In this document: positions 1-56,440 of the stretch, piece by piece | How positions within the stretch are numbered: the stretch's first letter is position 1 | Layout of the letters: each line of letters opens with the position of its first letter | Source of the DNA: Promethearchaeia archaeon | GTDB taxonomy: Archaea; Asgardarchaeota; Lokiarchaeia; Sigyniarchaeales; SOKP01 | Length of the DNA: 56,440 nt | Reading direction: 5' to 3' | NCBI GenBank assembly: GCA_029856145.1 | Contig: JAHQWK010000005.1 | Location: 1-56,440 of the forward strand | Notes under the pieces: model-generated | What the model was told of the DNA's origin: nothing | Database searches by the model: none | What the model saw: only the letters and a program-made list of their open reading frames with translations | Made by a program: the position numbers and the translations under genes

Positions 1-2
1 AA

Positions 3-275
3 AAAGGAAATAAATTCGCGGGAACTGACCTAGATACGGGAGATGTTGTTGATGATATGTTCAAAATTGGCGTCGTCGAACCAACCGTAGTTAAAATTCA
101 AGCAATTAGAAGCTCTACCGAAGCAACCTCTATGATATTACGCATAGATGATGTAATCGCCTCAGCTCGCAGTGCGATGCCACCCGGCGGTATGCCTCCT
201 CCAGGTATGGGAGGAATGGGTGGTGGAATGCCGGGGATGGGAGGAATGGGTGGTCTTCCTCCGGGGATGATGTAA
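3..275 (+). CDS. ths: Thermosome (group II chaperonin) subunit, C-terminal part (5' partial)
   Basis: Frame is open from the window edge ([13 protein letters not shown]...). It contains [23 protein letters not shown] and a GGM-rich tail typical of chaperonins. Confidence 0.93.
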
Positions 276-279
276 AATC

Positions 280-330
280 AATTATTTTATTTAATTTATT
301 TTTTCTTTCTATTTTTGTTTTAGTTTTTTA
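280..330 (+). terminator. T-rich archaeal-type terminator region after the thermosome gene
   Basis: Multiple oligo-T tracts directly after the TAA stop. Confidence 0.45.
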
Positions 331-433
331 GCGATATTTTGGGTGATGTATTAATCAAGATCAAAATAGTCATTAATTCTTTATTTTACTAAATAAATTA
401 AACTTTTAATTAATTGGAAATATAGAGAATATT

Positions 434-1237
434 ATGAAATTTATTGATTTAAGTATTCCAATTATAAATCCTGAGGAAGCTGTGTTTGATCCACCTTTGA
501 CGCGACCTAACATTGAGTACACTTTACATGATGAGGGGGCTCTGCAAATGGGATTTGTCTTTCCAAGATTAAAGCCAGAAAAGCACTTACCATATGGAAA
601 AGGGTGGGCTGTTGAGTCAATTACTTTGGGCACACACAGCGGAACGCATATGGATGCTCCCTGGCATTATGCGCCAATTCAAGATAAAGAGATTGGACAA
701 AAAAAGGCAATAATGATTGATGAATTTCCATTAGAATGGGGGATAGGTCCGCTTATAGTATTAGATTGTACAGATTACGAGGAAGGATATGTCCTGACTC
801 CCGAAGATGTCGATAAGAAGTTAAATGATATTGGACATAAATTACAAGAAGGAGATATCCTTTGCGTTCATACAAATGCTCCAAAACACTATGACACGAA
901 TGATTATATAAATTATGGAGTAGGAATCGGAAAAGAAGCAACATTGCACATCATTAGGCAAGGAGTTCATGTAGTTGGGATTGATGCTTGGTCTTGGGAT
1001 GCCCCTTTTTCAATAACTGCAAAAAAGTGGAAAAAATCAGTAAGAGAAAAGAATCCTAATACATCTATAATTTGGGAAGGTCATTTTGCTGGCATTGAAT
1101 TAGGATATTTTCAAATGGAAAAATTAACAAATTTAGACAAGGTTCCTCCCGTAGGAGCGACAATTTATTGTTTTCCAATAAAGATTACTAGGGCAAGTGC
1201 GGGATGGGTTCGAGCAGTAGCTACTATTCCTGAATAA
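434..1237 (+). CDS. Cyclase family metal-dependent hydrolase (kynurenine formamidase-like)
   Basis: HSGTHMDAPWH (HxGTHxDxPxH), GIDAWSWD and MEKLTNLD motifs. Confidence 0.9.
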   Translation: MKFIDLSIPIINPEEAVFDPPLTRPNIEYTLHDEGALQMGFVFPRLKPEKHLPYGKGWAVESITLGTHSGTHMDAPWHYAPIQDKEIGQKKAIMIDEFPLEWGIGPLIVLDCTDYEEGYVLTPEDVDKKLNDIGHKLQEGDILCVHTNAPKHYDTNDYINYGVGIGKEATLHIIRQGVHVVGIDAWSWDAPFSITAKKWKKSVREKNPNTSIIWEGHFAGIELGYFQMEKLTNLDKVPPVGATIYCFPIKITRASAGWVRAVATIPE

Positions 1238-1321
1238 GTTAATATTTATGTATTATAAAATACACTTGAATTATAAAAAAAAAGGAATTTATTGAATTTT
1301 CAAACACTTTAGCTATGTATA

Positions 1322-1657
1322 TTACCCTGGCAGTTCGACCCCTAAAACGGCCATTGCTTCGGGAAGTGAGGACATGACTTCGATCTGATATTTATATCCT
1401 TCAATACTTTCAGCGAAAAATATAAGTTGCTTATTTGCAAGGGCTATATATTCTTTGAGTTTTCCTTCTTTAATTTCATCTGCACTTACAATCTTATATC
1501 CTTCTTTGGTTGCTACGACCGCATTATCTAAGAGTCTTTTAGCGAGCGATCTATCATCCGGAAACTTTTTCAGGGCTTCTAAGTATACTTTTCCTGCCTT
1601 AGAGGCTTTAGCATGGGGAAGCCATACAGTGTTCATAACTATTACCATAATTATCAC
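1322..1657 (-). CDS. Hypothetical protein (small alpha/beta protein)
   Basis: Clean 111-aa ORF. GGTGA SD-like sequence precedes the ATG of MVIVMNT, so the true start may be near 1648. Confidence 0.7.
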   Translation of the reverse strand: MIIMVIVMNTVWLPHAKASKAGKVYLEALKKFPDDRSLAKRLLDNAVVATKEGYKIVSADEIKEGKLKEYIALANKQLIFFAESIEGYKYQIEVMSSLPEAMAVLGVELPG

Positions 1658-2016
1658 CTTATCTTATTTTTAAATTTTTATTTTTATTGGAATCGCATTA
1701 TTTTCGACTTTACAGAAAAGTCAAATTAAGTATTTGATTTATCAATATAAAAACTTTTCTTACAAATGATATAAAATAGGTAGAAGCAATGGTGAAATCC
1801 TATCGTAGTTAGGTGAAAAAAGAATTACTAATTTTCCCGGGAGTTTTTACAATAGAGATTTTAAAGAACAAAACACTTTTCTTGTTGGCGGAAGCTTCCT
1901 ATCTAGATCTAGTAAAAACAGTTAAGAATATATTAGATGAAGGGTTAAAAGAGCAATAATAAATGATAAATTTCTACTATATATCAAAATACTCTGAATA
2001 AATACACTTTTGAAAA

Positions 2017-2478
2017 ATGGCAGTTTTAGAAGTTGGAATTAATCTTGGTATGAAAAATTTAGTTGAGAACAAGTATTATTCATCTTCAGATAACATTTTA
2101 GATCCTAATATCCGCGCTAAATTTTTGAGTGGATTAAAAAGTTGTTTTACTGAGGTATTTGGAGATAAGATTAATGTAATATCTCTTTCGAACTTTGAGA
2201 TTGTATGCTACTTTAAAATGATTGAATTACCAAGTAAAGAAGATAATGACACTCAACCATTATTATCATTTGCTATTATTGAAAAGGGAACAAATCACAA
2301 TTTTGTGAAGCAACATTTAAAGGAGATAATTTCTCAGTTTCTCAATAGATTTCCCGTTAATGACATTTTTTCTAAAGAGGCTAAATATTTTGAAGGTTTT
2401 GAGTCCCGAATTGATGAAATTCTTGGAGATTTAAGATTAAAAATTGAGGATCGTATAAAGTCTGTATTCAGAGATTAG
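2017..2478 (+). CDS. Longin-like domain protein
   Basis: Beta-hairpin, then helix DPNIRAKFLSGLKSCFTEVFG, three strands and C-terminal helices. Paralogous to 22174..22635. Confidence 0.65.
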   Translation: MAVLEVGINLGMKNLVENKYYSSSDNILDPNIRAKFLSGLKSCFTEVFGDKINVISLSNFEIVCYFKMIELPSKEDNDTQPLLSFAIIEKGTNHNFVKQHLKEIISQFLNRFPVNDIFSKEAKYFEGFESRIDEILGDLRLKIEDRIKSVFRD

Positions 2479-2506
2479 AGTAAATTAAAAAAAATAAAAA
2501 AAAATT

Positions 2507-4723
2507 TTATTCTTCTTTAAAAATATCATCTACTAGTTTATCATTAACCTCGTTTTTAAAAGGAGAAAGTGATCCAGTCCAGTTTTTTAATACATCTAAG
2601 TATTGGGTCTCAAATTTTTTAACAAATTCCTTTAAAGGAGTTCTAACTTCAGTCGTTTGATTTCCTTTAATAAATAAGGCTCCAAATATGCGATTTCCAT
2701 ATTCTAGAAGGATAGTAATATCTCCATGGTCAATTTTCTTTAAAACTTCGGTGGATTTTGTCATCTCTTTAATAAAAGAGGTAATAGCAGAGAACATTCC
2801 AGAGATTAGTCCGGGATCTTGCTCGACATCTTTTTGGAAAGTATAATTATAAACTCCTCGCCCATCATCATAAATAATGTAAAGTCCTTGTTTTTCTACA
2901 GGTTCAAAAAGATAGCTCAATTCTGGCATTAATATATTAATTAGATTGTTTTTATAAAGATATCTCAAAGTAAAATAGAATCTTTTCCTTTCAATTTCAT
3001 CTACAGGCTTCACTTCTTCGAGTAATTTATCAGATTCAAGTAATTTCATGATGACTTTTATTTCTTCTCGTTCTTGCTCAATATATTCTAATTCAACACC
3101 CTCTCTTCTAGAAATTAAATAACCATCTTTATTTTCAGCGTAATCATCATAAATGGGAAAATCATTAATGGTGGAATAGATAATTTTCTTTACTTGGTCT
3201 TGTTCTATTGGAATGTTTTTAATTCTAAATTCTTTTTTCAAATAGAAGATCATTAAGCTCCACAGTATAATATTAAAGATGTAACGCGTATGTACATACG
3301 GTGCCGCTAAAATACTTAAAAAATCTGGTAGATATGCTTCTAAACTTGCTGTCCTTAGTGTATAGAAATTTAAACCGAAGACTCTGGTGAAACTTGTTTT
3401 TCCAGTTAACCAATAAAGATCCCCACTCGTAAAAACTAAAAGAATTGAAAGAGTAATGATTACAGGGAGATAAATTGATATACCTAATCCTTTACTTTTT
3501 AAGAATTTTAGACCATAAGCTAGAATTAAAATCAGAATTATAGCAGGTATTATTTCCGTTATTAAAATTCCATAAATAATTAATAGATCAAATTGTAGAA
3601 TAAGATACAAATCTGGATTACTAAGTGTGTATTCTCCAGCTGCGTATATTGCTAATTCTTCTGGTGAACCGGGTACACCAAATAGAGGAGTATATACAAA
3701 ATTAGTTAATACTAAATTCAAAATAAAGTAGCTTACTAAAGCTAAAGCCCCAAAGATTAACATATAGTAGAAATTTTGGGTATTTACTTTCCGTGTCTTT
3801 CTATTTTTCCACCAATCAATTAATTTAACGAAAACTAGTATGGATATTGGCTCAAAGATATCAAGGAATAGAATAAATATCACAGATGCCATTATAAAAT
3901 ACGCAAAGAAGTAAATAATTATAGCAATTGATCCTTTATATAGTAAAGCGAACAGTATAATCGAAAAGATTGACATTGGTGTTCCTATCGTATACAGGCT
4001 TTTATAAGTTTGTTCTCTTATTTTTTCACCAAAAAATCTCCCTTTTAAAGCAACTTGACTTGAAAAAAGTATTTCAATACTAAAAATAAAGATTGCTAAA
4101 TACACAAATAGTATTTCTAAAAACCACCCTAAAGAGGTTCCCCCTGTAGTTAATGATTCCTCTGATAAACCAGAAATTTGGAGTATAACTTGCATTAGAT
4201 AGAGAGATATTGGTAGTAAAACAATCATTAATTTCAGAATTTGTTTCTCGCGAGACCAATTATTTCTAATCAATGCTTTTTTAGTTCGCTCTAAAGGACT
4301 TTCTTTTATTTCGTAACTTATTTGTTCTAAATTCGATTTTAATGAACCCTCTTCTTTTCTTAACTTGTTCCATAAAAATATTATTGAAATAAAAGGAGCA
4401 ACTAAAAATATAAATGGCAGAGTAATTATCGGGTATGAGAAAAACTGCGCTATTAATGATCCTAAATGTGTAAAGATATAAGCGACCCCATAGGCTATAT
4501 TACCTTCTTCTGCGGGAGGTACCCCTAACTCATCAGGAGTTTCTCCAACTTGAAATATCATTGGGAGAATCCAATAGATAATATAAAATACAGTAATACC
4601 AAGAAATATTCTTAAATATAGTTTACCAATAGTTTTTTTCCATATGAAAAATAAGGGAATAGCTAGAATTATTATGGGTAGTGCGTTAAATATTATCATA
4701 AAAACAATTTCAATAGGCTCCAT
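2507..4723 (-). CDS. Polytopic membrane protein with C-terminal longin-like domain
   Basis: About a dozen or more hydrophobic segments in residues 1-495. C-terminal GLYIIYDDGR...DPGLISGMFSAITSFIKEM...LKKIDHGDITILLEYG...LKEFVKKFE is the Asgard longin pattern. Confidence 0.8.
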   Translation of the reverse strand: MEPIEIVFMIIFNALPIIILAIPLFFIWKKTIGKLYLRIFLGITVFYIIYWILPMIFQVGETPDELGVPPAEEGNIAYGVAYIFTHLGSLIAQFFSYPIITLPFIFLVAPFISIIFLWNKLRKEEGSLKSNLEQISYEIKESPLERTKKALIRNNWSREKQILKLMIVLLPISLYLMQVILQISGLSEESLTTGGTSLGWFLEILFVYLAIFIFSIEILFSSQVALKGRFFGEKIREQTYKSLYTIGTPMSIFSIILFALLYKGSIAIIIYFFAYFIMASVIFILFLDIFEPISILVFVKLIDWWKNRKTRKVNTQNFYYMLIFGALALVSYFILNLVLTNFVYTPLFGVPGSPEELAIYAAGEYTLSNPDLYLILQFDLLIIYGILITEIIPAIILILILAYGLKFLKSKGLGISIYLPVIITLSILLVFTSGDLYWLTGKTSFTRVFGLNFYTLRTASLEAYLPDFLSILAAPYVHTRYIFNIILWSLMIFYLKKEFRIKNIPIEQDQVKKIIYSTINDFPIYDDYAENKDGYLISRREGVELEYIEQEREEIKVIMKLLESDKLLEEVKPVDEIERKRFYFTLRYLYKNNLINILMPELSYLFEPVEKQGLYIIYDDGRGVYNYTFQKDVEQDPGLISGMFSAITSFIKEMTKSTEVLKKIDHGDITILLEYGNRIFGALFIKGNQTTEVRTPLKEFVKKFETQYLDVLKNWTGSLSPFKNEVNDKLVDDIFKEE

Positions 4724-4809
4724 AGTAAGTACACCATTTTTATATTATAAAAATTCAAATTTATTTAAAATAAATGTATGTAATTGTTATTATAATAATT
4801 TAGGTATTT

Positions 4810-5928
4810 TTGATTATTTTTAATTTTGCCATGACTTCTAATAATAAAGTTGGAATTATTCTCGATGATGATTTTTCTTCAAAAAACGTACCCCCTTATC
4901 CGTATCCTATGTTTCTTTCATATGAAACTCCTTTAAGGATTAAAGCTGTTATAGGCTACTTAGAGAAGAACCGGATTTTTGACGATGAGAGAATTATTAA
5001 ATTAAAGCCATTACCTATAGAAGAGGAGATTATTTACTTAGCACATACAAAATATCATGTTGATTCAATTAAGGCACTCTCGAGTAGAGGAAATGGATTA
5101 TTAGGTGAAGAAGTTTATGTTACTGAAGATACTTTCGAATTAGCTAAAAAAGCAATAGGTGGTGCTGTTAGTGCAGTCACAAGCGTAATTAATCAAAAAG
5201 TTAATCAATCTATAGCACTTATTAGACCACCAGGTCATCATGCTTTACGAGAAACAGCTTCTGGTCTTTGTATTTTTAATAATATCGCTAATTCTATTTT
5301 ATATTTACGTGAAAAATTACAGTATAATAAAAAAATTGCAATTATTGATATAGATGCTCATTTTGGGGATGGTCTTGTCCAATATTTTTATGATGATCCA
5401 ACTATATTGTATTTCTCTATTCATGAATTTGATTTTGTTGAAGGAGAAATTGGGTTTATCGATGAATTAGGTGCGGGAGATGGTCTAGGAAAAAGTATTA
5501 ATTTTCCAATACCATTGAACTCAACTGATGATGATTACTTAGAATTTTTTGATATACTTGAACCTATTCTAAGAGAATTTATGCCAGATCTGATTATAGT
5601 AGCTGCAGGTTTTGATATGTATTTTGCTGATCCTATAGGAAATTGCTTGCTAACAACCATTTCATATTATAAATTCACAGAGAAATTACTAAAAATTGCT
5701 GAGGGAATATGTGAAGGTAAATTAACCTTTATCCTTGAAGGGGGATATAGCTTATTGGGGTTACCTGTTTGTATTCATTCTGTTATTCAATCACTACTAA
5801 AAGAGAAGTATAAACGCCCTTCTTTTGAATATCTAGATTTCTCACATAATTCTAAAAAGAATGAGATATTAAAGATTAAATCGACTTTGAAAAACCTTTT
5901 AGCTAATTTTTGGACGTCGATACAATAA
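4810..5928 (+). CDS. Histone deacetylase-family (Zn-dependent) deacylase
   Basis: RPPGHHA, GLCIFNN, DIDAHFGDG, AAGFD and LEGGY; all catalytic/metal residues are present. Confidence 0.93.
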   Translation: MIIFNFAMTSNNKVGIILDDDFSSKNVPPYPYPMFLSYETPLRIKAVIGYLEKNRIFDDERIIKLKPLPIEEEIIYLAHTKYHVDSIKALSSRGNGLLGEEVYVTEDTFELAKKAIGGAVSAVTSVINQKVNQSIALIRPPGHHALRETASGLCIFNNIANSILYLREKLQYNKKIAIIDIDAHFGDGLVQYFYDDPTILYFSIHEFDFVEGEIGFIDELGAGDGLGKSINFPIPLNSTDDDYLEFFDILEPILREFMPDLIIVAAGFDMYFADPIGNCLLTTISYYKFTEKLLKIAEGICEGKLTFILEGGYSLLGLPVCIHSVIQSLLKEKYKRPSFEYLDFSHNSKKNEILKIKSTLKNLLANFWTSIQ

Positions 5929-5942
5929 AAAAATGGAAAAAG

Positions 5943-6356
5943 TTAAACAAAATCAGTTAACCTTTTAGCGTACTCTTGAGCTGCGAAAAGACAGTCACGA
6001 GGACCAACTTGTGGATTAATATAGCAGATTAATGCCCCAGTACCTCCAATAGGAACAGGACAAATAATAATATGCCCTTTATGCATGATATTCGTTCCAA
6101 TTATTCTTTCTTCTGTATTTTCTACAATCATATACTTAATTCCTTGAATAACAATATTACTGATTCCTTTTTGGCCTAACTCTAATTTTTGGTTAAGTAA
6201 TTCGTTAATTGAATCAAGATCACTTGTGATATTCCAATTTTCTGTTTGAGTTACTAACTTACCATCTTTATTTATAATAGCAACTCCAAAAATATTAGTT
6301 TCCTGATTGAACAACTCATCAATTATAGTTTCAATTTCTTCAGACATTATAACCAA
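5943..6356 (-). CDS. Asgard (Loki-type) profilin
   Basis: AIINKDGK.VTQTENWNI, IQGIKYMIVENTEER.IGTNI..KGH..ICP.PIGG.GALI.YINP..GPRD closely matches my recollection of characterised Lokiarchaeal profilins. Probable start is MSEE at 6347. Confidence 0.9.
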   Translation of the reverse strand: MVIMSEEIETIIDELFNQETNIFGVAIINKDGKLVTQTENWNITSDLDSINELLNQKLELGQKGISNIVIQGIKYMIVENTEERIIGTNIMHKGHIIICPVPIGGTGALICYINPQVGPRDCLFAAQEYAKRLTDFV

Positions 6357-6452
6357 ATATTTATTATTAAATTGTTATAATAAAATAAATAAAATCAATT
6401 ATAAATTTAAATATAATTTAAAAAAATATTGAAAAAATTACGGTGAAATTAA

Positions 6453-6998
6453 TTGGCATTTAGAATGTGGAGAAAGGCTATTCTTCTTTCTTTGCGTGAA
6501 AAAAAAGTGTTTACAGTTTTTACTCTGATTTATACAACTTTAATATTTCTGACATCTTTTTTCATAGGTTTAGGGTTTAGAGGAGAATTTGGAGAATTGG
6601 CATGGTATTTTGTTTTAATCTTTTTTGGAACATCTCTACTCCTCTCATTGCTATATGCATGGATTTTAGTCTCAAGGAAAAGACGTGTTTGGGCAACGTT
6701 TAAATGTATAGGGTATACCAATAAAAACATATTAGTTTTAGTGTCTGGCATGATCTTTTTTACAACATTAGTAGGTTTTTTCATAGTAATTGAAGTATTA
6801 TTTCATTATGCTGCCATTGTTGCTTACTTAAATCAGTTGCCAGATTTTGATTTTACTTTTGAAATATTAGTTGATTTACTTCCTGTGGTTGTTACAAGCG
6901 GGATTTTTATTTTTGTCCAAATATTGGCTTTTGTTTTAGCATACAGAAAGGTACTCAAAGTACGGCCAATAATAGCACTGAAAAAAGTAGGTGAATAA
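6453..6998 (+). CDS. FtsX/MacB-like ABC permease (compact, about 4 TM)
   Basis: RKRRVWATFKCIGYTNKNI (R..EIA.LKA.G-type coupling motif) and C-terminal V.PI.ALK; adjacent to a LolD-type ATPase. Confidence 0.75.
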   Translation: MAFRMWRKAILLSLREKKVFTVFTLIYTTLIFLTSFFIGLGFRGEFGELAWYFVLIFFGTSLLLSLLYAWILVSRKRRVWATFKCIGYTNKNILVLVSGMIFFTTLVGFFIVIEVLFHYAAIVAYLNQLPDFDFTFEILVDLLPVVVTSGIFIFVQILAFVLAYRKVLKVRPIIALKKVGE

Positions 6999-7013
6999 GG
7001 AGGTAAGAGAAAA

Positions 7014-7703
7014 ATGTCATCTGATAAAGATATTATGATTGAAGCTGTAGATGTGAATAAAGAATATAGAAGAGCAGGCGCTATTATTAGAGCATTAGCA
7101 GATGTGAATTTAAGAATTAAATCTGGAGAATTTATTATCATTCAAGGTCCAACTGGGTGTGGTAAATCTACACTTCTCAATGTTCTATCGGGGCTAGATC
7201 TCCCAGACTCTGGTAGAATCATATTTGATGGAGAAAATATTGCAAGGGCAACTGAGGATAGATTAAGTAGGCTTAGAAGACAGAAAATTGGTTTTGTATT
7301 TCAAGATTTCAATCTTGTTAATACATTAACTGGAATCGAAAATGTAGAGGCTGTTTTATGGCCGACGGTGTTACGGCAGAAAGAAATCGAGAATCGAGCA
7401 ATTGCTGCATTAAGAGATGTTGACTTGCTTGATCGTAAAGATCATTACCCAGTTCAAATGTCTGGAGGAGAAAAACAGAGATGTGGTATTGCACGAGCAA
7501 TAATTCATAGGCCAAGAGTTATTTTAGCTGATGAACCTACAGGTAACCTTGATCCTGAATCAGAAGAGCAGGTATTGGGATTGTTAAAAAAAATCAATAA
7601 CGAAATGGAGACTACCATTTTAGTGGTGACACATAGAAATTTATCGAAGTATGGAGATAAAACAATACGCATGGATAAAGGACGTATTACTAAAATACAA
7701 TAA
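7014..7703 (+). CDS. ABC transporter ATP-binding protein (LolD/MacB/FtsE family)
   Basis: GPTGCGKST, IGFVFQDFNL, MSGGEKQR, ILADEPTGNLD, VTH; GGAGG SD upstream. Confidence 0.95.
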   Translation: MSSDKDIMIEAVDVNKEYRRAGAIIRALADVNLRIKSGEFIIIQGPTGCGKSTLLNVLSGLDLPDSGRIIFDGENIARATEDRLSRLRRQKIGFVFQDFNLVNTLTGIENVEAVLWPTVLRQKEIENRAIAALRDVDLLDRKDHYPVQMSGGEKQRCGIARAIIHRPRVILADEPTGNLDPESEEQVLGLLKKINNEMETTILVVTHRNLSKYGDKTIRMDKGRITKIQ

Positions 7704-7911
7704 AAAAGGCTTTAATTTTAAATAATATATTTATTTACTTCTTTTTTACAAGCTTCTTTAACATGTAATTCTTTGAACAAGGAGCCTCAATACTGGCAAT
7801 ATTCGCAAAATTGTTTATTGAAATTCAAAACAAAAGTATAAATATATAATGCTTTTTTGAATGTAATAAGGAAATTAAAATCAATTAATCAATTATGGTA
7901 AGGGGATAAAC

Positions 7912-8682
7912 ATGGGATGGGGACGTGTAATAAAATCTGGAATTGTGGGTATGTTAATCTTTGGTCCTATGGCATATATAGCATTTAGGTTTCTTAATCT
8001 TACAGAGGGTGTTACAGGAGGGCTCATTGGGAATATTGATGATGCTATAAGCTCACTGACAGCATTACTTGGATTTGGTGGAGTTTTCTTAGAATTTCTT
8101 GCTGGAGCTCTAATTGGAGTTGTTCTTATACTTATATTTCCTATACATTGGTGTATTATGTATAGACCTGACGATGTTATGTTAATCATAGCTATTACAA
8201 TCCCATGGATTTTAACATGTGTTATCGCTAGCGCTCTATTTGCTCGCTCTCCACGTGAAGCAATACACACTAGTCTTTCCATAGGAATAGGTTATGCTAT
8301 AATTTCAGTTGTACTTTACATTATATTAGCAGTTGCAATACCTTTTGGTCTTGGAATAGTAATATTAGATGGCCTATTAATAGGACTTACAGATTTACCG
8401 TATCTATTTGCTGCACTTACTGCTATTTTGGAAGGGTGTTTAGTTGGTACTGTTTTTGGAGCCTTTATTGGAAGTTTGAGGTATAAACCTGAAGGTGCTA
8501 AAGTAAAGAAAAAGAAAGTAAAGGTAAAGGAAGAAGCCACAGAAACAACTGAAATGTTCCCAAGTGAAACTGTAGAAAAGGAAACTGTAAGTACGCCTAC
8601 ATCTGGATCTTGCACGAATTGTGGAGCTAAGCTTACTGCAGACGATTTATTTTGCACGAATTGTGGAGCGAAAAAAGTATAA
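7912..8682 (+). CDS. Membrane protein with C-terminal zinc ribbon
   Basis: About 5-6 TM segments, a charged linker, then CTNCGAK...CTNCGAK. Confidence 0.8.
   Translation: MGWGRVIKSGIVGMLIFGPMAYIAFRFLNLTEGVTGGLIGNIDDAISSLTALLGFGGVFLEFLAGALIGVVLILIFPIHWCIMYRPDDVMLIIAITIPWILTCVIASALFARSPREAIHTSLSIGIGYAIISVVLYIILAVAIPFGLGIVILDGLLIGLTDLPYLFAALTAILEGCLVGTVFGAFIGSLRYKPEGAKVKKKKVKVKEEATETTEMFPSETVEKETVSTPTSGSCTNCGAKLTADDLFCTNCGAKKV
8610..8669 (+). repeat. 18-bp exact direct repeat (TTGCACGAATTGTGGAGC) encoding both zinc knuckles
   Basis: Copies at 8610-8627 and 8652-8669. Confidence 0.85.
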
Positions 8683-8824
8683 CTAAATAACAATAAATTT
8701 CAATTTTTATCTATTTTCAATTTAATTTTTATGAATCTGCTTTCAATTTCGATGGAAAATATATTAATTATTAAATCATAGTATTCTATATTAATATTAA
8801 AATGTCAGTTAATTAATGTAAATT

Positions 8825-9829
8825 ATGTCTAAAGAGATAAAAGGAATTATTGTTAGTCGTTTAATCGTTTTGGTCTCGATTATATTAGTTCCAATAGCAA
8901 TATTTTTTATCTATAACTTTGTTAGTTTTAATTTATGGTATTCAAACGATCCAGTATTAACAATCATCGTAGTTAAAATTATATGCCCTTTTATTTTTAG
9001 TATTTCATGGTTATTCTTTTTGATTCTTTTCATTCATCGCTTTGCTAATACTCTTGACGATGTTGATAAAACAATTAGTGTCGTTCCATCCAGGTTAAAA
9101 TTTTTTTATGGGATAAATGCTGTTTACCTTATGGCAATCTTTATTTTTCCCGCAATTACTCCAGTTATTTCTATTCTTAGCTTTGCTTCTATGGCATGGC
9201 GATTAACAACCTTTAGGAAAAAAGTGTGGGAGGAAGATACAAAAACCTCGACTTTTACATGGATTATGATGGGCCTAGCATCAATAATTCCCATTTTCTG
9301 CTCTGTAAGTGTGATACCCGAATTTTTTGTATTAGCAGATTTCTTATGGAATGATATATGGGTTCCTTTACTTCCTTATCTTTTTAAAATTTCATATTCG
9401 TTATTTACTGCTTTAGCGATTGGAGCTTTTATACTTTTATTTTATAATTCGGGTATAAGTGAATATGAACAATTCTGGGTTAAAACTTCAAAAAAGCAAA
9501 GGGTTTGGAATATTAAAATACTTGAAATAATACTTTTTGCTTTTTTTTTGTATTTAGATTTACTAGAGTTTGATGTAATTAATCTGTTCTATATAATGGG
9601 TTTTATTTTCATTATTATCACTTCAATTGTTAATTTTATTCAAGGTAAATCTAAAGTAAAAGGTTTTAAAAGTCATTTATTCGGATATCTCATTGCAACT
9701 GTGTTTATAGGGTCAAATGTACTCTTTACAACTGAAGATTTTTCAGAAATTTTACGAGTGTGGAGCTTGGTAATTTCAGCAATATTATACATTATCGTGT
9801 TTTTTTATACTTTCTTACAAGCTGAATAA
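8825..9829 (+). CDS. Hypothetical polytopic membrane protein
   Basis: 334-aa ORF with about 9-10 hydrophobic segments. Confidence 0.8.
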   Translation: MSKEIKGIIVSRLIVLVSIILVPIAIFFIYNFVSFNLWYSNDPVLTIIVVKIICPFIFSISWLFFLILFIHRFANTLDDVDKTISVVPSRLKFFYGINAVYLMAIFIFPAITPVISILSFASMAWRLTTFRKKVWEEDTKTSTFTWIMMGLASIIPIFCSVSVIPEFFVLADFLWNDIWVPLLPYLFKISYSLFTALAIGAFILLFYNSGISEYEQFWVKTSKKQRVWNIKILEIILFAFFLYLDLLEFDVINLFYIMGFIFIIITSIVNFIQGKSKVKGFKSHLFGYLIATVFIGSNVLFTTEDFSEILRVWSLVISAILYIIVFFYTFLQAE

Positions 9830-10128
9830 AAATAATTTGCACATTATAAATTTAATCATGGATCAACTATTTTAATTAAATTTTAAGCCCTTTTTCTTAA
9901 AAATAGAAGAGAAATCTTCAAAATATTGTGATAAATAAAATTATTAGAAAAGAATAATAATAAATTCAAAGATATAATCATTTATATAATTTTTATCAAT
10001 TTAACTTAATGAATCTTGGAATCCTATTGAACTTTTTAAAGATTCTATTATATTAGAATAAAAACTATTAAAAATTCATATTTTGATTATATCCTTAATA
10101 TAAAACTTAAATTTATAATTAAAAAAAT

Positions 10129-12234
10129 GTGAAAAATATGAAAAATTTAAATACAAAATCGTTGATGGTCTTTGCAATTCTCCTTTCTTCTGTAGTAGCT
10201 ATGCCTATGGTAGCTATGGGACAAGAAAATGATGATCCTTTCAATTTTGATCAAGTTGATGTTGGTATCTTCGATGGTTTCAGAGGAGGATTTGGTGCCA
10301 TCTTTGGTGATCACTTAGGATATGGAGGAAAAATATTAGGCTCTTTATTTGAAACACTATTTCTTCAAGGTTTGAATCTTACTAAACATGAGATGTTAGG
10401 TAATGTGTTTGTTTTAAGCGCTAATCGAACGAGTTATGAACGAGGTACATATAATTTTGATGATGAAGGTGATATAAGAGATATATATGTCGCTCCTCCA
10501 GATTATGTGAATATGAGCGCCACAGAAATGATGACTGGAATGTCACCAGAGGAAATCGGGCATGCTTATTGTGTAGTAGAAAAACATGGTGAATTTGACT
10601 ATGAAGTTGAGGTTGGAGCTGCAGTTACATTAATTATTTGGGATAACGATCGTTCATTTATTACAGCTGTAAATAAACTACTCAATTTCTTCAAACGAAT
10701 AATGACATATCAGTTTGAGGGTAGACCATTAAACCTAGACATTATTCGGGAGGGGATTTCCTTGCTTACGTGGTTTTTAATTCATATCAACGATATTTTT
10801 ACTGGAGATGAACTATTTATTATGAATCCTATGACATGGCAAAAACTTGATATTATGCCGAGTAATGACGCAGGTAAAGAATTTAGTATTACGAAGAATT
10901 GGTATATAACAGGTAATGATACAGATCATCTCAATGACCAAGCTATGGAAACTCTAACAAATGGAGATCTTTTATTAGATGATTGGAATACTACGGCTCA
11001 AAATAGAAAGGATAGTTATATGGAATGGCTTTTGACTCCAACTCAAGGGGAGGTTGCAGAAACATTTTGGACTCAATTCTCATTTGACTTAATTCAACTA
11101 TGGGTCAAAAATTTTGAGATTCATATCGATGTTAGCGCAATCCTTAATGCCGCTACAGGTGGAGGTGGTGTAAGTCCAGAAGTAATTATTGCCAATGCTT
11201 TTGAAGGTTGCAATATTGATTTTTACTTATTTACACATCATTTAGCAGGAGCGTTTTTATATAATGATACAGATGCAAGTAGAGACATCTCTGCCGTTTA
11301 CACTCCTATAGTTATTGATGAAAATCACACGGTAAATGTGCCTACTAGCACTGAACTCACACACAGACTAATATTAGGACAGGTAAATGGTGGCTTCAAG
11401 TTTGATAAACCAGTAATTGATCCCAGTAATAAGAGCATTTCATGGGGAATCAATATCGTAGATTCTGATATCTCAGCTGTTCCTTTAGGTGTCGATCTAA
11501 CTTCTTACTTGAACGCACCAAAAGAGAATCTTGACTATATTCACTTTGGCTTCACATTTGAACCTTCAATTGATAGAGAGTTAGGTGCAGCACACGGATT
11601 AGTTAAATTAAATCAATTTTTTGCTCCTTGGAATAATCCTGATGGCTATTATGCAAACTCACCAATACCGGGTTTAGATCTCGCGATTATTTATGTATCT
11701 ACTGTTCTACATTTTGAACTTGATATAAGAACTCAAGGTGAAATTCCTGAAGAACCCGAGACAATATTGGAACAAAGACATTATAATAATACACTTCATA
11801 AATTATTGATTGGAAATTATATTGGCAAAGGTGCTCAGGAGGAGTTAGAATTTGTTGACATTGCAGGTCCAGATTATGACTATGGTAATGAAACAACTAG
11901 TAGATTAAACGCTCCGGCAAGTACTAGCATTATTCCACTTGGTGTTTGGTTAATGGAACATGAAAGACACGATACGTATGTAATAGCAGGAGGAGAGGAA
12001 GTAAGTACTTTTTCATCAGATATCAGAATCCAAACTGAATTAAGTGTTATGGTTTATGCTGTGTGTTATCCTGAGTTTGAGGATGGGTCTGGTATATGGC
12101 ATGACCCTACTTTCTCTGTATATATGGTCTTCCAAGGAGAAGGATTCTGGGCCCTGGTAGTATTAATTGCTGGAGTCGGATTAGTCGGAGTGGCAACTAT
12201 TTTGATCAAAAGGAGAAAAGACAGAAGATTTTAA
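10129..12234 (+). CDS. Cell-surface protein (signal peptide, C-terminal TM anchor)
   Basis: N-terminal signal peptide, many N-X-S/T sequons, WHDPTF motif, then a TM helix and basic KRRKDRRF tail. Confidence 0.8.
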   Translation: MKNMKNLNTKSLMVFAILLSSVVAMPMVAMGQENDDPFNFDQVDVGIFDGFRGGFGAIFGDHLGYGGKILGSLFETLFLQGLNLTKHEMLGNVFVLSANRTSYERGTYNFDDEGDIRDIYVAPPDYVNMSATEMMTGMSPEEIGHAYCVVEKHGEFDYEVEVGAAVTLIIWDNDRSFITAVNKLLNFFKRIMTYQFEGRPLNLDIIREGISLLTWFLIHINDIFTGDELFIMNPMTWQKLDIMPSNDAGKEFSITKNWYITGNDTDHLNDQAMETLTNGDLLLDDWNTTAQNRKDSYMEWLLTPTQGEVAETFWTQFSFDLIQLWVKNFEIHIDVSAILNAATGGGGVSPEVIIANAFEGCNIDFYLFTHHLAGAFLYNDTDASRDISAVYTPIVIDENHTVNVPTSTELTHRLILGQVNGGFKFDKPVIDPSNKSISWGINIVDSDISAVPLGVDLTSYLNAPKENLDYIHFGFTFEPSIDRELGAAHGLVKLNQFFAPWNNPDGYYANSPIPGLDLAIIYVSTVLHFELDIRTQGEIPEEPETILEQRHYNNTLHKLLIGNYIGKGAQEELEFVDIAGPDYDYGNETTSRLNAPASTSIIPLGVWLMEHERHDTYVIAGGEEVSTFSSDIRIQTELSVMVYAVCYPEFEDGSGIWHDPTFSVYMVFQGEGFWALVVLIAGVGLVGVATILIKRRKDRRF

Positions 12235-12419
12235 ATTCAAATTAATTTTTTATACTCTTTTTTTTATTTTTTTTTCATTTTATTGAGTTTTTAGATATTT
12301 TATAATGATTTTTATAAAAAAATAAGATTTTTCAATTTCCTTTTCTTATAAAGTTATAAATTTTGATAAATCTAAGTGACATAAAGATAATAATTATTTT
12401 CAAATAATGTGAATCATAA

Positions 12420-14210
12420 ATGACATTAAAAATGCAACAGCCCTTTTATGTTGACGAGAATAAACGCTGGTTTAAGAAGTGGTGGCCAAAAGGAGTTCCT
12501 TTAAATACTAATTTTGAAGAGAAAACAATAAATGAATTATTAGATGAACAAGTTGATAAATATAAAGATGAGAAATTCATTTGGTTTTTAGACGCATGGA
12601 TTACATATAAACAATTCCAAGATTACGTGAAATCATTTGCTACAGCATTAGTGAATTTAGGAATTAAAAAGGGGGATGTTATAGGAATTTTTTTACCTAA
12701 TTGTCCCCAATATATTGTTGCCTATTTTGCTATTACACGAATAGGAGCAATTGCTAGCGGAATTAATCCTACTTACCAACCGGTAGAAGTTCATCATCAA
12801 TTCGATATTACTAAACCGAAAATGCTTATCGTATTAGATGCTTTATATGAATCATCGATAAAACCAATAATTCAAGAGTCAACAATAGAGCATGTTATTT
12901 ATACAAATCTTACAGATTTAACAAAAATAAAAGGTGTAAAAAAGGCAATTGGAAAATTTGTAAAAAAAATTCCTTCTGGAAAAGTTGATTTTCCAGGTGC
13001 TTTAAAATTTAAAGAACTCTTAAATACAGAACCAAACGTTCCAAAAGTGAATATTGATGTAAAGAAACATCCCGCAACATATATTATGACAGGTGGTACA
13101 ACAGGGTTACCAAAAGCTGCTGTTTTAAATCATTTTAATATCGTTTCAAATGCTTTACAATGCAAATTATGGTTAGGGGGGGAAAAACCAGGAATTGGAA
13201 ACATAGGGATCTTACCCTTATTCCATAGCTTTGCTCATACTATTGTAATGAATACAACTTTAACTATTGGGGGGTGGATAATGCTTTTTCCGACTCCTCC
13301 TTCACAAGCGGAATTGTGTGAGCAAATAGAAAGACTTCCTTGCAAGGAAGGATTAATTTATGCCGGTACTGAGATTATATTTAAAAGATTGGCTGAGCTT
13401 AAAAATCTTAAAAGGAGATTTCCAGGGGTAATGGGAAAATTAATTTTATGTATTTCTAGTGCAGGTCCATTGCATGAACCCGTTAGAGATGCATTTGTTA
13501 AAAACACGGGAGGTAGAATTGTAGAAGGCTATGGTTTATCAGAAGCTAGTCCTGCTGTAAGTGCAGGAAACTTATTTGGTGAAAGCCCGGTTGGAAGTAT
13601 AGGGATGCCTTTTCCTGGAACAGAGTGGGGAATTTGGCCTATTGATGATTTTTCTAAGGGTCCAATATGTTTAGGAAATCCAGAAGATAAAAATTTTGGT
13701 ATTGAAAATAGTGGCGAAATATGTATTACCGGGCCTCAAGTTATGTTAGAATATCTCAATGAGCCTGAAGAGACATCAAAAACAATTTTGGAGTATGAAG
13801 GTAAAAAGTGGCTTTTAACTGGAGATATTGGTTTAATGAACGAGGATGGTACAATTGAAATAAGAGATAGAAAAAAACAACTCATAAAATGTAAAGGATA
13901 TTCTGTTTTTCCCAAAGAAATTGAGGAATTATTAATGAAACATCCGGAGATTACAGAAGCGGCTGTTGCAGGACTTCCTGATCAAGAATACGGAGAAATT
14001 ATTAAAGCTTGGGTTGCGATTAAGGAAGATTGTGATTGTTCACCTCAAAAAATAAAAGAATGGGCAAATAATAATATGGCACATTATAAAGTACCTCACA
14101 AGGTAGCAATAATCGGCGAGCTTCCCCATAATTTAATTGGAAAAGTTCAGAGGAGAGTGTTACAAGAGTCAGATCCTATATGGAAAGAAAAATATGAAAA
14201 AAATCAATGA
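12420..14210 (+). CDS. Long-chain fatty acid-CoA ligase (AMP-binding family)
   Basis: MTGGTTGLPKA, EGYGLSEA, TGDIG, RDRKKQLI and GKVQRR motifs. Confidence 0.93.
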   Translation: MTLKMQQPFYVDENKRWFKKWWPKGVPLNTNFEEKTINELLDEQVDKYKDEKFIWFLDAWITYKQFQDYVKSFATALVNLGIKKGDVIGIFLPNCPQYIVAYFAITRIGAIASGINPTYQPVEVHHQFDITKPKMLIVLDALYESSIKPIIQESTIEHVIYTNLTDLTKIKGVKKAIGKFVKKIPSGKVDFPGALKFKELLNTEPNVPKVNIDVKKHPATYIMTGGTTGLPKAAVLNHFNIVSNALQCKLWLGGEKPGIGNIGILPLFHSFAHTIVMNTTLTIGGWIMLFPTPPSQAELCEQIERLPCKEGLIYAGTEIIFKRLAELKNLKRRFPGVMGKLILCISSAGPLHEPVRDAFVKNTGGRIVEGYGLSEASPAVSAGNLFGESPVGSIGMPFPGTEWGIWPIDDFSKGPICLGNPEDKNFGIENSGEICITGPQVMLEYLNEPEETSKTILEYEGKKWLLTGDIGLMNEDGTIEIRDRKKQLIKCKGYSVFPKEIEELLMKHPEITEAAVAGLPDQEYGEIIKAWVAIKEDCDCSPQKIKEWANNNMAHYKVPHKVAIIGELPHNLIGKVQRRVLQESDPIWKEKYEKNQ

Positions 14211-14480
14211 TTTTCTTATAAAATTTTTAAAATGTTATTTAAACTTTTAAGATATCATGTGGAGTGTGCTTTTACCATTATCTTTAAGGGATCTAGTTAA
14301 ATATTCTTATAGGCATTTTTAAGTAGGAAAAAGATAACTATTCAGTATATTTCAAAACATAGAAGATTCTAGTAGAAAGATAAATAAAGAAGATGTTTCT
14401 AGTTTAATCGAACATAAATTTTTATTAAGATATATGGTTTTTTTTAATATAGTAAAAACAAAATCGAGTGTTTTTTAAAT

Positions 14481-15416
14481 TTGTCTGAAAAATCAGAAAT
14501 AGAAAAACTATTAATAGAAGGTGCGAAATTAGAAGCATTAGAAATAACGGATTCAAAACTTCAATTAGTTGATAAAGTTATTCAAGATTTTGCGCCAGAA
14601 ATTGCGTTTTTGTATCAATTTAGGGATGACGAATCAGAAGAACAACAGATAAAAACAGGGCGCCTTCATGAAAATCGCATCTTAGGTATACTCCTAAAAT
14701 TCTATTTAGAAGGAAAGAATAAAATTACTACGGGAGAAGTAGAGGATGAATATAAAAGATATTTTAAAGAAATTGCGCGATCTACTATCTCAACTTATTT
14801 AAATATGCTAAAGAAGGAATCTACTTTATATAAAGAAAGAGATGGAAGAATTGTATATTATATTTTTTATGAAGATCCTCCAGGTGGTATTAAACCTTTC
14901 TGGTTTACTCGATTGTTTTGTATAATTCCTGCGTATTTTGAGAGAGCAATGAATTTTTCTCCTTTATATATAGATGCTGGAAAATATGTGAAACAAAATA
15001 TTGAGGATTATAGCAGAGAAAATCTTAATCTTTTAATTAGAAATTTCAAATTTATTGCTGGTTTAATAATTCTAAATATTTTCAAAAATCGTGTTTCAAA
15101 ATGTATACTTTGCCAATTCAGTAAGAGAGAAATATATAAAAAATTAGAAGAAATAATGGATGTTGCTGTCAAAGATAGATCAGACGTTTTGCCCGAAGAA
15201 CTCTTTGAGCTCATCGAGAAATTCTCAGAAATACCTATTTTCAATGGAATCAATATCGAAAGGGCTGATATCGAAAAGGAAATTGGCAAAAAAATACTAA
15301 GACATGCAGATCTATATAAAAAAGATCTTGATTTTCAAATTATGGTATCACTTAGAAGAAAAGATTTAAGATTGAAACAAAAATTAGCTTTGGAAGAGCA
15401 ACATATCGATTCATAA
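14481..15416 (+). CDS. Hypothetical protein with winged-helix DNA-binding domain
   Basis: ITTGEVE...IARSTISTYLNMLKKESTLYKERDGRIVYY is an ArsR-like wHTH; a CxxC follows. Confidence 0.7.
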   Translation: MSEKSEIEKLLIEGAKLEALEITDSKLQLVDKVIQDFAPEIAFLYQFRDDESEEQQIKTGRLHENRILGILLKFYLEGKNKITTGEVEDEYKRYFKEIARSTISTYLNMLKKESTLYKERDGRIVYYIFYEDPPGGIKPFWFTRLFCIIPAYFERAMNFSPLYIDAGKYVKQNIEDYSRENLNLLIRNFKFIAGLIILNIFKNRVSKCILCQFSKREIYKKLEEIMDVAVKDRSDVLPEELFELIEKFSEIPIFNGINIERADIEKEIGKKILRHADLYKKDLDFQIMVSLRRKDLRLKQKLALEEQHIDS

Positions 15417-15497
15417 TTTGAAAATTTATTAAAAAAATATTACTTTTTTTTAGGAATTAGTGATAAATTTATCCACTAGCGAAAGGCTTGGATATAC

Positions 15498-16028
15498 TTA
15501 TAATAAATTAGACTTTTGTAGCATTAAACGTGATAAAGCTTCAAAAGTTTCTTCCACATTTTCACCTGTCTTCGAACTACATTCTATAAAACCATCTACG
15601 CTTCTAGATTTTGCAATATTAATACCTTCATCTCCTGTAACTTCACGATCATCAAGGAGATCTGCTTTTCCCCCTACGACAATAACAGGAAATTGATCTT
15701 CTGCTCGAAGTTCTCTTCTAATTACCATTAGCCAATCATCTATATGTGCAAGGGAACTATAATTTGTAACATCATACATAAATAGGGCTCCATTAGCACC
15801 ACGCACGTATGTTGGTAATAAAAATCGAAATCTTTCTTCTCCACCAAAATCCCAAATTTGCAGTTTTATCCTTTTTCCGTTGATTTCCAAACTTTTAACC
15901 TCGAAATCAACACCTATAGTCATTTTGGAATCTGATTTAAATAAATTAGTCAAGAATCTTTGGGTAAGGGTAGTTTTTCCGCACCCGGCATCTCCAAAAA
16001 TCACAATTTTATAAGTTGCATCATACAT
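15498..16028 (-). CDS. Rab-like small GTPase (non-canonical G3/G4)
   Basis: GDAGCGKT, TIGVDF, WDFGGEERF, GGKAD, CSSK. Confidence 0.95.
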   Translation of the reverse strand: MYDATYKIVIFGDAGCGKTTLTQRFLTNLFKSDSKMTIGVDFEVKSLEINGKRIKLQIWDFGGEERFRFLLPTYVRGANGALFMYDVTNYSSLAHIDDWLMVIRRELRAEDQFPVIVVGGKADLLDDREVTGDEGINIAKSRSVDGFIECSSKTGENVEETFEALSRLMLQKSNLL

Positions 16029-16304
16029 TTGTTAAGTTACCTTCCTCTATTAGATTAATTTATGATTGGAAATGCCTTTGAGTATTTTGGTTTTATTTAA
16101 AGAGAGTTCTTGTTTTTTTGATTTGATCACTATTAAGATTTCTATATTTAATATCTTTTTCTATATATTTAAAAAATTTTGAAGTGATATATAAAAAGAT
16201 TGTAATATATGTTTAAAATTTTTTGTCATTCAAATGTATAGATTTGTCAATAAAGATAGTGGGTTTAATCAAGTTTAATAAGCTATTTATTGTTAAAACT
16301 TCAT

Positions 16305-16643
16305 TCAAGACACCTCTACAGATACTGTTACCACAGCATTACAAACAATTATATTATCTGAACTATCTCCAAGTTCTTTGATCATAATACCTTTAGCAAC
16401 TAATCCACCATTTACCACCTTAATTGATTTTTCACCGAAAGGTATTGCTTTTAAAACTTTCTTTTCATCAATACTTTCCGGATATGGTGCGCCAATCTTT
16501 ACATGAACTTTCATTTTTAATAGATCTTTGGGTTCCTTTAATCCACAGATCTCTGTTAACACTATTAAACAATTATTTGAAATTGCATTTTTAACCGCTT
16601 TAATAGCAGCATTGGTGCAATCATCATTAATAAATACTTGAAT
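16305..16643 (-). pseudogene. Lin0512-family gene, 5'-truncated
   Basis: The frame extends upstream of the called start as DCTNAAIKAVKNAISNNCL, and IPFG...GGL...CNAVVTV follows. An in-frame TAA at 16644-16646 with no start codon removes the expected N-terminal GxD.HGQ segment. Confidence 0.6.
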
Positions 16644-16755
16644 TTAATAAAATTCAATGAGATGTACAATAAAAAATAAAATATTTTGCTTATTTTTTAC
16701 TTTAAACTATATTCAATGGATAAATCTATATCTAGAACTAAAGTGAAATGAGATT

Positions 16756-17874
16756 ATGGTTAAAGAAAAGGAAAAAAATCCTTATGAAATAAATGATAAA
16801 GTCTACAAGCGTTTTAAGCAGAAAAATAACATGTTGTTTAGAAGATTGTGGGATAAATCTTTATCAACTTACCATCAAATGATTGATACTAATATCGAGA
16901 AACACATTGAATCAAAGAAAGATGGTTATTCAAGGATAGATTTTGCGTTAGTAGCGGCGGGTTGGACTGTATACGAAAGATTTCCTTATGCATTTACGTG
17001 GGAAAGGAAAGATTTGATGGATATTGGGTATGGAGTAAATTGGATGAAATCAAAATATATAATTGAAAATTCGAAGAGTTTCACGAATTATATAAAAAGA
17101 GCAGCAAAGTTCTATGGAGCATCTTTAGTAGGCGTTGCCAATGTTAATGCAAAATGGATCTATAAGACAGGATTTAAGAGACCTGATCAAACTAGTGAAG
17201 CTGAAGCAAAGAAGGAAGTTCGTGGAGGAAAGGCTGCAAATTCGATGTACGATCAGCCTATAAATTTGCCAAATGGGATTAATAAAGCAATCGTGATGGC
17301 GATAGAAATGGATCAAGATGCAATTTCGACAGCACCAGCTCAACCAGCAGCCGCAGCCTCAGCAATTGCATATTCAAAAATGGCGTTTATTATCTCATGT
17401 TTGGGTGAATTTATTAGAAATTTAGGATATAGGGCTATTCAATGTGGTAATGATACTGCTCTTAGTATACCATTAGCAATTGATGCGGGTCTCGGAGCTT
17501 TAGGTAGGAATGGGCTACTACTTACTCCTGAACTTGGACCGAGAGTGCGTATATGTAAGGTCTTTACAGATATGCCATTAATTTCTGATGATCCAAACCA
17601 AGAATTCATAGCAAAAGTTAATAATTATTGTAAGAATTGTTCTAAATGTGCCGAGGCTTGTGAAACCAATGCAATTACAAAAGAGGAGGATCCTACATTT
17701 AAACCGGCTACCATTTCTAACAATCCTGGAGTTAAGAAATATTATGTTGATGTAGAAAAATGTTTTGAATATTGGATAGAAAACAGCAGTGATTGTGGAA
17801 ATTGTATTGCAGCATGCCCTTTTTCAAAAATTGTTAAATATCTTACACCCAATGAATTTTGGAGTAAAATATAA
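16756..17874 (+). CDS. Reductive dehalogenase-like corrinoid/Fe-S protein (RdhA/QueG superfamily)
   Basis: IKRAAKFYGASLVGVA, AGLGALGRNGLLLTPELGPRVRI.KVFTDMPL, CKNCSKCAEAC and CFEYW...CGNCIAACPF; no TAT signal. Confidence 0.85.
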   Translation: MVKEKEKNPYEINDKVYKRFKQKNNMLFRRLWDKSLSTYHQMIDTNIEKHIESKKDGYSRIDFALVAAGWTVYERFPYAFTWERKDLMDIGYGVNWMKSKYIIENSKSFTNYIKRAAKFYGASLVGVANVNAKWIYKTGFKRPDQTSEAEAKKEVRGGKAANSMYDQPINLPNGINKAIVMAIEMDQDAISTAPAQPAAAASAIAYSKMAFIISCLGEFIRNLGYRAIQCGNDTALSIPLAIDAGLGALGRNGLLLTPELGPRVRICKVFTDMPLISDDPNQEFIAKVNNYCKNCSKCAEACETNAITKEEDPTFKPATISNNPGVKKYYVDVEKCFEYWIENSSDCGNCIAACPFSKIVKYLTPNEFWSKI

Positions 17875-17933
17875 TTCAATCTTTAAATTATAACTTCTTT
17901 AAGAAGATAGAAAAAAAAGGGAAAACCCTTAGT

Positions 17934-18281
17934 TTAATATTGCTTATACTCACCTTTATACCAAGAACGTTGGGTTTTTCTAAGATTATCAGGCATGTCT
18001 TCATATGGAGATATTTCTTCATGGAGTTTACAGTCAACGCCATAGCGTTTGTTTGTTTTAAGGTGAACATATCCCGTTTTTGATATTCCATTAGCCGCTC
18101 TTAAGGCTGTGCGCCTCGTTATTAAAGATGCCCCTTTTATATAAAAGTACCTCCATTTCTCATCATCGTTAACAAGTTCTATGAATATTCCTTCGTTCAT
18201 ATCTGCGTCAGATTCGATTGGTACAAATTGACCTTTATCACTATTCCATTTTAGCATAAAATTATCTTTTTTTTCTGTCAT
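17934..18281 (-). CDS. Hypothetical protein, possibly single gelsolin/cofilin-like domain
   Basis: Two strands (IFIELVNDDEKWRYFY) followed by a basic helix (GASLITRRTALRAANGI) resembles Asgard gelsolin-like domains. Confidence 0.45.
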   Translation of the reverse strand: MTEKKDNFMLKWNSDKGQFVPIESDADMNEGIFIELVNDDEKWRYFYIKGASLITRRTALRAANGISKTGYVHLKTNKRYGVDCKLHEEISPYEDMPDNLRKTQRSWYKGEYKQY

Positions 18282-18556
18282 TGTTTTGCCAATATTTCAC
18301 TTGTAGGTTATAAGAAATAAAATTAAATTCTTTCTTAAAAAATTTTAACTTTTTTATGATTCTATAATAAAATTAATATTATTTAATCTTATTTTAACCA
18401 TTAAATACATTCTACTATCAAATCTCGTATCTTTTGCTTAGTGTAAAATGATACATCTTCTATCATAAATTTTATGAGCTATTTTGGATATATTTAACAA
18501 AACAGAAATAAGTTATAATCTTTATAAAAACAAAATTTATTGATTTTATCCCGATT

Positions 18557-20278
18557 TTGAAAATGAAAATCATCGACAAGAAAACTATTGCTGAGATTTT
18601 AGTCGAAAAGATCAAAGGCCTTAAAGTAGAGGAAATTGAGACATTATTAGAAAGACCTCCTTCAGAGATCAATTTTACCTATGCTTTTCCTTGTTTTAGG
18701 CTAGCAAAACTCGAAAAAAAATCACCTGATTTAATAGCAATAGATTTAGAAAATGAAATTAAAAAAGCTGAAGTTTTAGATGATATAAAAGCAATTGGGC
18801 CTTATTTAAATTTGAAAGTTAAATCAAGGTATATTCTTGAAAGTATATTTGAATTGAATGGAGATTATGGGAGGATTCGAGACATTATTAATAAAGGAGA
18901 AAAAGAGAAGAAAAGAATTGTTATTGAATATCCTGCCCCAAACACTAATAAACCTCTCCATTTTGGTCATATTAGAAATATATTACTTGGTAAATCACTT
19001 TCTAATTTGCTTGAATATAGGGGACATGATGTCTTTCAGGTAAATTTATATAATAACCGTGGTATTCACATTTGTAAAAGTATGCTGGCATATAAAAAAT
19101 GGGGGAATAATAAGGAACCAGATAAGAAAAGCGATCATTATGTGGGAGACTTTTACGTAAAGTTTAGTGAAATAGTAGAAAAGAATATAAATCTTGAGCA
19201 AGAGGCTTATAATTTATTAAGATTATGGGAAATGGGCGATGAAGAAACTTTAAAATTGTGGAAAAAAATGAATAATTGGGTTTTGGAAGGTTTTAAGGTC
19301 ACTTTTGAAAAACTTGGTATCTCATTTGATAAAGAATACTTTGAATCTGATTTATATCTAAAAGGAAAAGAGATTATTCTCGATGGACTGAGAAAAGGGA
19401 TCTTTAAAAAAACTGAAGATGGAGCTATTTTTGCAAAATTTGAAGAAAAATATAACCTACCTGATAAATTCCTAATCCGTAGTGATGGTACAACTATTTA
19501 TATTACTCAAGATATATATCTTGCTTATAAAAAGAAGGAAGATTTTAATTACGATAGATCTATTTATGTTGTTGGGGATCCACAAAATCAACATTTTAAA
19601 TGGTTGTTTGCAATACTGGATATGTTAGGCTTTAAAGAAGATAATTATCATTTATCATATGGCATGATTAGTCTCCCTAGTGGGAAAATGAAAAGTCGAG
19701 AGGGGACTGTTGTCGATGGAGATGATGTTATTGAGGAAGTAGAAAACCTTGCATTAGTTGAGGTTAATAAAAGATACTCTGATATTTCTGAATCTGAAAA
19801 GTCAAGAAGGGCGAAAATTATTGGATTAGCAGCACTTAAATTCTTTATTTTAAAATATAGTGCAGTTAAAGGTTTTGTTTTTAAACCGGATGAAAGTATT
19901 TCATTTGAAGGAGAAACTGGTCCTTATATTCAATATTGTTACGCAAGGATAGCATCAATAATTTCAAAATCAGAAATCGAGGTTAGTACTAATATTAATT
20001 GGGATTTATTAATTCATAAAAATGAATTAGATTTAATAAAACAGATGACTTATTTCCCTGAGATCGTAGATTCAGCTGAAGAAACATATAACATTCACTT
20101 AATAACTCAATATTTATTATCGTTATGTCAAACATTTAACTCGTTTTACTCTTCTTGCCAAGTTATATCTGACAATAAAAAATTAGAAAACGCAAGATTG
20201 TTAATCATAAAATGCGTGCAGATAATTATTAAGATTGGATTAGACATCTTAGGAATTGAAACCCTTGATAAAATGTAA
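18557..20278 (+). CDS. argS: Arginine--tRNA ligase
   Basis: IEYPAPNTNKPLHFGHIRN, RSDGT..Y.TQD, KMKSREG, EGETGPYIQY.YARI.SI. Confidence 0.97.
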   Translation: MKMKIIDKKTIAEILVEKIKGLKVEEIETLLERPPSEINFTYAFPCFRLAKLEKKSPDLIAIDLENEIKKAEVLDDIKAIGPYLNLKVKSRYILESIFELNGDYGRIRDIINKGEKEKKRIVIEYPAPNTNKPLHFGHIRNILLGKSLSNLLEYRGHDVFQVNLYNNRGIHICKSMLAYKKWGNNKEPDKKSDHYVGDFYVKFSEIVEKNINLEQEAYNLLRLWEMGDEETLKLWKKMNNWVLEGFKVTFEKLGISFDKEYFESDLYLKGKEIILDGLRKGIFKKTEDGAIFAKFEEKYNLPDKFLIRSDGTTIYITQDIYLAYKKKEDFNYDRSIYVVGDPQNQHFKWLFAILDMLGFKEDNYHLSYGMISLPSGKMKSREGTVVDGDDVIEEVENLALVEVNKRYSDISESEKSRRAKIIGLAALKFFILKYSAVKGFVFKPDESISFEGETGPYIQYCYARIASIISKSEIEVSTNINWDLLIHKNELDLIKQMTYFPEIVDSAEETYNIHLITQYLLSLCQTFNSFYSSCQVISDNKKLENARLLIIKCVQIIIKIGLDILGIETLDKM

Positions 20279-20308
20279 GAAACAGGAGATAAAAAGAGAT
20301 AAATCAAA

Positions 20309-21214
20309 ATGAATTTTTTTGATTCTAGTGCAAACATTAATGAAGATACTCAATTTGTAATTTTTGGTATACCTTGGGATTATTTAACATCAATTGATTT
20401 ACCTAACTCTTCAATTGCCCCTAAAAGAATCAGAGATGTAACAAATGATATTGGATGGACATCTGAATTGGGATGGCCAATCACTAAATTTAAAATTGCT
20501 GATGTTGGAAATATCCCTATTGAAAAAGCAAATATAGAAAAAAATCTCAATACAATAAAGAAATTCATAAAAAATTTGTATCAAAAGAATGAAAAAATAG
20601 TACCTGTTATGATTGGTGGAGATCATTTCTGTTCTTATCCTGTTATAAAGATTGTAGGGGATCTTTTTAATAAGAAAAAAGAATTGGGTGTGCTTATGTT
20701 TGATGCACATCTGGATTTTTACCAAGAATGGGATAAAGGGGTTTATTCTCATGCAACCATATCACATAGAGTTTATGATTTAGAATATATGAATAATACA
20801 AATCTTCTGATAGTAGGAGTCAGAGATATTGATATTCCAGAATTAGAAATCACAGAATCAGAAAATATCAAATATTTAAGTGCTTACCAATTGATAGACG
20901 GGCTTGATAATTATATAGAAAAGATAATTAGTTTTTTCAAAACATCAGGGATTAAATCCTTATATATTTCTATAGATATTGATTCATTAGACCCTTCTAT
21001 TGCTCCTGGTACTGGTTTTGCTATGCCAGGAGGATTTACCTATAGAGAATTGTGGAAAATTTTAAAAGATATATCTAAAAATTTTGATATAATAGGATTT
21101 GATTTGGTTGAAGTTGCGCCTAATCTAGATTTAGAAAATAAAATAACATGTAATTTAGCGGCCAAATTGATTATAGAATTTATTTCATTTATAGCTAATA
21201 AAAATAAACTATGA
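20309..21214 (+). CDS. speB: Agmatinase (ureohydrolase family)
   Basis: GGDH, DAHLD, SHAT, SIDIDSLDPSIAPGTG, DLVEV. Confidence 0.9.
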   Translation: MNFFDSSANINEDTQFVIFGIPWDYLTSIDLPNSSIAPKRIRDVTNDIGWTSELGWPITKFKIADVGNIPIEKANIEKNLNTIKKFIKNLYQKNEKIVPVMIGGDHFCSYPVIKIVGDLFNKKKELGVLMFDAHLDFYQEWDKGVYSHATISHRVYDLEYMNNTNLLIVGVRDIDIPELEITESENIKYLSAYQLIDGLDNYIEKIISFFKTSGIKSLYISIDIDSLDPSIAPGTGFAMPGGFTYRELWKILKDISKNFDIIGFDLVEVAPNLDLENKITCNLAAKLIIEFISFIANKNKL

Positions 21215-22164
21215 TTTTGATGTCAGATAAAAATTTAAAAGATATTTTAAGAAAAGTGAATCAATTTAAAATAACTGACAATACTGATATTGTAGAACTG
21301 ATAAATTCATTAAAAGATACTGGATTTAATGCAAAAAGATTAGCCTTAGCTTGCGAGATTTATAAGGAAATGATTAATACTTTAGGTTGTGTTAAATTTT
21401 TTGGATTAGCGGGAGCTCTTATTCCAGCAGGATTGCAAAGGGTTGTTTATGATTTTATAAATGAAGGATATATAGATGTTTTAGTAACTACAGGAGCAAA
21501 CCTAACGCATGATCTCGCAGAAGCTTTAGGATTTCAACATTTACAAGGAGATTTTGATCCTAATGGGCTCGATGACAAATATTTACACAGAGAAGAAATA
21601 AATAGAATTTATGATGTATTTATGCCAAATAAAGTATATGAAGGGATTGAAGATTTTGTATCAAAATTAGAAATACCAGATATTCAAATGTCAGTTAGTT
21701 CGTTTTTAAAATTTGTTGGAAAGCAACTCCCTAAAAATTCTTATTCCGTTCTCAGAGCTTGTTATGATAAAGATATTCCAATTTTTTGCCCCGCTTTTAC
21801 TGACTCTGGGTTAGCAATGCAATTAGGTTTTCATAACCAGAAACTAAATTTAAATCATTTCAAAGATATGTTAGAAATGGTAAATATTGCTTGGGATGCT
21901 AAACTTGCTGGGATGTGCATTATTGGAGGAGGTGTTCCAAAAAATTTTATTATGCAATCATTACAATTTTGCCCAAATTCTGCTACTTACGCTATCCAGA
22001 TTACTATGGATCGTCCTGAATCGGGAGGATTAAGTGGTGCTTCTTTAAGGGAAGCAATTTCATGGGGAAAAATAAATGAAAAAGCAAAATATTCTACTAT
22101 TATTTCTGATGCGACTATTGCACTACCAATAATATTATGGTTTTTAAAAAAAACGCATAAATAG
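21211..22164 (+). CDS. dys: Deoxyhypusine synthase
   Basis: TTGANL.HD, CPAFTDS, GGGVPKN and GGLSGA...EAISWGK (catalytic Lys present). Confidence 0.95.
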   Translation: MILMSDKNLKDILRKVNQFKITDNTDIVELINSLKDTGFNAKRLALACEIYKEMINTLGCVKFFGLAGALIPAGLQRVVYDFINEGYIDVLVTTGANLTHDLAEALGFQHLQGDFDPNGLDDKYLHREEINRIYDVFMPNKVYEGIEDFVSKLEIPDIQMSVSSFLKFVGKQLPKNSYSVLRACYDKDIPIFCPAFTDSGLAMQLGFHNQKLNLNHFKDMLEMVNIAWDAKLAGMCIIGGGVPKNFIMQSLQFCPNSATYAIQITMDRPESGGLSGASLREAISWGKINEKAKYSTIISDATIALPIILWFLKKTHK

Positions 22165-22173
22165 ATTAAATCT

Positions 22174-22635
22174 TTATAATATTCCTCTTAACTTTTGATC
22201 AATAGTTTGCGTATCGGTTCCAAAGATTGTATCAATAGATTGTTTGAAATCTTTAAATTGCGATACCTCAGATAAATTTTTACCTGTATTTAAAGATTTA
22301 AATTCTTTTAATACTTGTTTCAATAATGGTTGAATGACTTTATGAATGTATCTTTCTATTTTTTTCTCTTTATCTAATATAGCATAAGAGATTAGAAGTT
22401 CAGGCTCTATGCTATCTTCACTTGTTATTTTATCTTCAGTGAATGTAATAAGAAATTTTTTTCCTTCAAAATATTCTATAATATCCTCTGAAAAAGTAGA
22501 TTGAGCAAAATTTAAAAATGCGGTAAGAAGCCCACTTCTTAAGTCTGTATCAATTTTTCCTAATGATGTTTTGTGGTAACTTTTTTTTACTAAAGTAAAT
22601 CCTCTGAATAATACCCCAGCTTCTCTAACAACCAT
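22174..22635 (-). CDS. Longin-like domain protein
   Basis: DTDLRSGLLTAFLNFAQSTF longin helix; paralogue of 2017..2478. Confidence 0.7.
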   Translation of the reverse strand: MVVREAGVLFRGFTLVKKSYHKTSLGKIDTDLRSGLLTAFLNFAQSTFSEDIIEYFEGKKFLITFTEDKITSEDSIEPELLISYAILDKEKKIERYIHKVIQPLLKQVLKEFKSLNTGKNLSEVSQFKDFKQSIDTIFGTDTQTIDQKLRGIL

Positions 22636-22870
22636 TTTAAAGAATTAGTAATAATTAAATTAGTTTTTTAATATTTTCTTCCTTTTAAATATTCAATTCA
22701 ATATTTTAATTATACCCATTTATTATAATAAATTCTTTGATTCTCTTACTATTTGTTTTAATTTAGATATTTAATAAGAAATATTAAACCATAAATTTTT
22801 TTTTCTCTTAGATATTAAATATAAGGATAAAATAATAATAATAATAACTATTAAAGCAGCAAAGAGAGAG

Positions 22871-23272
22871 ATGAGCCCACAAGATTTAAGATGTAATCAG
22901 GGGCATTGGTTCCTTAAGAATCCTAGATTGAGGAAAATTAGGTATAAGCTAAGGTCTATGCTTCTAGCTCTATTTGAATTAAAAGAAGTTGAATTACTTC
23001 AGAAAATAGGTCAAGTTTCCCGAGACAAGTCTCTCTCACATGATAAGAGGACTGAGATGCGGAGACATCTCCGTAAAGAGAGGGAAGATTTAATCCTCTC
23101 TTTTTCTCAACGACCAATTAACTGCGCCATGTGTGGAGATAGGGAGGAAGATCTAATATATCAGCAAGATGACAATATGTGGGTGTGTCACAATCGCGAA
23201 GGATGCCATCAACGGGTTGAACAGTATGCTCAAAAAGTTCGAAAGATGTTGAAGGAGAGAATAGATAATTAA
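22871..23272 (+). CDS. Hypothetical protein with putative zinc finger
   Basis: Helical basic region, then CAMC...WVCH....C. Confidence 0.65.
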   Translation: MSPQDLRCNQGHWFLKNPRLRKIRYKLRSMLLALFELKEVELLQKIGQVSRDKSLSHDKRTEMRRHLRKEREDLILSFSQRPINCAMCGDREEDLIYQQDDNMWVCHNREGCHQRVEQYAQKVRKMLKERIDN

Positions 23273-23462
23273 TTTTTTTTTCTATGATAAAAATTAAATA
23301 GCTTTCTTCTTTGAATAATTAGCAAATCCATTGAGTTTTTATTTTTCCTGATTTAAGATCATAATATCATCGTAATTTCACCTGTGAGACAGAGCTCTAA
23401 AGAAATACTTTTTATCTTAATAATTATTTTATCATTCAAATGAGAGATCTGTTGGTGATTTT

Positions 23463-24659
23463 GTGGTAAGAAAAATTCCAAGCTCAAAAGTCAAAAAATG
23501 TGCTGAAAATATTACAAAAAGCATTAACATCAAAAAAGAGGGAGAATTCGTACTTATAAAAGGCGCATTTTATTGTCATGAGCTTTTAGAAGAAATAGCT
23601 TTAAGTGTTCTTAAAAAAGGAGGAATTCCACATATTACAGCAACAAGTGATTATTATGAGGAATCACTCTGGCAAGATGATAAGATTAAAGCTAAAACAA
23701 TAGAAAAACCACCGCTTCCTTATTTGGAGATGATTAAAAACATTGACGCTTATATAGTAATTGAATACCCAGAAGATCCTTTAATTCGTAATAATGCTCC
23801 AGAAGAAAAACTTAAAGCTTATCAAAAATCAGTTGCTCCAATACGAGAAATACTATATGGATTCAAAGAAGAATATGCACCAGGAAAAAAATGGTGTTAC
23901 GCTGCTTGGCCTTCGAAAAAAGCCGCAAATTTCTATAATATTGATTATGATTTGTTTGAAAAATTCATTGTTGATGGTATGAGCATCCCTTCAGAAGAAT
24001 TAACTAATATTACTAATAATTTAGGAAAATTTTTTGACAAAGCTAAAAAAGTTTATGTTACTGATGATTTTGGTACAGATTTTTGGGTTTCAATAGAAAA
24101 TAGAGTTAAAATTCTTGATGATGGGATACTTTCTGATGAACAAATTGCATTAGGAGACTTAGGTGGAAATTTACCCGCGGGAGAAGTATTTTTCCCTCCG
24201 AATGAAAAACAAGGAGAAGGCAAAATTTTTTGTCCATTAACAATTGAGAGATATTCTAATAAAATTTTGAAAAATGTAGAACTTAGTTTTAAGGATGGTA
24301 AATTATTATTGGATAAAGTCTCGGCTGAAACTAACTTAGATATCCTAATTAATGCTTTTAAACAAAGTGAAAAAATAGATAGAGAAAATAAAGTACCAGA
24401 AATAAGGACATATAATGTTGGTGAACTTGGTATTGGGTGTAATCCAATAATAAATAAAGCAATTGGATACATTCTTACAGATGAAAAAATTAATGGGAGT
24501 GTCCATGTTGCTTTTGGATTTAATAAGTCTTTTGGAGGTACATCAGCATCTCAAATGCATTGGGATTTTGTTACTGCTCCAAAAGCAAACATTACAGTAG
24601 AATATATGGATGGTTCTAAAAAAGACATAATGGAGAATGGAAATTTGATAAATGAATAA
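23463..24659 (+). CDS. Aminopeptidase, M29 family (thermophilic metalloprotease/AmpS-like)
   Basis: NLPAGEVF, GELGIG.N, DEKI.GSVHVAFG, S.MHWD. Confidence 0.92.
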   Translation: MVRKIPSSKVKKCAENITKSINIKKEGEFVLIKGAFYCHELLEEIALSVLKKGGIPHITATSDYYEESLWQDDKIKAKTIEKPPLPYLEMIKNIDAYIVIEYPEDPLIRNNAPEEKLKAYQKSVAPIREILYGFKEEYAPGKKWCYAAWPSKKAANFYNIDYDLFEKFIVDGMSIPSEELTNITNNLGKFFDKAKKVYVTDDFGTDFWVSIENRVKILDDGILSDEQIALGDLGGNLPAGEVFFPPNEKQGEGKIFCPLTIERYSNKILKNVELSFKDGKLLLDKVSAETNLDILINAFKQSEKIDRENKVPEIRTYNVGELGIGCNPIINKAIGYILTDEKINGSVHVAFGFNKSFGGTSASQMHWDFVTAPKANITVEYMDGSKKDIMENGNLINE

Positions 24660-24691
24660 TTACCTTTTTACAATTATATTACAACTTGTAT

Positions 24692-25177
24692 TTAAGGTAA
24701 TTCTTCTAAGAATTGAATTATTTTCTCTAAAACTTTTTTTTTAAAGGTAATACGATCTGTCTTGAAATTATATTGCTGGACATACATCTTTTCTTCGATT
24801 GAAATACCTATGAATACCAAACCTACAGGTTTTTCTGGTGTCCCTCCAGTTGGTCCAGCTATACCGCTAATTCCTATTCCAATATCAACATTAGAAAGTA
24901 CTCTTATATTATAAGCTAATTGTTTAACAACATTATCAGATACAGCACCATATTTCTCAATGATTTGCGGATCCACATTTAGTAGATCTATTTTAGTTTG
25001 ATTGCTATAACATACAATTCCTCTTTCAAATACTTTCGATGCTCCAGAGATATTAGTAAACATGTGTGAAACAAAACCCCCTGTACAAGATTCTGCAACT
25101 GCAATTTTTATGTTCTCATTAGAAAATTTTTTTATTATTTTTGAGATTCTTTCTAAAATATCCATAATTTTGCTCAT
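24692..25177 (-). CDS. CinA C-terminal domain / NMN amidohydrolase (PncC-like)
   Basis: AESCTGG, GAVS, SGIAGPTGGT.EKPVGLV. Confidence 0.93.
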   Translation of the reverse strand: MSKIMDILERISKIIKKFSNENIKIAVAESCTGGFVSHMFTNISGASKVFERGIVCYSNQTKIDLLNVDPQIIEKYGAVSDNVVKQLAYNIRVLSNVDIGIGISGIAGPTGGTPEKPVGLVFIGISIEEKMYVQQYNFKTDRITFKKKVLEKIIQFLEELP

Positions 25178-25315
25178 GTAAATATTTAATACGAGTCGTT
25201 ATTATTAATATAAAATAATAACAAATAAAAATAAATAAAAAAATAATATTGTATACTTTTGAATTATATTACATAATAACAGATTTAAATGAAATAATTC
25301 AACGAAGTGATTTAA

Positions 25316-25855
25316 ATGGGAAAAGATGACGTTACTAAAGGATTCGTATTTAAGATTACTGTAATAGGAGATGGAGCTGTAGGGAAGACTTCCTTAATTA
25401 AAAAATATACTCAAGGTAGCTTCCAAAAAGATTATATTAAGACCCTAGGCGCCCAATTCTCGAAATATGATGAAGAAATGGAGGGAGATAATTGTAAATT
25501 ATTCTTTTGGGATATTGCTGGACAACGGGAATTTGATTTCATGCGTCCCACATTTTACAAGGGTAGTAAAGCTGCAATCATAGTATTCTCCCATACTGAT
25601 GAAGATAGTTTTAATCATATAACAGATTGGCATGAAGATATTAAAAAATATACTGGGGATCTCCCAATTGTATTATTTGGTAATAAAACAGATTTAATTG
25701 ATGAAAAGGATTTAGATGACGAAATTATAATTGATATAGTTAAAGATAGCAATTTCCTTGGCTATTACAAGACATCTGCTAAAACAGGAAGCGGTGTTTA
25801 CGAAGCATTCCAAGCAATTATAAAAAAATTATATTACAAATACAAAGAAGAATAG
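25316..25855 (+). CDS. Rab-like small GTPase
   Basis: GDGAVGKT, TLG, WDIAGQ, GNKTD, TSAK. Confidence 0.95.
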   Translation: MGKDDVTKGFVFKITVIGDGAVGKTSLIKKYTQGSFQKDYIKTLGAQFSKYDEEMEGDNCKLFFWDIAGQREFDFMRPTFYKGSKAAIIVFSHTDEDSFNHITDWHEDIKKYTGDLPIVLFGNKTDLIDEKDLDDEIIIDIVKDSNFLGYYKTSAKTGSGVYEAFQAIIKKLYYKYKEE

Positions 25856-25858
25856 AAA

Positions 25859-26158
25859 ATGTATGAAGATATCAACCAAGGATATCCAAAGATTTTATTT
25901 TTTTCGTCAAATCATTGCGCACCTTGCATCCCAGTGGAAGAAAAGCTAAAGAGAATAAATATTTCACTATTCGGAAAAAAATTAAGAATTGAAAAAATCT
26001 CAATTGATTTGGAAGAAAATCGTCAGTTAACACAAGAGTATCGTATTTCATCAGTTCCCACATTAATTATAGCAGATAAGAGATTATCAGTAAATATACA
26101 AGAAGAAGAAATTATCGATGCGATACTTTATGCGTTTATATCTTCAGTCAAAATATAA
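25859..26158 (+). CDS. Thioredoxin-like protein (CAPC)
   Basis: FFSSNHCAPC and cis-Pro motif ISSVPTL; starts 3 nt after the GTPase stop. Confidence 0.85.
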   Translation: MYEDINQGYPKILFFSSNHCAPCIPVEEKLKRINISLFGKKLRIEKISIDLEENRQLTQEYRISSVPTLIIADKRLSVNIQEEEIIDAILYAFISSVKI

Positions 26159-26209
26159 ATTTACATAAATAAAAAAAATGTATAATAAAAATAAAAAAAG
26201 AAGTGAAAT

Positions 26210-26692
26210 TTGATGGATAGGCAATTACTCTCCAAAATTCTCGCTCAAATGAAAAAAAATTTAAGAGAGGGCAAAAACATCGGAGATATGAAAGTTGGTG
26301 CTTTATTAGCTTTAGGACACCAATTAGAAGCAATCTTTTACTATTTAGGCCATGAACTAGGAACAAACTTAAAAATTAAGCCCGTTAAGGAGATATCTCA
26401 AGTTCCAGATGAAATAAACCGAATTATTACTGAGTTTAATCTTGGAAAAGTTGAGATCACTGAAAGTACAGAAGAGATAGTACAGCTAAAATTAAAGGAC
26501 CATTCATCCATAAAAGATTTAATCAAAAAAGGAATTAGGACATCAGGAAGTTTTTGTTCATTTGAAGCAGGGTTATTAGCAGGAGTTGTAGAGAAATTAA
26601 GTGATCGTCATTGTTTTGCTCAAGAAATTGGATGTAGTTTACAAACCGGCGAGAATTATTGTACTTTCATGATTGTGTTTCAGAAAGATTAA
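26210..26692 (+). CDS. V4R domain protein (Bet3/TRAPP-related fold)
   Basis: FYYLGHELG, FNLGKV, FCSFEAGLLAGVVE, EIGC...GENYCTF. Confidence 0.88.
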   Translation: MMDRQLLSKILAQMKKNLREGKNIGDMKVGALLALGHQLEAIFYYLGHELGTNLKIKPVKEISQVPDEINRIITEFNLGKVEITESTEEIVQLKLKDHSSIKDLIKKGIRTSGSFCSFEAGLLAGVVEKLSDRHCFAQEIGCSLQTGENYCTFMIVFQKD

Positions 26693-26901
26693 TAAGATTA
26701 ATTAAATATTTTTTCTTATCCATTTTTTATATAAAGTATTAAACCACATGAAGTCCTATACATAATAATAATGTGGATGTAAAAATTTATTCAAGTTTGA
26801 TTCAATAAGAAATTAAATAATCAAAAATAAATTAAATAAAAATTATCAATATATTATCTCATAAAATTTAAATCAAAATTACTCAGAAAAGGTTTTTCAG
26901 A

Positions 26902-27429
26902 TTGGAACCTAGTTATATAATTAAGATTTGTTTGCTTGGGGAAGCAAATGTGGGGAAGACATCACTTGTATATAGATTTATTGAGAATAAATTTAGAGAA
27001 AATTATAAATCCACACTTGGTGTAAACCTTTTAAAGAAGGATATGAGTATTGCAGATTATGGTAGTGCTTCTGCTCAGATTTGGGATCTAGGGGGCCAAG
27101 AATCCTTTAAATCTCTTAGAAAGTTATATTTAGAGGGAGCTAATGGCGCATTGTTGGTTTATGATATGACTAGCAAGAAAAGCTTTGAAAAACTTGGTGA
27201 ATGGATACAAAGTTTTAGAGATGCTAGGGATGATGCTCCTATAATGTTAATAGGAAACAAATCTGATTTAAAAAAGCAAATTAAAATAACTGAAAATAAA
27301 TCCTCGGAATATGCTAAAGCAAATGATATGTCTTTAACTATAACTTCAGCTAAAACTGGTCGAAATGTTGAAGAGGCTTTTATACAATTAACTAAACGTA
27401 TTTTAGATCAGATCTCAGAAGATTCTTAA
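26902..27429 (+). CDS. Rab-like small GTPase
   Basis: GEANVGKT, STLGV, WDLGGQESF, GNKSD, TSAK. Confidence 0.95.
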   Translation: MEPSYIIKICLLGEANVGKTSLVYRFIENKFRENYKSTLGVNLLKKDMSIADYGSASAQIWDLGGQESFKSLRKLYLEGANGALLVYDMTSKKSFEKLGEWIQSFRDARDDAPIMLIGNKSDLKKQIKITENKSSEYAKANDMSLTITSAKTGRNVEEAFIQLTKRILDQISEDS

Positions 27430-27639
27430 ATTGCGATTTAGATAATTTCTTTTCTTTATTAATTTTTGAAAAAAATTATTTAATGACTATCAAAATTTGG
27501 TGATTTTAGCACTATTCTTTTTTAAATCTACCACCTTTATAAAGGAGGATTTATTTAAATAAAATTAACAAAAAAACCGTGAAATAAAGAATATTATTAT
27601 TTTACAAAATTTAAATCACAATTATCACTTATATTTATC

Positions 27640-28326
27640 ATGTCAGATGAAGAAATTGAAGATGAGTTAGTAGAAGAAGAAGAGAAAGAAGAAAAATCTA
27701 AAGGGAAAGAAGTGGAAGGAGAATACGATTATAAAACAGACTTAGATTATAAAATAGAAAACGTTGTAGCAACAGTTGTGGTGGAAATAACAGAGAAAAT
27801 AGATCTTAATCAGATTGCAAGACGCCATGCAGATGTAGAATATAACCCAGAACGTTTTCCCGGCCTTGTAATGCGAATTGAAAAACCTCGCGCTACTATT
27901 TTGATATTTTCTACCGGAAAAATGGTAGTTACTGGTCTTAGACAAGCATCAGAAGCAGAAAGAGTTGTTGATAAGGTTGTTAAAAATATTAGAAAAGCAG
28001 GAATAAAAGTAGCTAATCCAGAAATTACTATTCAAAATATTGTAGCTTCAGGTGATCTCCATACAAATATCGATCTAAATATGGCAGCAATTGTCATGGA
28101 ATATGCTATGTATGAACCAGAAGTATTCCCCGGTTTAATTTATCGGATGCAAGATCCAAAAACAGTATTTCTAATTTTTTCGACGGGAAGAATTGTGTGT
28201 ACAGGTGCAAAACGAAAAGAAATAGTTAGAGATGCGGTCTTAAAGTTGAACCAACAAGTTAGAGAATTAGGTGTAGCAAAAAAGGATATTGGAGATTCAG
28301 AATATCAAGATATTACTTTTATCTAA
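27640..28326 (+). CDS. tbp: TATA-box-binding protein
   Basis: Two repeats: YNPERFPGLV...LIFSTGKMVVTG and YEPEVFPGLIYR...LIFSTGRIVCTGA; acidic N-terminal extension. Confidence 0.98.
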   Translation: MSDEEIEDELVEEEEKEEKSKGKEVEGEYDYKTDLDYKIENVVATVVVEITEKIDLNQIARRHADVEYNPERFPGLVMRIEKPRATILIFSTGKMVVTGLRQASEAERVVDKVVKNIRKAGIKVANPEITIQNIVASGDLHTNIDLNMAAIVMEYAMYEPEVFPGLIYRMQDPKTVFLIFSTGRIVCTGAKRKEIVRDAVLKLNQQVRELGVAKKDIGDSEYQDITFI

Positions 28327-28381
28327 TTTATTTTTTATCTTTTTTATATTTGGACAATTGAATGTCAAGTAATAGATAGTT

Positions 28382-28720
28382 TTAAATTGTTTTCTTTTTG
28401 CTAATTGCATCAATTGAATTAATATATTCATTATATAATGCTTCAATTAGTTTATTTTCTTTAGCCTTAGTAATTACAAAAAGAAATAATTGATTTAGTG
28501 TAACATGGTTGCTTATTTTATAAATATCCTCTGTGAACCCGATACAATCGCTATATTGATCAAGGAAATTGCATAAAATATATCTATTTTCATTTCTCAT
28601 ATTTACTTTATTTAATACCCCAAACATTCTTAAAATTAACGGTGCTTGATATTTGATTTGATTATGCTGTATTGAGCGAAATAATTTTAGATGTTCATAT
28701 TTTTTTAGAGGAACCGACAT
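28382..28720 (-). CDS. Hypothetical protein
   Basis: Clean 112-aa ORF; no motif recognised. Confidence 0.65.
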   Translation of the reverse strand: MSVPLKKYEHLKLFRSIQHNQIKYQAPLILRMFGVLNKVNMRNENRYILCNFLDQYSDCIGFTEDIYKISNHVTLNQLFLFVITKAKENKLIEALYNEYINSIDAISKKKTI

Positions 28721-28810
28721 AAATAAAAAAAGAAGAAGGAAGTTTTTGAAAAGGAGTAATACTAGGGTAATACGAGAAAAGTATGCATTTTTATTTTCTA
28801 AGAAATTATA

Positions 28811-29089
28811 CTAGAATTCATAATCAAACCCTTTGAATTCATTTGTAGGAGGAGTAAATTCATGTTCTATTTTCTCGACTTGAGCATGCTTAGGACCTTG
28901 TTTAGAGAACTTTAATAATTCAAATAATTTATCCTGAGGTCCTTCAGCTTCAATATAGACGGTGCCATCAGACATATTTTTAACGTATCCAGTTAAACCT
29001 AATTTTCGAGCAACCTTCCTAGTAGTATAGCGAAAAAAAACACCTTGCACGTATCCGAATACTTTAATTTTTATCTTAGATACTTTCAT
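28811..29089 (-). CDS. acyP: Acylphosphatase
   Basis: VFGYVQGVFFR, GYVKN..DGTV, GP..AQV. Confidence 0.95.
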   Translation of the reverse strand: MKVSKIKIKVFGYVQGVFFRYTTRKVARKLGLTGYVKNMSDGTVYIEAEGPQDKLFELLKFSKQGPKHAQVEKIEHEFTPPTNEFKGFDYEF

Positions 29090-29742
29090 ACTCTCAAATA
29101 ATAAGAATCTTTCTCAGAGTCATATCCTACAACATTATTTTTTACAAGCGTTTCAAGGACACTTAATAACCATTGTTTTTTTGTCATTATCACCTTTTTA
29201 AAATCTTCAAGCTTTACTAGATCTTTAATTGCTAGCAAGAATAAGATTTTACTTTTTACAGGTAAATGATTTGTTTTTGTAATGAAATCGAATTTTACTT
29301 CATAATCATATTCTCTTGTTTTTAGAAAGGCAACCTCATTACTTAATTTTGTTATTACTTCATCAGTAGTACGGAAAGCATCCAAACTGATATGAAACAT
29401 CGCCTCTAGAGTTTCTTTTAATTTCTCTTCTTCTGTTAATTTATCAATCTCTTGATTAAATTTTTCGAGAATTTCTAAATAGTCATTACCATCATCAAAT
29501 TTGCTTAACACTAAAACAATTATGATTTCTTTTTTTTCATTATAATAAGAAACTGAGTTCCATTTTTTTTCTTCTGTAATAATGTAAGATTCAGTAAAGT
29601 TATGTGATATCGTTATTTGTTGTACCACTGGATTTGGAATTTCTAAGTCTTCAGGGAATTTTAAATAAATAATACCTCCCTCAACCTCATCCCAACGAAT
29701 TAAAAAGATACCATTTGGCATTGTATCTATTTCAGCGTCCAA
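29086..29742 (-). CDS. uDENN/longin-like N-terminal domain plus C-terminal winged helix
   Basis: IFLIRWDEVEGG.IYLKFP start (uDENN-like), coiled segment, then LETLVKNNVVGYD..KDSYYL wHTH. Confidence 0.55.
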   Translation of the reverse strand: MDAEIDTMPNGIFLIRWDEVEGGIIYLKFPEDLEIPNPVVQQITISHNFTESYIITEEKKWNSVSYYNEKKEIIIVLVLSKFDDGNDYLEILEKFNQEIDKLTEEEKLKETLEAMFHISLDAFRTTDEVITKLSNEVAFLKTREYDYEVKFDFITKTNHLPVKSKILFLLAIKDLVKLEDFKKVIMTKKQWLLSVLETLVKNNVVGYDSEKDSYYLRV

Positions 29743-29926
29743 TTAAATTCTTAATATTTTAAAAATCGTTTATTATTAAAAATATAATTATTATTTGCTT
29801 AATTAATCAATTATGATATCGTAATATATATATTTGACCTCAAGCTGGTAAAATTAAACCAGACTTAGAATGATTAACTAAAAAAATAAATAATACAACA
29901 TTGATCTGTCACTTAGAGGATACGAT

Positions 29927-30202
29927 ATGGCAGTATTTTATGTATATATTTTAGAAGTTATGGCTAAGAATGGAAAAAAAAGATATTACACTGGTTACAC
30001 CAATAATCTCTATAGGAGATGGAAGGAACATCGAAATGGAACTGGTGCTAAATTTTGTCGTGGTAAGAAACTTATTGAGTTAAAATATTTCGAAACTCAT
30101 CAAACTAGAAAGGAAGCTATGAGAAGAGAATTGCAAATCAAGTCCTTTTCAAGACAGCAAAAAGGAGAACTTATAAAGAGCATTAGTTTTAATACAAATT
30201 AG
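29927..30202 (+). CDS. GIY-YIG nuclease superfamily protein (UPF0213-like)
   Basis: FYVYIL...YYTGYTNNL.RR..EH..G.GAKF...EAMRRE..IK. Confidence 0.92.
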   Translation: MAVFYVYILEVMAKNGKKRYYTGYTNNLYRRWKEHRNGTGAKFCRGKKLIELKYFETHQTRKEAMRRELQIKSFSRQQKGELIKSISFNTN

Positions 30203-30214
30203 TTGATTTAATTT

Positions 30215-31012
30215 TTGAATAACAAAAATTTTTTGATCTGTTTAGTAGGATTGCCTGCATCGGGTAAGAGTACATTTGCTAATTCGTTAAAAATTGCCCT
30301 TAAAAAAAAATTTAATAATTTGGAAGTTAAGATTATTGATCCTGACATAATTAGACAAAAAATAACCTCAGATAAATTTGATCACGAAAAAGAACACATT
30401 GTCAGAAATGAGAATTTAAAAATTATTAGGAGTGAGTTAGAACTAGGGAATACTGTAATTAGTGATGATTTAAACTACTATTCAAGTATGAGACATGATT
30501 TAAAAGGAATTGCAGATGAACTTAATCTAGATTTTTCTATCGTTCATATTGCAACCCCTATTGAAATTTGTATGAAGTGGAATGAAAAAAGAGGTGAACC
30601 TATTCCTATAGAGGTTATCAGTAAAATTCAGGATAAATTTGATATGTTTAATAAATATAATTGGGATAATCCTATTGCCACGTATGATCTCTCAGAGATA
30701 TCTGACCTAAACATAGTAATGAAGGAATTTTTGGCTAAATTAGAAGATAAGATGAATTTTAGAAAACAAAAATTTGGAAAAGAAAGGACTAAGATTATTT
30801 CTAACATATATAATGAAAATTTAGACAAAATTACTAGAGTTTATGTAGGAAAACTTGTATTAAATCCTAGTTTTATCCCTCTTAAAAACAAGATTTTTAA
30901 ATTAAGAAAAACCTATATAAAAAAAAATAAAAATAAAGCGCTAAGCGAGACAGAAATCTTAAAAAGGTTTAAAATTTATTTAGAAAAAATTCTAAATATA
31001 AAAATTTCTTGA
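30215..31012 (+). CDS. pstK: O-phosphoseryl-tRNA(Sec) kinase (PSTK/KTI12 family)
   Basis: LVGLPASGKSTFA, D.IR, VISDDLNYYSSMR, N.KR...IP.EVI, Y.WD.P, and a helical C-terminal domain. Confidence 0.82.
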   Translation: MNNKNFLICLVGLPASGKSTFANSLKIALKKKFNNLEVKIIDPDIIRQKITSDKFDHEKEHIVRNENLKIIRSELELGNTVISDDLNYYSSMRHDLKGIADELNLDFSIVHIATPIEICMKWNEKRGEPIPIEVISKIQDKFDMFNKYNWDNPIATYDLSEISDLNIVMKEFLAKLEDKMNFRKQKFGKERTKIISNIYNENLDKITRVYVGKLVLNPSFIPLKNKIFKLRKTYIKKNKNKALSETEILKRFKIYLEKILNIKIS

Positions 31013-31122
31013 ATGTTTTTTTGACAGACAATTATAAAAATTAAAGAAAAAGAAAATAAACTACTATTACTTTTTTTACATGATAATTTTCAAAAATTTG
31101 ATTAGTTTCGTTATGAGGAAAA

Positions 31123-33402
31123 ATGTCGCAAGGAAAAATTGTGAAGAAGAACTCTAAACTCAGAATTGAGAGGTTAGATAAAAGTCGAAGTGGACGTTCT
31201 CTTTGTTATATAGATCAAGATATAATGTTTGAATTAGGATTAAACACAGGAGATATTATTGAGATTAGAGGAAAGAAAAAAACTACTGGTATTGCTGTTT
31301 CTTCAGGTTCAGATAGAGGAAAGGGGATTATTAGACTTGATGGACTCCAAAGATTAAATGCAGGAGCAACAATAGGAGAATATGTTACATTACAACTCGC
31401 AGATGTTCATCCCGCAATTGAAATTATATTAACTCCTACCCGTCCTAATATTGATTTAAAGAGGCAAGCAGAAGCGATTAAAGGAAAGTTAATTGATAAA
31501 CCGGTAGTGTTAGGCGATATCGTTGATGTCTTGGGAACTTTTGTTCAAAGAGATGAGAGTGACAACCCAATGTCTGAAATTATGAAAATGTTTCCTTTTG
31601 GAGCTAAAAAAAGGCCAACATTGGGAACGTTAAGGTTAATTGTGGAGAATTTAAAACCTTCAGATAAAGTAGTTAAAATAACTCGTGATACTCTAATAAA
31701 AGTTAATAAAAGAGTAGCGGTTCTTAATATCTCTGGGGGTGTTGTTACTTACGATGATGTCGGAGGATTGACAGATGAAATTCAAAGAATTAGAGAGATG
31801 GTTGAATTACCTTTAAAACACCCTGAATTATTCCATCGTTTGAATATAGATCCACCTAAGGGTGTACTATTTCATGGACCTTCTGGAACAGGTAAAACGC
31901 TTATGGCAAAAGCTGTTTCACAAGAATCTAATGCTAATTTTATAATTATAAATGGTCCTGAAATAATGAGTAAGTTTTATGGAGCAAGTGAGGGGAGACT
32001 TCGAGATATATTTAGAGAAGCAGAAGAAAATGCGCCCTCTATAATTTTTATAGATGAAATCGATTCTATTGCTCCAAAACGGGTTGATACTTCAGGAGAA
32101 GTAGAAAGGCGAGTTGTTTCTCAATTGTTATCTTTAATGGATGGTCTACGTGGTAGAGGGGAAATAATTTGTGTTGGTGCTACTAACAGAATTAATGCAA
32201 TTGATGAAGCTTTAAGAAGACCGGGAAGATTTGATCGTGAGATTGAGTTTGGTGTTCCAAATGTTAAGGGAAGAAAAGAAGTATTTCAAATACATACAAG
32301 GGGAATGCCAATAGAAAAAGACGTCAAACTAGATGACTATGCTGATATAACTCATGGGTTTGTTGGAGCTGATATTATGGCGGTATGTCGGGAAGCTGCG
32401 ATGTATTCACTTAGAAGAATTTTACCAAAGATCAATTTAGATGAACCAATCCCTAGTGAAATTATTCAAGAAATTAAGATTAAAAATAATGATTTTATTC
32501 AAGCTCTAAATATGATTGAACCTTCTGCAATGCGAGAAGTTATGGTCGAAATTCCTGATACCTCTTGGGATGAAGTTGGAGGCTTAGAGGATATAAAAAA
32601 TGAGTTAAAAGAAGCAGTAGAATGGCCATTGAAATATCCTAAATTATTCGAAAGAGCAGGGATTCGCCCATTAAACGGAATACTCCTTTTTGGGCCCCCC
32701 GGATGTGGAAAAACCCTTTTAGCTAAAGCTATTGCCACTGAAACAAAGACTAATTTCATAACAGTAAAAGGGCCCGAATTATTTTCTAAATGGGTTGGCG
32801 AAAGTGAGAAATCAGTAAGAAATATTTTTAGAAAAGCTAGACAATCGGCACCTTCAATAGTCTATTTCGATGAAATTGATGCTGTTTCCGCTTCTAGGGG
32901 AATTAGCGAGGGAACCGCCCTTAGAGACTCAATTGTAAATCAAATATTAGTAGAAATGGATGGAATTGAAAATCGAAAAGGTATTGTTGTTATTGCGAGT
33001 ACAAATCGACCTGATATGGTAGATTCAGCATTATTAAGACCTGGAAGACTAGATCGATTATTATATGTTAGAGCCCCTAACCTTGAAGAAAGAGAAGATA
33101 TATTAAAAGTTCACACTAAAAACATGCCCTTAGCAGATGATATTTCTTTAAAACATACCGCACAAACAACAGAAGGATATAGTGGTGCCGATTTAGAAAA
33201 TGTATGTCGTGAAGCAGGAATGCAGGCAATTAGAGAAAAATTAAATGATTTAGAAAAAATAGAACAAAAACACTTTGATTTTGCATTGTCTAAAATTAAT
33301 TCGACATTACCAAACGAAATTATTGAAAAATATGAAAGTATGGCTAAAGAAATAACTAAATCAAGGAATATTCAGGAATCCAAAGCTGATTTATATAGAT
33401 AA
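31123..33402 (+). CDS. cdc48: Cdc48/p97 (VCP/VAT) AAA+ ATPase
   Basis: N-domain plus two AAA modules ([14 protein letters not shown]; [13 protein letters not shown]), [11 protein letters not shown], and a C-terminal HbYX motif (LYR). Confidence 0.96.
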
Positions 33403-33530
33403 GTGAAACCTCAATAATCCTCTTTTACTCTTTTTCTATTGATCTGATTATAGTATTAATTGATTTTGTAAAATTTTATTATGAGCATTAGTTAATTATT
33501 ATTATCAAAATAATTTTGTTGATGTTTTAA

Positions 33531-34733
33531 ATGAATGATATTAAAATTGATTGGGATGGTCATATAAGAAAATATTGGGCGGCAATGGAAGAATTAAATT
33601 TAGATTTTTGTGTTCTAACTCGAGTAAAATCTATAACATATCTGGTAGGATGTTTTGTTCCATGGAAAAGCTATTTATTTCTCCCAAAAGAAGGGATGGG
33701 AGAACCAGAACTATTTACTGTACTCTTAGACACAGAAAGAATAAGAGCAGAAGGACATTTGAAGAATATAAGTGGATGGGGGCCTCTCAAAGGATTTTAT
33801 ATAGAAAAGAAACTGCAAAAAGCAGCTAAAAAAGCAGGGGTATATAATCCTAAAGGAAAACCTCCTAGAATTGGTGTAGAGCTTGGATTAGATATTTGCG
33901 TAACTGGTCAAATGCTTTCATATACTGAAGCAGAATTATTAAAGAAAATGTTTCTTGGATGCGAACTTATTGATTTTAATGATAAAACCGAGAGAATTCA
34001 ATTTATCAAAGAACCAGAGGAGATTGCTATGCTTCGTAAAGCATCTAAAATTACCGATATTGGACAAGAGGTTGTTAAGAAAGAATTAAGTGAACGTCCT
34101 ACGGGGAAGATTTTTACTGAAAATGAGATTGCAGGAATAGGTACTTTAGCTATGAGAAAAGCAGGAAGCAATTATGAATGGACTTTCACAGGAAGTCAGG
34201 AAATCGGTTCAGGTCATCGAGCAAGCTGGACTTTTAATGGATGTACGCCAGCTACAAATAAAAAAGTAAAAGAGGGAGAATCTTTACTTGTAGACTTGCA
34301 TAGCGAATATGGATGTTATCTTGGAGATTTAAGTCATAATTATATTCTTGGATCATGCTCTTCTGAGCTTAAAAAGTTCAATGAAGTATATGAACAATTA
34401 TGTTATACTCTAATTGACAATATGTATGTAGGAAATACATTTGATAACTGCTATCAAGAAGTACATAAAGTGGCTGAAAAAACAGGATATGGAAACGAAT
34501 TATTCTTTGGAATTGGACATGGTATCGGTTGTATTGGGAATGAATCTTCCCCTGTTGTAGTTCCCGGTAAAGATTGGGGTCATTTAACATTCGAAGAAAA
34601 TATGGTTGAAATTGCAGCAATAGTATTTAATCGACCTGGTCTAGGAGGACTTCGGCTTGAGTCGCCTACCCTTGTTACAAGTAAGGGTGCTGAAGTTTTA
34701 CCGAAAACCAAATTTGAAGTTGATTATATCTAA
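33531..34733 (+). CDS. M24 (Xaa-Pro peptidase/creatinase fold) hydrolase, atypical active site
   Basis: IKEPEEI..LRKA, D...D, GHGIG, GG.RLE. Confidence 0.85.
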   Translation: MNDIKIDWDGHIRKYWAAMEELNLDFCVLTRVKSITYLVGCFVPWKSYLFLPKEGMGEPELFTVLLDTERIRAEGHLKNISGWGPLKGFYIEKKLQKAAKKAGVYNPKGKPPRIGVELGLDICVTGQMLSYTEAELLKKMFLGCELIDFNDKTERIQFIKEPEEIAMLRKASKITDIGQEVVKKELSERPTGKIFTENEIAGIGTLAMRKAGSNYEWTFTGSQEIGSGHRASWTFNGCTPATNKKVKEGESLLVDLHSEYGCYLGDLSHNYILGSCSSELKKFNEVYEQLCYTLIDNMYVGNTFDNCYQEVHKVAEKTGYGNELFFGIGHGIGCIGNESSPVVVPGKDWGHLTFEENMVEIAAIVFNRPGLGGLRLESPTLVTSKGAEVLPKTKFEVDYI

Positions 34734-34767
34734 TTCTTTTTTTCCTTATGTTTTTAAAAAGCGGAGT

Positions 34768-35919
34768 TTATAAATTTTGAACGAATTTCTCAATTCTATC
34801 CATAGCTTCTTCAAGCTTTTCTAATTCAGTAGCATATGAGATTCTTATCATATTTTCTGAAAATGACCCAAAAATGTTTCCAGGAACGATAGCTACCGCT
34901 TGTTCTTTCATAATTCTCTGTGAAAATTGAGAACCGCTCAAATTGAATTTTTCTGTTGAGGGCATTATATAAAATGCTCCACTTGGTTTTACTACATTAA
35001 AACCCATCCTGTTTAATCGATTATGCACTAAATTACGTCTTTTATCAAAAGTCTCCCATATTTCCTTAAAAAAATTCGCGTCCATTTTTAGTGCTTCAAT
35101 AAAACCATACTGAGCAGCATGATTAGTTCCTGCAATAGTATATTGATGAAATTTCTCCATTAAATCTATTATTTCTTTTGAAGCAATAGCATACCCTAAT
35201 CTAAAACCAGTAGCAGAATATGACTTTGACATAGCATTTACTGTTATAGTTCTTTCAAACATACCATTTAAAGAAGCTGGACTTACATGTTTTAGTCCAT
35301 CATAAATATAATTTTCATAGACTTCATCTGTAATTAAATACAAATCATTTTCTATAATAATATCGACAATTTCTTCCAAATCTTTTTGAGTTAAAGCATA
35401 ACCAGTAGGATTATTAGGAGTATTGATCAACATTGCCTTAGTTTTATTTGTAATCGAATTCCTTATTTTTTCAATATTAGGGCTAAAATCTTTATTTCGC
35501 TCAACCTCTATCACTTTAACACCAAAAAATGAAGCACAGTAAAAGTAAGAGACGAAATTTGGTGAGGAAATGATCAACTCATCTCCAGGATTAAAAATTG
35601 AAGCAAATGCTAAAGTAACTGCTTGACTGGCTCCGTTAGTAACAATTATATTATCTCTCCATTTTATATTAATCTGATTAATATTAACCGCTTTCTTCTC
35701 TATTAATTCTAATAACTCAGGAACACCCCTAGTGGGGGCATACATAGTAATATTCTTTTTTAATGCGTTTATATTTCCTTGTATTACAGGTTCGGGAGTT
35801 CTAAAATCTGGCTGTCCAATCCCAAGACTAATAACACCCGAACGACCAGAGGCAAGATCAAATAACTCTCTTATAGCAGATTTTGGAGCTTTCAATAATC
35901 TTTGAGATGTTTCTTTCAT
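34768..35919 (-). CDS. PLP-dependent aminotransferase class I/II (aspartate aminotransferase-like)
   Basis: GQPDF, NTPNNPTG, DEVYE, SKSYSATGFRLGY, GAFY, RISYA. Confidence 0.95.
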   Translation of the reverse strand: MKETSQRLLKAPKSAIRELFDLASGRSGVISLGIGQPDFRTPEPVIQGNINALKKNITMYAPTRGVPELLELIEKKAVNINQINIKWRDNIIVTNGASQAVTLAFASIFNPGDELIISSPNFVSYFYCASFFGVKVIEVERNKDFSPNIEKIRNSITNKTKAMLINTPNNPTGYALTQKDLEEIVDIIIENDLYLITDEVYENYIYDGLKHVSPASLNGMFERTITVNAMSKSYSATGFRLGYAIASKEIIDLMEKFHQYTIAGTNHAAQYGFIEALKMDANFFKEIWETFDKRRNLVHNRLNRMGFNVVKPSGAFYIMPSTEKFNLSGSQFSQRIMKEQAVAIVPGNIFGSFSENMIRISYATELEKLEEAMDRIEKFVQNL

Positions 35920-36006
35920 GATTATACTCTTAACATAAATACTTTAAAAAGACTAGTCGTCAATTTTTTAATACAAAAAGAAGTTGTGCGAGACTATTAA
36001 AACTTT

Positions 36007-36561
36007 TTAAATCTCTACACCATGGTTGTTCAAGATTTGATTTACTAGAAGTATAAAAGCTTCTTCAATATTTTCTCCCAGTTTTGCACTTGTTTCAATA
36101 AAGTGGCTAGCTTTGATTTTTTGGGCTATTTTTTTACCTCTCTCTTGTGTTACTGTCCTTTGGTCTGTTAAATCTGATTTATTGCCAATTAATATATATG
36201 CTCCCTCTTTCTTAACATATTTTTTGAAATCTCGTAACCATTTGGAATTTATGCTATCAAAAGTGCTATAGCGAGTAACATCATAAACCAGTAAAGCACC
36301 TTGACATCCCTGAAAATACATACTGCGAACAACTCGGTACTTTTCTTGACCTGCTAGATCCCACATTATAAGTCGAACTTTTGTGCTATTCAAGTTTACA
36401 TCTTTACGAACAATGTTTGCTCCTAGCGTAGGTTTGTAGTCCTCGTTAAATGAGCCTTCTACAAATTGATTTATCAAAGATGTCTTACCTACAGCAGCAT
36501 CTCCTAAAATAACTACTTTGTATACGAATTCTCGATCGAGATTAGCATCTTCGATTATCAT
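36007..36561 (-). CDS. Rab-like small GTPase
   Basis: GDAAVGKT, PTLG, WDLAGQEKY, GNKSD, ETSAK. Confidence 0.95.
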   Translation of the reverse strand: MIIEDANLDREFVYKVVILGDAAVGKTSLINQFVEGSFNEDYKPTLGANIVRKDVNLNSTKVRLIMWDLAGQEKYRVVRSMYFQGCQGALLVYDVTRYSTFDSINSKWLRDFKKYVKKEGAYILIGNKSDLTDQRTVTQERGKKIAQKIKASHFIETSAKLGENIEEAFILLVNQILNNHGVEI

Positions 36562-36688
36562 TGTGCAATTTAATATTTTGTTGTAGGTCTATTTAATACT
36601 TTTTTCATTTTTTTATAAAAAATTATATTAATGTCTAAATGGATTTCTTATATTACTTCAATTATATAACTTAATTTTCGTTTTTAAC

Positions 36689-37255
36689 TTATTTAATACT
36701 TTTGTCAATTTTTAATTTAACTATGAAACTATTATGTTGGGGATCTTTTATGTCATCTATATCTCTCTCATAAATAACTTTATGTTCTGATGGTAAGGAT
36801 TTTTGTAATGAATTAACTAAAAATCCTTTAAACAAATCACAAGGAACTCCAATCTCAGAACAAAAGATACATCGATCGACACTTATAAACATTTCATTTT
36901 CGTTATTTTCTCTAATACTAACCTTCCAATCTGCTATAATTGAAGAATTTATTTCATCAATAATTTCTTCAAAACTTTTTCCAAATGGAAATAAATAAAA
37001 TGAGAATTTCTTACCAATTTCAAAAAGGAGATCAGAGGAATCATATAATAAACAATTTTGAGCAGATATGATTTTTTTAAAAGAAAAAAAGTCTAATGTA
37101 TCATTAGGGTTTTTATCTCTTATATCCTTTATGTGTATCATTCCTGCTTCTTTTAAGATAGATTTCATCCCATCATAATCAAGGATATCGTGATAGGCTT
37201 GAAGAAGCGCCACAATAACTTTATTTTTTACAAACCCTTTATAATCTCCAATCAT
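36689..37255 (-). CDS. V4R/H-NOX-fold-like protein
   Basis: DIL..DGMKSILKEAG, FEIGKKF, DRCIFCSE...PCDLFKGFL match the V4R Cys pattern. Confidence 0.7.
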   Translation of the reverse strand: MIGDYKGFVKNKVIVALLQAYHDILDYDGMKSILKEAGMIHIKDIRDKNPNDTLDFFSFKKIISAQNCLLYDSSDLLFEIGKKFSFYLFPFGKSFEEIIDEINSSIIADWKVSIRENNENEMFISVDRCIFCSEIGVPCDLFKGFLVNSLQKSLPSEHKVIYERDIDDIKDPQHNSFIVKLKIDKSIK

Positions 37256-37294
37256 TTCTGTCTAATTCGATACCTTACTTTTTATAATAATTTA

Positions 37295-37855
37295 TTAATT
37301 TCTTTCGAATTTAACTCCACTTTTCTTTAATATATACAAAACTAATTTTTTAAACGCTTCCTCAACGTTTTCCCCATATTTTGCACTTGTTTCTATAAAC
37401 TCTGCAGCATCAATCTTTTGAGATAATGATTTTCCTTCTTCGGATGATACTTTAATTGAATCTTTTAAATCTAATTTGTTACCTATTAATATATAAACTC
37501 CATCAGGCCTGCTAAATTTTTTAAAATCCTCAAGCCATTTTATTGTTATCTGTTCAAATGTTGAATAACGTGTTATATCATAAACTAGAAGTGCTCCGAC
37601 ACAACCCTGAAAAAAATTTTGACGTGTTAATTCATATTTATCCTGACCGGCTATATCCCATAAGAGCAAACGAATTTTGGAGTTTATTTCGTCAATTCTT
37701 ATATCCTTTGATACTATGTTTACACCTAGAGTTGGCGTGTAACTTTCTTTAAAGGAATTAGTAATATATTTATCAATTAAGGATGTTTTCCCTACTGCAG
37801 GATCTCCTAATATTGCCAACTTTAATGCCCATTCTCTATTCTTATTATATACCAT
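37295..37855 (-). CDS. Rab-like small GTPase
   Basis: GDPAVGKT, PTLG, WDIAGQDKY, GNKLD, ETSAK. Confidence 0.95.
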   Translation of the reverse strand: MVYNKNREWALKLAILGDPAVGKTSLIDKYITNSFKESYTPTLGVNIVSKDIRIDEINSKIRLLLWDIAGQDKYELTRQNFFQGCVGALLVYDITRYSTFEQITIKWLEDFKKFSRPDGVYILIGNKLDLKDSIKVSSEEGKSLSQKIDAAEFIETSAKYGENVEEAFKKLVLYILKKSGVKFERN

Positions 37856-37872
37856 TAAATCTCAACCCATTT

Positions 37873-38307
37873 TCATAAATCTAAAAGCGATAAATTAAAT
37901 TGAGGATCCTCAGCGCGACTTAATTCTTGATCAATTTCCAATATTTTAACTTCACCTGTAACGGATATTATGCTTGGTTGGCTTAGATGTCCTCCTATTA
38001 CAGAATAATCACTTCTTCCTAAAGTTACATGTAAGTGAATTATTGGCTCTTTACCTTTATATGTTATATTTCCTATGCAACTAATTAATTCTACGTATTC
38101 ATTAAAAGTTTCCATTTTGTAATTTTTGGAATCAATATCATAAAAACCGATTGTAAATTTTTTTAATGCACCAATACAGTTGATTAATCCAGATTTGATA
38201 TTATATTGTTTAACTAAGTCAATGATTGAGTTTATTAAATCTTCATTAGGTTCAACTTTCCCGAAAATAATGCGTTTAGATCTAGTTTCGATACTTTTCA
38301 TTTTCAT
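37873..38307 (-). CDS. PPC (DUF296) domain protein
   Basis: IGAL, ELISCIGNI, HLHVTLG, GGHL, TGEV. Confidence 0.92.
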   Translation of the reverse strand: MKMKSIETRSKRIIFGKVEPNEDLINSIIDLVKQYNIKSGLINCIGALKKFTIGFYDIDSKNYKMETFNEYVELISCIGNITYKGKEPIIHLHVTLGRSDYSVIGGHLSQPSIISVTGEVKILEIDQELSRAEDPQFNLSLLDL

Positions 38308-38317
38308 TTAAATTTTA

Positions 38318-38854
38318 TTAAACTTTAATTCCTTCATTCCTTAATATTTGAAAGACTAATTTTTCAAAAGCTTTTTCTACATTTTCTCCGTATTTCGCAC
38401 TCGTTTCAACAAGGTCACTTGCGTCTATTTTATCTGCAAGTGCTCTTCCCTCCTCATTGGATACTGTTCTAGAATCTTGTAAGTCAATTTTATTTCCTAT
38501 TAAAACATAAGCTAAATCTTTTTCTCCATATTCATTTAGATCTTCTAACCATTTAGATTCAATATTTTTAAATGTAGCATGTCTGGTTATATCATATATA
38601 AATAATGCCCCTACTACACCTTGAAAAAACATTTTTCGCGAAAGATCATATTTTTCTTGACCAGAAATATCCCAAATAACTAACCGGATTTGATTATGTT
38701 CTGTTTCTAATTCTTTCACACAGATTGAAACGCCTAATGTGGGCTTGTAATCTTCTTTAAATTGGTGATGAGCATACATATTGATCAGAGAGGTTTTACC
38801 AACCGCGCTATCTCCTAATAAAACAAGCTTCAGAACAATGATGTTGTCAGACAT
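38318..38854 (-). CDS. Rab-like small GTPase
   Basis: GDSAVGKT, PTLG, WDISGQEKY, GNKID, ETSAK. Confidence 0.95.
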   Translation of the reverse strand: MSDNIIVLKLVLLGDSAVGKTSLINMYAHHQFKEDYKPTLGVSICVKELETEHNQIRLVIWDISGQEKYDLSRKMFFQGVVGALFIYDITRHATFKNIESKWLEDLNEYGEKDLAYVLIGNKIDLQDSRTVSNEEGRALADKIDASDLVETSAKYGENVEKAFEKLVFQILRNEGIKV

Positions 38855-39277
38855 CGTTATTAAAAAGATCTATTTGAAAATATTATCTATTTTTTATAGA
38901 TTAGATAATTTCATATTTTTTATATTTGAGCTAAATAAGAGATTTTCATACATCTGCTACAAATTATTTTTTCATCAATAATACCGTAATATTTTTTAGA
39001 TCATTTTACTTCATTTAAAATATAACGTGGATGTGGATGCTATGAGTATAAATATTAAATTTCTAAGTTTTGCACAAAATATGATTAAGATCATATCCAC
39101 GATTATTATTATCTAAATTCATTTATTTGTGAAGTGAATTTTCTTAGCTTTTACTTCCACATCCTACTTCATAAATAATGCATTCGGTATTTATGATATA
39201 ACCAAATTTGTTAATTAAATAGTTTTTTAATATTTTTAAGTCAAAAGAATTGAGTATGAAAAAAAAAATTAAGTTAG

Positions 39278-42142
39278 GTGTTAAAAATTTCTTATAATGA
39301 AAAAGAATTAGAAGTATTACGATTTTGGAAAAGAAATGAAATATTTGAAAAAAGCGTGGCGCAAAGACCAAAGAATAATCCTTATGTATTTTATGATGGA
39401 CCCCCATTTGCAACGGGATTACCTCAACACGGTAATATATTAAGTATTGTAACAAAAGATGTATTCCCGAGATATTGGACAATGAAAGGGCATCATTGTG
39501 AGAGGAGATGGGGTTGGGATTGCCATGGACTTCCTATAGAAAGTGTCTGTGAACAAGCTCTAAATTTGAAACAGAAGAAGGACATTTATGAGATGGGTGT
39601 AGGAGAATTCAATGAGTTTTGTCGATCAAAAGTGCTTTGGTACGCTAATGAATGGAAAAAAACCGTTGATCGAATGGGTAAGTGGATAGAATTTGATAAT
39701 TCGTATAAAACTATGGATAATACTTATATGGAAACCGTGTGGTATATTTTTAAGAAGATATATACTGAGGGTTTTATATATAAAGGTAAAAAAGTACTGT
39801 TTTACTGTCCAAGGTGTGAAACCCCACTCTCTAATTTTGAAATTTCTATGGATAATAGTTATAAGGACATTACTGAACAATCTATAACCGCAAAGTTCGA
39901 ATTAAAAGAAGAACCAAGGACATTTCTTCTAGCATGGACTACTACTCCTTGGACGTTGATCGGAAATGTGGCTCTAGCTGTTAATAGTAAGCAACCATAT
40001 GTTAAAATAAAGGTTGATGGTGAATATTTAATATTAATAAAAAACAAAATAGACACCATCAAAGAAGAATATGAAATAATTAAAGAATTTAAAGGAAAAG
40101 AATTGTTAAATAAAGAGTATGAGCCTTTATATCAAATTTCTACAAAGAGCGACAAAAAAGGGTATCTCGTTATTGATGGCGGTGATGAAGTTTTGTCCGA
40201 TGAAGGAACAGGAATTATACATATAGCGCTTTATGGGGAATTTGATTATGAAATGATAGATAAGTATGATCTTCCTGTAATTCAACATATTGATGAGCAT
40301 GGCGAGCTGGCTAATGGTCCTATAGATTGGATTGGAATGTGGTTTAAGGATGTAGATGAAGAGGTTTTGGAGGATCTACATCATCGGAATCTTTTATTCG
40401 ACTCAAAAGATTACACACATTCATATCCTTTCTGTTATAGATGTGATACTCCCTTAATTTATAATGCTCTTGATGCTTGGTTTATAGACATTCAGCATAT
40501 AAAACCAAGACTTTTAAAAACCAATAATAATATCAACTGGTATCCTAAAGAAATTTCTAAAAGATATCAAAAGATAATAGAAACTGCTCCTGATTGGTGT
40601 ATTTCAAGAAATCGGTTTTGGGCTACAGCAATGCCCATCTGGGAATGTGAAGAATGCAAGGAAATTAGAGTAATGGGATCAGTGAAAGAATTACAAGAAA
40701 ATGCGATTGAAGAAGTTCCTGATGATCTGGATCTACACAGACACATAGTTGATAAAATACATCTTAGATGTCCAAGTTGTGGTAAAGCAATGAATCGTAT
40801 ATCAGAGGTATTTGATTGTTGGTTGGAATCGGGGTCAATGCCATATGCAGCAAAACATTACCCTTTTGAAAATATTGAATGGTTTCAACACAATTTCCCG
40901 AGTGATTTTGTTTCGGAATATATTGGTCAGGTCAGAGCATGGTTTTACTATATGCATGTAATATCAATTCTGTTATTTGATGATATTCCTTTCAAAAATG
41001 TGGTTGTAAATGGTAATTTACTTGGCGAAGACGGAACAAAAATGTCAAAATCAAAAAGAAATTACCCTGATCCAAACCTGATAATAGAAAAATATGGAGC
41101 AGACGCTTTAAGGATTTATCTTTTATCGTCTCAGCTGATGAGGGCAAAAGATTTAAATTTTAAAGAGGAAATTGTGAAGCAAGTATATCGTAGATTTACT
41201 TTGTTATTAATCAATGTTCTAAAATTTTATTCATTGTTTGAAGTCGATGAATTGACTATGAATATAGCCGAATCAAGTAATATTTTAGATAAATGGATTG
41301 TCAGTTCATTAAACGTCCTGATTCAGGATGTCACCTTACAAATGGATGATTATAATACAGCAGAAGTCAGTAAATTATTATTCATCTTCATTGAAGATCT
41401 CTCAACATGGTATATTAAAAACAGTCGAAATCGATTTAAAAGTGAATATTTAAATGAAAAATTACCAGCAATGAATATATTATCATATATATTAAAAAAT
41501 TTATCAAAACTCTTAGCTCCCTTAACGCCATTTATTTCAGAGATGATATACCAAAAATTGAGAGAAAAAGGAATTGTAAACTTAGAATCCGTCCATTTAG
41601 AGTCTTGGCCTAGTTTTAATGAGAAATTTATTGATAGCGACGTTCGAAAAAACATGGAATTAACAAGGGAAGTAGTAAAAAGATCCTTAGAATTAAGAGA
41701 TAATTCTCAAATTCCAGTTAGGCAAGTTTTAAATAAGGTTAAATTAAACGGAGTAAACCTTGATAATGAATATTTAGAAATAATCGCAGAGGCTATAAAT
41801 GTGAGAAAAGTAATCATTGATAAAAGAGATTTTTCGGAAATTTTAATAGAATTAGATACCGAAATTACGCCAACGTTGAGGTTAGAAGGAATCGCCAGAA
41901 ACTTAATTAGACACTTGAATAATTATAGAAAAAAATTGAATTTATCAACAAAAAATCGAATAAATTTATATATAAAAATAGTTGATAAAGAAATTTCAGA
42001 AGCTTTTGAAAAGCATGAAGAAAGAATTAAGAAAATGATCCAAGCTGATATAATCATTCAGAATTTAGAAGGAAAACAAGATATAAAGAAATTCAAAATT
42101 GAAAATAAAGTCGTTGAGGCATGTATTGAGGTAAGCAATTGA
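39278..42142 (+). CDS. ileS: Isoleucine--tRNA ligase (type 2, archaeal/eukaryotic-like)
   Basis: DGPPFATGLP, GWDCHGLPIE, WTTTPWTL, WCISRNRFW, KMSKSKRNY, YGADALR. Confidence 0.95.
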   Translation: MLKISYNEKELEVLRFWKRNEIFEKSVAQRPKNNPYVFYDGPPFATGLPQHGNILSIVTKDVFPRYWTMKGHHCERRWGWDCHGLPIESVCEQALNLKQKKDIYEMGVGEFNEFCRSKVLWYANEWKKTVDRMGKWIEFDNSYKTMDNTYMETVWYIFKKIYTEGFIYKGKKVLFYCPRCETPLSNFEISMDNSYKDITEQSITAKFELKEEPRTFLLAWTTTPWTLIGNVALAVNSKQPYVKIKVDGEYLILIKNKIDTIKEEYEIIKEFKGKELLNKEYEPLYQISTKSDKKGYLVIDGGDEVLSDEGTGIIHIALYGEFDYEMIDKYDLPVIQHIDEHGELANGPIDWIGMWFKDVDEEVLEDLHHRNLLFDSKDYTHSYPFCYRCDTPLIYNALDAWFIDIQHIKPRLLKTNNNINWYPKEISKRYQKIIETAPDWCISRNRFWATAMPIWECEECKEIRVMGSVKELQENAIEEVPDDLDLHRHIVDKIHLRCPSCGKAMNRISEVFDCWLESGSMPYAAKHYPFENIEWFQHNFPSDFVSEYIGQVRAWFYYMHVISILLFDDIPFKNVVVNGNLLGEDGTKMSKSKRNYPDPNLIIEKYGADALRIYLLSSQLMRAKDLNFKEEIVKQVYRRFTLLLINVLKFYSLFEVDELTMNIAESSNILDKWIVSSLNVLIQDVTLQMDDYNTAEVSKLLFIFIEDLSTWYIKNSRNRFKSEYLNEKLPAMNILSYILKNLSKLLAPLTPFISEMIYQKLREKGIVNLESVHLESWPSFNEKFIDSDVRKNMELTREVVKRSLELRDNSQIPVRQVLNKVKLNGVNLDNEYLEIIAEAINVRKVIIDKRDFSEILIELDTEITPTLRLEGIARNLIRHLNNYRKKLNLSTKNRINLYIKIVDKEISEAFEKHEERIKKMIQADIIIQNLEGKQDIKKFKIENKVVEACIEVSN

Positions 42143-42219
42143 CTTAAAATTATAAAAGAGGAAGATAGATCTTAAAATCTTCCGTAAAATTCTTATTTTT
42201 ACTTAGTCTTTATTATTTT

Positions 42220-43653
42220 ATGCTTAAAATCTATAATACCATGACTCGACAAAAGGAAGTTTTTAAACCTATAGAAGAAGGTCGAGTTAGAATTTATACT
42301 TGTGGGCAGACTGTATATGATGATGTGCACATCGGTAATGCAAGAACTTATAGTTCATGGGATGTAGTTATTAGATACTTACGATACAAGGGTCATGATG
42401 TATTCCACGTTCAAAACTTCACTGATGTGGGTCATTTAACTGATGATGAAGATCAAGGTGAAGATAAAATTGAGAAAAGAGCAAGAGAACAAAAGATAAA
42501 TCCTTGGGAATTAATCGATAAACAAATTCAAGAGTATTGGCAAGTAATTGATGATTTAAACATTCATAGACCAAATATATCTCCTAGAGCAACAACTCTT
42601 ATTCCTGATATGATTGAAATTATTCAAATTTTGTTAGAAAAAGGTTATGCTTATGAAGTAAAAGGCAATGTTTATTATGACACTACGAAATTTAAAGATT
42701 ATGGGAAACTTGCGAGATTAAAACTTGATGAAGAGAAAGCACAAGCACGTGTAGCTCAAGATCCATTGAAAAAGAATTACTTTGATTTCGCATTATGGTT
42801 AAACGCACGAAAGGGGGATCAAATCCATACTATGCGTTGGAACTCTCCTTGGGGTGAAGGATATCCTGGATGGCATCTTGAATGCTCGGTAATGGGTATG
42901 AAATATTTAGGAGATACCTTAGATATTCATTGCGGGGGAATTGATCACATTCCTACTCATCATCCCAATGAAATTGCCCAATCCGAAGCAGCTACTGGAA
43001 AAAAGTTTGTAAATTACTGGATGCATGCTGAATTTATCACTTTAAATGGCAAAAAAATGAGTAAAAGCCTTGGAAACTACGTTACAGCCCGTGAGCTAAT
43101 TGATGAATATAGTGGACTTGTTGTGAGAATGGGGCTCGTCTCTGGACACTATCGATCTGCGGTGGATTGGAATCCACAAGTTATTGAAAACGCAAAAAAT
43201 AATATTGAAAAAATAAGAAATTGTTTAAATGCTATTGAAAATTCAAGTGGTGGAAGTGAGAATACCCTTGAAGAAGCAATAGAAAATGTTAGAAAAGATT
43301 TTGAGGAATCCATGGATGATGATTTCAATAATCCAAAAGCCCTTGCCGCTATTTATGAATTTATTAAAAAGATTAATAGTTCCCTAGACAACAAAAAGGA
43401 AATTCTTATTAAAGCAAGGGAAACGTTACTTGAACTTCTCGGCATCTTTGGTCTTGACTTCATCAAAAAAGAAGAAGGAATTGATATTAAATTAAATAAA
43501 TTAATGGATATTATCATAAATATTCGGGATAAGGCAAGGAAAGCTAAAAATTACGAAATTAGTGATGAGATAAGAGATAAATTAAAGGAAGCAGGAATCC
43601 AACTTGAAGATACCCCAGATGGCCCTCGTTATAGTCTCTTTTTCAAAAAGTAG
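42220..43653 (+). CDS. cysS: Cysteine--tRNA ligase
   Basis: CGQTVYD..HIGNAR, PGWHLECS, HH.NEIAQSE, KMSKSLGN. Confidence 0.97.
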   Translation: MLKIYNTMTRQKEVFKPIEEGRVRIYTCGQTVYDDVHIGNARTYSSWDVVIRYLRYKGHDVFHVQNFTDVGHLTDDEDQGEDKIEKRAREQKINPWELIDKQIQEYWQVIDDLNIHRPNISPRATTLIPDMIEIIQILLEKGYAYEVKGNVYYDTTKFKDYGKLARLKLDEEKAQARVAQDPLKKNYFDFALWLNARKGDQIHTMRWNSPWGEGYPGWHLECSVMGMKYLGDTLDIHCGGIDHIPTHHPNEIAQSEAATGKKFVNYWMHAEFITLNGKKMSKSLGNYVTARELIDEYSGLVVRMGLVSGHYRSAVDWNPQVIENAKNNIEKIRNCLNAIENSSGGSENTLEEAIENVRKDFEESMDDDFNNPKALAAIYEFIKKINSSLDNKKEILIKARETLLELLGIFGLDFIKKEEGIDIKLNKLMDIIINIRDKARKAKNYEISDEIRDKLKEAGIQLEDTPDGPRYSLFFKK

Positions 43654-43695
43654 TTTAAATCTAACCCTTAAGAAGAATAATAAAAAAAAATAGAA

Positions 43696-44127
43696 TTAGA
43701 TAGTAGTTAAAACTTCCCATTTTTTATATAGAGCAGGATCTCCGCCATCCTCGATATAATCAACATATTTTTTTAATCCTGTTAAAATTGTGTCTGCTGT
43801 ATTTTTATATAATTTTGAGAGCTTCTTGTCATCAAATTCGGTCCGAATTTCCACTTCTGTTTTATTCGCTCTAGGAGTCAAAATATACCCAATTGAATTC
43901 ATATCACTTTTCTCCGTATACCATGTAGCACTTTTATTTTCATCAGTTTCAGTTTTGATAATTGTAATTCCTCCAACATCTGTTTCCAATTGGATTTTAT
44001 CATCATCTAATGGAGTTACTGCAGTTACACTAGGATTCCATTTTGGTGTATTCAAACCATCTATTAAAATCTTATAAATATTTTCGGGTGTAGATTCAAT
44101 TTTGATTTTTCTTTCCAATTTTGGCAA
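43696..44127 (-). CDS. SRPBCC (START/Bet v1-like) family protein
   Basis: I.I...PE.IY.IL.D....PKWNP N-terminus and C-terminal helix L.GLKKYV. Confidence 0.8.
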   Translation of the reverse strand: MPKLERKIKIESTPENIYKILIDGLNTPKWNPSVTAVTPLDDDKIQLETDVGGITIIKTETDENKSATWYTEKSDMNSIGYILTPRANKTEVEIRTEFDDKKLSKLYKNTADTILTGLKKYVDYIEDGGDPALYKKWEVLTTI

Positions 44128-44321
44128 AAAATCACCATAGTTTTAAATGCACATAATTATATGATATTTACTTTTATATAGATTTGTGTGATTTTTAAAT
44201 GCTGAATTATTTGTAAATAAGAATAATAATGCCAAAATCTATTATCTCAACATTATTGACTATTCCACGTTTGAAAAAAACTAAAAAAAATAAGAAATAA
44301 AATTAAATGATAAAAAAAAGA

Positions 44322-46052
44322 TTATTGGAATGTTTTTAGTAGTTCCTCGATTTCTGCTTGGATTGCTTCCGGCTTCTTCGCTGTTTGGCCTGCTATGGCG
44401 AGCTGTCTTTCTATAATAGGTCTATGAAGTGTGTTCATAGCGCAAAATGGGATTTCGCGAACTTTAGAGGGATCATCTGGGTCTATAACACCATAATGAA
44501 CAAGACATCTGCATACTCTTTCAAGATCAAAGTTGTAGCTGTCTTGGAAATGCATTGAGCTGATCATTAGGTTTCGGTCGTTAAAGAATTGTCCAGCAGA
44601 TTTTAAGTTTGGAGCCATTACTAAACGAGCAAATGCTTGATATGTTTTACTAGTAAGAATTTTTTGTGGACTTTTAATATATCTTGCTGCTCCAGCAAAG
44701 AAATATGCCTTCATAACTTGCCGATAACCTAAACTGGTTATATCATCAACAAAGTTTCCAATTTTGGAAGCGATCTGTCCAAAGTCATCTAGGTTGATAC
44801 CTTTCAATAATCCAGTAGGTTTTGGAACTTCTTGTTTCTCAACCATATCCCAAACTTGATTAGACCATCGAATCAATCCTTCAGCGTCAAAAAAGTTTTC
44901 GATGGGTTCCCACTCATCCTTATCATTAATTACACATATGGTAGCGAAGCCACAATCGCTATGACTCGTCATACTGAAGGGTGGCATATCGTCAAACCAA
45001 GCTAGCAATTTTGTAAACTTCGCTGTGAATGCAATAGGGTAAAACTTGGTTACTGAACCATTTGTATATTTATTAATTGCATCTTTTAAATCAGAAGTTG
45101 TATATCTAATATCCATTAATTCTTCAAAACTTATACGTCCGGTTAATGAAACTGGTTGGAATATAACGCCTGATACAACATCACAATTATTTTTTGCAAA
45201 ATCCAAAATCTTTCCAATTTCATGATCATTTACGCCTTTAGCGATTACTGGGACTAACATAACACCATAAAATCCAAGCTTTCGAGCATTTTCAATGACT
45301 CTCTTTTTAAGAGGCCATAAGTTAACTCCTCTGATCTTTTTCCATACTTCAGGATTATCTGTTGCATCAAATTGCAGATACAACGCATCCATTCCAGCAT
45401 CTATGCATTTTTTCGTAAATTCTAGTGATTTCCCAAATCGAACACCATTGGTGGTTACCATAACTTCTGTAAAACCCAATTCATGTCCTTTACGAATAAT
45501 TTCTGGGAGATCGTCTCTAACTGTAGGTTCTCCTCCAGATAGCTGGAGTAAAACCGCTGGAATAGGTTTCATTGATCTGAAATGTTCCATAATTCGGACG
45601 AGTTCTTCGAATGTAGGTTCTACAACGTAACCTGCCGCGCTGGCATTCGCAAAGCATATTGGGCAGGTTAAATTACACCTATTGGTAATATCTATTAAAC
45701 ATATGTTCGGAGCACTTTTATGGTTTGCACAAAGACCACAATCATATGGGCATCCTTTGTTTATTTCTTTAATTCCAGAGGATGTGTATTCAGGTTGAGT
45801 AGAATTATTAACAGTAGAACCAATATCGTTCGTAATATTCTGTTGCCATTTATATTCTTCTGGATTAATAGATAGTTTATCTTTGAATTCTCCATGTTCC
45901 TTACAAGTTTTTCGCATCATTACCCAGTTTGTTTCGGGGTCTACGTAAATTTCTGCTGAAACATGATGCATACATTCTGGACAAATGCTTATAGTAGTTC
46001 GAATAATTTCGACTTCATCCTTTTGATCAGATTGAGTCTCTAACTCTGTCAT
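44322..46052 (-). CDS. tes: Radical SAM tetraether lipid synthase (Tes/GDGT-MAS, MJ0619 family)
   Basis: N-terminal CPEC...C.EHG, GCPYDCGLC..H, TNRCNLTCPICFA, SGGEPTVR, C-terminal MHFQD.YNFDLERV.RC.VHY...IPFC. Confidence 0.88.
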   Translation of the reverse strand: MTELETQSDQKDEVEIIRTTISICPECMHHVSAEIYVDPETNWVMMRKTCKEHGEFKDKLSINPEEYKWQQNITNDIGSTVNNSTQPEYTSSGIKEINKGCPYDCGLCANHKSAPNICLIDITNRCNLTCPICFANASAAGYVVEPTFEELVRIMEHFRSMKPIPAVLLQLSGGEPTVRDDLPEIIRKGHELGFTEVMVTTNGVRFGKSLEFTKKCIDAGMDALYLQFDATDNPEVWKKIRGVNLWPLKKRVIENARKLGFYGVMLVPVIAKGVNDHEIGKILDFAKNNCDVVSGVIFQPVSLTGRISFEELMDIRYTTSDLKDAINKYTNGSVTKFYPIAFTAKFTKLLAWFDDMPPFSMTSHSDCGFATICVINDKDEWEPIENFFDAEGLIRWSNQVWDMVEKQEVPKPTGLLKGINLDDFGQIASKIGNFVDDITSLGYRQVMKAYFFAGAARYIKSPQKILTSKTYQAFARLVMAPNLKSAGQFFNDRNLMISSMHFQDSYNFDLERVCRCLVHYGVIDPDDPSKVREIPFCAMNTLHRPIIERQLAIAGQTAKKPEAIQAEIEELLKTFQ

Positions 46053-46425
46053 AAGAATCTATTCTCTGTTATTATTTGTTTAAAATAGTGTTTTAATAAA
46101 TAGTTATTCTATTAATTAAACTTTTAAATCATTTAAATCTTTTAATAATCTCTATACTATTATCGATATTATTAAAAAAGATTAACAATCTTAATAAAAT
46201 TGGAAATTGTGTGTCATATTTTAGTCTTCTTAAATTGAAATTATAATAGTTAACTTTAAATTTTAAATTTTAATAAGAATTGCGAACAGATTTTTCATTG
46301 TCTTTTCAAAATCTTCAATAATTACTAAAAGTTTTGTTTTTGCTCCTCTTTAATCATTATTAGAAATTCCGATCTCTTAAAAGTTTAAGATCTTCATGGA
46401 AGTTATACGATTAGAAATGATTAAG

Positions 46426-46549
46426 GGTGACTCCTGTCCTACGAGACGCAAATACGCGTCAAAACAAAATAGGGGGAGGAGGGCGAAATCAGAGTGTAAG
46501 AATTTACACTACCAAAAGACAAAAATCCAGGGTGTAGGCAGGAGTCATT
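46426..46549 (+). ncRNA. Putative structured non-coding RNA (unassigned family)
   Basis: Terminal stem TGACTCCTG(T)CCTAC 46428-46442 / GTAGGCAGGAGTCA 46534-46547, two internal hairpins, GC-rich within AT-rich intergenic DNA, followed by a T-tract. Strand inferred from G-U extensions and the T-tract. Confidence 0.55.
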
Positions 46550-46804
46550 ATTTTTTGATTTCTATTAATTTACTTTAGTTATTTCCTATTTTGTTTGTTT
46601 TGAATTTAATTTTATTTTAGATTTTAATAAAATTGTGTTTTTTTATTGATAGATTGCTTTCAAATTTTTATCCTAAATTTATTATATCATTAAGAGTTTA
46701 TAAATTAAATCATTATAGTTCCTATGGCAATTTTAGTTTAAAAAAGAAATAGGATTAATAAAAGGATTAATTTAATCAATGGACATAAAAATCTTAGTAT
46801 AATC

Positions 46805-47191
46805 ATGTCAAATAAAAGTGAAGAACAAACTGTAGGAAGACCAGAACCAAAATTTAAGATTGATTTTGTGACAATAATATGGATAATTGTTGGTTTTATT
46901 GTATCTTGGGTAAATATGTTGATTATTTCAGAGTCGATGGAGATTTGGTCGTACTTAACAATAATTTTTACAACGATAATACCTACAGTAATTATTGGTT
47001 TAAAGAACCGATATTGGGGGTACGGTTATTTGTTTGGGTTTGCTATTGCAGGAATTCCGTTCTTGTTCATAGTTGAACTTTTTATAGGGGGTTATACATT
47101 TGCAACATCTTTGTTTATTTTCATTATATTATGGTTAATCTTCTGGAAAGCTTGGAGGTCTCTATCTTCAATTAAGCAACTAAATAAATAA
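46805..47191 (+). CDS. Small membrane protein (about 4 TM)
   Basis: 128-aa hydrophobic ORF. Confidence 0.8.
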   Translation: MSNKSEEQTVGRPEPKFKIDFVTIIWIIVGFIVSWVNMLIISESMEIWSYLTIIFTTIIPTVIIGLKNRYWGYGYLFGFAIAGIPFLFIVELFIGGYTFATSLFIFIILWLIFWKAWRSLSSIKQLNK

Positions 47192-47223
47192 AAAAGACCA
47201 AAAAATAACATTTAATGATTGAA

Positions 47224-47430
47224 TTACATTAAAACTAAATATTTACATTTTATGCAGAGTTTTCCTTCTTTTTTTGCTTTTTCAGCGCATTCTAGGCAAT
47301 ATTTTGTTTTACACGCGGGACATGTATAAATTTCTCCTTTAATATCCCCTTTATGAAAAAGACAAAATCTTTCATTGAAAGTAACCGAAGGGGGCAATAT
47401 TGGGGGAGGAGGTACTTTTTTATCACTCAT
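47224..47430 (-). CDS. Small RING-like zinc-finger protein with Pro-rich N-terminus
   Basis: PPPPILPP, then C..H...CPAC...CLEC...CIKC (8 ligands); GTGA SD-like sequence upstream. Confidence 0.75.
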   Translation of the reverse strand: MSDKKVPPPPILPPSVTFNERFCLFHKGDIKGEIYTCPACKTKYCLECAEKAKKEGKLCIKCKYLVLM

Positions 47431-47528
47431 TAAATCACATTACATAATAGTCTCTTAAATAGAATTAATTAAGTCTTATTAAGATATTAAAAAAAATTAT
47501 AAATTACACTGTAATTTAAGCTAATTTA

Positions 47529-47996
47529 CTAAAGTGTAGGAATATCTTCAATCATTACACTAATAACATTAGCAACAGACATAAACTTATCTTTAATAGT
47601 ATCGACTGTTAATTCCCCTGCATCAACCATATCTCCAATAAGATACGTCTCATAGAAGCATTTTTCCATTTCATAGCATAATCCCGTTGTATGTAGTATT
47701 TCGTTGCTTAAATTCATATCATTCAATACATTAGAGATTCCCTTGACGAGATCTGGCGAAAATTCTTTGAGTTTTACAAGGATTTTTTTAATATTTTTAT
47801 TTTTTGTGGGAAAACAGCTTATTTTGACAACATCTTCGCGAGAAATAAAAATTAATAAATAATAGGGTGAATTTAATATTTCTTCCTTAATTTCAGAAGG
47901 AAAAATAGGGTTTTTACTAAGTTCTTCATTGTTTATAATAAGACCTAAAGAAATTTTATTTTTTTCAGTGCTATTGTCTGTTTCCATAATAATCAA
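47529..47996 (-). CDS. Hypothetical protein (possible ACT-like C-terminal domain)
   Basis: Beta-alpha-beta-beta-alpha-beta pattern, PDLVKGISNVL...ILHTTGLC. Confidence 0.65.
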   Translation of the reverse strand: MIIMETDNSTEKNKISLGLIINNEELSKNPIFPSEIKEEILNSPYYLLIFISREDVVKISCFPTKNKNIKKILVKLKEFSPDLVKGISNVLNDMNLSNEILHTTGLCYEMEKCFYETYLIGDMVDAGELTVDTIKDKFMSVANVISVMIEDIPTL

Positions 47997-48233
47997 AAAC
48001 CTAAAGATAATTAAAAGTTATATTTGCGTAAGCATATATAAAGTTTTTTTATTTTTAATTTTTTACACGATTTATATAGGTTGGTTTTGTTATATTTTTC
48101 TTCAATTAAAAGCTTATGAATCTTCAATACTTAGAACTCTGGTATTACTAAGATAATATTTGTATTTTATATCTAAATCGAATTTTCATTATTTAATATC
48201 TCCAATAAATAAGAATTAATTGCAGCTTTAATA

Positions 48234-48731
48234 ATGGAATTCCAAAATAATTTTAATCAAAATGGAAATAACTTTGGATTTAAGCTTGATAAGTTTACTT
48301 CTCAAGAGTGTAGGTTTCATGCGTTATATTTTATTGATTATGAGACTGGTGCTTTACTTGTAAGCAACCGATATACGGATAATTTAAATTTTTTAAAGGA
48401 TGACTTAATCTGTAGCTTTTTAAATGCAATTAATTTATTCATTAATGAGATCAATGAAGGTGCCAATGAAGAACTTCAAGAAATTAATTTTAAAGGTACA
48501 AGAATTTTATATGAGAGAGAAGGAAGGCTCTTAGCTATAGCGATTACTAAAAAGACCAATTTACAAATGGAAAGAGGAATTCTAAGAGAAATTGTCGAAG
48601 ATTTTTATATCCGATTTAAGCATCACATTAATAATTTTAATGGAGAAGTATATCCCGCGATACTTGATTATAAAAAAAGATTGAAAAGTATGAATTTGAA
48701 CTCATTATTTAAATTGAATATTCATATTTAG
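48234..48731 (+). CDS. Longin-like domain protein
   Basis: LYFIDYETGALL, DDLICSFLNAINLFINEI, LQEINFKGTRILYE, LREIVEDFY..F. Confidence 0.75.
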   Translation: MEFQNNFNQNGNNFGFKLDKFTSQECRFHALYFIDYETGALLVSNRYTDNLNFLKDDLICSFLNAINLFINEINEGANEELQEINFKGTRILYEREGRLLAIAITKKTNLQMERGILREIVEDFYIRFKHHINNFNGEVYPAILDYKKRLKSMNLNSLFKLNIHI

Positions 48732-48735
48732 TCCA

Positions 48736-50112
48736 TTAAGAAGAGTCTTCTGTATCATCATCTTTTTTAAATTTTTCAACTTCATTTTCAAATTTTTCAA
48801 CGATATGTTTCGCGTCAGTTTTTATTTCAATTCGTTTTTCATCAATTTCTTTTTGTTCTTCAATTTTTTTTGCATATTTTTCTATAGTGGTAAGGATTTT
48901 CTCACTCACATCTCCTAAATTTAGATGTAGTCCGGTACGTTGTTCATCTAATTCCCGTTGTTTCTCAATTCGAAATGCTTTCTCACTAACAGATTTCTCA
49001 ATTTTTTCTCCTGTGCCGTCGATATCTGCATTTATTTCCTTACGCTGTTCATCCAATTCCCGTTGCTTCTCAATTCGAAAGGCTTTCTCACTAATAGATT
49101 TCTCAATTTTTTCTCCTGTCCCATCAATATCTGCGTGTATTTCCTTACGCCGTTCATCCAATTCCCGTTGCTTCTCAATTCGAAAAGCTTTCTCACCAAT
49201 TGATCTCTCAATTTTTTCTCCAGTCCCATCAATATCTGCGTGTATTTCCTTACGCTTTTCATCCAATTCCCGTTGCTTTTCAATTCGAAACGCTTTCTCA
49301 CCAATTGATCTCTCAATTTTTTCTCCTGTACCGTCGATATCTGCGTGTATTCCTTTACGTTGTTCATTCAATTCTCGCTGTTTTTCAATTCGAAATGCTT
49401 TCTCACTAACGGATTTCTCAATTTTTTCTCCTGTACCGTCGATATCTGCATGCATTTCCTTACGCTTTTCATCCAATTCCCGTTGCTTTTCAATTCGAAA
49501 CGCTTTCTCACCAATTGATCTCTCAATTTTTTCTCCTGTACCGTCGATATCTGCGTGTATTCCTTTACGCTGTTCATTCAATTCTCGCTGTTTTTCAATT
49601 CGAAACGCTTTCTCACTAACAGATCTCTCAATTTTTTCTCCTGTACTGTCGATATCTGCATGTATTTCCTTAAGCTGTTCATCCAATTCCCGTTGCTTTT
49701 CAATTCGAAACGCTTTCTCACCAATTGATCTCTCAATTTTTTCTCCAGTCCCATCAATATCTGCATGTATTTCCTTACGCTGTTCATCCAATTCCCGTTG
49801 CTTCTCAATTCGAAACGCTTTCTCACTAACAGATCTCTCAATTTTTTCTCCTGTACCGTCGATATCAGCATGTATTCCTATAAGCTGTTCATGAATTTCT
49901 CGTCGTTTTTCAATCATAAATGCTTTTTCATCAATAGAACCTGAAATCTGTTCCTTTCCCTTTTTAAAAGCTAATTTTCTTTCTTCTTCAGTACTTTTTA
50001 AATAGGCCTCTCTCTCTTCTTTTTCTTTCTTATAAAGTTCATCAACAAGCTTTTTTTGTTGTTCTATTTCTTCCTGAGATAAAGGTTTTTCATTTTCACC
50101 CAAATTTCTCAC
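48736..50112 (-). CDS. Highly charged tandem-repeat (35-aa) protein
   Basis: Nine near-identical repeats (E/G)IHADIDGTGEKIE(R/K)S(V/I)(S/G)EKAFRIEKQREL(D/N)E(Q/K)RK plus degenerate flanking units. Confidence 0.85.
   Translation of the reverse strand: MRNLGENEKPLSQEEIEQQKKLVDELYKKEKEEREAYLKSTEEERKLAFKKGKEQISGSIDEKAFMIEKRREIHEQLIGIHADIDGTGEKIERSVSEKAFRIEKQRELDEQRKEIHADIDGTGEKIERSIGEKAFRIEKQRELDEQLKEIHADIDSTGEKIERSVSEKAFRIEKQRELNEQRKGIHADIDGTGEKIERSIGEKAFRIEKQRELDEKRKEMHADIDGTGEKIEKSVSEKAFRIEKQRELNEQRKGIHADIDGTGEKIERSIGEKAFRIEKQRELDEKRKEIHADIDGTGEKIERSIGEKAFRIEKQRELDERRKEIHADIDGTGEKIEKSISEKAFRIEKQRELDEQRKEINADIDGTGEKIEKSVSEKAFRIEKQRELDEQRTGLHLNLGDVSEKILTTIEKYAKKIEEQKEIDEKRIEIKTDAKHIVEKFENEVEKFKKDDDTEDSS
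48934..49878 (-). repeat. Tandem repeat, 9 x 105 bp
   Basis: TCAATTCGAAA..CTTTCTCAC recurs every 105 nt. Confidence 0.95.
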
Positions 50113-50252
50113 TTTCTAAAAATTTTTGGCATTTTTTTTTAAATATAATATCAAAATTAGTATTTAATAATTTTTATGTTTAAACTATAAATAAGTTTTA
50201 AGATAAATAAGGAGTATTAGGATTTAACTAAAATTATAAGTTTTCTAATTAT

Positions 50253-51002
50253 CTATTTTATAGGAATTGGTCCAAAAGAATCCTCTTGCATATGTTCCAT
50301 AAGGCTTTCCATTGTTAATTTCAGTGTGAGCATTTCCATAACTTCCATCTCTAATTTCTTTGCTTTTTCAGAATCTAATGCTAAGTTATGTTTTGTAATT
50401 AAATTTTTGAATTCTTTTTTTAAATTTTCTCTTAACTCATCTTGTTTATTTAAATTGATATCTTGAGTTTCTAGCCATTTATCTATCTTTTGTTTAATTT
50501 GAATGTCTACATTATTATCTAAATTATACGTAACCTCAACTTCATTGAGATTCTCTAGATTATTAAGATATTTTTGATCTTGGTACATTGGTTTAAGTAA
50601 TAATCCAAGATTCATGATTAAAGGTTGTTTTTGAAGTTTCTCTAAGGAATCTGTTAAGAATTCTAAAACTTGATCTTTTTGCGTTATTTTTGAATAATTA
50701 ATATATTGTTGGACAAAATGCATTATTGAATTTTTTATTAATAATTCTTCAAAATCAAAGATAGATTCAGGTTCAATTTCAAGAGTATTATTAATACAAG
50801 TGTGTAATGAGTTCATGAAAGGTTTAATATCTTTAAACATTGAGAATTTATCTATAAAACTCAAAATATCGCCTAAAATTTCGAGTTTATTCTCATCTGG
50901 TTCCGTGTTATAATAATGATTGATATTATGCTCCAAATCGCTGTTCTTATCAGAAATCGATAAGAGTTGTTTTACGTCAGAATAAATGGAACTTAAATCC
51001 AC
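50253..51002 (-). CDS. Hypothetical alpha-helical protein
   Basis: 249-aa ORF; no motif recognised. Confidence 0.7.
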   Translation of the reverse strand: MDLSSIYSDVKQLLSISDKNSDLEHNINHYYNTEPDENKLEILGDILSFIDKFSMFKDIKPFMNSLHTCINNTLEIEPESIFDFEELLIKNSIMHFVQQYINYSKITQKDQVLEFLTDSLEKLQKQPLIMNLGLLLKPMYQDQKYLNNLENLNEVEVTYNLDNNVDIQIKQKIDKWLETQDINLNKQDELRENLKKEFKNLITKHNLALDSEKAKKLEMEVMEMLTLKLTMESLMEHMQEDSFGPIPIK

Positions 51003-51072
51003 GATAATTTTATTTTGTTTTCAATCTTTAAAAAAATTTATTTTATTTTAGAAAAAGATTAGAAAAAAAAAA

Positions 51073-52410
51073 TTAAAATGCTGTGGTGATTAATGCCGTA
51101 GTGCCATGTTTTTGAGCTTCCTGAATAAGTTCCATTACTTCTTCAGAAGATAAAGGAACTAAATCGAGAGCGCTCATACCAGATAATTTTAATTCAGCAG
51201 TAGTAGTGTCAGCAAGATTATTACAAGCACCTGAAAAAAATACTTTCCTTCTACCAAATTCTTTCCTTAATTTTTGACCCACTTCTTCAATAGCACAATA
51301 TCCTGCCACAAGTCCTTTTGTATACCCTTCTGCTTTTAATTGGTCTATAATATCCTCATTATGTCCTTTTCCCATAACAATAAACCAACCACCTTTAAAT
51401 TTTTCTGGATAATCAAAAGCTAACCATTGTAGTAATGATAACGGATTATTTTGACAGCCTTCTCTGCATAATAATTCTTTTCCTTTTATGATTTTAACAT
51501 TTTCTGGAAATTTTTGTAAGAGATCCCATTCATACTTTTCTTTATAAGCTTCTAAATCTTTTCCTATTACTTTTATTTTGTTTAAATCACCTTCGCCTAA
51601 TCCTCGTTCATAAGCTATTTTTAAATGAGGAACCTCATCAATTGTTAAACCGAATATTCTTGCTCCGACTATATCGACAGCTAATGTGTCTCTCCCCCCA
51701 ATAAGGATATTGAAAGGGATAATGTGTTGATCTTCCCATGCTGTGGGGGGATAATGTCCATGAATTGTACCTTCAATACCATCTATGATGGTAATATCTG
51801 GTTTGATTACATCATATACTTCCACTAACTTTGAATGTAAATTATAATTGTGGTCTTTACCACGATCCGCATGTTGAGGGAAACCCCATTGATTTTTAAT
51901 TCCCAAAGTAACAACAGTCATACTGTGAGTTTTCAATTTTGGTAAATTTATGTATGTAACAGAATCTCTGTTCTCAATAATTTTTGTTACTGTTTGTGGT
52001 AATCTATAAGTTTTTAAATTATATCCTCCTGGGACTTCTTCTGCTGAGGGTTTATACTTAAATTCATAATTAAACGTATCTTCCTCATCTAAATAAATTA
52101 TTTTTGCACCAGCTTTTTCGCAAATTTCTTTATAACCAGTAACGGTAAACACCACTCTCGTTATATTAGCTTGCGTTGAATTTTCCATTACAAATACTTT
52201 TGCACCCCTTTCTTTAAGAAAGCCTATTACAGCTTCTAAAACTTCTGGCGATGTGTAAGTATGTTTCTTAAAATTAATTCCATTCACTTTAATATAAACT
52301 TCTTTTGATTTTTTAAGGATGGTCCCGCCAGCGCTCTCAATCTGATTGAAAATTCGGTTTACAGCGGATTTAATCCCTTGATTTGTATCTTCAATATATA
52401 CTTCAGTCAT
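51073..52410 (-). CDS. DUF362 domain protein (probable Fe-S protein)
   Basis: VYIKVN, T.PEV..AV, INLPKLKTH..T.VTLGIKN..G, PD.TIIDGI, D..AVD, Cys-rich C-terminus. Confidence 0.85.
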   Translation of the reverse strand: MTEVYIEDTNQGIKSAVNRIFNQIESAGGTILKKSKEVYIKVNGINFKKHTYTSPEVLEAVIGFLKERGAKVFVMENSTQANITRVVFTVTGYKEICEKAGAKIIYLDEEDTFNYEFKYKPSAEEVPGGYNLKTYRLPQTVTKIIENRDSVTYINLPKLKTHSMTVVTLGIKNQWGFPQHADRGKDHNYNLHSKLVEVYDVIKPDITIIDGIEGTIHGHYPPTAWEDQHIIPFNILIGGRDTLAVDIVGARIFGLTIDEVPHLKIAYERGLGEGDLNKIKVIGKDLEAYKEKYEWDLLQKFPENVKIIKGKELLCREGCQNNPLSLLQWLAFDYPEKFKGGWFIVMGKGHNEDIIDQLKAEGYTKGLVAGYCAIEEVGQKLRKEFGRRKVFFSGACNNLADTTTAELKLSGMSALDLVPLSSEEVMELIQEAQKHGTTALITTAF

Positions 52411-52503
52411 AATTTTTCACTTTTTCTAACTATAATATCTTAAAGTTGTTATTTTATATCATTCTTTGGTAATTAATTTCTTACAAAATATTAAAGAATA
52501 GGT

Positions 52504-52521
52504 ATTTGACATATGTCAGAT
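52504..52521. promoter_or_regulatory. Palindromic operator ATTTGACATATGTCAGAT
   Basis: Perfect core TGACATATGTCA (52507-52518) just upstream of AAAAAAGTTTAAATA (BRE/TATA-like) of the PadR-ABC operon. Confidence 0.65.
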
Positions 52522-52598
52522 CACAAAAAAGTTTAAATAGAGCTTATTCTTTAATATTATTAAGCAAAAATTTTACTGGTTTTTAAGTGATATAGACA

Positions 52599-53348
52599 GT
52601 GTTTAAGAGAGATATAGATCAATTTAGGTTTGAGAATAGACCACATAGGTTCATGGGACAAGGTCCACCTGAGCATCATGGACCTCCTCATCAACCTCCA
52701 TTTGGTGGTCTTCATCCCTTTGGATCATTTCCACCATTTCCAAAAGGTCCTTTCAAACCTCCTTTACCTATAGGTCGAGAATCATTTCAAGAAATAAGAG
52801 ATTTTATCGTATTAATAATAATTTCTGAGTATCCTAATGGGATTACCGGTTATCAGCTACAAGATAAATATAATTTTCCAAGAGGAACCTTGATAAGAAC
52901 TCTACAGGAATTAGAGGATAAAAAATATTTAAATTCTAAAGAGGAAATAATAGAAGGGCGAGCAAATAAATTCTATATAATAACAGATGAGGGGAAGAAA
53001 TTTTTAGAAGAGTTAAAATTGAAATGGGCAAATTTATTCAGTATGATGTCAGAGATAACACCCTCTAAGGGTTTAAGATTGTTCTTAATAGAAAAAATAA
53101 AAGAATTTGAGTCGAAAGATGATGCCATCGATTTTTTTAGAGGTTTGAGATCCTGGATGAAAGGCATGCTTCAACGAATAGAAAGAAAAATTGAAACCTT
53201 TAAAGGGAGTAAAGCCGACTTAGATAGAATGATTGCGGAAATCGAGAAAATGGACACCTTAAGTAAAGATAAGATAATAGAAATGGTTGAGGAGTCAATT
53301 AGAAAAAGTGGAGAGTTTGAGAAAAGGGGGAAAAATTTATGCCAATAA
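52599..53348 (+). CDS. PadR-family transcriptional regulator with Pro/His-rich N-terminus
   Basis: TGYQLQ...PRGTL...LQELE...YL...GRANKFYIITDEGKKFL. Confidence 0.88.
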   Translation: MFKRDIDQFRFENRPHRFMGQGPPEHHGPPHQPPFGGLHPFGSFPPFPKGPFKPPLPIGRESFQEIRDFIVLIIISEYPNGITGYQLQDKYNFPRGTLIRTLQELEDKKYLNSKEEIIEGRANKFYIITDEGKKFLEELKLKWANLFSMMSEITPSKGLRLFLIEKIKEFESKDDAIDFFRGLRSWMKGMLQRIERKIETFKGSKADLDRMIAEIEKMDTLSKDKIIEMVEESIRKSGEFEKRGKNLCQ

Positions 53349-54430
53349 TCGAAGAAAAAGTAATTCCTAAAAAAGCAATTATTGACACATCAGAAGTTGT
53401 TATCAAACTAGAAAATTTAACAAAGAAATTTGGTAATTTGACTGCTGTCGATAATGTAAACCTCGAAGTTCATAGAGGGGAAACTATAGGATTAGTAGGA
53501 CCTAATGGAGCAGGTAAAACGACAACCATTAAAATGATTGCGAAAATATTGAGACCTACATCAGGTAGAATATTAATCAATACCAACCATCATGAATTAG
53601 AAGACTTACAAAAAGTTTCGAGGACAATCAGTAATATGGGTTTTTTAATAGATATTCCCACTTTTTATGATATGACTGCGTATCAATTGCTAAGATACTT
53701 TGCTAATCTTCAAAATTATCCGAAGGAAAAGATGGAAAACCGTATAGATGACCTATTAGCTTTATTTAAACTCAAAGATTGGAAATGGAAAAAAGTAAAG
53801 ACATTTTCCAAAGGCATGACTCAGAAATTAGGAATAATTCAGTCCATCTTACATGAACCAGACATCATCATATTAGATGAGCCTCAAACAGGTTTAGATC
53901 CAGCAGCACGCATTGAAATACGGAGCTATATTAGAGAGCTTCAATCCCTAGGAAAAACAATTTTTGTAGCATCGCATATGCTATATGAAATTTCTGAAGT
54001 ATGTGATAAAATAGCTTTAATTAATTATGGTTCCATAGTTGGATTTGATACAGTAGAAAATCTAGCAAGGGCTTTAAAAACTAATGAACTAAATTGTGTA
54101 TTGCTCAACCCTATTGCCTCAAATGAATTAGAACCGTTATTGACCCATTTGACTGAGAAACTTAATCCCTATTTAGAACAAAATTTAGATCCAAGTACTT
54201 CCAAGATTCCAATCAAATATAATCCTGAACATCAAGGTTTGAAGATTTTTTATGATGGAAGGAATGAGTCAAAAGGAGAAATTTTGAAAATTTTGATTAA
54301 GGAATTTGAATCTGATTTTACAGTAATCTCATATATTCAACCGAGATCATCTCAATTGGAAAGAGTTTATTTAGAAATGATAGCAGATGATGCGCCAAAA
54401 AATAAAATTAATCAAAATGGAGTGTTATAG
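53339..54430 (+). CDS. ABC-2 type transporter ATP-binding protein
   Basis: GPNGAGKTT, FSKGMTQK, ILDEP.TGLDP, SH. Confidence 0.95.
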   Translation: MPIIEEKVIPKKAIIDTSEVVIKLENLTKKFGNLTAVDNVNLEVHRGETIGLVGPNGAGKTTTIKMIAKILRPTSGRILINTNHHELEDLQKVSRTISNMGFLIDIPTFYDMTAYQLLRYFANLQNYPKEKMENRIDDLLALFKLKDWKWKKVKTFSKGMTQKLGIIQSILHEPDIIILDEPQTGLDPAARIEIRSYIRELQSLGKTIFVASHMLYEISEVCDKIALINYGSIVGFDTVENLARALKTNELNCVLLNPIASNELEPLLTHLTEKLNPYLEQNLDPSTSKIPIKYNPEHQGLKIFYDGRNESKGEILKILIKEFESDFTVISYIQPRSSQLERVYLEMIADDAPKNKINQNGVL

Positions 54431-55286
54431 AAAAATGAGAAACAAAAATGAAAGTAATATTGGAATAAAACCGGTTCTTTACACTATTGTTTTCGAAATG
54501 AAAAAACAGAGGAAAAAATTTTACTTTTTTCTCGGAATTGCTGTGCTTGTAGTCTTCCTTCAAAGCTTTTTGCTTCAAGCCTTATTGCCAACTTTCCTTC
54601 TATCGGATACACAAGCAGAGTTCTTCAATAGTGGTTTAACATTTATAGAATTCTTAGCCTTATTAGCAGCGTGTTTGTTTTTCTCGTCAATTATTTGTTC
54701 TGAATTTGACAAGAAAACCGGTTATATTGTTTTTCCTAAAATAAACAAATATAAATTGATACTAGGGAAATATATTGGAAATCTAGCTCTGGTAGTTGGC
54801 ATTCTTACCGCTTATTACTTTTTCCTTGGCCTTCTAGGATTATTCTATTATGGGGGACCAATTAACATTCGATTCTTCTATTCTTATGGTATTGCGATAT
54901 TATATGTAATAGCTCTTAGTAGTTTTGTAACATTTTTTAGCTCATTTATGAAAAGTGTAAATCTAACAATCATAACTACAATATTACTTCTCCTCATCGG
55001 ATTTAATATCGTAGATCAGATTGTTACAATGATATTTGCTGGAGATGTTGAACCTTTATATTCAATCACATATTTAGGTGGTCTCATAACAGGGATACTT
55101 CAAAATCCATTCCCTGACCCGAGATACGCTGAGATACCAATGGGGGGTATGGGTGGAGGCATGGAGGGTTTCACATTTTTTCAGTGGATAACACCTAGTG
55201 TCGAGATGGGGATTATATTGCTACTAATATTTAGTGTTGCTTATTTGTTATTAGCTGCATATCTATTCAAACGGAGGCAATTATAA
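54387..55286 (+). CDS. ABC-2 type transporter permease
   Basis: SEFDKKTG....P.I.K..LILGKY motif, about 6 TM, C-terminal FKRRQL; true start is probably near 54435. Confidence 0.9.
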   Translation: MMRQKIKLIKMECYRKMRNKNESNIGIKPVLYTIVFEMKKQRKKFYFFLGIAVLVVFLQSFLLQALLPTFLLSDTQAEFFNSGLTFIEFLALLAACLFFSSIICSEFDKKTGYIVFPKINKYKLILGKYIGNLALVVGILTAYYFFLGLLGLFYYGGPINIRFFYSYGIAILYVIALSSFVTFFSSFMKSVNLTIITTILLLLIGFNIVDQIVTMIFAGDVEPLYSITYLGGLITGILQNPFPDPRYAEIPMGGMGGGMEGFTFFQWITPSVEMGIILLLIFSVAYLLLAAYLFKRRQL

Positions 55287-55302
55287 AAGTGAGTGATAAA
55301 TT

Positions 55303-56283
55303 ATGCTAAGGAATAAGAAAATCGTAAAGCTTAATATGGTTTATTTTTTTGTTTTAGGAATTTTGTTAATGAGCATTAGTTCTTCAGTGTTTGCTGCTAA
55401 TTATGAAATTGGTTTAACAAAGGGAACTGATGTTTTAATCGTAAATCAATATAATGAAACTGCTTGGAAAAATACAGTGAATACCTCTTCATCACCCAAT
55501 AATTGGTTTGAAGGAGAGGCTGATACATTGGGCGCTCAAAGTAAAATTATGATTAAAGGGTGGAATTCTATTACATGGGGAACGTACGATGTTTTTGTCT
55601 CTCTATTTTTACCAGCATTGTTCGAATCTCAAGAAATTTTTTCATTATTAATGTTAATGGGTAGTCAAGGATATAATAAAACCACTATAAACAACAATTA
55701 CACAAATAGTTACGATCTATGGATTGGTCTAACTGCTGTATGGAATTTTACAGTTGGCGATTTTAAAGAAGATCCTAGTGATGCTAATGATCCAATTTTA
55801 ATATTCCAAAATCCTACAGATATCGATGATATTCTAAATGATTATAATAACTTATCAACTGTGCTTAATAATAATCCCGTAATTTTTTCTTCAGGATATA
55901 GTTTTCCGATCTTGGATTCAGATGAATTTTTATGGCTATTCATCTTTAACGGATTAGCATTAGGCACTCCCTCTGGTTCATACTTAGAAAACATGATTAA
56001 TACGCTCAATTGCAAAAATGCTACAGTTAACAAAAATATCCTCATAATAGACCGTGTTGGTGAAACAAATTACACTGTAGAAATTACTTATGGATCTGAA
56101 GGAACGATGTCTTCATTTGTAGTAAAAGATATTAGTGATAATATCATATACCAAATTGTTAGTAGAAATTCAGAATGGATCTTTTTTACAGTTGTCATCA
56201 TACTGGCAATTTGTATTGGAGGATTAAGTGCTTACTTAATATTCAGAAGACGAAAAATAAACAGATTTAGGAATAAGAAATAA
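55303..56283 (+). CDS. Cell-surface protein (signal peptide, C-terminal TM anchor)
   Basis: Signal peptide ending VFA, Asn-rich with many sequons, TM helix and basic tail. Confidence 0.8.
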   Translation: MLRNKKIVKLNMVYFFVLGILLMSISSSVFAANYEIGLTKGTDVLIVNQYNETAWKNTVNTSSSPNNWFEGEADTLGAQSKIMIKGWNSITWGTYDVFVSLFLPALFESQEIFSLLMLMGSQGYNKTTINNNYTNSYDLWIGLTAVWNFTVGDFKEDPSDANDPILIFQNPTDIDDILNDYNNLSTVLNNNPVIFSSGYSFPILDSDEFLWLFIFNGLALGTPSGSYLENMINTLNCKNATVNKNILIIDRVGETNYTVEITYGSEGTMSSFVVKDISDNIIYQIVSRNSEWIFFTVVIILAICIGGLSAYLIFRRRKINRFRNKK

Positions 56284-56349
56284 ATCTAAATTTTTTTTTA
56301 TTCTTATAAGAGCAAAAAGGTTGATATATTATAAGAAAAAAGTTAATAA

Positions 56350-56369
56350 ATATTGACATATATCAATAT
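56350..56369. promoter_or_regulatory. Palindromic operator ATATTGACATATATCAATAT
   Basis: 20-bp palindrome with one mismatch; same TTGACATAT core as 52504-52521; directly downstream of AAAAAAGTTAATAA (BRE/TATA-like). Confidence 0.6.
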
Positions 56370-56400
56370 ATGAGATATTCTAAAAAATAAGGGAAAAGTG

Positions 56401-56440
56401 ATGGCTGAAAAAATTGCTGAGAAATTTGAAAGCTCTATGA
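56401..56440 (+). CDS. Start of next ORF (3' partial)
   Basis: ATG GCT GAA... (MAEKIAEKFESSM) is open to the window end; GTGA precedes the ATG. Confidence 0.45.
   Translation, partial: MAEKIAEKFESSM

Follow-up and report, generated by a model that had tools for sequence, protein, structure and literature searches.

An eleven-span membrane protein with a C-terminal longin domain in Asgard archaea: a candidate sensor or scaffold for small GTPases

We suggest that the 738-residue protein encoded near one end of the window, i.e. the whole 56,440-nt stretch of DNA from a Lokiarchaeia-type Asgard archaeon analysed here, acts as a membrane sensor or scaffold on which a partner longin and a small GTPase dock, a reading that we put forward tentatively and hold to be somewhat short of probable. 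The gene is an intact ORF with an ATG start and no internal stops, and it is a real conserved gene: its homologues, the named ones of which are from Promethearchaeota/Lokiarchaeota, share 27-84% identity. AlphaFold2 (AF2) gives the order 11-TM domain, linker with winged helix and C-terminal longin (Table 1; full-length model with pLDDT 85.1 and pTM 0.86 from 115 sequences). A first-pass annotation of this DNA had described the product as a large TM bundle, a wHTH-like linker segment and a longin-pattern C-terminus, and all three descriptions stand: eleven spans are found by hydropathy and the AF2 models, the linker holds a winged helix by AF2 and HHalign, and the C-terminus has longin topology with whole-domain matches to solved longins.

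In the model that we favor, (i) the 11-helix domain of this ancient Asgard sensor or scaffold would sit in the cell membrane and keep the longin just inside, (ii) the longin would present its alpha1/beta3 face to a second longin, either its own copy or one of many soluble longins, (iii) the side-by-side longin pair would serve as a binding platform for an unprenylated small GTPase and alter its nucleotide state (compare MglB, TRAPP and Mon1-Ccz1), and (iv) the polar core around E203, probably a binding site for a ligand or ion, would relay the signal inward.

Table 1. Positions of the 11-TM longin gene, its parts and its immediate neighbours in the window
Feature	Position	Strand	Basis
Full gene, 738 aa	2507..4723	-	AF2 model and orthologues
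Membrane domain, residues 1-495, 11 spans	3239..4723	-	Hydropathy, charge bias, membrane-only AF2
Conserved membrane core, residues 140-306 (TM4-TM7 and cytoplasm-side amphipathic helix)	3806..4306	-	Family alignment
E203 codon, outer part of TM5	4115..4117	-	Family conservation
Outside beta-hairpin, residues 436-463, between TM10 and TM11, with near-invariant W438	3335..3418	-	AF2 and conservation
Cytoplasmic linker, residues 496-606: beta-hairpin and winged helix (553-606)	2906..3238	-	AF2, HHalign
Longin domain, residues 607-738	2510..2905	-	AF2, fold search
Longin alpha1-beta3, residues 637-668	2720..2815	-	Conservation
Soluble longin, 153 aa, convergent neighbour	2017..2478	+	ORF list, longin search
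HDAC-family deacetylase gene, divergent neighbour	4831..5928	+	Pfam, locus comparison

A hydropathy scan finds ten strong hydrophobic segments in the membrane domain, and the AF2 models add a helix at residues 468-495 to give 11 membrane spans; the membrane-only model (pLDDT 89.6, pTM 0.89; 148 sequences) is better than the full-length model. Averaged over 56 diverse members, the loops at residues 28-36, 120-162, 222-240, 307-317 and 403-412 are basic and those at 58-75, 184-197 and 343-371 acidic. Because the Lys/Arg bias alternates cleanly between loops, the N-terminus is placed outside and the tail after residue 495 in the cytoplasm, in agreement with the cytoplasmic C-terminus that the first-pass annotation had expected. 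In Heimdall-labelled orthologues (L052-L056, L070) the first long cytoplasmic loop carries a coiled-coil insert of ~50 aa.

Conservation along the protein has two peaks, one over TM4-TM7 and the amphipathic helix that follows and the other over the longin, and the median pairwise identity is 0.38 in the TM4-TM7 core, 0.16 in TM8-11, 0.17 in the linker and 0.43 in the longin. The conserved core residues are W156, E159, K164, P171, G199, E203, Y208, G228, G232, F258, Y275, F283, E291, P292 and K300, and residue 203 is Glu in 55 of the 56 diverse members and Asp in one. In the predicted topology, Y50, S173, Y175, G199, E203, F258, Y271, Y275 and W438 lie toward the outer side and R38, W156, E159, K164, G228, G232, E291, P292 and K300 toward the inner side. 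This pattern of conserved polar residues is compatible with a ligand or ion site, in a putative cavity, that would be coupled to the cytoplasm.

Searches of Pfam, NCBIfam and PDB sequences with the protein and its alignments gave no meaningful match, and the membrane profile matches no other full-length gene of this genome. The fold search of this domain that had been proposed in the first-pass annotation likewise brought up no clear relative among solved folds for the membrane-only model, be it in Foldseek (best E 0.11, TM 0.13), VIA (best Z 6.6) or Atlas (TM 0.24 or less). TM1-TM7 with the N-terminus outside, together with the cytoplasmic amphipathic helix at residues 287-306, form a GPCR-like arrangement in topology only; GPCR chains score Z 2.6-2.8 only, in a comparison with the whole 500-residue model. 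The domain may perhaps have an unrecognised fold, and searches with a 500-residue model prove neither a new fold nor the absence of a GPCR or transporter fold. Enzyme readings (rhomboid, CAAX protease, PAP2, MBOAT) were dropped because the membrane part is without conserved His, Cys or Asp.

Alternatively, the membrane domain would be the output, i.e. a channel or transporter of unrecognised fold, with a GTPase or a partner longin gating it via the longin tail. Eleven spans far exceed the need of an anchor, the conserved intramembrane E203 is joined by the helix-breaking P110, P171 and G247 and by inner-side acidic and basic residues, and the best, if weak, fold match pairs residues 140-290 with the membrane part of polycystin-1 (Z 6.6, 134 aligned, rmsd 4.0). 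However, common helical arrangements can score as high, and the relation to polycystin-1 is without sequence support, showing no sequence match at E 10 and no PLAT-sized insert. Moreover, no transporter or channel fold was matched in the searches described above, and substrate-binding or metabolic genes are not conserved near the gene in 41 loci compared. On balance, we consider a channel or transporter unlikely.

The longin domain is modelled with strands at residues 610-618 and 623-628, a helix at 637-654, strands at 663-666, 669-675 and 679-686, and helices at 691-707 and 724-734. In a fold search with residues 610-738, solved longins occupy the top ranks. The best match is 7q3d_C (CPLANE; Z 13.2, 124 aligned, rmsd 2.7), further matches are Sec22b (3egd_C; Z 12.4) and AP-3 mu and VAMP7 (both 12.3), and CPLANE, Sec22b, AP mu, VAMP7, TRAPP and Mon1-Ccz1 together span Z 9.5-13.2. 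Pfam Intu_longin_1 is matched weakly in 5 of 40 members. Judged by its model, the C-terminal domain thus belongs to the longin superfamily. It is the last domain of the protein, with no DENN core or winged helix behind it.

The face with which the longins of Mon1-Ccz1 and TRAPP contact partner longins and GTPases is strongly conserved here, above the rest of the domain. Conservation is 0.80 in alpha1 and 0.87 in beta3 compared with 0.50 in the rest of the domain, and the mean over residues 637-668 is 0.76 versus 0.50 for the remainder; L639, G642, A646, F650, E653, G667 and D668 are invariant, so that alpha1 carries an invariant GxxxA (G642-x-x-x-A646). Known longin and roadblock pairs dimerise through beta3 and alpha1 and build their GTPase platform from the alpha1 helices (PMC3747258), and bulky changes at Mon1 G250/T254 or Ccz1 G106/G110 in the alpha1 interface abolish GEF activity (PMC5216073). 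By their spacing, rather than by residue-level superposition, G642 and A646 would be equivalent to these small residues. Among the 45 longins of this genome the alpha1 Gly is present in 31 and the Ala in 36; the GxxxA/F/E pattern is common to most of them and is therefore partly a fold signature. A Lokiarchaeota longin domain solved as a dimer (8yqg) is among the fold-search matches, and the predicted homodimer of residues 497-738 (score 0.15, mark 0.42) weighs neither way. No catalytic GEF or GAP element was recognised in the 738-aa protein; the SxDxR of the Mon1 elbow loop is not present, and the alpha2-alpha3 loop has a W-x-G motif instead.

The same fold search bears on the possibility that the membrane domain is a structural anchor for a longin that binds peptides or coat or cytoskeletal partners, like AP/COPI sigma and mu or VAMP7/Sec22b, with no GTPase involved. 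The longins of Sec22b, VAMP7 and AP mu tie with GEF longins (Z 11.7-12.4), and a genomic link to a GTPase was not found. On the other hand, no SNARE motif was found in the protein and neither a SNARE motif nor an adaptin partner is linked to it, conservation peaks on alpha1/beta3 with its small residues as in GTPase platforms, and a conserved 11-helix core is unnecessary for a pure anchor. An anchor of this kind therefore appears unlikely to us.

When searched with a profile of the conserved membrane core, 146 of 400 Asgard genomes, from several classes, prove to contain the gene, essentially in one copy each. In the Loki order the carriers belong to families f1 (96/134), f2 (1/1) and f3 (12/14) and beyond it to f9, f10, f11, f16 (21/22), f17, f26 and f27; several other large families, e.g. 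f13, f15, f18, f19 and f31, gave no match in genomes that are partly incomplete. The cultured carriers are Promethearchaeum syntrophicum (DSAG12_01663, QEE15836) and Lokiarchaeum ossiferum (NEF87_001530), other named members are OdinLCB4_000630 of Odinarchaeum yellowstonii, Heimdallarchaeota-labelled proteins and Baldrarchaeia proteins, and all are annotated as hypothetical. Among 1.84 billion representatives the membrane profile matches 77 proteins only, and an incomplete search of papers and supplements found no literature that names this family, its accessions or its locus tags. No complete family member lacks the C-terminal longin, and four short matches that could have been stand-alone membrane domains proved to be contig-cut or frameshifted. 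Given that the membrane part and the longin part yield trees with the same lineage groups (FastTree, 28 sequences), we conclude that the two parts were fused long ago and have since been passed on together, although trees of this kind are no proof of strict vertical descent.

None of the window's six small GTPases has a C-terminal Cys, as had been noted from the sequence, and a prenylation motif is likewise missing from all 71 GTPase-like ORFs of the genome, of which the sole Cys-ending one terminates in a CxxC zinc-ribbon-like motif. Tran et al. described MK-D1 GTPases as lacking terminal cysteines and as mostly not in operons with their regulators (PMC10933270), and missing prenylation is already published as general for Asgard GTPases (PMC10933270, PMC4915359). 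For this reason the unprenylated state does not single out the 11-TM longin protein. In the 41 loci, no GTPase or longin gene is conserved beside the 11-TM longin gene; small GTPase genes are present in six, about as their density predicts. In this genome 11% of the genes are within 5 kb of a small GTPase gene, and the one nearest to the 11-TM longin gene is 10.8 kb off. As the regulators of MK-D1 GTPases are mostly encoded outside the GTPase operons (PMC10933270), the missing linkage is weak counter-evidence. The most conserved neighbour is the divergent HDAC-family gene (19 of 41 loci, within the Loki order only).

Several other features of these loci were recorded. The segment 4831-9829 of the window, which is kept across much of the Loki order, encodes the HDAC-family deacetylase, profilin (5943-6356), a minimal FtsX-like permease with an ABC ATPase and two membrane proteins. 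On one strand, positions 36007-38854 hold a tandem array of three Rab-like GTPase genes, interspersed with two unrelated genes; two further soluble longins are encoded at 22174-22635 and 48234-48731, and the product of 29086-29742, without a Pfam match, resembles by eye a uDENN/longin-like protein with a C-terminal winged helix. In Odinarchaeia (L046-L048) a gene for a longin-GTPase fusion and a small GTPase gene are found two to three genes away from the 11-TM longin gene, which is also just upstream of a PAP2 phosphatase gene; these neighbours were not seen in other classes.

Fusion of a membrane part to a longin is a general Asgard theme. At least 10 of the 45 longin-like ORFs of this genome are membrane-anchored, i.e. 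the 11-TM protein, four or five 6-7TM proteins and five single-pass surface proteins. A co-oriented run at G000 C9:309088-312643 (L102) comprises a small GTPase gene, two 7TM-longin genes and a soluble longin gene, and this run is a better genomic case for coupling between a membrane longin and a GTPase than the 11-TM longin gene. The five single-pass proteins have a cytoplasmic longin and then a winged-helix-like segment, the reverse of the order in the 11-TM protein; their sites include G000 C24:31885-36546 (3' end in L103), C21:8873-12187, C11:88271-93071 and C13:100000-103590. A database label for Asgard membrane-longin fusions exists and describes the same architecture class, a membrane domain followed by a longin. 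It is an annotation label only, and the large orthogroup that bears it more likely corresponds to the 7TM-longin proteins; compared with the labelled fusions, the 11-TM family is single-copy with 11 spans and an internal winged helix. Among the asCOGs, cog.005893, cog.013555 and cog.012914 came into question for the 11-TM family.

Combining these data, the arguments for a sensor or scaffold that docks a longin and a GTPase are the longin fold on the cytoplasmic side with alpha1/beta3 as its most conserved part and an invariant GxxxA, the obligate fusion with its concordant trees, the 7TM-longin/GTPase run in the same genome and the dimeric 8yqg. Against it speak the lack of a conserved GTPase or longin neighbour, the wide occurrence of GxxxA, the lack of a GEF or GAP element and of a functional match for the membrane domain, and the fact that GTPase regulation is not the task of many longins, with SNARE and adaptor longins among the best matches. 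On this evidence the protein is a candidate for binding or activating a GTPase. A bolder version, which we regard as doubtful, is that an 11-helix receptor of a new membrane fold was present early in Asgard evolution, in which an outside ligand at the E203 core would let the fused longin switch a Rab-like GTPase directly, giving a one-chain receptor-GEF that works without GTPase prenylation.

The first-pass annotation had named a specific partner for the sensor or scaffold, the soluble longin encoded by the neighbouring gene, whose 153-aa ORF does end 28 nt from the 11-TM longin gene, tail to tail. That these two longins form a Mon1-Ccz1-like heterodimeric GEF is improbable. The neighbour is a longin, and in genus g1 at least 26 of 43 carrier genomes have the two genes no more than 5 kb apart, seven of them in direct adjacency; however, the genes are always convergent and otherwise separated by variable genes. 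Across the phylum, this soluble longin is near the 11-TM longin gene in 4 of 41 loci, all four in the genus of the window, and the synteny that had been proposed as a check of the pair is absent from all 36 loci outside genus g1. With the 2017-2478 product as query, no relative was found in the carrier families f9, f10, f11, f17 and f26, i.e. in most carriers beyond Loki, and f16 and f27 gave matches at E 1e-4 or weaker only. Because the linkage is limited to one genus and the family was not found in those five, the neighbour cannot be the general partner of the 11-TM longin family. The linked longin is a genus-level derived duplicate with Lys/Arg at the alpha1 Gly position, the one in the window being the sole longin with Lys there among the 45 of the genome, in contrast to the unlinked, order-wide paralogue (G000 C24:77830-78285), which retains Gly-x-x-x-Ala. 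It may have a genus-specific or inhibitory role, and its altered alpha1 would possibly make it a decoy or an altered-specificity longin. In some genus-g1 genomes (L063:8357-9034 (+), L065), a 225-aa multi-pass membrane gene without a Pfam match is co-directional right behind the 11-TM longin gene, ahead of the soluble longin gene.

The winged helix of the linker is modelled as helix-helix-helix-strand and matches two archaeal HTH families of this genome (HHalign E 1e-5 to 2e-5). Conservation in the linker is limited to hydrophobic core positions and E601, and in the f17 orthologue (L060:267-3680) the linker contains a long acidic insert. Outside its own family its best shape match is DUF742 (TM 0.54, 84 aligned). 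The idea, drawn from conservons, that the linker is a DUF742 was dropped given that the match (E 7e-4 over 51 winged-helix columns) is weaker than those of the HTH controls; the DUF742 motifs (N-terminal PY-x-x-T-G-G-R and C-terminal PD...L...L.GL helix) are absent from the linker, and Pfam PF05331 has no match in the genome. At the sequence level, its likeness to DUF742 is best described as generic winged-helix similarity. A membrane-tethered transcription regulator following the logic of ToxR/CadC, with the winged helix binding DNA, e.g. in the region shared with the divergent deacetylase gene, is very improbable, because the resemblance to archaeal HTH regulators and the retention of the HDAC gene across the Loki order are set against an unconserved recognition-helix surface in one of the least conserved parts of the protein, an HDAC link that is absent beyond the Loki order, and winged helices that also accompany longins in NPRL2/NPRL3 (PMC3747258) and in the single-pass fusions of this genome.

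By analogy, the 11-TM sensor or scaffold may work like Mon1-Ccz1 and TRAPP or, in logic, like a conservon, and it is a member of neither. With Mon1-Ccz1, TRAPP Bet5-Trs23 and CPLANE Fuz-Intu it shares the longin fold and a conserved alpha1/beta3 with small residues four apart. Longin-dimer Rab GEFs, however, are soluble complexes that act on prenylated Rabs, whereas here the longin is fused behind a membrane domain and is without the Mon1 elbow-loop motif. The actinobacterial conservon consists of the membrane kinase CvnA, the roadblock GAP CvnB, the DUF742 protein CvnC and the GTPase CvnD (PMC13343842, PMC11343762). The likeness is one of operation, i.e. membrane input, a winged helix and a roadblock/longin-fold unit; the 11-TM protein differs in that it has no kinase, no linked GTPase and a generic winged helix, all on one polypeptide. 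The longin SNAREs Sec22b and VAMP7 and the SRP receptor SRX are membrane-associated longins too (Z 11.7-12.4). Sec22b and VAMP7, however, have an N-terminal longin, a SNARE motif and one C-terminal span, and the longin of SRX binds SR-beta; that of the 11-TM protein is C-terminal. NPRL2/NPRL3 and folliculin-type longins as well as longin fusions to signalling domains have been described in Asgard archaea (bioRxiv 10.1101/2020.10.19.343400). In the former, longin and winged helix likewise occur together, but these proteins are soluble, and the 11-TM protein has its winged helix before the longin and no DENN core.

Dozens of Rab-like GTPases that bear no lipid tail are present in Asgard archaea, which raises the question of their recruitment to membranes and of their switching (PMC10933270, PMC4917890); recruitment by protein-protein interactions has been suggested (PMC4915359). 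The significance of the 11-TM protein is limited in that its genome has at least ten membrane-longin fusions and that another of these shows the sole clear linkage to a GTPase. Asgard longin families are mostly patchy and multi-copy, whereas the 11-TM family is single-copy in several classes, including Heimdall-labelled lineages, and its presence in both cultured Lokiarchaeia makes it a clean target for pull-downs and structure determination. The 11-TM longin protein is thus a testable candidate for bringing a GTPase switch to the archaeal membrane.

Follow-up and report, generated by a model that had tools for sequence, protein, structure and literature searches.

Three adjacent genes in the analysed window (the whole stretch of 56,440 nt), encoding a Rab-like small GTPase (GTPase-1), a small thioredoxin-fold protein and a stand-alone V4R-fold protein, form one three-gene operon, of which the linkage is observed and the co-transcription inferred. 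This operon is a variant of the thioredoxin/V4R type of sensor in which the candidate output is a small GTPase. The mechanism that we tentatively put forward, and to which we give somewhat less than an even chance, is that of a thiol/zinc (or ligand) V4R sensor that would be reset by the thioredoxin and would signal through GTPase-1. No description of the operon was found in the literature searched; it is apparently undescribed and is made of known parts. To our knowledge, Asgard archaea have dozens of Rab-like GTPases and almost no regulators assigned to them.

All four open reading frames (ORFs) of the locus lie on the + strand. GTPase-1 (25316..25855, 179 aa) is identified by Pfam Ras (148 bits), by alignments and by its placement in a clade of its own (support 100/99), and a Shine-Dalgarno-like GAAGTGA, read off the sequence and putatively functional, stands ahead of it (25304..25310, + strand). 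The thioredoxin-fold protein (25859..26158, 99 aa, with a CAPC motif) is identified by Thioredoxin_2 (33 bits), by tree and by a match to the thioredoxin part of a fusion protein discussed below. A second GAAGTGA of the same putative kind (26200..26206, + strand) precedes the V4R gene, whose product, identified by model, fold search and conservation, has 159 aa when read from the ATG (26213..26692; ORF start 26210/26213). Past its stop, a T-tract (about 26709..26718, + strand) might be an archaeal terminator that separates the V4R gene from GTPase-2 (26902..27429, 175 aa; Ras, 163 bits), a Rab-like small GTPase of another clade that begins after a gap of 209 nt; the TATA-binding protein (TBP) gene (27640..28326, + strand; named from sequence) follows and serves as context only. 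An earlier, sequence-only reading of this DNA had described four co-oriented genes, with the CAPC thioredoxin starting 3 nt past GTPase-1, and ORF and profile searches confirm both the coordinates (25855 to 25859) and the domains. A sigma-70 promoter scan of the locus gave results near chance, the sigma-70 model being unsuited to archaea. Public RNA runs consisted of contigs, most of them probably DNA, whose coverage is patchy and does not bear on co-transcription.

The source genome holds 85 Ras-family matches, so that finding one next to a given gene is in itself nothing unusual; 4.3% of the other ORFs have a GTPase gene as neighbour. Against this baseline, three of the four V4R/H-NOX-superfamily genes in the genome have one: the V4R gene of the cluster, a gene at C11:114104 (23 of 24 loci) and a gene at 36689-37255 of the window (24 of 24 loci), the product of which has an H-NOX-like fold (Z 10.7). 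The arrangement of the locus is more than chance.

Gene order was tallied over 107 related loci, some of them from the same genomes and not independent. The window belongs to a genome of Lokiarchaeia (Promethearchaeia), the closest V4R relatives (71-93% identity) being mostly labelled Promethearchaeota. The thioredoxin gene adjoins the V4R gene in 106 of the 107 loci, and GTPase-1 lies upstream and co-oriented in 99 of 101 testable ones; the exceptions are a locus in which GTPase-1 is divergent from the thioredoxin gene (L085) and one in which the V4R gene lies apart (L106). The order GTPase-1, thioredoxin, V4R is kept across the taxonomic order, in which the thioredoxin and V4R genes are single-copy and have the same distribution (64/68 and 7/7 genomes). 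Because the entire neighbourhood of about 10 kb is syntenic within the family in 80 close loci, these alone prove little. The trio persists, however, where the flanks change (in the sister family and in more distant records), and in two distant loci with unrelated neighbours (L259 and L260) GTPase-1 overlaps the thioredoxin gene by 4 nt. Both cultured Lokiarchaeia species carry the trio; in Promethearchaeum syntrophicum (CP042905.2) and Lokiarchaeum ossiferum the order is GTPase-2, GTPase-1, thioredoxin, V4R and an AsnC-type gene. In a control comparison of a sister-family genome with the source genome, 17 of 29 adjacent ortholog pairs and 4 of 11 triples were kept, and this high background limits the evidence for GTPase-1 linkage, which is good, though not overwhelming.

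For GTPase-2 the synteny evidence is weak. Of 86 loci, 48 have the gene directly downstream and 22 have it inverted together with TBP; in 5 it lies upstream, in 4 farther downstream, and in 7 the locus lacks it. In one genus GTPase-2 and TBP invert as one block; that the two always move together was considered and rejected, since in MK-D1 and L. ossiferum GTPase-2 precedes GTPase-1. With its wide gap, the T-tract and its movement or inversion with TBP in relatives, GTPase-2 is no fixed fourth member; the conserved linkage looked for in the synteny survey holds for the trio and is loose for GTPase-2. The explanation that functionally unrelated genes stay together by gene-order inertia draws on the family-wide synteny, the pair baseline and the abundance of GTPase genes, but the trio is retained and overlapping where all flanks differ, and thioredoxin and V4R domains are fused elsewhere; we consider it highly improbable.

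Inserts of 29-39 nt that shift the reading frame or introduce a stop codon are present in fifteen of the relatives' loci: ten have them in GTPase-1, where three sites are affected, and five have them at a single site in V4R. When these are removed at bulge-helix-bulge positions the conserved sequence is restored, as for tRNA-type introns; minimum-energy folds of the intron regions take the bulge-helix-bulge shape only partly. The window's own GTPase-1 and V4R copies are free of inserts, and neighbouring genes have no convincing insert, TBP and cdc48 being outside the scan for frameshifting inserts. In the literature covered, coding-sequence splicing of the bulge-helix-bulge kind is confirmed only for cbf5 (PMC2738675).

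In its structure model (pLDDT 90.7), the V4R protein has a V4R fold. The fold search ranked PoxR (Z 15.0, rmsd 3.4, 136 aligned), DmpR (Z 14.2) and MJ1460 (Z 14.1) above TRAPPC3 (Z 12.2, rmsd 3.3, 130 aligned) and Thor-TRAPPC3 (Z 11.8, rmsd 3.4, 134 aligned); PF02830 scored 25.2 bits against a cut-off of 31, and most homologs carry PF02830 in precomputed matches. The Z of about 12 to TRAPPC3 bears out the statement in the sequence-only reading that the protein shares the Bet3-superfamily fold. The further proposal made there, that the protein may regulate the flanking Rab-like GTPases, possibly with thiol gating through the thioredoxin, and would foreshadow TRAPP-Rab signalling, is taken here as that of a Bet3-like proto-TRAPP subunit acting as an exchange factor on these GTPases. 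It can point beyond the common fold to Foldseek, which interleaves Bet3 and MopR matches, to the enrichment of V4R-fold genes next to GTPases, and to a V4R tree (built without eukaryotic sequences) that does not reject grouping with Thor-type TRAPPC3 (AU p 0.40), even though the best trees do not contain this grouping; the V4R and thioredoxin trees are otherwise unresolved. Other results run against it. The V4R protein has no match to PF04051, which is found 0 times in the source genome, in 0 of 40 genomes of its own family and in 0 of 3 of the sister family (44 Lokiarchaeial genomes in all), versus 43 of 43 in the family carrying Thor-type TRAPPC3 proteins (f9). In profile-profile comparison (hhalign), the protein reaches 98.8% over 147 columns with the C-terminal V4R half of the fusion, versus 18% with Thor-type TRAPPC3 proteins, and it retains the Zn site of V4R type, which in mouse TRAPPC3 is replaced (PMC10933270). 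TRAPP catalysis depends on the longin pair TRAPPC1/C4, which forms its catalytic site (PMC8204870). The unit has no identified longin gene, and the nearby genes on the opposite strand (at 22174 and 29086) have no Pfam match. A C-terminal prenylation Cys is present in neither GTPase-1 nor GTPase-2 (sequence check), and control of both neighbours by V4R is doubtful because GTPase-2 moves freely. On present evidence, the V4R protein appears to be neither a TRAPP exchange factor nor a TRAPP forerunner, and we hold the proto-TRAPP proposal to be very unlikely; GTPase-1 is nonetheless likely to be part of a functional module.

Among 101 V4R homologs, C115 and E118 are invariant, E138 is kept in 98, C141 in 96 and C150 in 96, and C134 is also nearly invariant. 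Judged from sequence, C115, E138, C141 and C150 make up a predicted Zn site, with C134 as an extra cysteine. The cysteine pattern varies, 71 homologs having six cysteines that include C97-x-x-C100, a pair lost in the window's lineage. The best NCBIfam match of the protein is MsvR (NF053755; E 1e-10, residues 30-154, in its C-terminal part; 41.6 bits vs a cut-off of 220), and C115/C134/C141/C150 are spaced as MsvR C206/C225/C232/C240 (+19, +26 and +35 from C115 vs +19, +26 and +34 from C206), a comparison that consists of spacing and the HMM match rather than of an alignment to MsvR itself. In MsvR, C206A abolishes redox control and C225A has no effect (PMC3729527), and the protein is re-reduced by the thioredoxin system, as Sheehan 2015 is cited for in PMC7278568. 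The invariance of C115, the MsvR-like spacing and the re-reduction of MsvR by thioredoxin favour reading the V4R protein as a thiol sensor. Thiol switching is weakened, in turn, by the fit of the cysteines to a purely structural Zn site, for which DmpR (PMC7264223) and Thor-TRAPPC3 (PMC10933270) are precedents, by the variable pattern and by the silent MsvR C225A.

In the thioredoxin, C20 and C23 (C20-A-P-C23) and cis-Pro67 are invariant in 23 of 23 orthologs and the C-terminal helix of the fold is present; CxxC and cis-Pro together suggest the redox-active type. A canonical WCxPC thioredoxin (TIGR01068) was considered and rejected, the motif being HCAPC, the score 28.6 vs 96.8 bits and the position outside the canonical clade (94/96). 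The protein groups instead with thioredoxins of signalling contexts (in a group that the tree does not resolve), namely those fused to V4R, inside PAS-histidine kinases and beside KaiC ATPases. Two more families have this type behind GTPase genes, in the gene strings GTPase-roadblock-thioredoxin-KaiC-KaiC (L093) and GTPase-thioredoxin-thioredoxin (L227), one copy in the latter being without CxxC. Elsewhere in the source genome lies a thioredoxin-reductase-like gene (312 bits, just below the cut-off). These contexts bear on an explanation in which the V4R protein senses a small ligand, its zinc is structural and the thioredoxin fold is an adaptor between V4R and GTPase-1, as the KaiC partners may be, with thiol chemistry secondary. 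The company of KaiC ATPases and histidine kinases and the lost CxxC of the L227 copy would suit it, as would an invariant surface motif (N34/S36/F38/G39/L42/I44/K46) away from CxxC in sequence, the phenol sensors as closest folds and the ligand binding proposed for Asgard V4R/TRAPPC3 proteins (Tran 2024, PMC10933270). It sits poorly with the complete conservation of C20, C23 and P67 and with the CxxC kept in the thioredoxin part of the fusion, and we judge it rather unlikely.

The fusion joins the same domains in the order thioredoxin-V4R-V4R in proteins of about 490 aa, whose N-termini make up most of the best matches of the cluster's thioredoxin outside Lokiarchaeia; a KaiC domain in these 490-aa relatives was considered and rejected. 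It occurs in 84 of 301 Asgard genomes, in 10 families, and in 0 of 75 genomes of the two Lokiarchaeial families that hold the separate pair. Searches of the source genome with the fusion's profiles return the genes of the cluster first, the thioredoxin with 59.5 bits (next, 41.4) and the V4R with 38.9 (next, 23.7), and hhalign gives 99.6% for the thioredoxin. The fusion thereby supports a thioredoxin-V4R partnership independently of synteny. The two V4R halves of the fusion form a clade (100/99) without the cluster's V4R, in a tree under which this V4R could be sister to the fusion or to the Thor proteins, neither being rejected; that the gene pair arose by simply splitting the fusion is not supported, since both halves group together. 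We read the gene pair as the unfused counterpart of the fusion (thioredoxin plus V4R homodimer), by descent or convergence.

The neighbours of the fusion point in two directions. At 6 of 8 loci of family f16, a Rab-like GTPase gene of the same orientation comes after the fusion gene, this GTPase lying outside the GTPase-1 clade, and in 30 loci of six other families no GTPase was found within 1.5 kb. The thioredoxin and V4R could accordingly be a true sensor pair with which GTPase-1 is merely co-expressed, the output lying elsewhere, for example in the Lrp/AsnC ligand-binding protein whose gene comes after V4R in the sister family. Besides the usual want of a GTPase neighbour, this explanation has on its side the divergent GTPase-1 of L085, the high background synteny and the AsnC-type gene (82-90 aa) found behind V4R in family f2 as well as in MK-D1 and L. 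ossiferum. That gene is missing from the cluster in the window's own family, however; at distant loci where the neighbours have changed, GTPase-1 and the thioredoxin gene overlap, and the GTPase link recurs in f16. We regard the sensor pair with another output as an improbable but serious contender.

Both GTPases have intact G1-G5 motifs. In alignment, the switch regions of GTPase-1 are nearly invariant and no Cys is, and direct thiol modification of GTPase-1 was set aside on this ground; any control is more likely to act through protein contact. In the mechanism that we put forward, the V4R protein would be a stand-alone sensor of the PoxR/MsvR type, presumably a zinc-binding homodimer as its relatives suggest, and its Cys/Zn site and cavity would change state upon oxidation or ligand binding. 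The dedicated thioredoxin, to go by the fusion and the MsvR precedent, would dock on the V4R protein and re-reduce it. The thioredoxin-V4R state would then be passed by protein contact to GTPase-1, as regulator or effector, which is the least supported of these steps; GTPase-2 would be at most a secondary partner. The survival of the trio through changes of neighbours, with 4-nt overlaps, favours functional coupling, and the f16 link and the three of four V4R/H-NOX genes beside GTPases favour reading the coupling as sensor to GTPase. The high background synteny, the L085 and L106 exceptions and six GTPase-1 paralogs without such neighbours in the source genome weaken this mechanism, as do the 30 fusion loci without a nearby GTPase and the fusion halves that exclude the cluster's V4R. 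The stricter claim that in Lokiarchaeia the nucleotide state of a Rab-like GTPase is under the direct control of a V4R dimer, itself gated by the dedicated thioredoxin, appears unlikely to us.

According to Tran et al. 2024 (PMC10933270), the genes for MK-D1 GTPases do not, in general, share operons with roadblock, longin or TRAPPC3 genes, so that their partners are hard to predict. Here a single GTPase is grouped with a single sensor and a single reductant; all three proteins are small and soluble and occur in both cultured Lokiarchaeia, which makes the pairing directly testable. If the proposed mechanism is true, the closest relatives of eukaryotes would couple redox or ligand sensing to GTPase signalling, and the Bet3 fold would have a plausible pre-TRAPP role. 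If control of the GTPase by a V4R dimer is true, an Asgard Rab-like GTPase would for the first time have a regulator assigned to it, and the fold would have been coupled repeatedly to small GTPases in Asgard archaea before longin-based TRAPP. A negative outcome would leave an ordinary archaeal sensor pair.

Of the known systems, MsvR (wHTH plus V4R) with the thioredoxin system of Methanosarcina acetivorans shares with the operon an archaeal V4R domain, four similarly spaced cysteines and thioredoxin as reductant, which is known for MsvR and proposed here. It differs in that the V4R protein of the operon has no HTH match and no DNA-binding domain, has a dedicated thioredoxin in the same operon and has a small GTPase instead of a promoter as candidate output. 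The sensory domains of PoxR, MopR and DmpR, together with MJ1460, are the closest folds and have the same Cys/Glu/Cys/Cys pattern at the Zn site (in DmpR, C151, E172, C177 and C185; PMC7264223), whereas the cluster's V4R stands alone, without a sigma54 ATPase, at 12-27% identity and with extra cysteines. TRAPPC3/Bet3 and Thorarchaeal TRAPPC3 (7YH2/7YH3; PMC10933270) share the superfamily fold (Z 11.8-12.2), and the C97-x-x-C100 of most V4R relatives resembles the CxxC of Thor-type TRAPPC3 proteins; in contrast to them, the cluster's V4R has neither a PF04051 match nor an identified longin partner in the unit. Two MK-D1 proteins are modelled in Fig. 9 of PMC10933270, and the MK-D1 ortholog of this V4R (WP_147663616.1, DSAG12_02516) is neither of them. 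The Asgard fusion proteins, annotated only as ‘V4R domain-containing’, combine the two same domain types in the same order and with a complementary distribution, but as a single chain, with two V4R copies that group together and with a GTPase neighbour as the rule in one family only.

Outside the operon, too, genes of the V4R or H-NOX fold stand beside GTPase genes. Within the window, an array at 36007-38854 runs GTPase, PPC, GTPase, H-NOX/V4R-fold gene and GTPase; its fold gene (36689-37255), encoding a 188-aa protein that carries a CxxC..C motif and whose best model match is H-NOX-like (Z 10.7), adjoins a GTPase gene in all 24 of 24 loci. On contig C11 of the same genome (114104-115852; L081:8105-9853 in our locus set), a second V4R gene lies directly 3' of the gene for a 332-aa GTPase, and it is next to a GTPase gene in 23 of 24 loci. 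In Asgard family f16 (L237-L243), the fused thioredoxin-V4R-V4R gene is followed by genes for a Rab-like GTPase and for a 110-127-aa protein whose N-terminus is basic and which gives coiled-coil-like matches. A locus of family f21 (L114:7360-12671) has four genes of ~425-430 aa each in a row, at least two with V4R matches (tandem in one), adjoining genes that by eye are heterodisulfide-reductase-like.

The operon's thioredoxin type recurs in other Asgard settings: in another family, genes for Mrp/NBP35, a Rab-like GTPase, a roadblock protein, a thioredoxin and two KaiC proteins form a string (L093:5524-9325), and in histidine kinases of family f29 this type is inserted among PAS domains (L095:3240-5246, L096, L097). 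At L227:1050-2386, a GTPase gene precedes a pair of thioredoxin-fold genes that overlap each other, CxxC being absent from one; opposite lies a gene resembling, by eye, a ferredoxin-thioredoxin reductase catalytic subunit. In the window's own genome, a thioredoxin-reductase-like gene adjoining three protein-disulfide-oxidoreductase-like genes (contig C9, 31152-34252) is a possible electron source.

Downstream of V4R, the sister family carries a stand-alone Lrp/AsnC ligand-binding gene (L082-L088, L257:6503-6751, L258:6686-6931), both cultured species included. The TBP gene is tandemly duplicated beside the inverted GTPase-2 in L066, L068 and L078.

The operon holds all four sites found for intron-like inserts and makes up ~20% of the scanned DNA. 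Three are in GTPase-1 orthologs, two immediately 5' of the P-loop and one within the DxxG motif, with bulge-helix-bulge-type introns in three groups of loci: 29 nt (L003, L010, L047, L055), 30 nt (L031, L037, L040, L046, L051) and again 30 nt (L121). For the other two V4R-fold genes, the orthologs in genomes G144, G040, G129 and G165 have single internal stops, possibly additional introns. The operon's V4R gene, uninterrupted between codons A33 and L34 in the window, there bears an insert of 39 nt in L102-L105 and 30 nt in L106, which is in frame and contains a stop, and whose excision gives an intact protein again; with three of four pairs in the central helix, this insert is shaped like a bulge-helix-bulge intron.

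Follow-up and report, generated by a model that had tools for sequence, protein, structure and literature searches.

Loki-type archaea carry dozens of Rab-like GTPases. According to Tran et al. 2024 (PMC10933270), operons of MK-D1 do not as a rule combine GTPase genes with those for roadblock, longin or TRAPPC3 proteins, and the partners of the GTPases are therefore hard to predict from the genome. Stand-alone bacterial H-NOX proteins are known to regulate a histidine kinase or a c-di-GMP enzyme (PMC8738867, PMC7108781). The V4R proteins (PF02830) include MJ1460, the sensor domains of PoxR/DmpR, MsvR and the full-length 4VR proteins of Chloroflexota; no description of a V4R protein binding a GTPase was found in the literature. 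The TRAPP core, made up of Bet3/Trs31/Trs33 and longin subunits, is the exchange factor for Rab1/Rab11, and a TRAPPC3 is known from Thorarchaeota (PMC10933270, PMC10152722). Rab effectors use the switch I/interswitch/switch II face of the GTPase, including its hydrophobic triad (PMC8458453), whilst in the MglA–MglB system a small prokaryotic GTPase is encoded beside a small regulator (PMC4316618).

The locus described here lies in a window of 56,440 nucleotides (the whole stretch of DNA that was analysed), where a V4R-like gene, V, is found among three Rab-like GTPase genes. V and the GTPase downstream of it, G3, are an exception to the pattern in MK-D1 that is kept across the whole class Lokiarchaeia: two small soluble proteins with a predicted interface and named residues. 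Modelling predicts V as a testable partner for an Asgard GTPase, and no published description of the pair was found in the literature searched, the coverage of which was incomplete.

The gene array and its three GTPases

38318..38854, minus strand: G1, a 178-aa Rab-like GTPase duplicate without R52, intact here and the copy most often missing from relatives
37873..38307, minus strand: PPC/DUF296 gene (PF03479), a Pfam match
37295..37855, minus strand: G2, a 186-aa duplicate of G3, intact here, family-limited, without R52
36689..37255, minus strand: V, a 188-aa protein of H-NOX/V4R fold without the haem histidine; module core and predicted G3 binder
36590..36604, minus strand: BRE/TATA-like box between V and G3, with its end 28 nt upstream of the G3 start
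36007..36561, minus strand: G3, a 184-aa Rab-like small GTPase, the ancient copy downstream of V; module core
34768..35919, minus strand: class I/II aminotransferase downstream of G3, a family-level neighbour

The coordinates and spacings (10, 17, 39 and 127 nt from G1 through PPC, G2 and V to G3) agree with the order GTPase-PPC-GTPase-V4R-GTPase on the minus strand, with gaps of 10–127 nt, that was given by the initial annotation. Its identification of three Rab-like GTPases and a PPC gene also holds: the GTPases match Pfam Ras (E 1e-47 to 1e-53, with 1e-53 for G3), and the PPC gene matches PF03479 at 109.6 bits (cut-off 25). The G1–G5 motifs are intact in all three, with the P-loop, switch I Thr, DxxGQ, NKxD and SAK all present, and the FFQG/YFQG and ETSAK strings reported as common to them were found in each; judged by sequence, G1, G2 and G3 are small GTPases of the Ras superfamily. 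Their mutual identity is 54.5–58.1% (to G3, 58% for G2 and 55% for G1), whereas identity to other GTPases of the genome, which has 66 GTPase-domain genes, does not exceed 43%, and they cluster together in the tree, which bears out the proposed local duplication. The identification of G1–G3 as true eukaryotic Rabs was rejected. A prenylation Cys within the last five residues occurs in 0/104 G3 orthologues and likewise in neither G1 nor G2, and at the RabF1 position, which in eukaryotic Rabs reads IGVDF and carries the triad Phe, all V-linked GTPases have LG[AVTS][NS][IL].

Purifying selection is seen throughout (dN/dS 0.07 for G3, 0.13 for V, 0.12 for G2, 0.15 for G1, and 0.12–0.17 over G1, G2 and PPC), and G1 and G2 were rejected as pseudogenes in the source genome. 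They are later, dispensable duplicates, in which the enzyme motifs are kept and the V-facing surface has drifted: some G1/G2-type copies are broken and R52 is kept in 1/52 only, with N49-I50 retained in G2. Upstream of V, these duplicates occur in only part of one family and have often been lost. The PPC gene adjoins V only in most genera of the source genome's family; next to V it was lacking at the g20 loci seen and in every other family. It is a passenger, restricted to part of a single family and outside the ancient pair; the aminotransferase, which other families lack at this position, is also a passenger. The five-gene array was rejected as an ancient unit; G1, G2 or PPC is absent beside V in many genomes. 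The BRE/TATA-like box is present in 33 of 82 long V–G3 gaps, at exactly 28 nt in 26 of them (shuffles expect 4.5), and from its sequence and position is probably G3's own promoter in the source genome's lineage. A scan for sigma-70 promoters and terminators, the model of which is not suited to archaea, gave results at chance level.

Conservation of V with its downstream GTPase

The lasting unit is V followed by G3. Among 112 distinct V genes, a G3-type GTPase lies directly downstream on the same strand in 106 and one gene further in three, the remaining three being at a contig end, so that no V was seen without a GTPase partner where this could be assessed. The pair is found in all seven sampled families of the class with other neighbours varying, and its gap is −4 to 42 nt in most of the distant lineages. 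Chance adjacency, which the initial annotation had allowed for, is disfavoured, as 106/109 assessable V genes (kin rather than independent loci, in at least eight genomic surroundings) have a downstream GTPase against a baseline of 1.5% of the source genome's genes with a co-oriented GTPase directly downstream. In an IQ-TREE phylogeny of 126 sequences, the V-linked GTPases form one group (support 90/41 overall and 100/95 within the order), which includes none of 51 other GTPases of the source genome and none of the 30 best matches from V-less genomes. D-G-x-x-S is also kept in two divergent V paralogues that have no GTPase beside them. V has been lost in genus g19, where G3-type GTPases remain in a PPC-GTPase-GTPase locus and are altered at V13, I50 and K53, positions that elsewhere are 93–100% kept. 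Three complete genomes of family f2 gave no V–G3 pair, and a search of the phylum at E 1e-8, with only 11 candidates per genome scored, found no V outside Lokiarchaeia.

The window holds another V4R locus, used here for comparison:

25316-25855, plus strand: GTPase
25859-26158, plus strand: thioredoxin fold
26210-26692, plus strand: classical V4R
26902-27429, plus strand: GTPase

The V4R at 26210 is of the classical V4R/Bet3 type (its domain matches MJ1460 at Z 14.5), and V was rightly described as quite unlike it, with no significant BLAST match and a profile match in the C-terminal part only. On the models the two are different structural subtypes, and it is the N-terminal subdomain of V that carries the predicted GTPase contact. 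The unit kept at this locus is the GTPase at 25316, the thioredoxin and the V4R, and its GTPases belong to clades unrelated to G1–G3; a single mechanism at both loci was rejected. A functional pairing of V4R with GTPase is supported, and more firmly than was possible for the initial annotation, but the layout of a V4R gene between GTPases is conserved at neither locus: 65 of 112 V loci have no GTPase within 1.5 kb upstream, and in other families the GTPase at 26902 is elsewhere or absent. A permutation test of V4R-fold genes beside GTPases in the source genome (3/11 against 0.42 expected, p 0.008; 1/9 with the prompting loci left out) was not counted as support, its list of V4R-fold genes being incomplete and two of the three adjacent loci having prompted the test.

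The V protein and its predicted complex with G3

V has the full H-NOX/V4R fold without the haem histidine, which agrees with the fold initially assigned to it. Its AF2 model (pLDDT 91) aligns over 165 residues with H-NOX structures (Z 10.1–10.7; the best, 10.7, at rmsd 4.0), has their layout of an N-terminal helical and a C-terminal alpha/beta subdomain (V residues 9–188 align), and also matches MJ1460 (Z 8.0), PoxR/DmpR (Z 7.9–8.2) and TRAPP Bet3/Trs31 (Z 6.8–7.7). V alone has no match of its own in Pfam or NCBIfam; Pfam V4R (PF02830) matches 6 of 41 aligned V orthologues (best E 4e-17), not including that of the source genome, Helarchaeota-type members reach its cut-off, and the family profile finds the MJ1460 V4R at E 4e-4. 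The closest Atlas shapes are Chloroflexota 4VR proteins (TM 0.74 across 181 residues). A sequence search for bacterial relatives with a profile of distant members returned Lokiarchaeia-type proteins only, so the link from V to Chloroflexota V4R-MglA operons is one of Atlas shape and feature matches only.

A haem-binding H-NOX identity was rejected. At columns 88–112 His never exceeds 10% weight, leaving no candidate for the proximal haem histidine, and YxSxR, the haem-propionate motif of H-NOX, occurs anywhere in 7/104 V sequences only and is missing from that of the source genome. G81 and G144 are invariant, at a likely hinge. C129, C132, C139 and H174 are invariant among close relatives; across the class they are 25–80% kept, and one family lacks this candidate Cys-ligated zinc site.

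The predicted interface maps to the following codons:

37148..37186, minus strand: V residues 24–36 (helix A–B turn and helix B; D28, G29, S32, E36), first half of the predicted GTPase-binding face
37019..37054, minus strand: V residues 68–79 (L69 invariant, L70 near-invariant, E79), second half of the predicted face
36406..36429, minus strand: G3 residues 45–52 (end of switch I and strand beta-2); I50 is the predicted interface centre and R52 covaries with V36

The V+G3 complex, modelled without nucleotide, scored 0.64 (range 0.60–0.72) against 0.16 for the best control, with at least 93% contact agreement between runs and partner pLDDT of at least 83; the score mark is reached by 58/80 solved pairs and 2/110 mismatched pairs. 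The score expresses model confidence, and as the controls were unrelated proteins rather than other GTPases, and close cousins of the pair also reach the mark, it is no measure of specificity for G3. The predicted G3 contacts are residues 45–52, 63–70 and 75–85, and V is predicted to grip this switch I/interswitch/switch II face, the site of Rab effectors, rather than to bind in the TRAPP mode. The V contacts include the invariant D28, G29, S32 and L69, which had been seen before the model was run; the match is not independent, because the model's alignments carry that conservation, and the fold alone may account for the conservation of G29. Conservation is 0.60 at the V interface versus 0.46 elsewhere (permutation p 0.008). 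V36 and G3-52 are E/R in 93/93 pairs of the source genome's family and F or Y/I, A or L in 11/11 pairs of other families, a covariation that amounts to a single evolutionary event. A mutual-information scan of all V against all G3 columns, at an effective depth of 10–30 with few independent sequences, gave no interface enrichment.

A proposed cognate module weighed against other readings and known systems

On balance, it is favoured that V and G3 form a cognate two-protein signalling module in which V binds G3 directly, most likely as an effector. The module would have originated in the common ancestor of Lokiarchaeia; two helices of the N-terminal subdomain of V would pack on switch I, the interswitch strands and switch II of G3, and V would most likely bind the GTP form, because the predicted face changes with nucleotide and is read by Rab effectors. 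The H-NOX-like body, with its two subdomains, glycine hinge, hydrophobic cleft and, in most lineages, Cys site, would couple G3 binding to a small ligand, a metal or thiol state, in either direction. It counts against the module that G3 seems to have its own promoter in the source genome, that G3-type GTPases outlive V in genus g19, that D-G-x-x-S is kept in V paralogues with no GTPase beside them and that the Cys site varies across the class. Tentatively, V–G3 may be a direct sensor-to-switch module of a kind not yet described, in which a haem-less H-NOX/V4R protein, depending on ligand or redox state, binds its own Rab-like GTPase at the switch face.

It is unlikely that V instead acts on nucleotide exchange by G3, as a one-subunit TRAPP-like exchange factor or as a dissociation inhibitor. 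V shares the fold of Bet3/Trs31, the TRAPP core too contacts both switches of Ypt1 and its central sheet (PMC10152722), the model places the invariant D28 at the end of switch I, and no nucleotide was included in the modelling; but in TRAPP longin subunits form most of the site and the C-terminus of Bet3 opens the pocket (PMC10152722), the pair has no free longin gene as a companion, and the P-loop is outside the predicted interface. Moreover, the V C-terminus is absent from that interface and basic in character (last eight residues net basic or neutral in 102/104), and half of the V interface (24–36) falls outside the part aligned with eukaryotic TRAPP (52–188). The GAP-like reading, in which V activates hydrolysis by ordering switch II as MglB does for neighbouring MglA, has in its favour the two-gene layout of mglB-mglA (PMC4316618), the presence of switch II in the predicted interface and the invariant catalytic Q72 of G3; it is the least probable, since V has no conserved Arg at the predicted interface, its fold is not roadblock and the predicted contact is away from the nucleotide.

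Shared regulation or slow rearrangement could have kept the two genes together with the proteins never touching, and synteny is indeed not rare, as 15 of 60 co-oriented neighbour pairs of distant loci are also adjacent in the source genome; G3 survives without V, and some mismatched pairs do reach the complex mark. Those 15 pairs are, however, largely known functional ones (ribosomal proteins, transporter subunits), no other neighbour lasts as long as V–G3, no V orthologue was seen apart from G3, and the complex model and V36/G3-52 covariation point to contact, so that this reading is rather improbable, slightly more so than that of nucleotide exchange. More doubtful again, and short only of the GAP-like reading in this respect, is the whole array as a functional unit, with V serving three GTPases and PPC as a further component. 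The tight G1-to-V gaps (10–39 nt), the selection on G1, G2 and PPC, the N49-I50 of G2 and an independent GTPase-V-GTPase duplication in another family (locus L033) speak for it; the many genomes with G1, G2 or PPC missing beside V, the broken duplicates, the near-complete loss of R52 and the persistence of PPC-GTPase-GTPase after V loss speak against it. For the direct V–G3 module, the duplicates G1 and G2, the V-less genus and the second V4R locus provide built-in negative controls.

Like bacterial H-NOX, V has the full two-subdomain fold and would be a small protein acting on a partner in trans, with glycines at a likely hinge and, in many members, a Cys site in the C-terminal half; it differs in lacking a conserved haem histidine or YxSxR and in having a small GTPase, not a kinase or cyclase, as its partner. 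The profile match to MJ1460 is shared ground with V4R proteins, whereas the source-genome V, which Pfam does not match, no longer has the canonical Cys pair of the C-terminus. As in MglA–MglB, a small GTPase is encoded beside a small regulator, but here the GTPase is Rab-like with a catalytic Gln and the neighbour is not roadblock. In the model, the V helices sit on the switch face as in Rab-effector complexes, centred on the first triad position (G3 I50); in contrast to those complexes, G3 has Ile in place of the triad Phe and lacks a prenylation Cys, and a sensor fold takes the place of the coiled coil as binder. With the TRAPP core, V shares a fold superfamily (Z about 7) and a place beside a Rab-like GTPase, and it differs from it in being half of a one-to-one gene pair at a locus without longin subunits, with a predicted contact through N-terminal helices and not the C-terminus. 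If the binding holds, V would be among the first cognate partners defined for an Asgard Rab-like GTPase, the V4R/H-NOX/Bet3 fold would have been linked to Rab-like GTPases before eukaryotes, and the fold that became TRAPP Bet3 would already have touched such GTPases in archaea, by another surface and without longins.

The array and its conserved pair

The array lies on the minus strand and comprises three Rab-like GTPase genes (G1, G2 and G3), a DUF296 gene (PPC) and a gene of H-NOX/V4R fold (V):

38318-38854, minus strand: GTPase G1, Pfam Ras match
37873-38307, minus strand: PPC, PF03479 match
37295-37855, minus strand: GTPase G2, Pfam Ras match
36689-37255, minus strand: V, no match in family searches; fold from an AlphaFold model
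36007-36561, minus strand: GTPase G3, Pfam Ras match

The order GTPase-PPC-GTPase-V4R-GTPase in the initial annotation is borne out in coordinates and gaps (G1–PPC 10 nt, PPC–G2 17 nt, G2–V 39 nt, V–G3 127 nt), as is the local duplication that it proposed: the GTPases share 54.5–58.1% pairwise identity, form one tree group and are at most 43% identical to any other GTPase of the source genome, which has 66 GTPase-domain genes. All three have intact G motifs and none has a C-terminal cysteine motif. Homologues carry the labels Promethearchaeota/Lokiarchaeia and Helarchaeota. Elsewhere in the window, a sixth Rab-like GTPase (15498-16028) belongs to an unrelated clade, a gene at 22174-22635 without Pfam match has a longin-like N-terminus by eye, and at 29927-33402 a small nuclease-like gene (GIY-YIG by eye), a KTI12-family kinase and CDC48 keep their adjacency in distant families of the order.

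The conserved unit is the single V–G3 pair. V is present in 134 of the 161 genomes of the class (three further weak matches are to the C-terminal half of another protein only), in all seven families and nearly always as a single copy. Among 112 distinct V genes, a tally that leaves out two divergent second copies, a small GTPase lies directly downstream on the same strand in 106 and one gene away in three, the remaining three V genes ending at a contig end, and it is absent in none; by comparison, 1.5% of source-genome genes have a GTPase directly downstream. In distant families V is only 23–35% identical, the V–GTPase gap is mostly −4 to 42 nt, and the rest of the neighbourhood is entirely different, with ribosomal proteins, leucyl-tRNA synthetase and epimerase among the genes there. 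In trees of 126–143 GTPases, the V-downstream GTPases cluster with G1, G2 and related copies in one group that includes none of 51 other source-genome GTPases (support 90/41 overall, where the base is not firm, and 100/95 within the order). A TATA-like box (36590-36604) lies 28 nt ahead of the G3 start, and such a box occurs in 33 of 82 long V–G3 gaps (4.5 expected), which suggests from sequence that G3 may also be transcribed alone in the source lineage.

The second V copies (L043:771-1352 and L044:6208-6750, in two Helarchaeota-type genomes) have no GTPase neighbour; they retain D-G-x-x-S and carry His in place of E79. In other Helarchaeota-type loci (L034:7385-8341, L040:7200-8156, L082:1399-2337) a GTPase of about 315 aa, with an additional N-terminal domain that is roadblock/longin-like by eye, adjoins V–G3 downstream or divergently. 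A 65% identical V gene was found in an assembly titled Nanopelagicaceae bacterium (L261, DATKTW010000179.1), which is probably mislabelled Lokiarchaeia.

Duplicates, passengers and losses

G1 and G2 originated within the source genome's family; they have longer tree branches and are frequently missing, 65 of 112 V loci having no GTPase within 1.5 kb upstream. Certain upstream copies are broken; of the G2 copies at L046:7897-8373 and L066:2112-2546 in relatives, one has no P-loop and the other is split across two frames. All five array genes are under purifying selection (median dN/dS against relatives: G3 0.07, G2 0.12, V 0.13, G1 0.15, PPC 0.17); PPC and the aminotransferase gene downstream of G3 are neighbours at family level only, and it is improbable that the whole five-gene array is a functional unit. 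An independent GTPase-V-GTPase sandwich, whose GTPases are sisters in the tree, was found in one genome of another family (L033:5800-7643).

Five genomes of family f2, including three complete ones, gave no V, and their best GTPase matches fell outside the G3 group; the two genes seem to have been lost together. V was likewise not found in genus g19 (L181-L189), where PPC and two G3-type GTPases persist side by side with V gone from between the GTPases, so G3 can persist without V. In these copies V13, I50 and K53, which are 93–100% kept in V-linked G3, are altered, and the beta-2 strand is changed; coming from a single lineage, this is suggestive at most. The genus provides a natural V-less control.

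Fold of V and its predicted contact with G3

The confident V model (pLDDT 91) aligns with H-NOX domains across residues 9-188 (165 aligned, Z 10.7, rmsd 4.0). Similarity to V4R domains is at Z about 8, and that to eukaryotic TRAPP subunits (Z 6.8–7.7) is confined to residues 52-188. The V family profile retrieves MJ1460, distant V family members pass the Pfam V4R threshold, and among Atlas structures the closest in shape are full-length Chloroflexota 4VR proteins (TM 0.74). Neither a conserved haem histidine nor a YxSxR motif was found in the family. Invariant residues lie mainly in the N-terminal half (A16, L17, D28, G29, S32, A37, L69, G81, K83, P90, G92), with G144 in addition.

When V and G3 were modelled together (41 alignment rows each), the complex scored 0.64 (runs 0.64, 0.60 and 0.72) against 0.16 for the best control. 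The controls were unrelated proteins, and near relatives of true partners pass as well; of 80 solved complexes, 58 reach the score mark, as do 2 of 110 mismatched pairs. Contact agreement between runs was at least 93% and partner pLDDT at least 83. The predicted interface sets V 24-29, 31-33, 36, 68-76 and 79 on G3 13, 15, 45-52, 63-70 and 75-85, centred on G3 I50. On G3 the contact covers the face formed by switch I, the interswitch and switch II, including the first hydrophobic triad position; Rab effectors read this face with its triad (PMC8458453), and the pose may be biased by the abundance of solved Rab–effector structures. The V side includes D28, G29, S32 and L69, recorded as invariant ahead of modelling, and is conserved above the remainder (p 0.008), although the model was fed the same alignment. 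The interface residues V 36 and G3 52 are Glu/Arg in 93/93 pairs of the source family and Phe/Tyr with Ile/Ala/Leu in 11/11 pairs elsewhere, ranking third of 28,044 by mutual information but reflecting a single evolutionary event; the full V–G3 scan gave no interface enrichment. Of 52 upstream duplicates just one retains Arg 52, a pattern pointing to G3 as V's cognate copy. No solved complex of the V fold with a GTPase in the predicted mode was found.

On balance we lean towards V as a direct effector-type partner that would bind the G3 switch face, most likely in its GTP form, because V carries no conserved arginine at the interface, its tail is basic and the P-loop lies outside the predicted contact. 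V as an exchange factor or inhibitor of G3 is unlikely; in TRAPP, it is mainly longin subunits, together with the C-terminus of Bet3, that form the GTPase site (PMC10152722). Mere co-regulation of V and G3 would sit with the persistence of G3 in g19 and less readily with the predicted interface, and is somewhat less likely again, while a GAP-like V, bearing no conserved interface arginine, is the least probable of these readings. For V as an effector-type partner, the H-NOX-like body could couple G3 binding to ligand or redox state: bacterial H-NOX proteins signal through movement of two subdomains at glycine hinges, for which a Cys-zinc site can stand in for haem (PMC8738867, PMC7108781). Close relatives all have the Cys site of V (C129, C132, C139, H174), yet over the class it varies, and one family lacks it; this variability counts against one conserved ligand.

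Other V4R–GTPase loci and known systems

The V4R gene at 26210, in the other locus (25316-27429, plus strand), encodes a classical V4R/Bet3-type domain (Z 14.5 to MJ1460, 11 to TRAPP) that has only its C-terminal half in common with the H-NOX-like V, in keeping with the strong difference seen initially. The shared layout proposed for the two loci stands in part: at each, a V4R-fold gene goes with a GTPase, yet layout and surface differ. Across the order the context GTPase 25316-thioredoxin-V4R is kept while GTPase 26902 moves. This trio (25316-26692) is also kept in complete f2 genomes without V–G3, has the order GTPase-V4R-thioredoxin in L143, and in f2 genomes has close by the gene 29086-29742, without Pfam match and longin-like at its N-terminus by eye. 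In a third case, outside the window but in the source genome (G000:C11:114104-115852), a 332-aa Arf-like fusion GTPase precedes a 195-aa Pfam V4R gene; this pair is kept in nearly all loci examined of the source family (L291, L292-L318), in several of which an additional Rab-like GTPase follows, and not in the single f2 genome matched. The adjacency proposed initially was permuted in the source genome: 3 of 11 V4R-fold genes adjoin a GTPase against 0.42 expected, an excess biased by the way these cases came to light. At G000:C25:64334-67614, three Rab-like GTPases in tandem have a small V4R-like gene of the ATC-hydrolase family two genes upstream.

V4R proteins in Loki have been noted, with ligand binding suggested, and MK-D1 GTPase genes described as generally outside operons with such partners (Tran et al. 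2024, PMC10933270); V4R has been tied to Bet3 with no GTPase link (Podar et al. 2008, PMC2253512) and is unmentioned by Wuichet and Sogaard-Andersen (PMC4316618). The literature search found no published description of the V–G3 pair. This analysis adds a predicted interface assessed against controls, a pair of covarying residues, two kinds of loss and the difference in structure between both loci. V resembles bacterial H-NOX in fold, whereas its family has no conserved haem histidine, and V–G3 resembles a known kind of arrangement, that of a small partner gene beside its GTPase switch.
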